Part shown: one piece after another, positions 1-17,885 of the stretch | Position numbering within the stretch: the stretch's first letter is position 1 | Layout: each line of letters begins with the position of its first letter | DNA from: a virus | Lineage: Duplodnaviria; Heunggongvirae; Uroviricota; Caudoviricetes | DNA length: 17,885 nucleotides | IMG/VR virus record: IMGVR_UViG_2671180349_000004 | Reading direction: 5' to 3' (one strand) | Notes under the pieces: generated by a model | What the model saw: the letters and a program-made list of their open reading frames with translations, nothing else | Told to the model about the DNA's origin: nothing | Database searches by the model: none | Position numbers and translations under genes: made by a program

Positions 1-2740
<2,740 letters not shown>

Positions 2741-2762
2741 AGCGCGCATAAAACAGGCAAAA

Positions 2763-2782
2763 ACGGGATTTCAGAATCCCGT
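2763..2782. promoter_or_regulatory. 20-bp palindrome ACGGGATT-tcag-AATCCCGT (copy 2), 35 bp upstream of the parM-like start
   Basis: Same 8-bp arms as copy 1. Overlaps the expected -35 region of the parM-like promoter (AT-rich TAATTAAT block at 2789-2797 as a possible -10), consistent with an autoregulatory operator. Confidence 0.4.
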
Positions 2783-2816
2783 AAACGATTAATTAATCAA
2801 CATAAGGAAAAGCGAC

Positions 2817-3776
2817 ATGAAAATTTGTATCGATGACGGCTCCACCAACATCAAGCTGGCATGGACTGAGAACGGCGAACGCCGCAACGCCATCAGCCCG
2901 AACAGCTTCAAGTCGGAATGGTCTGCGCCGTTCGGTGGCACGCAGCCCGCGAACTACATGCTTGATGGCGTGCGCTATGGTTTTGATCCGGTCAGCGATC
3001 GCTTTGTCCAGACGACCGACACGCAATACCAGTACAGCGATGTGAATGTCATTGCCATTCATCACGCGCTGGTCAAATCAGGCATCACACCACAGGAAGT
3101 GGATGTGGTTGTCACCCTGCCACTGAGCGAATATTTCGACACAAACGCACAGCCGGACATGGCCAACATCAACCGCAAAAAAGCAAACGTCATGCGCCCG
3201 GTGGCGTACCAGAACGGAAAAGCATTCACTATCCGTAACGTACGGGTTATGCCTGAATCCATTCCGGCTGGTTTTAAAGCACTGGCTGACATGAGTCCGT
3301 TTGAATCCCTGCTGATTGTGGATTTAGGCGGAACCACGCTGGATGTGGCAAAGGTTCAGGGACAACTGGCAGGTATCAGCCAGGTGTTTTGCGATCCACA
3401 CGTAGGCGTTTCCCTGATGGCCGATGCCGTACTGTCGGTGATGGCCACTAACGGTATGCGCACCAGTCACCACATCGCCAATACCATTATCGAACATCGC
3501 CATGATGAAGCCTGGCTGCGCCAGCACATCCACAATGACGCGCATTACGCCAGCCTGATGGCGGTTATTCGTGAAAAGGAAGAAACACTGAAACAACGCG
3601 TGATCCGCGCGCTGGCGGTTTTTTCGGGTTACGGGCGGGTGATGGTTGTCGGTGGCGGGGCGGAGATTGTGGCACCCGCTATCCGCGAAGCCTGCGGAGT
3701 TAATGCGACTTTCATCGCGGACGGAGTGCCACAATTTGCTCTGGTTAATGGGCTGTACGCAATGAACAAGGAGTAA
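2817..3776 (+). CDS. parM: ParM/StbA-family actin-fold ATPase (type II partition cytomotive protein)
   Basis: 319 aa; RBS AAGGAAAA at 2804-2811. N-terminus MKICIDDGSTNIKLAW and blocks YSDVNVIAIHHAL, KKANVMRPV, VRVMPESIPAG, LLIVDLGGTTLDV, VGVSLM, RVMVVGGGAE, LVNGLY align with plasmid R1 ParM (MLVFIDDGSTNIKLQW..., recalled from memory). Actin-fold phosphate-1 (DDGST), phosphate-2 (DLGGTT) and adenosine (VGGGA) motifs are intact. Confidence 0.9.
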   Translation: MKICIDDGSTNIKLAWTENGERRNAISPNSFKSEWSAPFGGTQPANYMLDGVRYGFDPVSDRFVQTTDTQYQYSDVNVIAIHHALVKSGITPQEVDVVVTLPLSEYFDTNAQPDMANINRKKANVMRPVAYQNGKAFTIRNVRVMPESIPAGFKALADMSPFESLLIVDLGGTTLDVAKVQGQLAGISQVFCDPHVGVSLMADAVLSVMATNGMRTSHHIANTIIEHRHDEAWLRQHIHNDAHYASLMAVIREKEETLKQRVIRALAVFSGYGRVMVVGGGAEIVAPAIREACGVNATFIADGVPQFALVNGLYAMNKE

Positions 3777-3780
3777 ACCA

Positions 3781-4092
3781 ATGACGACACCAACCAGAAG
3801 AATAAGTTTCTATCTGAAGCCAGCTGCCGTCAAGAACGAAGGAGAAGCATGCGCCTGGCTGGACAGCCTTACACCAGAAGCCCGCAAAAGCGGCCAACGC
3901 GTGGCTTTTCTGGCCGGGCTGGCACTTCTGAAGACGAATCCGGCAGAGGCTTACCGACTGGCCGCATGGGCTGATGATGAGATGTTACCTGTGACACAAA
4001 TCAGCTCAAAAAAGTTTGAAGCACAGTCTGCACCAGTGGCTAAGATAACCAGCCAGATGGCTGGGAATATCCGGGCGTTATTTCCTGAGTAA
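3781..4092 (+). CDS. parR: ParR/StbB-like partition adaptor (probable ribbon-helix-helix DNA-binding protein)
   Basis: 103 aa, starts 5 nt after the parM stop, with RBS AAGGAG at 3768-3773. ISFYLKP...LDSLTPEARKSGQRVAFLAGLAL resembles R1 ParR IAFKLNP...LDSIPQGERSRLNRAALTAGLAL (recalled). Size and position immediately downstream of parM fit a parMR operon. Confidence 0.75.
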   Translation: MTTPTRRISFYLKPAAVKNEGEACAWLDSLTPEARKSGQRVAFLAGLALLKTNPAEAYRLAAWADDEMLPVTQISSKKFEAQSAPVAKITSQMAGNIRALFPE

Positions 4093-4107
4093 AAGCATCT
4101 GCGCGAA

Positions 4108-4149
4108 AAATGCTCACGTTTATAGAGAAAATGCTCACGTTTATAGAGA
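4108..4149. repeat. Perfect tandem duplication of a 21-bp unit AAATGCTCACGTTTATAGAGA (2 copies)
   Basis: Read directly: 4108-4128 is identical to 4129-4149. Begins 16 bp after the parR stop. Confidence 0.95.
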
Positions 4150-4241
4150 CAGTATCATTCCATTTGGCACACTTACTTCAATAATCGATCTGTTAAACAA
4201 ATAGATTGTCTATTATCTATCGATTAAAACGATCAATTATC

Positions 4242-4269
4242 TTGACAGTAATGTGCCTTTTTGTAAGAT
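4242..4269 (+). promoter_or_regulatory. Candidate sigma70 promoter: -35 TTGACA (4242-4247), 16-bp spacer, -10 TAAGAT (4264-4269) preceded by TG
   Basis: Perfect -35 hexamer and a 4/6 match at -10, in an AT-rich block. The palindrome AATAGA-ttg-TCTATT at 4200-4214 lies about 30 bp upstream as a possible operator. Predicted transcription start near 4276-4278. Confidence 0.45.
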
Positions 4270-4276
4270 CGTTCGC

Positions 4277-4460
4277 ATTGTGAGCGACAAGATAATTGCG
4301 CGGCATTGTCCATGCAAAACGCCCCAATAGCAGCAACTATTGGTGCGTAAAACTCGGTCGGACTCACTTAACCTGATATGCGTGCCTTCCGAAGTAAATC
4401 AAAATGTGCGTCGTATATTTTATTGCTTACACGCACCTCTGTAAAGGCACGCATATTTTT
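4277..4460 (+). ncRNA. Candidate structured 5' leader or small RNA (about 185 nt) ending in a terminator-like stem plus U-tract
   Basis: Hairpin CCAATAG-cagcaa-CTATTGG at 4324-4343. A 13-bp perfect inverted repeat ATATGCGTGCCTT (4376-4388) / AAGGCACGCATAT (4444-4456) encloses a 55-nt segment with an inner GTGCGT/ACGCAC pairing (4406-4411 / 4431-4436) and is followed by TTTT (4457-4460). The RBS and start of the downstream ORF follow within 20 nt. Confidence 0.3.
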
Positions 4461-4477
4461 CCTATGAGGTAAATAAA

Positions 4478-4747
4478 GTGCGGGCTAAAACAGGTATTTG
4501 CAAGAACCCTCATCGTTATAATCCAACATTTCTGTCTCTCCCTGAATATCAAGGACAAGAAGGTCGGCACAAATGCGCTGCCTGTGCTTTTGAGCTAGGC
4601 ATAAAAGATGCGCTTGAAGGACGCGCTATGGCTCAGAATGATTTAGTTTTAGCTAACATTCCGTTTAGCCAGGCTGGAACTGTAAGGCACAGAGATGCCT
4701 ATGAAGCATATGTTCGTGGTTGGCGATTAATACACAGCAACAATTGA
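4478..4747 (+). CDS. Hypothetical small protein (89 aa), possible Cys/His metal-binding motif
   Basis: GTG start at 4478 with RBS GAGGT at 4466-4470. C8-x3-H12 ... H31-x-C33-x2-C36 arrangement. Followed 10 nt downstream by a strong intrinsic terminator. No family recognised from memory. Confidence 0.5.
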   Translation: MRAKTGICKNPHRYNPTFLSLPEYQGQEGRHKCAACAFELGIKDALEGRAMAQNDLVLANIPFSQAGTVRHRDAYEAYVRGWRLIHSNN

Positions 4748-4756
4748 TACTTTTGA

Positions 4757-4779
4757 AGCGCCGATAAGGCGCTTTTTTT
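4757..4779 (+). terminator. Rho-independent terminator: stem AGCGCC / GGCGCT, loop GATAA, then seven T
   Basis: Read directly: 4757-4762 pairs with 4768-4773, followed by a T-run to 4779. Lies 10 nt after the stop of the 89-aa ORF. Confidence 0.75.
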
Positions 4780-5061
4780 GTTTGCACGATAGTGCACAAG
4801 TTTGCACAATTTTTTTGAACGACTTTTTGTACTTCCGGCCCGCGTGGTGGCTGGATCCGTCAAGGATCCGTACGTGCACAAAAAAACGCGTTTTTTCTGC
4901 GCGCAGGTGACGGGGGAACAGCCCGCGTTTCAGGGGGTAAATAGCATTCCCTGAACGATGTCGCAGAGATACAACAGAATGGCCGTATTTCTCACGCTGA
5001 GCGTGAAAAATACGTGAGGGATTCTGGTTTGATGGGGTGAAAGGTAAGGCCGTCAAAATCG

Positions 5062-5080
5062 CACTGAGGCGGCGAGAACA
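5062..5080. other. Candidate cos (cohesive-end) core, G-rich: GCACTGAGGCGGCGAGAACA
   Basis: In P2-family genomes cos lies just beyond the 3' end of Q. The block GAGGCGGCGAGAACA (5066-5080) matches 12 of 15 positions of the P2 cohesive-end core GAGGCGGGGAAAGCA as I recall it. A second weaker candidate GGTGACGGGGGAACAGCCC sits at 4906-4924. Not verifiable here. Confidence 0.3.
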
Positions 5081-5183
5081 TGCAGTCAGCGCAGTGGGAT
5101 TGCGTAAGAATCTGACCGTCGATGATGGCAATAAGCAGGAAAGCGTCGTGAAATTATCTGACTGATACAGGAGCTGGAGAGTC

Positions 5184-5206
5184 GGGGCATAAATTTTTTA
5201 TGCCCC
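5184..5206. repeat. Hairpin-forming palindrome GGGGCATAAA-ttt-TTTATGCCCC, 28 bp beyond the Q stop
   Basis: Read directly: 10-bp perfect arms with a 3-nt centre. No U-tract follows on either strand, so not a canonical intrinsic terminator. Confidence 0.6.
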
Positions 5207-5233
5207 GGCGAAGCAGCAGACAAGCGAAGCGCG

Positions 5234-6280
5234 TCAGGATGTGGGCTGGGTATCTAACAGTGCGTAAGGGTTAAAGCGGATCACCTCTTCGCCAAGCCAG
5301 TCATTGATGTGCTTCATGGCCTCCATGACGGGCATCAGCTCGTTAATTGCGTAAACCCGCGCGGCCTTCTCCACATCACCAAACGCACTTTTTTCGCCCG
5401 GCATCGCCCCCATCAGTTGCGGCGGAACGCGGTGCGCAGCCAGCACATCATCACGGGATGCCGCCTTAACATTCATGAACTCATCCTTTGCGGTGATCTG
5501 CTGGAACGGCAAAATTTGCACCCCCTCTTTGCCCCCGTTGGGCGCATGAATGAGCACGTTTTTAAACGCACCACCACCACGTGCCCCCTGTAGCGTTTCT
5601 TTCAGGGAGTCCATGCTTTCGCGGTTTACCTGCGCTGCACCGATGTAGATGATGCACCCGGCGTGGGATCCGTTGTCGTAATACAGTTTTCTGAACATGT
5701 CCGCCGAATGAGACAGGCTGGCCGAGAGTAATGCGCCAAGATATTCCGGCATGCCGTAAATTTCCTGGTTAATGTCCGGATTCATCAGGTGGCACACTTT
5801 GCCAGGGCGAAACTGAAACGCGTCCTTGCCATCCTGCACATACCACCATGATTCAAGATCGCTTCCGCGTCGCACGTATTTCGCCAGTGCGTGCCGTAAT
5901 TTAAGTGGTTCGCCGAGCATATTACTCCGAAGCTCAAGGAATGCGTTACCGAACACAAACCAGTCCAGCGCCAGCGCCGAGAAATCCTGCCGGGAAAGCA
6001 GCGGGTGCGGGATGTAGCAACCGAGCAATACATTGCGCTTAAAGTAAAGCGCAGACTGATGCCAGGACGTTTGCCGGGCGGCTCTTGCCAGACCGTACCA
6101 GTCCACCGGGGTTTCATACCACCGCCCGTTATCAGCACAGTACATATTGTCCAGCAGGTCATGCCCGGTCAGGCGATAAGGACCATCAAATGTGAATGCA
6201 CTGAGCGATGATTCTTTCCTGAGCGCATCAGCGAGATCAATGCGTGAACTCATGCGCACTTTTTTATTTTTTCTGCTCAT
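5234..6280 (-). CDS. Q: Portal (capsid portal vertex) protein gpQ
   Basis: 348 aa, size as P2 Q (about 344 aa). Its start codon overlaps the stop of upstream P (ATGA at 6278-6282, minus strand). Position between cos and P matches P2 synteny. Family assigned by size, synteny and general resemblance. Confidence 0.85.
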   Translation of the reverse strand: MSRKNKKVRMSSRIDLADALRKESSLSAFTFDGPYRLTGHDLLDNMYCADNGRWYETPVDWYGLARAARQTSWHQSALYFKRNVLLGCYIPHPLLSRQDFSALALDWFVFGNAFLELRSNMLGEPLKLRHALAKYVRRGSDLESWWYVQDGKDAFQFRPGKVCHLMNPDINQEIYGMPEYLGALLSASLSHSADMFRKLYYDNGSHAGCIIYIGAAQVNRESMDSLKETLQGARGGGAFKNVLIHAPNGGKEGVQILPFQQITAKDEFMNVKAASRDDVLAAHRVPPQLMGAMPGEKSAFGDVEKAARVYAINELMPVMEAMKHINDWLGEEVIRFNPYALLDTQPTS

Positions 6281-8031
6281 CAGAACTCCATAACCGTGAA
6301 ACGCTCGTTTTCTCCTTCGCCGCCAATTGGTTCGTTAATGACAGCAAGCATGGTTGCCCACGCAAGGTCGCCGTGGCTGATCCCCCTCGCGCGGTCCGTT
6401 TCGTAAGTGATAAAGCCGCCCGGTGTTTTCACCTTACGCACGGCGTTAAAGGCCGCGACCAGCTCGCGTTCGGCGCGATCGTATTCCCACCGTCCGGCAC
6501 GCATTATTTGCAGCATTTTCAGTACCAGCGACCGTTTGGATGACAGCGTGAAGGTGTACGGAATAGCAGCAGGGAAAAACCGCTTCACTATCTGATAAAC
6601 AGCCTCCCCGTTCCCGCCCGTCACATCAATGCCGATGTGTTCCACGTTGTAGCGACACGTGAACTCTTCAATGACTCTGGCCTGTTCTTCAAACTCCAGC
6701 CCCTGAACGCGTCGCGTCTCCACCGTTCGAAAACGGCCACCAGGAACAGCCGGAGGAACCACCACGGACACAGCGCCGCTGTCGCCGTTGCCACTGCTGC
6801 CGTTTGCGTCATACCCAATCCATACCGGACGATTCCCCATCGGGCGGGGAGCAAAAGGTTTCCAGTCTTTCCAGTCGTCGTATCCGTCAACACCGCAGCC
6901 AATCAGGATATTCAGGTTAAATGCCGATTCCCCTTCGCGGACAAACTCACACTTATAGAGATTGAGGAACTCGTCTTCGGTGTTTTCATCACGAATTTCG
7001 TCGATATCGGTGTGTTTCCAGCCGTGATTAACCACATCTTCCAGCGTGACAATTTGCCGCCACGTCCGGTCAGGGCAGATAAGCCCGTTATGCAGCGTTT
7101 TCCAGTCAACAGAAAAACGCTGGCGTTTATGCGTGGCCTTTTTCTCGTTCCAGCGGTCGCCGTTCCAGTAGGCGTATGCCTCGTGCGTTTCGGTGGATGG
7201 CGTGGAGAAGTAGGTGCGCCGCAGTCCGCTGAGGGTTGCCATAGCGCCAGCCACCTTGCGCAGTTCAGCAAAGCGACTGACCCAGAAAAATTCATCAAAA
7301 TAAAAATTGCCCGTGTAGGACTGTGCCGTCGCAGCAGAAGTACCAAGAAAATGCAGCTCTGCGCCGTTGGAGAGGATGATTTTATCGCCCCCTTTCAGCT
7401 CCACATCAACTTCAGATGCAGCCTTCTGAATAATGCTTTTAAACTGGAACGCCTGACGACGCGACGCAGACAAAAAAATCTGGTTACGCTGGTAAGGTTG
7501 CGCCACATCGTCACGCAGCGCCATCAGCAGTGCTTCCTGTGCAAAATACCATGTCGCTCCAATCTGTCGGGATTTCAGGATCATCCTGTTACGTATCCCG
7601 GCTTCCCTGCAAAGGGTCAGAGAGTCAAACCAGCCCCGCTGATGCCACTCCAGCCTGCTGATGATTTTTTCCCGCAGTGCGGCAATCTGTTCCGGCGTGA
7701 AATGATTTTTGAGTTTTTTCGCCCGGCTTTTCTTTCCTGTGGCCGTCGCATCCGGCTGGCCATCATGCAGTTTTTTAAGCTGCCGAGTCAGCAGGTCTAT
7801 TTCCTTGAAGTCACCACCTGTTTTATTCTGTTTTTCAGTAAGCTGGATGAGGCGCGCATCGATGGACTGCGTGACACGCTGCACGGGTGGTGTTTCATCC
7901 CACTGGTCGCGTTTTTTCCACGCATAAATCGTGTTCGGGTTTATTCCCATCAGACGTGATATTTCTGCGGGCGGATAACCCTGCCAGTAAAGTTGCCGCG
8001 CACGCTGGCGCACAAAAGCGTCCTGAATCAT
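6280..8031 (-). CDS. P: Terminase large (ATPase) subunit gpP
   Basis: 583 aa (P2 P is about 590 aa). Transcribed divergently from O, as in P2. Start ATG at 8029-8031 (complement) with a G-rich RBS upstream. Confidence 0.85.
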   Translation of the reverse strand: MIQDAFVRQRARQLYWQGYPPAEISRLMGINPNTIYAWKKRDQWDETPPVQRVTQSIDARLIQLTEKQNKTGGDFKEIDLLTRQLKKLHDGQPDATATGKKSRAKKLKNHFTPEQIAALREKIISRLEWHQRGWFDSLTLCREAGIRNRMILKSRQIGATWYFAQEALLMALRDDVAQPYQRNQIFLSASRRQAFQFKSIIQKAASEVDVELKGGDKIILSNGAELHFLGTSAATAQSYTGNFYFDEFFWVSRFAELRKVAGAMATLSGLRRTYFSTPSTETHEAYAYWNGDRWNEKKATHKRQRFSVDWKTLHNGLICPDRTWRQIVTLEDVVNHGWKHTDIDEIRDENTEDEFLNLYKCEFVREGESAFNLNILIGCGVDGYDDWKDWKPFAPRPMGNRPVWIGYDANGSSGNGDSGAVSVVVPPAVPGGRFRTVETRRVQGLEFEEQARVIEEFTCRYNVEHIGIDVTGGNGEAVYQIVKRFFPAAIPYTFTLSSKRSLVLKMLQIMRAGRWEYDRAERELVAAFNAVRKVKTPGGFITYETDRARGISHGDLAWATMLAVINEPIGGEGENERFTVMEF

Positions 8032-8185
8032 TGCTCCCCCTGAGTAATTACAGGAAGATTACCCGCGCGCGAAACCGTTCTCCTTAACCCCCTGTTCTGG
8101 CCGTTTTCTTACAACAAAAGCCCTTTGTATCAGCCTGTTACGCTTTGCCATCATGACTGAAGAACCAGTCAGAGGGGCAAAAACT
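8032..8185. promoter_or_regulatory. Divergent late-promoter region between P and O (expected Ogr/Delta-activated promoters)
   Basis: By synteny this 154-bp spacer must hold the divergent late promoters. Only an imperfect dyad TGTTCT...ACAACA (8093-8116) is visible; the TGT-N12-ACA spacing described for P2 late promoters is not matched exactly. Confidence 0.3.
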
Positions 8186-9022
8186 ATGACTAATGAAAAA
8201 AAGACATCCCGCAAAAAGTTTCGCGTGGCTGTCTCCGGTGTGACGGCAGACGGGCGCGAAATCAACGGCGACATGCTGAAAGCTGCCGCCACCAGTTATA
8301 ACCCGTCCGTTTATGGTGCACGTGTGAATATTGAGCACATCCTGTCACCACTCCCCGGCAGCGAGTTTTCCGCTATGGGCGATGTTGTGGGGTTGAGCAC
8401 CGAAGACATAACCGATGGCCCGCTGGCAGGCCGCACGGCACTGTATGCCGAAATTGAGCCGACCGCTCGCATGATGTCCCTGCTTAACGATGGTAAAAAA
8501 ATTTACTCCAGTATTGAGCTGGAACCACAGTCAACCATCACGGGAGGCCCTTACCTGCGCGGGCTGGCAATGACCGACACCCCCGCCAGCCTGGGCACGG
8601 AACGTCTGGCCTTTGCGGCACAACAACGTATGCAACTGATGACATTCAACTGTCAGCAGGGAGACGTGGCGATGTTTACCGCCGCTATGGAGTCAGAACT
8701 TATCGAACTCACCGAACAACGTCAGGAAGAAGGCACCCAGTGGTTTAACCGCGTTATGGGGATTATTGGCCGTGGCCGCAAAGCGGATGACGCCAGTTTC
8801 TCCCGTATTCAGGAAGCGGTGGAAGGTGTCGCAACATCACAGGCCGACATTATCGACCGTTTTAATGCACTGGAAACCCACCATCAGCAGGACAGCCAGA
8901 AAATCACTTCGCTGACCACAGAGCTGACAGCACTGAAGGAAAAACTGCGCACGCAGGACGGCGATCCGCAGAACCGGTTCACCGCAACGGGCGCAGCCTC
9001 CGACCAGCTGGCTGACTTCTGA
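8186..9022 (+). CDS. O: Capsid scaffolding protein gpO
   Basis: Start placed at ATG 8186 (MTNEKKTSRKKFRV...) with RBS AGAGGGG at 8171-8177; the ATG at 8153 given by the ORF track has no RBS. RVNIEHI, LRGLAMTDTPASLGTE and the C-terminal coiled-coil resemble P2 O (RINLEHL, LVGLAVTDDPASLGTE, recalled). Confidence 0.85.
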   Translation: MTNEKKTSRKKFRVAVSGVTADGREINGDMLKAAATSYNPSVYGARVNIEHILSPLPGSEFSAMGDVVGLSTEDITDGPLAGRTALYAEIEPTARMMSLLNDGKKIYSSIELEPQSTITGGPYLRGLAMTDTPASLGTERLAFAAQQRMQLMTFNCQQGDVAMFTAAMESELIELTEQRQEEGTQWFNRVMGIIGRGRKADDASFSRIQEAVEGVATSQADIIDRFNALETHHQQDSQKITSLTTELTALKEKLRTQDGDPQNRFTATGAASDQLADF

Positions 9023-9045
9023 TAAGACAAAGGAGCAAATTTTTT

Positions 9046-10098
9046 ATGAATCTGGTGATGTCAGATAATGCCCGTAACAAGCTGGGCTGCTACATGACGC
9101 GACAGGCGTCGATTAACAATATCCCGGTTTCTGGACTGGTATCGCGATTTACCGTGGAACCCGCGGTGCAGCAGCGTTTTGAAAACGCCTCAAAGGATAG
9201 CACCGAACTTACAAAAAAAATTAACGTGATCGGTGTGACCGACCAGAAAGGCGAAAAAGTCCTCATGGACACCACCGGGCCGATTGCGCGCACAAATACC
9301 AGTTATGACGGCACAGATCGCCGCAACCCGATTAACGCTGTCGACCTGAAGTCCCGTCAGTACCAGTGTGAGCAGGTGAACTACGACACGTTTATTTCGT
9401 ATCCGCAGCTTGATGCCTGGGCGGCGCACAATGACTTCCAGACCCGCATCAGCGCACAGATTGCCCGACAGGTGGCGCTTGACCGCATCATGATCGGCTT
9501 TAACGGCACGTCACACGCGGAAAAATCCAACTTCAGCACCAACAAGCTGCTTCAGGACGTTAACGTGGGGTGGCTGGAGCACATCAGAACCAATGCCAGC
9601 GCGCGCGTAATGAATGACGTGACGCTGACCTCCCGCAACATGGACAACACCGTGGCGCACGCGGGTAAGTATGCGAATGCTGATGCACTGGTTCAGGACG
9701 CACGCTCATCCCTGCTGGATGAATGGCACAAGGAAGCTGACGACCTCGTGGTGATTATGGGGCGCAACCTGTTTAACTCGCTGCGTCTGCCCGTGCTGAA
9801 CAGCATCAGCGGCCAGAATCCCAATGCGGAATTACTCGCCGGGCAGCTCATCCTGTCATCGCGCACCATTGGCGGGCTGGGTGTGTTCCTTGCGCCGTTC
9901 TTCCCGGATGCAACGATGCTGATCACCTCGTTCAACAACCTGTCGATTTACTGGCAGAAAGGTTCAATGCGTCGCCTGATGAAAGACGAGCCGGAATACA
10001 ACCGCATCGCCACCTACCAGTCCATCAATGACGCTTATGTCGTTGAAGACTATGGCAAGTGCGCGATGGTCACTGGCCTGAAGTTCGCCGACAGCTAA
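9046..10098 (+). CDS. N: Major capsid protein gpN
   Basis: 350 aa (P2 N about 357 aa); RBS AAGGAG at 9031-9036. Blocks FTVEP, MIGFNGT, LQDVNVGWL, ARVM, DLVVIMGRNL, FFPDATMLIT, NLSIYW, YVVEDYG align with P2 N as recalled. Confidence 0.9.
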   Translation: MNLVMSDNARNKLGCYMTRQASINNIPVSGLVSRFTVEPAVQQRFENASKDSTELTKKINVIGVTDQKGEKVLMDTTGPIARTNTSYDGTDRRNPINAVDLKSRQYQCEQVNYDTFISYPQLDAWAAHNDFQTRISAQIARQVALDRIMIGFNGTSHAEKSNFSTNKLLQDVNVGWLEHIRTNASARVMNDVTLTSRNMDNTVAHAGKYANADALVQDARSSLLDEWHKEADDLVVIMGRNLFNSLRLPVLNSISGQNPNAELLAGQLILSSRTIGGLGVFLAPFFPDATMLITSFNNLSIYWQKGSMRRLMKDEPEYNRIATYQSINDAYVVEDYGKCAMVTGLKFADS

Positions 10099-10107
10099 TC
10101 AACTCAC

Positions 10108-10126
10108 GGCGGGCATCATGCCCGCC
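10108..10126 (+). other. GC-rich hairpin GGCGGGCAT-c-ATGCCCGCC between N and M
   Basis: Read directly: 9-bp arms. Only a short TGT follows, so at best a partial terminator or RNA-stabilising stem-loop. Confidence 0.4.
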
Positions 10127-10143
10127 TGTAACGGAGAGAAACA

Positions 10144-10944
10144 ATGATTACTCCTGCACAGCAACACTGGCAGAACGTGATGGCACAGCGCGCAGGCCGG
10201 GCGAATGAAGGCGTGGACCACGCCGCGCGTACCGCGCATGAAGAGGTGCTGTATCGTCTGCGTCTGGCACAGGCCCGGCTTAAGGGCGTACAGGCCAGAA
10301 GCGCGAAAGCCGCCATCAAAAAAGAGTTGTTGCCGGATTTTTCCGGCTGGATTGAGGGAACGCTGGAGGCTGACGGCGGGCAGCAGGATGAAGTGATTGC
10401 CACGCTGATGGTGTGGGCGATTGACTGCGGCGATCTTCCGCTGGCGTTGCGTATTGGTGCGTATGTGGTCCGTCATAACCTCATTATGCCGGATAACTTT
10501 GGCCGTACTGCTGCCACAGTGCTGACCGAAGAAATCTGCAACCCGGTACTGACGCAGGCCGGGACGGATGCCGACGCGGATTTGTCCGCCTTTATCGAAC
10601 CACTGGATACCCTCCGGGAGATTGTCACCGACCAGGACATGCCGGACGAAGTGCGCGCCAAATTATGCAAGGCGTGCGCCTTTGCCCGCCGTGGCCTGAG
10701 CGATGCGGACAGCATGGCACTGTCACTGAAGCTGCTGCGCGAAGCAATGCACCTGAACCCGAACGCAGGTGTGAAACGCGAGATTGCAACCCTTTCCCGC
10801 GCCCTGAAAAAAGCCGATTCCGCAGCCGCACCAGAAGACGCCAGCGCACAGCAGGCGCAGGACGAAAGCAGCAAAAGTAAAAAGACAACGCGGAAGCCTG
10901 CAACACGAAAAACCACCGCGACGCAGAAGGCGAAGCGCGGTTAA
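10144..10944 (+). CDS. M: Terminase small (endonuclease) subunit gpM
   Basis: 266 aa. MITPAQQHW, ELLPDFSGW, MPDEVRAKL, AGVKREI and a basic Lys/Arg/Thr-rich C-terminal tail resemble P2 M (MTSPAQRHM, ELLPFWLPW, MPDEVRAKL, AGVKKEI, recalled). Confidence 0.85.
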   Translation: MITPAQQHWQNVMAQRAGRANEGVDHAARTAHEEVLYRLRLAQARLKGVQARSAKAAIKKELLPDFSGWIEGTLEADGGQQDEVIATLMVWAIDCGDLPLALRIGAYVVRHNLIMPDNFGRTAATVLTEEICNPVLTQAGTDADADLSAFIEPLDTLREIVTDQDMPDEVRAKLCKACAFARRGLSDADSMALSLKLLREAMHLNPNAGVKREIATLSRALKKADSAAAPEDASAQQAQDESSKSKKTTRKPATRKTTATQKAKRG

Positions 10945-11046
10945 CGACTGACCCCGTCAGCGGGCGGCGTGCGCGGTGTTCCGGTTTGACTCCGTGACCG
11001 TTTACACCGCGCACCCACCGCCCGATTTTTTTCAGGAGTGAACCCC

Positions 11047-11541
11047 ATGAGTATGGTTGCCAGAACCAACCCCGGACCCGCAGAGGACGACATCACCGAT
11101 ACCGATGATGGTGATACCCGTATTTCAGCGGGCGCATTCTGGCCGGATATTGTGCTGCGTGAGCTGCGTCTGGCGGTACGACTGCCGGGCCGTGTGACCA
11201 CCTCCCGCCTGCTGCATACCGCCACCGGGGCGGTGGCTCACGTTACCCGCGAGCTGGAAGCATGGCAGCAGGAACAGCAGGCGGCTGGCCATCAGACGCT
11301 GGCCGATGTTCCGGCACCCGTAATTAACGGAGAAAGCGTCAATCTCTGGCACTGGCGCAATGCTGTTTATACCGCCACACGCGCCCTGATTCTGGAGCGT
11401 TACCGCGATGCGGACACAACGGACAAGGGCGACCGCCGGGCGGACGCACTGGATATACAGACATCAGATTTGTGGCGCGATGTGAGCTGGGCCATCTCTG
11501 ACATTCTGTGCCGCCCGCGAATCTTTGCGGAGTTGTGCTGA
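11047..11541 (+). CDS. L: Head completion / stabilisation protein gpL
   Basis: Start placed at ATG 11047 with RBS AGGAG at 11034-11038 (the ORF track begins at GTG 11038). About 165 aa, matching P2 L in size and position. Stop TGA at 11539-11541 overlaps the X start. Confidence 0.8.
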   Translation: MSMVARTNPGPAEDDITDTDDGDTRISAGAFWPDIVLRELRLAVRLPGRVTTSRLLHTATGAVAHVTRELEAWQQEQQAAGHQTLADVPAPVINGESVNLWHWRNAVYTATRALILERYRDADTTDKGDRRADALDIQTSDLWRDVSWAISDILCRPRIFAELC

Positions 11542-11741
11542 TGAAAGTGAAGGCACTGGAAGGCGACACCGTGGATTCGCTCTGTTTCCGGTACTACGGC
11601 ACGACGCAGGGCGTCACCGAAAAGGTGCTGGATGCCAACCCCGGACTCTGTCAGCAGGTATTTCTGGACGCCGGGCAGGACGTGGAGATGCCGGAGCCGG
11701 AGAAGAAGAAACGAGAAATGATTCAGTTGTGGGGGGAGTAG
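11541..11741 (+). CDS. X: Tail protein gpX (LysM-like small tail component)
   Basis: 66 aa from ATG 11541 (MKVKALEGDTVDSLCFRYYGTTQGVTEKVLDANPGL...), compared with P2 X MKTFALQGDTLDAICVRYYGRTEGVVETVLAANPGL (recalled). The longer ORF-track start at 11508 lies inside L. Confidence 0.85.
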   Translation: MKVKALEGDTVDSLCFRYYGTTQGVTEKVLDANPGLCQQVFLDAGQDVEMPEPEKKKREMIQLWGE

Positions 11742-11743
11742 CA

Positions 11744-12067
11744 GTGAACACCATTCAAACAGGGATCACAGAGCAGGTTATTGCATGGCTCTTTGACCAC
11801 CTGCCAACGGTGTATGCAGCAGGCGCGGCGGTCAGCATTTCCGCGCTGATGAGTCTTTATGACGGACGAACACTGGTTCAGACCGTAACGGGATCGCTGG
11901 CGTGCGGCGTTCTCGCCATGGCCGTGGCCGGGTCGTTGCGCTTCTTCGGTTTTCCTGAAGATGCCGTGACGTTTATCGGCGCATCAATCGGTTTTATGGG
12001 GGCAGAGAAAGCACGCGACAAGGTTATTGCGGCCTTTAATCGCAGGGTGAAGGAGAAGGACGAATGA
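11744..12067 (+). CDS. Holin (putative, about 107 aa, three hydrophobic segments)
   Basis: GTG start at 11744 with RBS GGGGGGAG at 11731-11738. Hydrophobic stretches AAGAAVSISALMSL, LACGVLAMAVAGSL, VTFIGASIGFMGA and a charged C-terminus. Position directly upstream of the endolysin. Confidence 0.6.
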   Translation: MNTIQTGITEQVIAWLFDHLPTVYAAGAAVSISALMSLYDGRTLVQTVTGSLACGVLAMAVAGSLRFFGFPEDAVTFIGASIGFMGAEKARDKVIAAFNRRVKEKDE

Positions 12068-12456
12068 GCAACACATTTAAATTCAGCAGCCGGAGCGAAA
12101 AGAATTTGCAGGGCGTAAATCCTGAGCTGGTGAAAGTGACCCGACGGGCACTGGAAATTTCGGAAGTGGATTTTGGTATCACCGAAGGGTTGCGCAGCCG
12201 TTACCGCCAGAAGCAACTTGTGGCCACGGGTAAGAGCCAGACCATGAACAGCCGCCACCTTACGGGGCATGCCGTGGATGTTGTGGCTTATGTCGGCAGC
12301 CAGGTGTCATGGGAATGGCCGCTGTACGAAAAAATCGCAGCAGCATTCAGACAGGCCAGCCGGGAACTGAATATTCCGGTGGAATGGGGCGGCGACTGGA
12401 AGACCCTGAAAGACGGACCGCATTTTCAGTTACCGCACGGAGTTTATCCGGCATGA
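12064..12456 (+). CDS. Endolysin, peptidase M15 family (L-alanyl-D-glutamate / D-Ala-D-Ala metallopeptidase type)
   Basis: 130 aa; start overlaps the holin stop (ATGA). Zinc-ligand pattern SRHLTGHAVDV followed by a downstream His (DGPHFQL), typical of M15 peptidases. Confidence 0.8.
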   Translation: MSNTFKFSSRSEKNLQGVNPELVKVTRRALEISEVDFGITEGLRSRYRQKQLVATGKSQTMNSRHLTGHAVDVVAYVGSQVSWEWPLYEKIAAAFRQASRELNIPVEWGGDWKTLKDGPHFQLPHGVYPA

Positions 12457-12860
12457 AGCTCTGGCCCACGCTGGGCGTCGCTTTTCTTCTGATTGCCGCC
12501 TGGGGAGCATCCATGCGTCTGTCGTGGTCACTGGGCCGGGAGAACGCCAGAAACGAAGCGCAGGCCAGCACCCTGAAAAGTACCGTCGACACCCTGAATA
12601 TCATCAGCGCCGGGGTACAGGATATGCAGCAGGTGCTGGCACAACTCCGCGCGGAAAATCAGCAACGCAATCAGGACGGAGAGGCCAGACGTGAACAGCT
12701 ACGCAACGATATTGCAAAAGATGAATGCGCCCACGCTTTGCCTGACGCTCGTTTTACTGACAGGTTGCGCAGGCACGCAGAACGCGCCACGGCCAGCGCC
12801 GTCAGTCCGGCTTATACCGCAGACGCTGACCATACCGGTAACGCCTCCCCCCTTCCCTGA
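12453..12860 (+). CDS. i-spanin (Rz/LysB-like)
   Basis: ATG at 12453 overlaps the endolysin stop. N-terminal transmembrane segment LGVAFLLIAAW followed by a Gln/Arg-rich coiled-coil region. Confidence 0.7.
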   Translation: MKLWPTLGVAFLLIAAWGASMRLSWSLGRENARNEAQASTLKSTVDTLNIISAGVQDMQQVLAQLRAENQQRNQDGEARREQLRNDIAKDECAHALPDARFTDRLRRHAERATASAVSPAYTADADHTGNASPLP

Positions 12861-13011
12861 CACTCCCACATGGGGAAATCTCGGTATATGGGGCGACCGC
12901 CTTCTGGATGCACTGGAAACCTGTAACGCGGATAAACGGGCCATTGAATTACTGGAACAGCGCAGGCTGCAACGACTGAACAACGAGGACAACAACCATG
13001 CTGAAAACTGA
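12721..13011 (+). CDS. o-spanin (Rz1/LysC-like outer-membrane lipoprotein), overlapping the i-spanin in another frame
   Basis: Signal peptide with lipobox: MNAPTLCLTLVLLTG-C. Pro-rich mature region (PVTPPPFPDTP). Starts inside the i-spanin gene and extends 151 nt past its end. Confidence 0.65.
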   Translation: MNAPTLCLTLVLLTGCAGTQNAPRPAPSVRLIPQTLTIPVTPPPFPDTPTWGNLGIWGDRLLDALETCNADKRAIELLEQRRLQRLNNEDNNHAEN

Positions 13012-13465
13012 TTCCCTGCGTGAAGCCATGACCCGTTCATGCCGATGGTGTCAGGCCAACCCGGAAAAATTCACCATTTTCGTGGAGAGCGGCAACATTG
13101 AAACGACCGGAGAAACGCCCTCGTTTGTTTACCGCTATCAGATGGTGATGTTTGTCATGGATTACGCCGGGGAGCTGGATGACCTCACGCTGCCGCTGCT
13201 GGCGTGGTTATCCGAAAATCAGCCACAGTTGCTGCTCAACCCTGAGCGTAATCAGGACATCAAATTCTCCGCCGTTATCAATGACGATGACAGCGCCGAC
13301 CTCCTGTTTACGCTCCCCCTGCGGGAACGCGTTCGCATCACGCGCAACAGTCAGGGCACACCGCAGGCAGAACACCTGCCGGAGCCAAAACCCCGTCTGC
13401 CCTCTTCCGAAGGCGACTGGTCGCATGTATTCCAGGATGTGACGTGGGGTGAAAGCGATGGATAA
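12998..13465 (+). CDS. R: Tail completion protein gpR
   Basis: 155 aa, the same length as P2 R as recalled, in the expected position after the lysis genes. Confidence 0.8.
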   Translation: MLKTDSLREAMTRSCRWCQANPEKFTIFVESGNIETTGETPSFVYRYQMVMFVMDYAGELDDLTLPLLAWLSENQPQLLLNPERNQDIKFSAVINDDDSADLLFTLPLRERVRITRNSQGTPQAEHLPEPKPRLPSSEGDWSHVFQDVTWGESDG

Positions 13466-14093
13466 GGCATTCACCCGCGTGGATGAAACCTTTGAGGCCA
13501 TCCGCGACAGCCTGAATCAGCAGGCCATCAATAACATCGCCAGAAAGCTGGCACAGGATTTACGCCGCGCCCAGCAGGCGCGTATCCGGTCACAGAAAGC
13601 GCCGGACGGGACCGCGTGGACACCACGCAGACGCCGCGTAACCCGGATACAGGAACGCATTCGCTTTATCTGGAATAACGAAGCACGCACGCTGAAAAAC
13701 TGGCATCACGACACGGGGAAATACGGGCGAACCATTACCGGGTGGGATGAGGATAAAAACAATATCCGCACGTTTTACCGGGATGACATCGACCGTTTTC
13801 TGGAAATACGCACCCGGCGCATCAACCAGGACAGCACCAGGCGCGTCCCCATGTTCGTAAAACTGCGCACCGCCCGCTACCTGAAAACCCGTGCAGATGC
13901 TTCCGGTGTGACGGTGGGTTACAGCGGCGTGGCCGCACGTATTGCACGCGTTCATCAGTTCGGTGAGCGCGATCAGGTTGCGCCGGGCATTTTCACCGAT
14001 TACCCGGTACGTGAGCTGCTGGGTATCAGCCAGGCAGATGAGCGCCTGATTTATAACACGGTGCTGGGCCGGATTGCGGAGGCTGTACGGTGA
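13458..14093 (+). CDS. S: Tail completion / virion morphogenesis protein gpS-like
   Basis: ATG 13458 overlaps the R stop (ATGGATAA). Assigned by synteny between R and V. At about 211 aa it is longer than the roughly 150 aa I recall for P2 S. Confidence 0.65.
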   Translation: MDKAFTRVDETFEAIRDSLNQQAINNIARKLAQDLRRAQQARIRSQKAPDGTAWTPRRRRVTRIQERIRFIWNNEARTLKNWHHDTGKYGRTITGWDEDKNNIRTFYRDDIDRFLEIRTRRINQDSTRRVPMFVKLRTARYLKTRADASGVTVGYSGVAARIARVHQFGERDQVAPGIFTDYPVRELLGISQADERLIYNTVLGRIAEAVR

Positions 14094-14671
14094 GCGCAGA
14101 ACTCATGCGACTGCTGAGCAATGTCATCCGCACCGGGATCATCTCTGAAGTTGATGAGAAGTCCTGGTGCGTGCGCGTTCGCAGCGGCGAACTGGAAACA
14201 GGCTGGTTACGCTGGAACACCACGCGCGCGGGAGCCTTCAATGTGTGGCTGCCGCCATCACCCGGCGAACAGGTGGTCATTGCCTGCATCGGCGGCAACC
14301 CGGAAACCGCCATGATAATTGGCAGCCTGTGGAGTGATGCCAGTCCGGCCCCCGGCAAAAGCCTGAAAGAAATCGTGGTCAGCGCGCCGGATGGCGCGGT
14401 GTTCCGCTACGACGCGGACGCAGGCGCACTGAGCGCCAGCGGCATGAAAACAGCCAGCCTGCAGGCATCCGTCAGCGTGACACTGGACACGCCCGTCGTG
14501 GAATGCACAAACCTTCTGAGAACGGCGACGCTTGACGTCACAAAAGGGGGAAAGATGAGCGGCAATATCACGCACAGCGGCGGCAATTTCACCTCAAACG
14601 GCATCACAGTGCATACACATAAGCACGGTGGCGTTAAAGGTGGCAGCGATTCGACAGGAGGCCCGCAGTGA
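14090..14671 (+). CDS. V: Baseplate spike / assembly protein gpV
   Basis: GTG start overlapping the S stop. VIRTGIISEVD, WLRW, PSPGEQVVIA, CTNLL, TLDVTKGGKMSGNITHSGG, VHTHKHGG align with P2 V (MIRTGIIVETD, WLQW, PSVGEQVLIL, CTNRL, TLEVQKGGTMRGNIEHTGG, LHTHKHPG, recalled). Confidence 0.85.
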   Translation: MSAELMRLLSNVIRTGIISEVDEKSWCVRVRSGELETGWLRWNTTRAGAFNVWLPPSPGEQVVIACIGGNPETAMIIGSLWSDASPAPGKSLKEIVVSAPDGAVFRYDADAGALSASGMKTASLQASVSVTLDTPVVECTNLLRTATLDVTKGGKMSGNITHSGGNFTSNGITVHTHKHGGVKGGSDSTGGPQ

Positions 14672-15018
14672 CAACCCGCTACACAGGAATGAACCCGGAC
14701 GGGACGGGAAACCTGAACGATATGGAGCACCTGAAACAGTCAGTCAGGGACATCCTGACCACCCCGCTGGCAAGCCGGGTTATGCGACGGGAATATGGCA
14801 GCCTTTTGCCTGATTTGATTGACGAACCCATGAATAACACCACGCGTCTGCAATGCATGAGTGCTGCCGTGATTGCACTGACACGATGGGAACCCCGCAT
14901 TGCCCTGGACGCCATCGACGTTGTCTGGAAGGCAGGAGGCCGCGCCGGGGTGACGCTGTCGGGCACTGTCATGCAGACCATGCAGAATGTTGAATTAACC
15001 ATCACGCTGAGGGAGTAA
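14668..15018 (+). CDS. W: Baseplate wedge protein gpW (GPW/gp25 family)
   Basis: GTG start with RBS AGGAG at 14656-14660. MTTRYTGMNPDG...SRVMRREYGSLL matches P2 W MTARYLGMNRSDG...SRVMRRDYGSLL (recalled). Confidence 0.85.
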   Translation: MTTRYTGMNPDGTGNLNDMEHLKQSVRDILTTPLASRVMRREYGSLLPDLIDEPMNNTTRLQCMSAAVIALTRWEPRIALDAIDVVWKAGGRAGVTLSGTVMQTMQNVELTITLRE

Positions 15019-15021
15019 ATC

Positions 15022-15918
15022 ATGCCCGCCGTTGACCTTTCCCAGTTACCGGAACCCGCCATCATCGCGGAGCCTGACTTTGAAGCAATTCTGGCTGACA
15101 CAAAAGCCATGATGATTGCGTCCTATCCCGCCGAACAGCGTGAAGCCGTTTCCGCCGCGCTGGAGCTGGAATCGGAACCCCTTAACGTTATCGCCCAGAC
15201 AACAGCGTTTCGTGAAATGCTGTTACGCCAGCGGGTCAATGAGGGTGCACGCGCCTGCATGTTAAGCCACAGCGCCGGGACAGACCTGGACAACCTCGCG
15301 GGCAATATGAACACAAAGCGCCTGGTTATCACTCCGGCAACGGATACCACCGACGCGGTGATGGAGAGCGACACCTCGCTTAGACTGCGGGCGCAGCGGG
15401 CGTACGACGGCCTGAGTGTTGCTGGCCCGTCAGGTGCATACGAGTATTTTGCCCGCAGCGCCAGCGGTCTGGTGCGTGATGCGCGGGCTATCAGTCCGTC
15501 TCCGGCCAATGTGACGGTTTCCATCCTGTCCACTGAAGGCGACGGCACAGCAACGGAGGCGTTGCTTAATACCGTTCGCGCCGTTCTGAATGCAGAGGAT
15601 ACCCGCCCGGTGGCCGACCGCCTGACGGTACAGAGCGCCAGAATCGTGACATGGCGGCTGAATGCAAAACTGTACTTTTACCCCGGCCCGGAATCCGAAC
15701 CTATTCTGGCCGCAGCTGAATCGTCGTTCAGGAAGTGGCTGGCTGAGCAGGGGCTTATCGGTCAGGACGTGGCGTTGTCCGCCATTGCTGCCGCACTGCA
15801 TGTGCACGGTGTGCAACGCGTGGAGATAATCGAACCCACACAGAATATGGCCATCAGCGACATACAGGCGGCGCGCTGTGAGTCATTCACCATCAGCGAA
15901 GGTGGGCGTAATGAGTAA
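15022..15918 (+). CDS. J: Baseplate assembly protein gpJ
   Basis: 298 aa. LSQLPEP, ESEPL, RQRVNE, VAGPSGAYEYFARSA, SPSPANVTVSILS, RPVADRLTVQSA, YFYPGPESEPI, LHVHGVQRVE align with P2 J as recalled. Confidence 0.9.
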   Translation: MPAVDLSQLPEPAIIAEPDFEAILADTKAMMIASYPAEQREAVSAALELESEPLNVIAQTTAFREMLLRQRVNEGARACMLSHSAGTDLDNLAGNMNTKRLVITPATDTTDAVMESDTSLRLRAQRAYDGLSVAGPSGAYEYFARSASGLVRDARAISPSPANVTVSILSTEGDGTATEALLNTVRAVLNAEDTRPVADRLTVQSARIVTWRLNAKLYFYPGPESEPILAAAESSFRKWLAEQGLIGQDVALSAIAAALHVHGVQRVEIIEPTQNMAISDIQAARCESFTISEGGRNE

Positions 15919-16441
15919 TTCACTGTTACCGCCATCAGCCAGCAATTTCATGCGTTGCGCCGAAGCTGTCGGAGCGCGCATTACAGACATCCCGGTAGAC
16001 CTCAACACGCTGTGGTCACCGGACACCTGCCCGGTGCATCTGCTGCCTTATCTCGCCTGGGCATTTTCCGTTGACCGCTGGGATCGCAACTGGCCGGAAG
16101 AGACAAAGCGACAGGTGATTCGTGATGCATGGCTGATACACCGACACAAAGGAACCATCAGCGCACTGCGCCGGGCCATTGAGCCGCTGGGATACCTCAT
16201 TCGCGTGTCTGAGTGGTGGGAGTTCGGCGGAGAACCGGGAACATTTACCGTTGAAGTCGGCACGCTGGACAGTGGCGTGACGGAGGAAATGTATCTGGAA
16301 ATGGAGCGGTTGATTGCTGATGCCCGCCCGGTCAGCCGCCACATGACAGGGCTGAATATCATTCAGGAAATTCCGGGGGATATTTTCGCGGCGGCAGCAA
16401 CTTACGACGGTGAAGTCATTACCATTTATCCGGACGATTAA
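15911..16441 (+). CDS. I: Baseplate protein gpI
   Basis: ATG 15911 overlaps the J stop (ATGAGTAA). LLPYLAWAFSVDRWD, HKGTI, EPLGYLI, EWWE, GEPGTF, MYLEMERLIADARPVSRH match P2 I as recalled. Confidence 0.85.
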   Translation: MSNSLLPPSASNFMRCAEAVGARITDIPVDLNTLWSPDTCPVHLLPYLAWAFSVDRWDRNWPEETKRQVIRDAWLIHRHKGTISALRRAIEPLGYLIRVSEWWEFGGEPGTFTVEVGTLDSGVTEEMYLEMERLIADARPVSRHMTGLNIIQEIPGDIFAAAATYDGEVITIYPDD

Positions 16442-16443
16442 GC

Positions 16444-17885
16444 ATGAGTACCACAACACGAAAATTTAAAACCGTTATCACCGATACGGGTGAAAAAAAA
16501 TTAGCGCAGGCAGCCACACCAGATGGTAAACCGGTCCGCCTGACTCACATGGCCGTGGGTGACGGCGGCGGCACGTTGCCCTCGCCAGACAGTAAGCAGA
16601 CCCGTCTTGTGCATGAGGTGTGGCGACACACTGTTAATCGCGTCATCCTGGACGCAACACATCAGAACCGCATTATTGCAGAGCTGGTTATTCCTCCTGA
16701 AACGGGCGGATTCTGGATCCGGGAAATTGGTGTATTTGATGAGCACGGCGATTTAATCGCGGTGGGCAATACTGCCGAAAGTTACAAACCAACCGTTGCC
16801 GAAGGGTCCGGACGTGCACAAACATTTCGCACCATTCTGACCGTATCCAGCACGGCCACCGTGGCGCTTACCGTGGATAACACCATGGTGATGGCCACAG
16901 TGGATTACGTGGATGACAAACTGAAAGAGCATGAACAGTCACGACGTCACCCGGACGCCTCGCTGACTGCAAAAGGCTTTGTTCAACTCAGTAGCGCCAC
17001 CAACAGCACGTCTGAAGCACTGGCCGCAACGCCGAAAGCGGTCAAGGCAGCCTATGACCTTGCTAACGGGAAATATACCGCACAGGACGCCACTACAGCG
17101 CGGAAAGGACTTGTCCAGCTCAGTAGCGCCACCAACAGCGATTCAGAAACGCTGGCGGCAACACCAATGGCGGTAAAGGCAGCATATGACCTTGCTAACG
17201 GGAAATATACTGCGCAGGATGCCACCACAGCGCGGAAAGGCCTTGTCCAGCTCAGTAGCGCCACCAACAGCACGTCTGAAACGCTGGCGGCAACGCCAAA
17301 GTCGGTAAAGGCAGCCTATGACCTTGCTAACGGGAAATATACCGCTCAGGACGCTACGACAGCACAAAAAGGAATTGTCCAGCTAAGCAGCGCGACTAAC
17401 AGCGCATCTGAAACGCTTGCTGCGACACCGAAAGCAGTGAAAGCAGCTAATGACAATGCGAATGGTCGGGTACCTTCTGCCCGTAAGGTGAATGGTAAGG
17501 CGCTTTCAGCGGATATAACACTGACACCGAAAGATATTGGTACGCTTAACTCAACAACAATGTCATTCAGAGGTGGTGCTGGTTGGTTCAAATTAGCAAC
17601 GGTAACCATGCCACAGGCGAGTTCTGTTGTTTCAATTACGTTGATTGGTGGCGCTGGATATAACGTCGGTTCACCTCAACAGGCAGGTATATCTGAAATT
17701 GTTTTGCGTGCAGGTAATGGTAATCCGAAGGGGATTACTGGTGCTTTATGGCAGCGCACATCGGCAGGGTTTACAAATTTTGCCTGGGTCAATACATCTG
17801 GTGATACTTACGATATTTACGTTGCAATCGGAAATTATGCGACTGGTGTAAATATTCAATGGGATTATACCAGTAATGCCAGCGT
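16444..17885 (+). CDS. H: Tail fibre protein gpH, 5' partial (runs off the window end)
   Basis: ATG 16444, 3 nt after the I stop. The frame is open to the window end (480 codons, translated by hand). Contains 44-aa tandem repeats of the phage tail-fibre repeat type (QLSSATNS...ETLAATPKAVK...AYDLANGKYTAQDATTA). Not in the ORF track because no stop lies within the window. Confidence 0.85.
   Translation, partial: MSTTTRKFKTVITDTGEKKLAQAATPDGKPVRLTHMAVGDGGGTLPSPDSKQTRLVHEVWRHTVNRVILDATHQNRIIAELVIPPETGGFWIREIGVFDEHGDLIAVGNTAESYKPTVAEGSGRAQTFRTILTVSSTATVALTVDNTMVMATVDYVDDKLKEHEQSRRHPDASLTAKGFVQLSSATNSTSEALAATPKAVKAAYDLANGKYTAQDATTARKGLVQLSSATNSDSETLAATPMAVKAAYDLANGKYTAQDATTARKGLVQLSSATNSTSETLAATPKSVKAAYDLANGKYTAQDATTAQKGIVQLSSATNSASETLAATPKAVKAANDNANGRVPSARKVNGKALSADITLTPKDIGTLNSTTMSFRGGAGWFKLATVTMPQASSVVSITLIGGAGYNVGSPQQAGISEIVLRAGNGNPKGITGALWQRTSAGFTNFAWVNTSGDTYDIYVAIGNYATGVNIQWDYTSNAS
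16972..17460 (+). repeat. Tandem 132-nt (44-codon) repeats inside tail fibre H: three full copies (16972-17367) and a diverged partial fourth
   Basis: Read directly: unit starts at 16972, 17104, 17236 and 17368 (AAAGG...GTCCAGCTCAGTAGCGCCACCAACAGC...). These repeats create the spurious antisense ORFs at 17052-17609. Confidence 0.9.

Follow-up and report, generated by a model that had tools for sequence, protein, structure and literature searches.

The window, by which we mean the whole 17,885-nt stretch of viral DNA analyzed here, carries on its plus strand a replication gene followed by a two-gene partition-like cassette. The upstream gene, gpA (68..2740), whose 5΄ end is cut by the window, encodes a P2-type replication endonuclease (Pfam Phage_GPA, 1.1e-128) and is annotated as 'replication endonuclease' in matching records. 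Its downstream neighbor, parM (2817..3776), starts with ATG, stops with TAA, is preceded by the ribosome-binding sequence AAGGA (2804-2808) and encodes a protein of 319 aa, an actin-fold ATPase in the R1 ParM/StbA family. The parR gene (3781..4092), encoding a 103-aa adaptor, begins 4 nt after the parM stop codon, and an AAGGAG sequence (3768-3773) lies 7 nt before its ATG. All 80 of the 80 related viral contigs share the 4-nt spacing, in agreement with an earlier note on this DNA, which had described a partner gene 4 nt downstream with its own ribosome-binding site in an operon layout.

The parM product matched the Pfam families StbA_N (PF06406; 6.9e-82, 273.5 bits) and ParM C-terminal domain (PF21523; 6.2e-69, 231.5 bits), for which the curated thresholds are 24.6 and 27.4 bits, respectively. 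It also matched R1 ParM over the full length (phmmer, E=1.3e-92), with 46% global identity in a full-length alignment. Judged by these scores, the Pfam and R1 ParM matches far exceed chance. Two NCBIfam equivalog models, PRK13917 for ParM and PRTRC_D, which represent other ParM subfamilies, scored far below their cut-offs and were set aside. We then compared the predicted structure with that of R1 ParM, as the earlier note had proposed. An AlphaFold2 model based on an alignment of 54 sequences (pLDDT 91.2, pTM 0.88; single-sequence input gave an unusable model with pLDDT 37) adopted the actin/Hsp70 fold with four subdomains. Using Foldseek, this model superposed on 4a62_A, the ParR-bound, filament-like state of R1 ParM (TM 0.95, rmsd 1.5 Å, E=2e-44). 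These results confirm that the reading frame is an intact, strongly conserved relative of R1 ParM. As a sequence finding the gene is an ordinary one, and it is already correctly annotated as ParM in public records.

The four blocks that the note had quoted were all found as exact matches in the translation. They are the phosphate-1 loop IDDGSTNIK (2829..2855; aa 5-13, corresponding to R1 residues 5-13), the phosphate-2 loop IVDLGGTTLDV (3315..3347; aa 167-177, in which Asp169 corresponds to R1 Asp170 and G171-T174 to R1 172-175), the adenosine-binding block VMVVGGGAE (3639..3665; aa 275-283) and the C-terminal block LVNGLY (3741..3758; aa 309-314). In the first of these, D6, D7, G8, S9, T10 and K13 do not vary among 54 sequences, and in the last, L309, V310 and G312 are invariant. 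A PESIPAG block (3252..3272) contains Glu147 (3255-3257), the counterpart of R1 Glu148. The roles of the R1 residues, with Glu148 catalytic and Asp223 contacting the ribose, have been described (PMC3794156). An alignment to look for substitutions at the catalytic Asp and Glu positions revealed none: R1 residues D6, D7, G8-T10, K13, Q73, E148, D170, G172-T175, the glycines 280-282 and Q308 are all kept in the window ParM and are invariant across 54 family members. The claim that all nucleotide-binding motifs are retained thus holds for the phosphate and catalytic residues but not for the ribose contact, because Asp223 is replaced by Asn222. This change lies in a domain IIB stretch (3456..3482) unlike that of plasmid ParMs, where Met214 also takes the place of R1 Thr215. 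Further along, Asn296 and Thr298 (3702..3710) replace R1 Arg297 and Arg300 in the alignment, and the window protein has a one-residue deletion relative to R1 ParM in the S19-G21 loop.

The parR product matched Pfam Plasmid_stab_B (PF10784, 9.8e-24), and its profile matched pB171 ParR (2jd3) over the ribbon-helix-helix N-domain (E=1.2e-12). The N-terminal ribbon strand RRISFYLKP is encoded at 3796-3822 and the conserved C-terminal tail MAGNIRALFPE at 4057-4089. R100 ParR and the window ParR align end to end, and the tail of the latter (KKN-x3-LFP) pairs with the C-terminal ETKKNAMKLIN of R100 ParR. Within this terminal motif N96 is invariant, and F101 and P102 belong to the conserved part. In R1, the C-terminal 17 residues of ParR are the part crystallized with ParM in 4A62 (PMC3794156). 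By its sequence, the downstream reading frame is a true ParR with a ribbon-helix-helix N-domain and a predicted ParM-binding tail. The protein is intact in 77 of 78 complete reading frames from viral contigs. ParR is highly polymorphic whereas ParM is not, and a search for an association of ParR tail types with ParM polymorphisms found none.

Upstream of parM lie two 42-nt-class repeats. Repeat 1 (42 nt, 2674..2715), within the last gpA codons, holds the 20-nt palindrome ACGGGATTCACAAATCCCGT at 2690-2709, and was picked up by a repeat search (families D1 and I1). Repeat 2 (2747..2788), located 73 nt downstream and 81% identical, holds the palindrome ACGGGATTTCAGAATCCCGT at 2763-2782. The palindrome pattern occurred twice, compared with 0.04 matches expected. 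Both palindromes are conserved in relatives, where mismatches in one arm have no matching change in the other; in one relative only a single copy is present, and a Plesiomonas relative has the same two-site layout with 72-nt spacing. From their sequence and position, we regard the two palindromes as a candidate centromere, in which repeat 1 may be a ParR site forming half of a parC and repeat 2 the other half or a ParR operator. We sought covariation between the type of ParR N-domain (A or B) and the upstream repeat variants, and found none; both types occur with the same variants, and covariation therefore provides no evidence for binding.

Other readings of the repeats in this region were considered. 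As intrinsic terminators of the early operon on the plus strand, the palindromes were rejected because no U-tract follows them on that strand. On the minus strand they also score as terminator-like hairpins; this is a minor alternative for the palindromes only, and no gene is expected upstream on that strand. A tandem of two 21-nt units after parR (4107-4148) was rejected as a downstream centromere, since the unit is single in the majority of relatives that share this ParR type, and the DNA of other relatives at this position is unrelated. Upstream of parM, we found neither a strong sigma-70 promoter nor an Ogr-type late promoter motif (TGT-N12-ACA). The sole weak promoter-like match, TTCAGA-16-ATTAAT (2770-2797), has its –35-like TTCAGA in the loop of repeat 2. 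The parMR genes probably extend the gpA operon, being expressed at the end of this early replication unit.

The cassette is part of the backbone of a P2-like temperate phage resembling P88 (Xuanwuvirus) that is integrated in the E. coli chromosome. The near-identical match of the window is integrated beside pdxB and is accompanied by an integrase, a C repressor and cox. The gene order gpA, parM, parR, cargo and portal is common to P2-like prophages of five genera, and recurs at 54-62% identity in prophages of Hafnia, Plesiomonas, Serratia and Enterobacter, whose ParMs form one clade in a neighbor-joining tree. The DNA directly 3΄ of parR is hypervariable; parMR stays constant while the cargo (in relatives HicAB, a KAP NTPase and small unknown reading frames) turns over. 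A single-protein scan of genome contigs returned only three near-identical loci, and the distant ParM relatives were reached by protein search and contig look-ups. The cassette was present in 1303 of 5426 complete E. coli genomes (approximately a quarter), including O157:H7, ST131 and ETEC strains, and some genomes carry two or three copies. In this set 1449 of 1451 copies were chromosomal. This is therefore not a classic plasmid-prophage system: its carrier is not a low-copy extrachromosomal replicon, and, where a phage-plasmid would have a plasmid replicon and usually no integrase, the integrase, C repressor and cox are present and the location is chromosomal. The only replication protein is gpA, with no plasmid-type replication initiator.

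We further analyzed the positions on which polymerization depends in R1 ParM. Alanine mutants of eleven R1 residues (F32, D58, S61, Y107, Y108, L163, S189, R214, T215, R297 and R300) abolish polymerization (PMC3794156). Five of these are identical in the window ParM (F31, D57, S60, Y106 and S188), two are conservatively changed (F107 and F162) and the remaining four are replaced (R214 by G213, T215 by M214, R297 by N296 and R300 by T298). Outside the phage-associated clade, the 41 sequences show no variation at T215, R300 and D223, and the phage subclade of E. coli, Hafnia and Plesiomonas has other residues at each of these positions. Because of the four replaced residues and the change of Asp223 to Asn, we consider the formation of filaments by this protein only likely.

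Taken as a whole, these observations make it reasonably probable that the window holds a complete R1-type (type II) ParMRC cassette in a P88-like phage backbone that acts on extrachromosomal phage DNA. ParM would bind ATP and form dynamic actin-like filaments, while ParR dimers, using their ribbon-helix-helix N-domains, would attach to the two palindromic repeats just in front of parM and capture the filament ends with their conserved C-terminal tails. Growth of the filaments could then push or position circular copies of the phage DNA. Because integration is the nearly constant state of the prophage, the cassette can matter only while the genome is extrachromosomal, and any partition role must be transient. 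The active phases might be the period after infection and before integration, the period of gpA-driven replication after excision, and rare episomal carriage. A complete P88-like genome assembled as a circle (described below) is in keeping with this reading. Within the scheme, we infer that ParM polymerizes, which DNA serves as centromere, when the genes are expressed and what the phage gains.

The integrated state of the host element makes a partition system look superfluous, and the cassette might accordingly be suspected to be a non-functional relic of past recombination with a plasmid. The selection data oppose this view. Pairwise dN/dS of parM was 0.07, and the nonsynonymous/synonymous ratio in the population was 0.11 (136 synonymous and 49 nonsynonymous variant codons). 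The gene was intact in 80 of 80 viral contigs, and nearly all complete ParR frames were intact as well. Moreover, parM is intact in the EDL933 prophage although that prophage is degraded, and the gene has been kept in the same genomic slot despite the protein divergence noted above. These ratios (0.07-0.11) indicate purifying selection on parM, and as far as sequence analysis allows, the relic reading, to which we gave almost no credence, is refuted. The earlier claim that parM is not a decaying pseudogene but is selected in a phage context is likewise upheld by the ratios, the intact frames and the synteny across P2-like prophages. If the cassette is functional, it could instead maintain the phage as a low-copy plasmid lysogen, with integration as an alternative state. 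P1 and N15 are low-copy plasmid lysogens of this kind. A complete P88-like genome stands in the records as a circular plasmid of 34.5 kb (pZ1323PEC0009-2), there are matches in a few further plasmid records, and the homology of the cassette is to a partition system that serves genuine plasmids. However, the deposited circle carries an integrase and could be an induced replicative form. The almost exclusively chromosomal location in complete E. coli genomes, the integration by pdxB with integrase, C repressor and cox, and the presence of gpA without a plasmid-type initiator argue in the same direction, and we consider plasmid maintenance unlikely.

It is slightly less likely still that ParM, though conserved as an ATPase, has lost the ability to form R1-like filaments and serves, for example, as a ParR-dependent regulator or a short-oligomer organizer of DNA. 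The surface of domains IIA and IIB is remodeled and the ribose contact is Asn; residues replaced in the phage subclade are invariant in the 41 other sequences; and the four replaced positions are among those whose alanine mutants abolish R1 polymerization (PMC3794156). Nevertheless, the contacts at F31, D57, S60, Y106, F107, F162 and S188 are conserved or conservatively changed, the ParR tail that caps filaments is still present, and the predicted model is in the closed, filament-like conformation. By analogy with actin, the changes in domains IIA and IIB would face each other across one longitudinal contact, which has the look of a co-adapted interface. Another reading treats the cassette as accessory or exclusion cargo that disturbs how IncF plasmids (R1/R100-type) or the genomes of related prophages in the same cell are partitioned, to the benefit of phage or host. 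It adjoins the hypervariable cargo region, R1-type ParM occurs in >1600 plasmid records, the ParR tail resembles that of R100 ParR, and the polymorphism is concentrated in ParR rather than ParM. Yet parMR remains constant and syntenic across the five genera while the neighboring cargo turns over, and no PADLOC defense model matched ParM, ParR or the 89-aa cargo reading frame. In addition, the upstream repeats are unlike the R100 parC iterons and ParM is just 46% identical to R1 ParM. We therefore regard such a role as very unlikely.

The reading we prefer is thus a partition cassette for extrachromosomal phage DNA. What the analysis shows directly is the protein family, the fold, the catalytic residues, the modules of ParR, the purifying selection and the synteny in phages. 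By analogy with AlpAC of CGP3 and SrpMRC of SXT/R391, its most likely role would be to position or segregate circular extrachromosomal phage DNA. More speculatively, and with considerable doubt, an integrating P2-like lineage may have domesticated an R1-type actin spindle for its own circles, either at establishment, during excision and rolling-circle replication, or in facultative plasmid carriage without attB. Such a spindle would have a two-site centromere, a remodeled IIA-IIB contact (M214, N296 and T298) and ribose contact (N222), and filament dynamics unlike those of R1. A literature search found no experimental study of this protein, and only annotation-level mentions of ParM in P88, Xuanwuvirus or P2-like phages. 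Approximately a quarter of complete E. coli genomes hold an intact, selected actin-like partition cassette in a chromosomal prophage. Should the cassette act on phage DNA that has been excised or has just entered the cell, two earlier findings would reach to E. coli and to the best-understood ParM family, namely that phages employ a cytoskeleton of their own when they replicate (AlpAC) and that partition systems are found on integrating elements (SrpMRC). For the R1 ParM family, genetics, structures and assays are already in place, and the natural substitutions at polymerization-critical positions would allow an immediate test of which filament contacts are indispensable.

Compared with the type II ParMRC (StbAB) systems of R1, R100 and NR1, the window cassette has a full-length ParM relative with the catalytic and phosphate residues kept and a predicted fold that superposes closely, the same order of parM followed by parR, and repeats upstream of parM. 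Its ParR aligns with that of R100 from the ribbon-helix-helix strand to the C-terminal ParM-binding tail, although it has 103 aa rather than 117 aa and is without an internal helix segment; the match to pB171 ParR (2JD3) is confined to the N-domain. The differences from R1 ParM include the replacement of R214, T215, R297, R300 and D223 and the S19-G21 loop, which is shorter by one residue. The R1 parC comprises ten 11-bp iterons flanking the promoter (PMC3794156), whereas here two 20-nt palindromes lie 73 nt apart, and these repeats do not resemble the R100 iterons either. The cassette resides on an integrating P2-like prophage, and those of R1 and R100 on low-copy plasmids. The closest functional analogy, in our comparison, is AlpC/AlpA/alpS of the Corynebacterium glutamicum prophage CGP3. 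There, an actin-like ATPase and a co-transcribed DNA-binding adaptor, which binds upstream of its own operon, are expressed early after induction and are needed for efficient replication of circular phage DNA (PMC4446434). AlpC itself comes from a phage of actinobacteria and is a distant actin-like protein, not an R1-family ParM. SrpMRC of the SXT/R391 ICEs is a type II partition system on a normally integrated element, which acts only on the transient excised circle and is co-expressed with excision and replication functions (PMC4489591). SrpM and R1 ParM are distant relatives only, and SrpR is without recognizable ParR homology; the carrier in that case is an ICE, and here it is a phage.

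The earlier note described a ParM-like reading frame with four conserved blocks, and both were located as claimed: parM occupies positions 2817-3776 on the plus strand, runs from an ATG start to a TAA stop and encodes 319 aa, with the quoted blocks at residues 5-13, 167-177, 275-283 and 309-314. The product matched the Pfam family StbA_N (6.9e-82) and the ParM C-terminal domain (6.2e-69), and in a phmmer search of PDB sequences its full length aligned with ParM of plasmid R1 (1mwk, 5aey and 4a62; ~1e-92), the global identity being 46%. AlphaFold2 yielded a pLDDT of 37 from the single sequence, and a pLDDT of 91.2 and a pTM of 0.88 with a 54-sequence alignment. The top structural match of the ParM model was 4a62_A (TM 0.95, rmsd 1.5 Å), which is R1 ParM with AMPPNP and a ParR peptide bound, a state quasi-equivalent to the filament conformation (PMC3794156). 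Compared in this way with R1 ParM, the window ParM is predicted to adopt the actin-like ParM fold. The gene is a known one: RefSeq and phage records annotate it as 'plasmid segregation protein ParM', and it belongs to PHROG 691, 'partition protein'; a literature search found no functional study of this gene. Taken as a sequence result, the assignment is ordinary and correct.

We inspected the nucleotide-binding residues by alignment. In R1 numbering, D6, D7, G8, S9, T10, K13, Q73, the catalytic E148 and D170, G172-T175, GGG 280-282 and Q308 are conserved in the window ParM and invariant across all 54 aligned homologs. The earlier statement that every nucleotide-binding motif is kept thus holds for the phosphate, catalytic and GGG residues but not for the ribose contact: R1 Asp223, which contacts the ribose (PMC3794156) and is Asp in 41/41 sequences outside the phage-associated clade, is replaced by Asn222, the sole departure among these residues. 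Alanine mutants of eleven R1 ParM residues abolish polymerisation (PMC3794156). Five of them (F31, D57, S60, Y106 and S188) are identical in the window ParM, F107 and F162 are conservatively changed, and four are replaced (R214 to G, T215 to M, R297 to N and R300 to T). All 41 sequences from outside the phage-associated clade carry T215 and R300, and so does the Serratia/Enterobacter subclade within it; replacement is confined to the E. coli/Hafnia/Plesiomonas subclade. By analogy with actin, we infer that IIA residues 297/300 lie opposite IIB residues 214/215 across one longitudinal contact; because the two pairs would face each other, their joint replacement could mean that the interface has co-adapted, not that it has been lost. 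The second filament contact, in which the IB loop meets an IA/IIA cleft that doubles as the ParR-tail pocket, is intact. Considered together with the possible co-adaptation, this makes it likely that the window ParM forms filaments.

The partner gene parR (3781-4092, plus strand, 103 aa) starts 4 nt past the parM stop, with AAGGAG located 7 nt 5' of its ATG, and this gap is kept in 80/80 related viral contigs, in agreement with the earlier description of a closely following gene with its own RBS. The window ParR matched Pfam Plasmid_stab_B (9.8e-24), and a profile built from phage and R100 ParRs matched the solved pB171 ParR (2jd3) at 1.2e-12. ParR of plasmid R100, drawn from the R100 record, aligned end to end with the phage protein: its ribbon strand RRTIAFKLNP resembles RRISFYLKP of the window, and its C-terminus ETKKNAMKLIN resembles the xxKKNIxxLFPE of the phage clade (MAGNIRALFPE in the window). 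In the 4A62 crystal, ParM is accompanied by the C-terminal 17 residues of R1 ParR (PMC3794156). E. coli phage ParRs lack an internal helix that is found in R100 ParR and in longer phage ParRs.

E. coli-type loci share 97-100% identity in ParM but anywhere between 52 and 100% in ParR. In the 80 IMG/VR viral loci we counted 42 variants of ParR. Their N-domains fall into two types and the linker is hypervariable; conservation is seen in the ribbon strand and the C-terminal motif. The polymorphic stretch covers window positions 3836-4056 (codons ~19-92). Since linker type goes with downstream cargo type, the 3' half of parR appears to be exchanged along with the neighbouring variable locus, which suggests recombination breakpoints inside parR. 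We found no link between ParM variants and ParR tail type.

Upstream of parM are two 42-nt repeats (2674-2715 and 2747-2788), 73 nt apart, each containing the 20-nt palindrome ACGGGATT-N4-AATCCCGT. They are the sole conserved non-coding DNA adjoining the operon, and the window has two matches to the palindrome pattern, compared with 0.04 expected. In a Plesiomonas relative the equivalent place holds two 26-nt repeats at a spacing of 72 nt, and visual inspection shows a CGGGA-like core in front of parM in the distant phage relatives as well (TGGGA in the Enterobacter locus). On sequence grounds, these repeats are a candidate centromere. Against this reading, changes to the palindrome arms of relatives are not matched by compensating ones, 1 of the 80 related loci has a single repeat copy, and no tracking of ParR type by upstream variants was found among the relatives compared. 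They are also unlike the parC of R100; that of R1 comprises ten 11-bp iterons (PMC3794156). Palindrome copy 1 overlaps the final codons of the upstream neighbour, P2 gpA (68-2740), and the 73-nt duplication (2674-2788) repeats these codons, echoed out of frame as KQAKTGFQNPVND. The window gpA is long (>890 aa present; the P88 gene spans 2823 nt), Plesiomonas and Enterobacter homologs having 785-789 aa; the additional length lies at the C-terminus. Neither a strong sigma-70 promoter nor an Ogr-type motif was found 5' of parM, the only promoter match being a weak TTCAGA-16-ATTAAT with its -35 inside the palindrome 2 loop. In the simplest reading, parMR would be transcribed as a continuation of the early replication operon, perhaps helped by a weak promoter under ParR control.

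Directly 3' of parR is a perfect 2 x 21-nt tandem of AAAATGCTCACGTTTATAGAG (4107-4148), which was rejected as a centromere: it is single-copy in most relatives sharing the downstream DNA, and is therefore a recent duplication. Between parR and the portal gene, 4093-5233 forms a small self-contained transcription unit with a promoter-like TTGACA-16-TAAGAT (4242-4269), an 89-aa ORF (4478-4747) and a terminator-like GC hairpin with a T-run (4755-4775). The ORF had zero matches in Pfam, NCBIfam and PADLOC and was assigned to PHROG 3941, of unknown function; in relatives the slot holds other cargo (HicAB, a KAP NTPase or further small ORFs). The AT-rich region 4170-4300 contains nested repeats, among them CAATTATCTTG / CAAGATAATTG (4234-4244, 4288-4298) and AATAATCGATCTGTTAAACA...TCTATCGATTAAAACGATCAAT. 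Relatives with a different ParR type have a comparable block ahead of a TTGACAG, and the region is probably regulatory for the cargo gene.

That the cassette is a relic seems very improbable. The EDL933 locus of E. coli O157:H7 (L003, NZ_CP124740.1 4766566-4775660) is a degraded prophage without portal, terminase and capsid genes and with an IS3 element 3' of parR, and its gpA, parM and parR remain intact. Pairwise parM dN/dS over eight loci was 0.07; the 62 distinct alleles of the 80 IMG/VR loci showed 136 synonymous versus 49 nonsynonymous variant codons (per-site nonsynonymous/synonymous ratio 0.11), with zero variants at catalytic positions, and ParM was intact in all 80 copies, which upholds the earlier view of a gene under selection in a phage context. 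Relatives with 54-62% identity, from Hafnia, Plesiomonas, Serratia and Enterobacter, occupy the slot gpA, parM, parR, variable cargo and ogr/portal/terminase, and these phage-borne ParMs form one clade (NJ tree); outside it, R1 ParM is plasmid-borne, P0042 lies beside a Rep3 plasmid replicon and the P0046 neighbourhood is plasmid-like and non-P2. This makes the cassette an ancient, conserved component of the phage backbone rather than transient cargo. Downstream of parMR lie the portal, large terminase, scaffold, P2-type capsid and other virion genes. Plasmid lysogeny as the main state is unlikely: a prophage integrated beside pdxB in E. coli 2014C-3075, which encodes integrase, C repressor and cox, matches the window at 99.9% identity, and of the copies in RefSeq complete E. 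coli genomes (cassette in 1303/5426), 1449/1451 are chromosomal. On its side stands L017 (NZ_CP148288.1, pZ1323PEC0009-2), a complete P88-like genome with integrase, C, cox, gpA, parMR and virion genes, deposited as a 34.5-kb circular plasmid from an E. coli isolate; it may represent either an episome or a replicative form produced on induction. Named relatives include phages P88, phiSM, 520873 and other Xuanwuvirus members. A 226-kb contig named Vagococcus sp. WN89Y (L007, NZ_JBQPOM010000071.1) carries this enterobacterial prophage region with a 97% identical ParM; as Vagococcus is a Gram-positive genus, this is probably a contaminated or mislabelled assembly.

On balance, we favour the prediction that the cassette is a working type II partition system for a circular extrachromosomal phage genome. 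In this model ParR would attach to the repeats 5' of parM, ParR tails would capture ParM-ATP filaments, and filament growth would separate or position phage genome copies at establishment, after excision or during rare episomal carriage. A ParM acting without polymerisation, which the four replaced interface residues would favour, is unlikely given the intact second contact, and a role in plasmid or phage exclusion is still less probable. Partition by the integrated phage would have precedents in AlpAC of prophage CGP3, needed for efficient circular phage DNA replication (PMC4446434), and in SrpMRC of SXT/R391 ICEs, by which the excised form is stabilised (PMC4489591), both being such systems used by integrated elements.

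Follow-up and report, generated by a model that had tools for sequence, protein, structure and literature searches.

Immediately downstream of a parR-like partition gene, in the 17,885-nt stretch of viral DNA analysed here (hereafter the window), a 21-nt sequence occurs twice, head to tail. The question raised by this locus is whether the repeat is a site with a function, such as a second centromere or an operator, or a recent mutation. Tandem Repeats Finder reported a period of 21, 2.0 copies, 100% matches and no indels at 4107-4149, and a direct-repeat search of the window found 100% identity between 4107-4127 and 4128-4148, which confirms the perfect 21-bp tandem duplication downstream of parR recorded in the preliminary description. 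The copies are exact and adjacent with no spacer between them (2.05 copies), and the first begins 15 nt past the parR stop codon (TAA, 4090-4092). The repeated tract is 43 nt long (2 x 21 + 1), which gives two equivalent registers for the copy boundaries. When the whole window was searched with up to three mismatches allowed, AAATGCTCACGTTTATAGAGA matched 4108-4128 and 4129-4149 only, and it had matches in none of 200 dinucleotide-preserving shuffles. At the junction of the duplication there is 1 nt (A) of microhomology beside an A5 run.

Among phage records, Xuanwuvirus (P88-like) Peduoviridae come closest, and the window is a P88-like (Xuanwuvirus, P2-family) prophage. The term "island" in the preliminary description is thus replaced, as the setting is neither a genomic island nor a plasmid. 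Genes are ordered gpA, parM, parR, a short cargo cassette and then portal and terminase (Table 1). The parR-like gene seen upstream of the repeat in the preliminary description was borne out by its Pfam match and by phrog_2515, annotated as "partition protein". The homologous gpA CDS in E. coli 2014C-3075 measures 2,841 nt, by which the gpA start would fall approximately 100 nt before window position 1.

Table 1. Features of the prophage region surrounding the 21-nt tandem repeat, in window coordinates
Feature	Position	Strand	Matches or sequence	Remarks
gpA replication endonuclease ORF	68-2740		PF05840 (E=1e-128)	Cut by left window end
Candidate parC/ParR-binding region	2674..2788	.	Two 42-nt direct repeats, 2674-2715 and 2747-2788	Repeats 81% identical
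parM, actin-like segregation ATPase (319 aa)	2817..3776	+	PF06406 (E=7e-82); PF21523 (E=6e-69); phrog_691	ParM annotation in relatives
ParR-like adaptor gene (103 aa)	3781..4092	+	Pfam PF10784 Plasmid_stab_B (E=1e-23); phrog_2515	
Variable cargo cassette of gpA-gpQ hotspot	4093..4767	+		Right end approximate; ~654 bp in relatives; 21-nt unit at left edge
Copy 1 of 21-nt unit	4107..4127	.	AAAATGCTCACGTTTATAGAG	Extra copy; appears as 21-nt insertion in alignments with relatives
Copy 2 of unit and shared terminal A	4128..4149	.		Counterpart of the single ancestral copy in all relatives
24-aa mini-ORF that the duplication created or lengthened	4110..4184	+	MLTFIEKMLTFIETVSFHLAHLLQ	No Shine-Dalgarno
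Sigma-70-like cargo promoter	4242..4269	+	TTGACA-16-TAAGAT, 10/12 matches	Within perfect 11-nt inverted repeat 4234-4244/4288-4298
Cargo ORF, hypothetical protein (89 aa)	4478..4747	+	phrog_3941; RefSeq WP_001390707.1	Terminator-like hairpin at 4755-4775
Portal gene	5234-6280	-		Within prophage
Large terminase gene	6280-8031	-		Within prophage

P2-like phages have a published variable hotspot, the cos-proximal stretch from gpA to gpQ, and roughly one in four of these phages carries a putative plasmid partitioning system there (Rousset et al. 2022, PMC9122126). In the window the order is gpA, parMR, cargo, gpQ, gpP. The 21-nt repeat is located within such a hotspot. The present case differs in that the cargo is a single 89-aa ORF matching no known defence families, and in that the repeat is a private mutation of the cargo and not a feature of the hotspot.

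Phages that share the partition genes and carry other cargo delimit the two modules. The parMR genes are 95-97% identical in P88, Shae_phiSM and vB_EcoM-705R2, each of which has a different cargo. P88 and Citrobacter phage Shae_phiSM show ~96-97% DNA identity to window 101-4092, where homology ends with the final nucleotide of the parR stop, followed by unrelated DNA; the break in vB_EcoM-705R2 comes earlier, at 3977. Since the homology stops at 4092 and resumes at 4764-4768, the cargo cassette is placed from 4093 to ~4767 with the 21-nt unit at its left edge. The unit was not found in P88, Shae_phiSM or vB_EcoM-705R2 when up to five mismatches were allowed, and because these phages have near-identical parMR and other cargo, the unit is assigned to the cargo, with which it travels, rather than to the partition module. 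The boundary between parMR and exchangeable cargo in P88-like phages thus falls exactly at the parR stop codon, which helps to delimit the cassettes of the P2 hotspot.

Of 5,426 complete E. coli genomes, 166 encode the cargo ORF itself, in every case beside parR. Sequence searches of Pfam, PADLOC, NCBIfam and PDB gave no match to the 89-aa ORF, leaving phrog_3941 only, and a literature search for WP_001390707.1 returned no paper. Homologues are encoded in Providencia (61% aa identity) and in Bacteroidales MAGs (~40%), and both the Providencia-type and the Bacteroidales homologues were without the unit, the mini-ORF discussed below and any DNA similarity in the leader. By eye, the 89-aa ORF shows what may be a C-x3-H ... 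C-x2-C metal-binding motif.

The preliminary description had proposed a comparison with otherwise identical elements, in which the repeat might be absent or vary in number as iterons do. This comparison was made, and every relative examined has one copy, which bears out the sequence half of the refuting condition stated there (no repeat in islands that are otherwise identical). The closest relative, E. coli 2014C-3075, is 98.1% identical over 7.5 kb, and the duplication is the sole true indel in that alignment. Together with phages 520873 and 503458, it carries one copy, the clean 21-nt alignment gap being the only notable difference. A 231-nt query spanning the repeat retrieved the same cassette from 166 of the 5,426 complete E. 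coli genomes; all 60 matches sampled evenly down the ranking of these genomes are exactly 210 nt long against the 231 nt of the query, and 15 of the 60 records are 100% identical across the aligned 210 nt, yet single copy. Eight loci that were fetched contain exactly one copy each. In IMG/VR, 32 other contigs encoding the same cargo ORF also have exactly one copy, with an unchanged distance to the ORF.

Searches for the copy-to-copy junction, queried as the 38-mer GCTCACGTTTATAGAGAAAATGCTCACGTTTATAGAGA, gave the same picture. It had no match in the 5,426 complete E. coli genomes, 86 of which gave an ungapped match to a 52-nt single-copy form used as a control. Neither the 185,579 species-representative genomes nor the metagenome contigs contained the junction pattern. 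Its only match in IMG/VR was IMGVR_UViG_2711768071_000013, which is the source record itself, since it is 100% identical to window 74-7132. The two-copy form is therefore private to the source record, and approximately 200 related prophages are single-copy. Copy number does not vary among the related elements, and the repeat is neither iteron-like nor VNTR-like because the number in relatives is constant; the iteron behaviour considered earlier is not seen, as there is always one copy outside the source record. Elsewhere in IMG/VR, the unit occurs in 11 contigs outside the cassette with unrelated flanks, which fits chance for 15 specified bases.

The source lineage also carries five private substitutions over 4,656 nt, and the duplication is accordingly one private mutation among a handful. 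Private mutations do not cluster significantly in the cargo leader (1 substitution and the indel in 364 nt vs 5 substitutions in 4,656 nt).

That the duplication exists, that the relatives have one copy and that the unit goes with the cargo instead of parMR is observed directly. We consider it most probable, at roughly 86%, that the repeat is a recent lineage-private 21-bp tandem duplication of the slippage type, lying in non-coding DNA and most likely neutral. The copies are exact and adjacent, and close relatives with identical flanks have a single copy. The ancestral single-copy sequence is part of the cargo cassette, and most likely it was doubled once, by replication slippage or a misaligned template, in the lineage leading to the source strain, with the 1-nt microhomology beside the A5 run at the junction. 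As only 1 nt of microhomology is present, classical slippage between direct repeats is a candidate route and not an established one. The duplication is probably selectively neutral, because it is absent elsewhere, because the unit shows no extra constraint and because of where it lies. The doubled sequence may nevertheless alter expression of the neighbouring cargo gene.

Spontaneous short tandem duplications in bacterial and phage non-coding DNA have the same properties: exact spacerless copies, a single copy in near-identical relatives, occurrence in one lineage only and short microhomology beside a homopolymer run. Nothing substantive separates the present repeat from them, the microhomology here being only 1 nt. 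The slipped-strand duplication at the cargo boundary, which was one of the options in the preliminary description, is the one that the evidence supports, every relative examined having a single copy. Of the two explanations offered there for the exact identity of the copies, recent duplication stands and selection finds no sign of constraint in its favour. The feature is of a known kind, an ordinary private tandem-duplication polymorphism, and matters little in itself.

A regulatory reading appears very improbable. On this view a regulator of the cargo promoter would use the unit as an operator or activator site, and doubling it would alter regulation. The promoter at 4242 in the preliminary description was recovered as a promoter-like TTGACA-16-TAAGAT at 4242-4269, so that a good sigma-70-like promoter lies downstream of the unit, and a 21-bp insert would preserve helical phase, being two helical turns. 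However, the end of the unit (4149) is separated from the -35 hexamer (4242) by 93 nt, and the repeat neither overlaps nor abuts the promoter core. In its ancestral form the unit lacks both dyad symmetry and a second half-site; self-complementary words in the unit reach 4 nt only, short of the symmetry of an operator, and no sub-word of at least 7 nt recurs in 2600-4800 on either strand. The unit is also absent from the homologous cassettes of the Providencia type, and the perfect 11-nt inverted repeat around the promoter is a better operator candidate.

Conservation was assessed across 40 relatives representing 9 haplotypes, in which a 364-nt spacer separates parR from the cargo ORF. Two of 13 polymorphic spacer sites fall in the 22-nt unit vs 0.8 expected, so there is no extra constraint on the unit, and its conservation does not rise above the background of the surrounding spacer. 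The repressor operator for the downstream promoter put forward in the preliminary description is thus not supported, given the distance, the lack of dyad symmetry or a sub-motif and the lack of excess conservation. Viewed at the level of the letters, there is no sign of a protein-binding site in either the single or the doubled copy. When 4085-4185 was folded as RNA from either strand, in the one-copy and the two-copy form, only weak structures and no terminator resulted, and as neither these folds nor a terminator scan yield one in the region, the unit is not the parMR terminator. A search of the whole window against Rfam (E<=1) returned two chance-level eukaryotic matches only, neither near the repeat.

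There is likewise only a small chance that the ancestral 21 nt are functional, as the start of a mini-ORF or as a factor-binding site, and that the duplication is adaptive, retuning the 89-aa cargo gene and a candidate antisense RNA in its leader.

An error of assembly or sequencing in the one source record is a very unlikely origin of the duplication. The two-copy form does occur in the source contig only, with no independent record, but the 42-nt tract is far below read length, assemblers rarely invent exact short tandem duplications, and no second true indel occurs anywhere in the 7.5 kb aligned with the closest relative.

The preliminary description had suggested that the repeat is a second candidate parC-like site, that is, a downstream centromere of iterated ParR-binding units. 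Exact direct repeats 15 nt past the parR stop codon do invite this reading, and in some partition loci centromere sites flank the operon on both sides, parC1 and parC2 of pB171 par2 providing the precedent. We nonetheless regard it as highly unlikely. In type II systems, parC is an array of many copies that lies upstream of parM (PMC5016525); R1 has 10 iterated units and pSK41 a continuous array. The present repeat shares with them the presence of direct repeats near a parMR operon, with a ParR of the R1 StbB/ParR Pfam family. It differs in lying downstream, 3' of the parR stop codon, and not upstream of parM where the site would overlap or flank the par promoter, and in comprising two copies in one genome, this window, and a single copy elsewhere, including the ~200 relatives. 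Nor is it inherited together with parMR, as P88, Shae_phiSM and 705R2 have the same parMR without the unit, and two of the 22 positions in the unit vary among relatives. No motif is common to the unit and the conserved palindromic repeats 5' of parM; in a comparison with 2640-2816 the longest common word was 6 nt, which is also the most frequent value among shuffled units. With the unit absent beside the same parMR and nothing beyond chance in common with the upstream repeats, the proposal of a second parC-like site is not supported.

Those upstream repeats are a more plausible partition site. The gpA stop codon falls between the two 42-nt direct repeats, which lie just 5' of parM and are kept together with parMR in P88; no further copy of the 42-nt repeat was found in the window. 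Each holds a 20-bp palindrome, ACGGGATT-N4-AATCCCGT, at 2690-2709 and 2763-2782. A comparable arrangement is known from the ParMR-like system of SXT/R391, srpMRC, where direct and inverted repeats 5' of the M gene are bound by the R protein (PMC4489591). Both are ParMR-type systems on normally chromosome-integrated elements with centromere-like direct and inverted repeats 5' of the M gene, as at 2674-2788 here. SXT/R391 are integrative conjugative elements, another element type with an unrelated R protein, and the likeness bears on the upstream palindromes and not on the 21-nt duplication. Because type II centromeres lie upstream of parM and the SXT/R391 repeats also lie upstream of M, we infer that 2674-2788 is a likelier parC or ParR operator than the downstream unit. 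A false lead is thereby removed, in that the repeat is highly unlikely to be a second centromere and the partition site of the prophage ParMR is more probably formed by the palindrome-bearing repeats 5' of parM.

The least credible reading is that the unit forms the 5' end of a translated mini-ORF of 17 codons, MLTFIETVSFHLAHLLQ, which the in-frame duplication turned into a 24-aa variant: although an ATG lies inside the unit, the 21-bp insert is in frame and four of five internal polymorphisms are synonymous with the fifth V>I (P=0.045, uncorrected and for this frame alone), this value is not significant after correction for six frames, diversity is too low for the test, no Shine-Dalgarno precedes the ATG, and the mini-ORF is not found in Providencia-type cassettes and is annotated in none of the records examined. 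The ancestral 17 codons start at the second ATG (4131) and stay intact after the duplication. Judged by its sequence, the mini-ORF at 4110..4184 is probably not a gene, and the private slippage-type duplication in non-coding DNA is preferred.

Several further elements were seen in the cargo leader downstream of the repeat. The perfect 11-nt inverted repeat CAATTATCTTG / CAAGATAATTG at 4234-4298 overlaps the -35 hexamer of the cargo promoter with its left arm; the DNA before it (4180-4240) is AT-rich and includes several near-repeats that contain GATC. GATC clusters are also present at the promoter of the Providencia-type homologous cassettes. It is possible that this inverted repeat and GATC region acts as an operator or as a Dam-sensitive control.

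A perfect 13-nt inverted repeat, ATATGCGTGCCTT / AAGGCACGCATAT, is located at 4376-4456 with its arms 55 nt apart, just 5' of the ribosome-binding site of the 89-aa ORF. In the Providencia-type homologues another inverted repeat, of 11 nt, CAGGGTTTACA / TGTAAAGCCCTG, occupies this place. The occurrence of inverted repeats before the cargo ORF in both cassette types suggests a conserved leader structure.

The leader also contains a candidate cis-antisense RNA of ~95 nt on the minus strand (window 4316-4445; L001 4596-4725). A promoter-like TTTACA-17-TAAAAT (4445..4417) reads toward an 11-bp G+C-rich hairpin followed by UUUU, and the candidate folds with z=-4.2 in relatives, with no match in Rfam. 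Position 4344 is one of the private substitutions, with T here vs G in 40 of 40 relatives; the T breaks one G-C pair of the 11-bp antisense hairpin at a cost of ~7 kcal/mol.

Other tandem duplications occur in the window. In the portal gene, an in-frame 6-nt tandem duplication (CCAGCG-CCAGCG, 5965-5976) is present relative to phage 520873 and is also found in E. coli 2014C-3075. A tandem array with a 132-nt period, 3.7 copies and 83% identity (44-aa repeats) extends over 16972-17454, in what would, from its position, be the tail-fibre region of the prophage.

Follow-up and report, generated by a model that had tools for sequence, protein, structure and literature searches.

In IS10, two face-to-face promoters, pIN and pOUT, give rise to RNA-IN and RNA-OUT, and pIN is Dam-sensitive. 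Among prophage genes, the sar RNA of P22 overlaps the ribosome-binding site of ant, and the c4 RNA of P1/P7 is processed from the sense transcript. Long 5' UTRs are combined with an antisense RNA in the type I toxin-antitoxin loci hok/sok, ldr/rdl, tisB/istR-1 and zorO/orzO.

The window analyzed here is a whole stretch of 17,885 nt (IMG/VR record IMGVR_UViG_2671180349_000004), which derives from a P2-like (Peduoviridae, Xuanwuvirus-like) E. coli prophage. A sequence-only reading of an AT-rich block in this window, at positions 4150-4477, had proposed a small RNA, an attenuator or the RNA component of a toxin-antidote-like module. Comparison with related loci makes it reasonably probable, in our view, that this block is the control region of a mobile prophage cassette, in which a sense promoter and a folded leader face an opposing promoter that would produce a short antisense RNA.

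The locus resembles IS10 in that its convergent promoters would generate an mRNA and a predicted cis-antisense RNA of ~70-95 nt, and in that a GATC site overlaps the -10 element of the sense promoter. It differs from IS10 in that the promoters lie ~150 bp apart as compared with ~36, in that the overlap falls in the middle of a leader of ~200 nt and leaves the ribosome-binding site uncovered, and in the lack of any sequence or Rfam similarity. With P22 sar-ant and P1/P7 c4-ant it shares a short, here predicted, antisense RNA arising within a prophage gene's regulatory region, as well as an antirepressor-like partner, since the same leader precedes a Bro-N gene in other phages; however, neither the sar nor the c4 geometry applies, and there is no match to the Rfam C4 family. 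The long folded leader, the occluded Shine-Dalgarno sequence and a predicted antisense RNA that targets the leader far upstream of the start codon are akin to type I toxin-antitoxin loci, from which the present locus is set apart by a protein that is not predicted to be a membrane peptide and that occurs elsewhere in non-toxin genomic contexts.

A cargo cassette at the P2 gpA–gpQ hotspot

The local gene order begins with the gpA replication endonuclease (68-2740), followed by ParM (2817-3776) and a ParR/StbB-like protein (3781-4092) that ends directly upstream of the AT-rich block; the portal and terminase genes lie on the minus strand, beyond an intrinsic terminator at 4755-4775 (plus strand; an 8-bp stem with 5 GC pairs, then a T-run). 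A hotspot of P2 variability and defence has been described between gpA and the portal gene, and roughly one in four P2-like phages has a partition system there (PMC9122126). In two sister phages that carry ParMR and other cargo (L005 and L006), homology to the window ends at 4088-4092 and restarts at 4768-4783, and sister phages with the same gpA-ParM-ParR backbone have different genes downstream of parR. These breaks define the block, the ORF behind it and the terminator as one cargo cassette of 690 bp (4093-4782, plus strand), situated between parR and the cos-proximal backbone, with a GC content of ~0.40 as compared with ~0.55 in the flanking backbone. The same cassette is also present in lambdoid and P22-like phages, and the horizontal acquisition suspected from base composition is thus borne out by both the homology breaks and the distribution of the cassette.

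The cassette has the features of a phage moron: a promoter-like sequence of its own (4242-4269, kept in 36 related leaders) and its own terminator, a lower GC content than the conserved backbone that brackets it, and a position occupied by other cargo in the sister phages. It is unlike other morons of the gpA–gpQ hotspot in its unusually long, conserved and structured leader with an internal opposing promoter, and in a cargo that has no match in PADLOC, Pfam or NCBIfam and is not a recognized defence gene. The same 850 bp occur in ~170 of 5,426 complete E. coli genomes, at 95-99% identity and on the chromosome every time, and a search of a plasmid database did not find the block. Carriers include E. 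coli FDAARGOS_946 and CFSAN051542 as well as strains of O111:H8, O55:H7 (DEC5A) and O157:H7 (FRIK series).

Upstream of the sense promoter, a 21-bp unit (AAAATGCTCACGTTTATAGAG) occurs in two tandem copies at 4107-4148. This duplication is private to the window copy and one IMG/VR contig identical to the window (L097); among the E. coli copies listed, the alignment covers 830 of 851 query bases, which corresponds to a single copy of the unit, and the duplication is probably without function. It is the only tandem repeat we found, in agreement with the earlier remark that the RNA repeats of type III systems are lacking. Without a repeat array, a type III (ToxIN-like) RNA antitoxin is excluded.

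The folded leader and its opposing promoters

The cassette encodes a single 89-aa ORF on the plus strand, with a GTG start at 4478, a stop codon at 4745-4747 and a Shine-Dalgarno sequence GAGG at 4466-4469. Scans of genome and viral collections yielded 160 loci, and the 250 nt upstream of the ORF are homologous across six groups from enterobacterial and Gilliamella phages: group A, which resembles the window; group B, a second P2-like lineage with a protein identity of ~60%; group G, from Gilliamella; group P, from Providencia and Proteus lambdoid phages; group S, from Salmonella, Enterobacter and related genera, which includes a P22-like phage carrying the cassette after cI; and group Y, from Yersinia and Rahnella. 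An alignment of 36 leaders from these groups has few invariant or near-invariant columns, namely a GATC just upstream of the sense -35, the TTGA and TAnnnT of the sense promoter, a few positions of one hairpin and, on the minus strand, CTTTAC and TAnnnT with exactly 17 nt between them.

The sense promoter consists of TTGACA and TAAGAT separated by 16 nt (4242-4269, plus strand; 10 of 12 consensus matches), exactly as read from the window in the first place, and would start transcription at ~4276-4277. By itself such a match is not above chance, with two sites found by the scan and 2.0 expected from shuffled sequences; both this promoter and the hairpin at 4319-4348 rise above chance because they are kept in distant relatives, where the -35 TTGA and the -10 TAnnnT are invariant or nearly so (36 leaders, six groups). 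Directly upstream of the -35, the previously noticed palindrome AATAGA-ttg-TCTATT (4200-4214) proved to be the core of a longer, imperfect palindrome of 26-nt arms (4181-4206 with 4215-4240) rich in ATCGAT and GATC. This stretch, which includes GATC sites at 4187-4190 and 4231-4234, is near-identical between groups A and B, though their ORFs share only ~60% identity, and it probably binds a protein or acts as a UP-like element. The sense promoter itself is flanked by the arms of an 11-nt perfect inverted repeat.

Downstream of the predicted start, the structured 5' untranslated leader (4277-4477, plus strand) extends ~200 nt to the start codon and 185 nt to a U-tract, the latter being the length claimed at the outset. 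It has a minimum free energy of -61 kcal/mol and is more stable than each of 200 dinucleotide shuffles (z = -3.69; z = -3.2 on recalculation), and 12 of 12 representative leaders likewise fold better than their shuffles (z from -2.9 to -7.7). A long structured leader before the small ORF is therefore a conserved property, with 35 of the 36 homologous leaders measuring 165-202 nt and the full range being 165-226 nt. Single-sequence folds of all groups return the same four elements from different sequences: a hairpin with which the sense RNA begins at its 5' end, the GC-rich hairpin 1 (4319-4348 in the window), a variable hairpin 2 within which the antisense -10 lies, and a small hairpin occluding the Shine-Dalgarno sequence. 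The first and last of these recur across groups despite having different sequences. A scan against Rfam 15, which the sequence-only reading had suggested as a check, gave no match to the leader on either strand, at the gathering threshold for the window and at E values up to 1 for the window and six related loci, and no conserved leader peptide was found. RefSeq and GenBank records leave the module unannotated, and one of them places a spurious ORF over it; a literature search (by protein accession, Xuanwuvirus and DpnII-associated small ORFs) returned nothing on it. Control of the ORF at the RNA level is likely.

Inside the leader, on the opposite strand, lies a second sigma-70 promoter, TTTACA (4445 to 4440) and TAAAAT (4422 to 4417) with a 17-nt spacer, also with 10 of 12 consensus matches, so that the leader's transcript contains a minus-strand promoter, as in cis-antisense loci. 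The minus strand of each of the 36 leaders carries TTTAC(A/T)-17-TAnnnT ~35-40 nt ahead of the start codon, and the alignment shows it as the invariant columns GTAAAG and A...TA at an exact spacing of 17 nt. A consensus scan independently returned the face-to-face promoter pair in the window and three other loci (L001, L003 and L007); in two further groups, represented by a Citrobacter (L037) and a Serratia (L062) locus, it returned the antisense promoter. The conserved antisense promoter at 4445-4417 had been missed by the sequence-only reading.

The leader is also found without the ORF. A search of viral contigs with an S-type leader motif gave 43 matches, 25 of them followed by a homologue of the ORF and 11 by an unrelated Bro-N-domain protein of ~233 aa, before which the leader is complete; as for the other seven, two contigs end soon after the motif, and most of the rest are probably chance matches. 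In the phage collection, the S-type leader occurs in only one isolated phage, and the Bro-N variant was absent from the E. coli genomes searched. Occurrence before both the ORF and an unrelated gene identifies the leader as an autonomous, portable regulatory module, and this portability weakens the case both for autoregulation by the ORF product and for a dedicated toxin-antitoxin pair.

Hairpin 1 and the predicted antisense RNA

Hairpin 1 pairs 4319-4330 with 4337-4348 and is followed on the minus strand by TTTT, the complement of AAAA at 4315-4318 (feature 4315-4348, minus strand). Its 12-bp stem carries one mismatch in the window copy (G-to-T at 4344), which is missing from nearly all related copies. 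RNAalifold gave weak results on plain MAFFT alignments because the stems were out of register, and the arms of hairpin 1 were then anchored by hand. In the anchored alignment 88% of the hairpin 1 cells are paired as compared with 59% in shuffles. A stem finder supplied the arms for this count, which were anchored on a conserved C/G run and joined by an artificial loop, a procedure biased towards pairing. Compensatory cells numbered 74 as compared with 26 in shuffles, none of 500 of which scored as high, with the reservation that members of one group are not independent of each other. The covariation score was 0.674 as compared with 0.159 for shuffled alignments, and slid controls reached at most 0.113. 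The 5' hairpin and the Shine-Dalgarno hairpin were left out of this count since their anchored arms are not positionally homologous.

The strand on which each stem is preserved was examined with a strand-neutral stem finder, by counting the pairs that are wobble on one strand only. Hairpin 1 had 11 plus-only and 44 minus-only wobble pairs; the 5' hairpin, with 52 plus-only and 14 minus-only, and the Shine-Dalgarno hairpin, with 46 and 19, showed the reverse asymmetry. The sequence after hairpin 1 is A-rich on the plus strand and T/C-rich on the minus strand, and in the Citrobacter group (L037) seven T residues follow it on the minus strand and a G·U pair exists only there. The scan called the homologous hairpin a minus-strand terminator in one related locus (L012). 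It made no such call in the window or in L001, where the T-tract is short (TTTT, then GCATGG in the window lineage) and the window stem is mismatched. Hairpin 1 is most likely, on this sequence evidence, the intrinsic terminator of an antisense RNA. The stem at 4324-4343 that had been placed in the sense transcript is real, being part of the full 4319-4348 stem, and it covaries, but its wobble pairs and flank suggest that it works on the minus strand.

Taken together, the wobble asymmetry, the T-rich flank on the minus strand and the antisense promoter predict a discrete minus-strand RNA. Promoter and terminator geometry tentatively places its start ~7 nt beyond the -10 and its end at the T-tract that follows hairpin 1, which would give a cis-antisense RNA of ~93-98 nt (4410 to 4313). 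The predicted length is 93-96 nt in group A, the window included, whereas of the 32 leaders from the other groups, 31 give 65-76 nt and one (Y_L151) gives 137 nt. The RNA is predicted to fold into a weakly structured 5' part of ~55 nt and the terminal hairpin, and by itself it is not unusually stable (z = -1.8). It would pair perfectly with the central part of the leader, the 5' arm of a 13-bp helix described below included, and would leave the ribosome-binding site uncovered.

From the observed sequence elements, their conservation and covariation, the strand asymmetry and the cassette boundaries, we infer that both promoters fire, where the RNAs end and what regulation results. The sigma-70 promoter at 4242-4269 would start an mRNA whose folded leader of ~200 nt tends to bury the ribosome-binding site. 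The opposing promoter (4445-4417), ~35 nt upstream of the start codon, would fire in the other direction and yield a cis-antisense RNA of ~95 nt ending at the GC-rich hairpin (4348 to 4319) and its T-tract. Either this RNA or convergent transcription itself would then set the expression level of the ORF, with leader refolding, duplex cleavage and promoter interference as possible routes.

Methylation may provide a further input. GATC is ~3.8-fold enriched in the leaders and occurs at fixed positions: beside the sense -35 (4231-4234 in the window; 34 of 36 leaders), over the sense -10 (4267-4270 in the window; groups A, B and part of S), and in hairpin 2 and the spacer of the antisense promoter in groups G, P, S and Y, the window's own lineage not being among them. 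Conserved sites at or within both promoters suggest Dam methylation as an added input, and a link between these sites and the GATC-cutting DpnII endonucleases that accompany the ORF family elsewhere is suggestive only. An extended version, in which the leader is a methylation-reading switch between two promoters and the ORF a captured GATC-acting factor, appears doubtful to us. Under it, phage DNA replication or the state of Dam methylation would choose the winning promoter, and the ORF product would read or act on GATC, as a restriction-modification controller, an anti-restriction factor or an epigenetic factor.

Cargo protein and competing explanations

The 89-aa product belongs to PHROG 3941, an uncharacterised and widespread family whose members measure ~85-90 aa. 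Searches of Pfam, NCBIfam and PADLOC gave no match, and PHROGs returned only this family; a word-indexed homologue search found near-identical proteins only, and an exhaustive one 172 relatives, none with a name. The family conserves C8, H12, C33 and C36 together with an SQAGxVRH motif, and the Cys/His set suggests metal binding. An AlphaFold2 model with a pLDDT of 90.5 had no fold match in the PDB or BFVD and predicts a soluble, helical protein. Homologues without the leader occur in metagenome-assembled genomes of Firmicutes, Bacteroidota and Spirochaetes, where the upstream neighbours are DNA methyltransferases in 10 of 10 cases (Dam-like D12 in 7 of 10) and the downstream neighbours DpnII (GATC) endonucleases in 5 of 10; the domain is also fused to HNH_2, NOV_C, DndB/DGQHR and WYL domains. 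A toxin role, which the sequence-only reading had entertained, finds no support in a predicted soluble protein with homologues in restriction-modification operons.

A further element of the window's leader is a perfect 13-bp long-range inverted repeat (4376-4388 with 4444-4456, plus strand), which encloses an inner hairpin (~4407-4412 with 4431-4436) and is directly followed by TTTTT (4457-4461). Repeat and U-tract are where the sequence-only reading had put them; the central role it gave them does not hold up, since the repeat is lineage-specific and has no covariation support. Its arms are invariant within group A and hence carry no covariation information, and outside this lineage the conservation of the paired arms, whose lack had been named beforehand as a refutation, is absent. 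In the minimum free energy fold, base pairs between ACCU (4371-4374) and the Shine-Dalgarno sequence prolong the helix, which may thus be the means by which the group A lineage hides its ribosome-binding site.

That the sense transcript from 4277 instead ends behind this stem, at ~4460, either as a discrete small RNA of ~185 nt or as an attenuator whose premature termination controls read-through into the ORF, we regard as unlikely. The perfect helix with TTTTT directly after it, the strong structure of the leader and partial duplications that permit alternative pairings as in attenuators (ATGCGTGCC / ATGTGCGTCG; ACACGCAC / GGCACGCAT) would all suit such a product, but the stem followed by U5 before the gene is confined to group A, a near-clonal lineage: group B, the nearest diverged one, has a 27-nt deletion there and pairs differently, the other groups form a different hairpin 2, and the T-run aligns with the T-rich loop of their Shine-Dalgarno-occluding hairpin and not with a terminator tail. 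Moreover, an interior of 55 nt is atypical for a terminator, the scan called none, and the searches for a leader peptide and for a curated cis-regulatory RNA family, riboswitch or attenuator (Rfam 15, window and six loci) were negative. The location of the block raises yet another possibility, namely the parC centromere of the neighbouring ParM/ParR system. In plasmid R1 the parC promoter is embedded among repeats, and the block is similarly AT-rich, repeat-rich and directly downstream of parR. We reject this very improbable assignment, as the block is missing from the ParMR-carrying sister phages L005 and L006, whose ParR proteins are 83-85% identical, and accompanies the 89-aa ORF in phages lacking ParMR; a better candidate is a pair of palindromes upstream of parM, 97% conserved in 5 of 5 ParMR phages examined.

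Both the antisense promoter and the conserved leader would also be expected of a type I toxin-antitoxin system, in which the 89-aa protein would be a toxin silenced by the folded leader and by a cis-antisense RNA antitoxin. The long structured 5' UTR, the occluded Shine-Dalgarno sequence, a short antisense RNA from within or against the leader and the location in a prophage accessory locus agree with it. We nevertheless think it improbable, because type I toxins are small toxic proteins, usually hydrophobic membrane peptides, and the model predicts a soluble, helical Cys/His protein, because leaderless homologues sitting between a DNA methyltransferase and a DpnII endonuclease in other phyla are hard to reconcile with a free-standing toxin, and because the leader also drives an unrelated Bro-N protein and PADLOC recorded no match. 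We likewise give little credence to control at the DNA level only, where operators and Dam-methylated GATC sites would serve a repressor or the ORF product and the minus-strand promoter would be a by-product. The palindromic block at 4181-4240, in which groups A and B differ less than in the ORF, the 11-nt perfect inverted repeat around the sense promoter, and position-fixed, enriched GATC sites upstream of an ORF family tied to GATC restriction-modification systems are what such control would look like. However, the invariant bases on the minus strand are the most informative sigma-70 positions and are spaced by exactly 17 nt in each of the 36 leaders, while the intervening bases drift; the stems covary without keeping their sequence and show strand-specific wobble, which indicates RNA rather than a protein-binding palindrome; and the presence of the module before a different gene argues against autoregulation by the ORF product.

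Under the favoured reading, that of a sense promoter and folded leader opposed by a promoter for a short antisense RNA, the principle is a known one, since convergent promoters and antisense RNA control other prophage accessory genes, and this particular module is undescribed. It is shared by phages of several genera, P2-like, P22-like and lambdoid ones alike, and can be swapped before different genes. The ORF it precedes in the window lies in the P2 hotspot, in which anti-phage genes are concentrated, and the module provides an entry point to a protein family that is uncharacterised and is embedded in GATC restriction-modification systems. If confirmed, it would represent a new family of phage regulatory RNAs and a portable cassette for tight control.

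The leader, its variants and adjacent repeats

In the viral contig L185 (8240-9202), a Bro-N-domain protein of ~233 aa replaces the 89-aa ORF behind a complete leader, that is, one in which the promoter, the hairpins and the antisense promoter are all predicted. Such a Bro-N gene follows a complete leader also in L172, L175, L179, L189, L195, L200, L203, L204 and L207. In phage BIS08P22, an annotated 78-aa 'hypothetical protein' (L004 2665-2901) overlies the leader's conserved promoter and first two hairpins; this annotation is probably not a gene.

Two features set the window copy apart from almost every other copy in E. coli: a 21-bp tandem duplication (4107-4148) and a G-to-T change at position 4344, through which one pair of hairpin 1 (4319-4330 with 4337-4348) is lost. 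On either side of the sense promoter lies a perfect 11-nt inverted repeat, CAATTATCTTG / CAAGATAATTG (4234-4244 and 4288-4298), observed only in group A, the loci with window-like leaders. Because the transcript would include the second arm only, this repeat is a feature at the DNA level. Directly downstream of the cassette, the repeated motifs GTTTGCAC and TGCACAAGTT (4780-4813) occur in backbone DNA common to sister phages, near the cos-proximal region.

Relatives of the 89-aa protein

In L040 (1805-4912), a distant homologue of the 89-aa protein has a Dam-like D12 methyltransferase on one side and a DpnII restriction endonuclease on the other; the same arrangement is found in L043, L059, L065 and L073, and in some loci of this set a second methyltransferase comes next. 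The small protein seems to be a part of GATC restriction-modification cassettes that has gone unrecognised. Domains of the 89-aa type are also fused to WYL, DndB/DGQHR, NOV_C and HNH_2 (proteins P0020, P0047, P0065, P0076, P0084, P0100 and P0108), which are domains typical of defence or DNA-modification proteins.

In the RefSeq record of E. coli ECL27829, the homologous ORF (L007 4281-4559, group B, the second P2-like lineage) carries no annotation. Downstream of this homologue, the group B cassette has a further small ORF (95 aa, L007 4626-4913), which had no family match and has no counterpart in the window.

Partition genes and a candidate centromere

Immediately 3' of the replication gene of this P2-like prophage, the window encodes a full pair of ParM (actin-like) and ParR/StbB (2817-4092). 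Two palindromes of the form ACGGGATT-N4-AATCCCGT, one within the 3' end of the replication endonuclease gene gpA (2690-2709) and the other in the spacer between gpA and parM (2763-2782), show 97% conservation across the ParMR-carrying P2-like phages compared (5/5). These palindromes are a plausible candidate for the parC centromere, or for a ParR operator, of the phage's partition system. Only seven plasmid records contain the window's ParR lineage, and one of the seven is a circular P2-like element of 34 kb, which suggests maintenance in a plasmid-like state at times.

Follow-up and report, generated by a model that had tools for sequence, protein, structure and literature searches.

Introduction

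Phage tail fibres of the gpH, Stf and gp37 type dock on the baseplate through their N-terminus, while a shaft and a knob extend the fibre. Once trimerised with the assistance of Tfa, their tip, composed of a collar, a needle and a head, attaches to LPS or a porin.

For phage P2, the fibre protein gpH and its chaperone gpG have been described (Haggard-Ljungquist, Halling and Calendar, 1992, as cited in PMC3945230). In the same source, the exchange of distal segments of H, stf and gp37 among unrelated phages is presented as well-documented (Montag, 1989; Haggard-Ljungquist, 1992; Sandmeier, 1992). A family of T4- and lambda-type tips with an adjacent chaperone has also been reported (Magaziner and Salmond, 2022; PMC9659904), and this study cites residues 907-996 or 932-965 of gp37 as responsible for receptor specificity.

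Here, the 5' part of a tail fibre gene H, located at the end of a viral DNA stretch of 17,885 nucleotides (the window), is compared with these systems. The initial annotation of this locus had claimed that the distal part of H drops in GC content from position 17460 onwards and that it is likely to be a horizontally exchanged receptor-binding module. The segment 17460-17885 very probably represents the first part of an exchangeable distal half in a P2-family H gene, with a history unlike that of the backbone, because three independent tests point in this direction: a shift in composition, discordant nearest relatives and a sharp step in sequence identity.

Gene H and its prophage

According to its list of open reading frames, the window carries gene A, a parM-like gene, Q and P on the minus strand, followed by O, N, M, L, the lysis genes, R, S, V, W, J, I and H. 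Its best whole-region matches are P2-family E. coli prophages, at 97% identity over 8.9 kb. Because of this gene order and these matches, the window can be assigned, on sequence grounds, to a P2-type prophage (Peduoviridae, Xuanwuvirus-like). Between the replication gene A and the late genes (2817-4092), it also contains genes for a ParM-like protein (319 aa) and for a protein of the 'plasmid partitioning/stability family' (103 aa), both named after the annotation of a near-identical relative, which is unusual cargo for an integrated phage.

Gene H begins with an ATG at 16444 on the plus strand and stays open to the end of the window at 17885 (1,442 bases, 480 codons in translation). It directly follows gene I and the V-W-J-I baseplate genes, the position it occupies in the P2 late operon, as seen both in the window and in the annotation of loci that are 97-99% identical. 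The closest allele, 99.6% identical, is found in E. coli strains 165 and MS6193 and has a full length of 2,112 bases (703 aa). Relatives of H are annotated as 'phage tail protein' (WP_069067388.1), and the protein is thus already in RefSeq. The prophage carrying this closest allele is defective, a deletion having fused two of its genes, N (capsid) and I (tail) (positions 8024-8998 of locus L001 and 2524-3498 of locus L009). Unlike the prophage of strains 165 and MS6193, the window contains the full late operon.

Domain organization of the fibre protein

The N-terminal baseplate-attachment domain (16459-16902, plus strand; aa 6-153) was identified as Phage_tail_fib (Pfam PF12571) with an E-value of 1.3e-53 and a score of 181 bits against a cut-off of 23. 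In 60-base bins, it is 88-100% identical to the H gene of the Xuanwuvirus phage 503458, but only 28-50% identical, that is at background level, to lambdoid and P1-like stf genes. This domain is the backbone-specific part of H.

It is followed by shaft repeats (16972-17454, plus strand), detected by TRF as 3.7 copies of a 132-base (44-aa) unit with 83% matches at period 132. These repeats correspond to four stretches of the Pfam family Phage_fiber_2 (PF03406; E=2e-75), from aa ~173-178 to ~340, and the S protein of phage Mu (PDB 5YVQ) aligns to the last repeat and the linker (aa 294-350, E=2e-8). According to these alignments, the repeat array is the conserved shaft common to P2 H, lambdoid Stf and the S proteins of Mu and P1.

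The low-GC segment (17460-17885, plus strand) spans a linker (aa 340-365) followed by the larger part of a predicted all-beta domain of ~135 residues (aa ~366-500), ~115 of which lie inside the window, with ~60 bases extending past its end. A Pfam scan of the 703-aa allele found no family between aa 341 and 515, a PDB sequence search with the in-window part of the domain gave no match even at E<=10, and an Rfam scan of the window returned no match. A protein homology search retrieved mostly short partial proteins, as fibre genes break assemblies, and alignment depth was limited. The AlphaFold (AF2) model of the in-window domain shows an all-beta core with a mean pLDDT of 57.6; in the core, the means of 10-residue blocks range from 43 to 89, mostly 57-89, with one segment below 50 (residues 101-111). 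In Foldseek searches, this model had weak matches among gp37-type fibres and the N-terminal regions of tailspikes, in both cases to beta-sandwich domains (TM-scores 0.3-0.58). The low-GC domain is thereby predicted to be all-beta and fibre-associated, the model being of moderate quality and supporting no further use, and it may form a beta-sandwich shaft or knob. Regarding the receptor-binding role originally claimed, the exchange of a distal fibre module is well supported, but the piece inside the window consists of the linker and this beta-sandwich domain and not of the tip. As had been correctly recognized, the window ends inside the module, with the tip and the chaperone gene outside; both are seen only in near-identical alleles.

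Base composition along gene H

Sliding GC and codon-position analyses confirmed the drop in the distal part of H. Total GC falls from 0.541 (16444-17459) to 0.448 (17460-17885), and GC1, GC2 and GC3, which are 0.583, 0.506 and 0.533 in proximal H, become 0.475, 0.539 and 0.326 in distal H. Since GC2 is level while GC3 and GC1 are lower, the drop sits in synonymous positions and not in the amino-acid make-up of the protein; amino-acid composition as its cause was ruled out on the basis of the unchanged GC2. In the other 16 genes, GC3 amounts to 0.635 +/- 0.051 with a minimum of 0.518 (2,639 windows of 141 codons; range of whole genes, 0.51-0.71). At ~6 sd under this backbone mean, distal H deviates in composition as a mosaic segment does. 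Proximal H had been described as GC-rich, which does not hold: its GC of 0.54 is close to the window mean of 0.551 and its GC3 lies at the low end of the backbone genes.

Among all 426-base windows, 3.7% are equally AT-rich, and the remaining ones all fall in one unrelated stretch, with starts at 3856-4475. This second low-GC stretch (3856-4900, up to 5230; GC 0.41-0.43) is flanked by the partition-like gene (3781-4092) and the portal gene Q (5234-6280, minus strand). It contains no ORF of more than 89 aa within 4100-4700 and has no Rfam match. The same 1.1 kb occurs in 166 E. coli genomes, and strain 165 has genes for HTH and PIN-domain proteins there instead. The stretch looks like the variable cargo hotspot beside cos.

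The low GC3 is a property of the module in its other hosts as well. In homologous copies of the domain, GC3 is 0.33-0.36 in lambdoid, P2-like and P1-like phages, 0.42 in phi458 and 0.15 in the T-even phage Sf24. Similarly, GC3 in P2 H, 503458 H and lambdoid stf is in each case lower in the distal half of the gene than in the corresponding backbone, and the module (0.33-0.36) is also below the lambdoid backbone (e.g. 0.50-0.85 in gpJ). Along the full-length allele, GC3 is back at 0.5-0.6 in the collar region (aa ~500-600), with lower values again in the needle and the head. The simplest reading of these values is a pool of distal modules moving among phage families of differing base composition and equilibrated with none of them. 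AT-rich T-even-like phages may be the ultimate source of the low GC.

Discordant relatives of the proximal and distal halves

Near matches of H in the phage collection all end at query positions 868-1018, i.e. at 17311-17461 of the window, and separate searches with the two halves, as the initial annotation had proposed, gave different nearest relatives. Proximal H is 89-91% identical to its counterparts in Xuanwuvirus phages and 80-82% identical to those in P2, Wphi and Yersinia P2-like phages, its nearest relatives being P2-family H genes only. The distal 431 bases match the stf gene of the P1-like phage JL22 at 92%, phages phi458, CMS-2020a and Cyrano at 77-78%, the Yersinia phages vB_YpM_5, _6 and _39 (37-49 kb) at 78-79%, and the ST64B, SSU5-like and T-even gp37 genes at 67-69%. 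At the protein level, the distal part matches 296 phage records, including many Tequatrovirus gp37 and Felix-O1-like fibres at 40-57% amino-acid identity. Against lambdoid stf genes, distal H reaches 97-98% DNA identity. Such a split, with P2-family relatives on the proximal side and lambdoid, P1-like, T-even and other relatives on the distal side, is another mark of a mosaic segment.

These observations bear on the simplest alternative, in which no transfer took place and the AT-richer stretch of a vertically inherited gene reflects a local constraint of the domain, either its amino-acid make-up or slow-translation codons for trimer folding. The lower GC3 that several fibre genes (P2 H, 503458 H and lambdoid stf) share in their distal halves could in principle result from a common selective pressure. 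However, GC2 is level and only GC3 and GC1 decrease, P2-family relatives lose all similarity exactly here, and the genes matched at 97-98% DNA identity belong to lambdoid prophages that are unrelated in the rest of their genes. Vertical descent under local constraint is contradicted by the split in nearest relatives and by the abrupt change in identity at 17284, and is extremely improbable.

The distribution of both halves was determined across 5,426 complete genomes of E. coli, a piece being counted as present when at least 80% of it was covered. The distal part was found in 1,344 genomes (1,249 records at 95-99% identity) and the proximal part in 503, with both parts joined as the whole H fragment in 77; the 8.9-kb late-gene backbone occurs in 891. 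In an evenly spaced sample of the distal records, about three quarters correspond to lambdoid genes of the 'prophage tail fiber N-terminal domain' type, and the one lambdoid context inspected comprises gpJ, Lom, Stf (971 aa) and Tfa. The 77 genomes with full-length matches carry the same recombinant allele and provide no independent relative. Neither of the outcomes named beforehand as incompatible with exchange was thus encountered, since GC is not uniform and H has no single independent closest relative over its whole length.

A further scenario is that the module is native to the P2-like lineage, from which lambdoid and P1-like phages acquired it, the window then representing the donor. The identity tract itself is silent on direction, and the module GC3 is below that of the lambdoid backbone too. 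Against a P2-like donor, the module is joined to the proximal part in at most 77 of the 1,344 genomes, at least ~1,267 of them having other contexts, mostly lambdoid. Furthermore, most of the 891 backbone genomes do not have the full-length H of the 77 and so carry other distal parts, and the module GC3 is 6 sd under the P2-like backbone. Donation by the P2-like lineage is accordingly unlikely, and acquisition of the module by this lineage is the preferred direction.

A junction within the shaft repeats

The third line of evidence comes from the comparison with lambdoid stf. A lambdoid-like tract, 97% identical to the stf gene of O157:H7 prophages, extends from 17284 to 17885 (plus strand), and the identity step at 17283/17284 lies inside repeat 3. 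The number of mismatches goes from 37 in 171 bases (17113-17283) to 17 in 602 bases (17284-17885; Fisher p=3e-14), i.e. from 78% identity before to 97% after the step, a sharp breakpoint of the kind that delimits a mosaic segment. Per bin, identity to the lambdoid SS52 stf rises at 17284 from 73-80% to 92-100%, and identity to JL22 stf reaches more than 90% at ~17535-17584. Conversely, identity to 503458 H is 80-87% per 60-base bin in the repeats and at background from ~17284-17344, and identity to P2 H is 73-93% through the repeats and at background (30-48% per 60-base bin) from 17464. The step at 17283/17284 appears to be the most recent exchange junction. This places the start of the module ~180 bases upstream of position 17460, where it had initially been set.

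The composition boundary is found elsewhere. Sliding GC3 begins dropping at ~17350-17430, and a two-segment likelihood analysis of 15000-17885 placed the change point at 17513. Because the repeats keep a normal GC (0.53-0.57) in every context compared, the composition step occurs 150-200 bases downstream of the homology junction. Since the two boundaries differ in place (~17430-17513 and 17284), GC alone would misplace the junction; in practice, GC-based boundaries trail the true recombination junction by ~180 bases.

P2-like alleles lose similarity at 17180-17196, 17288-17333 or 17443-17461, which correspond to the same point in successive repeats. Such a one-period spacing is expected if alleles vary in repeat number and diverge after the last repeat. 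End points separated by one repeat period also indicate that the conserved repeats constitute the shared homology joining proximal and distal halves, and the repeat array is the favoured candidate for the recombination substrate. At a finer scale, repeat 4 contains at 17385-17397 five synonymous third-position differences within 13 bases relative to the strain-165 allele. In this patch, the window has the version of the P2-like allele of PV15 and strain 165 that of lambdoid stf, a pattern suggestive of micro-mosaicism or gene conversion.

Alternatively, the exchange could have been performed by a site-specific DNA invertase of the Cin/Gin/Pin/Min type, acting at crossover sites in fibre genes. 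This mechanism has been proposed for stf-type genes (section 16 of PMC3945230, citing Sandmeier), and JL22, 503458 and phi458 have oppositely oriented alternative fibre/chaperone genes, or a Pin invertase, beside their fibre genes. However, no match to the 26-base crossover consensus was found in the window with up to 3 mismatches allowed, on which ground crossover by an invertase was rejected as the exchange mechanism, and no invertase gene or inverted alternative segment is present downstream in near-identical loci. The locus thus does not show the combination of crossover site and invertase that defines the invertase-switched fibre class (Mu G, P1 C, p15B Min). In addition, the identity step falls inside a 132-base repeat which offers ordinary homology, and the involvement of an invertase is highly improbable. 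Given these negative results for the crossover site in the window and for an invertase gene in near-identical loci, homologous recombination in the repeats is favoured on the 5' side; on the 3' side, homologous recombination in or beyond tfa is favoured.

Tip, chaperone and head in near-identical alleles

Beyond the window, the 703-aa allele contains a Pfam Collar domain (PF07484) at aa 516-563, and the tip of T4 gp37 (PDB 2XGF) matches aa 499-703, including the His-x-His needle (E=1.2e-73). The gene following H in the 99.6% identical allele encodes a Caudo_TAP tail-fibre assembly protein, a chaperone of the Tfa type. In coordinates extended along this allele, the tract of high identity with lambdoid phages, JL22 and PV15 reaches ~18267-18298. 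It is followed by a hypervariable segment of ~100-130 bases (~18268-18403; 10825-10960 of L001), where each of the three drops to 35-48% identity per bin between flanks that are 85-100% identical; past this segment, identity is again 83-98% to the end of H and tfa. According to the 2XGF alignment, the hypervariable segment would fall in the receptor-specificity part of gp37.

The tip of the 99.6% allele is presumably also that of the window, although the P2-like PV15, whose allele is 97% identical, has another head segment together with an extra macro-domain gene. In database fragments, three or more different C-terminal tips follow the low-GC domain, which indicates that the distal half is itself mosaic.

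Additional genes were noticed beside the fibre locus. In a relative, a family-9 glycosyltransferase gene with a GC of ~0.30 follows tfa (11806-12984 of L001), and in O157:H7 PV15-279, the macro-domain gene lies between H and tfa and is accompanied by a serine O-acetyltransferase gene (6157-7059 and 7690-8262 of locus L003). These cargo genes are possible surface-modifying or superinfection-exclusion genes.

The Pfam-less low-GC domain (aa ~366-500; 17536 to ~17945) might even be an independently mobile cassette and not a passive piece of the shaft. This idea, which is rather doubtful, is based on the junctions on both sides and the three or more tips in database fragments, as well as on the occurrence of the domain in virulent phages (T-even and Felix-O1-like) and in temperate ones (P2-, lambda-, P1- and ST64B-type). 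If it were correct, the domain could have a function of its own, e.g. secondary binding of surface glycans, a suggestion derived from the resemblance of its modelled fold to domains that precede tailspike depolymerases.

Proposed history and implications

Collectively, these data point to a modular fibre, in which a baseplate-docking N-terminus (aa 6-153) would be followed by four 44-aa repeats (aa ~178-340) and a beta-sandwich domain (aa ~366-500). Past the window, the protein would continue with a gp37-type collar, a His-x-His needle and a hypervariable receptor-binding head, folded with the help of the downstream Tfa. Lambdoid and P1-like temperate phages of E. coli share this distal DNA at 92-98% identity, and its low GC3 would have been brought along from this shared pool of distal modules. 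Homologous recombination within the 132-base repeats probably linked the module to a P2-type proximal part, with a junction at ~17283/17284. Such a swap would alter host range while leaving the baseplate interface untouched.

Tail-fibre mosaicism in this gene H is ordinary, already known biology, and nothing departs from the known picture. The case matters little beyond annotation, but it is a clean and quantifiable example of modular exchange in fibres. It implies that predictions of the host range of the prophage should rely on the distal module and the hypervariable head, and not on the P2-like backbone. The repeat junction also represents a natural splice point for the engineering of chimeric fibres.

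Comparison with known systems

The S proteins of Mu and P1 (5YVQ) resemble the H protein in the last Phage_fiber_2 repeat and the linker, and the P1-like JL22 has the same distal module at 92%. Unlike Mu and P1 S, whose variable part is invertible, H has no crossover site in the window and no invertible segment in near-identical loci.

Similarity to T4 gp37 (2XGF) concerns aa 499-703 of the full-length allele, where it covers the collar, the needle and the C-terminal strands, with divergence concentrated at the gp37 specificity residues (PMC9659904). The domain inside the window shares 45-55% amino-acid identity with gp37 of T-even phages, and the same range applies to Felix-O1-like fibres. 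The two systems differ in their chaperone, which is here of the lambda-Tfa type (Caudo_TAP), and in their composition, with a GC3 of 0.33 against 0.15 in the T-even homologue.

The lambdoid Stf and Tfa of E. coli O157:H7 (e.g. SS52, WP_000279120.1) share 97% identity from 17284 to ~18298 in extended coordinates and 83-98% through the gene end and tfa, with the same beta-sandwich domain, collar and needle. However, the N-terminal two thirds of lambdoid Stf ('prophage tail fiber N-terminal domain') are unrelated, the hypervariable head of ~100 bases differs, and the protein is borne on a siphovirus tail, with gpJ and Lom as neighbours.

The distal half of P2 gpH is unrelated to that of the window, whose H has four repeats. 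P2 gpH is nevertheless alike in its gene position after I, in its Phage_tail_fib domain and Phage_fiber_2 repeats, and in its DNA, which is 78-82% identical up to 17459. Both genes follow the same principle, with a conserved proximal part, an exchangeable distal part and then a chaperone gene.
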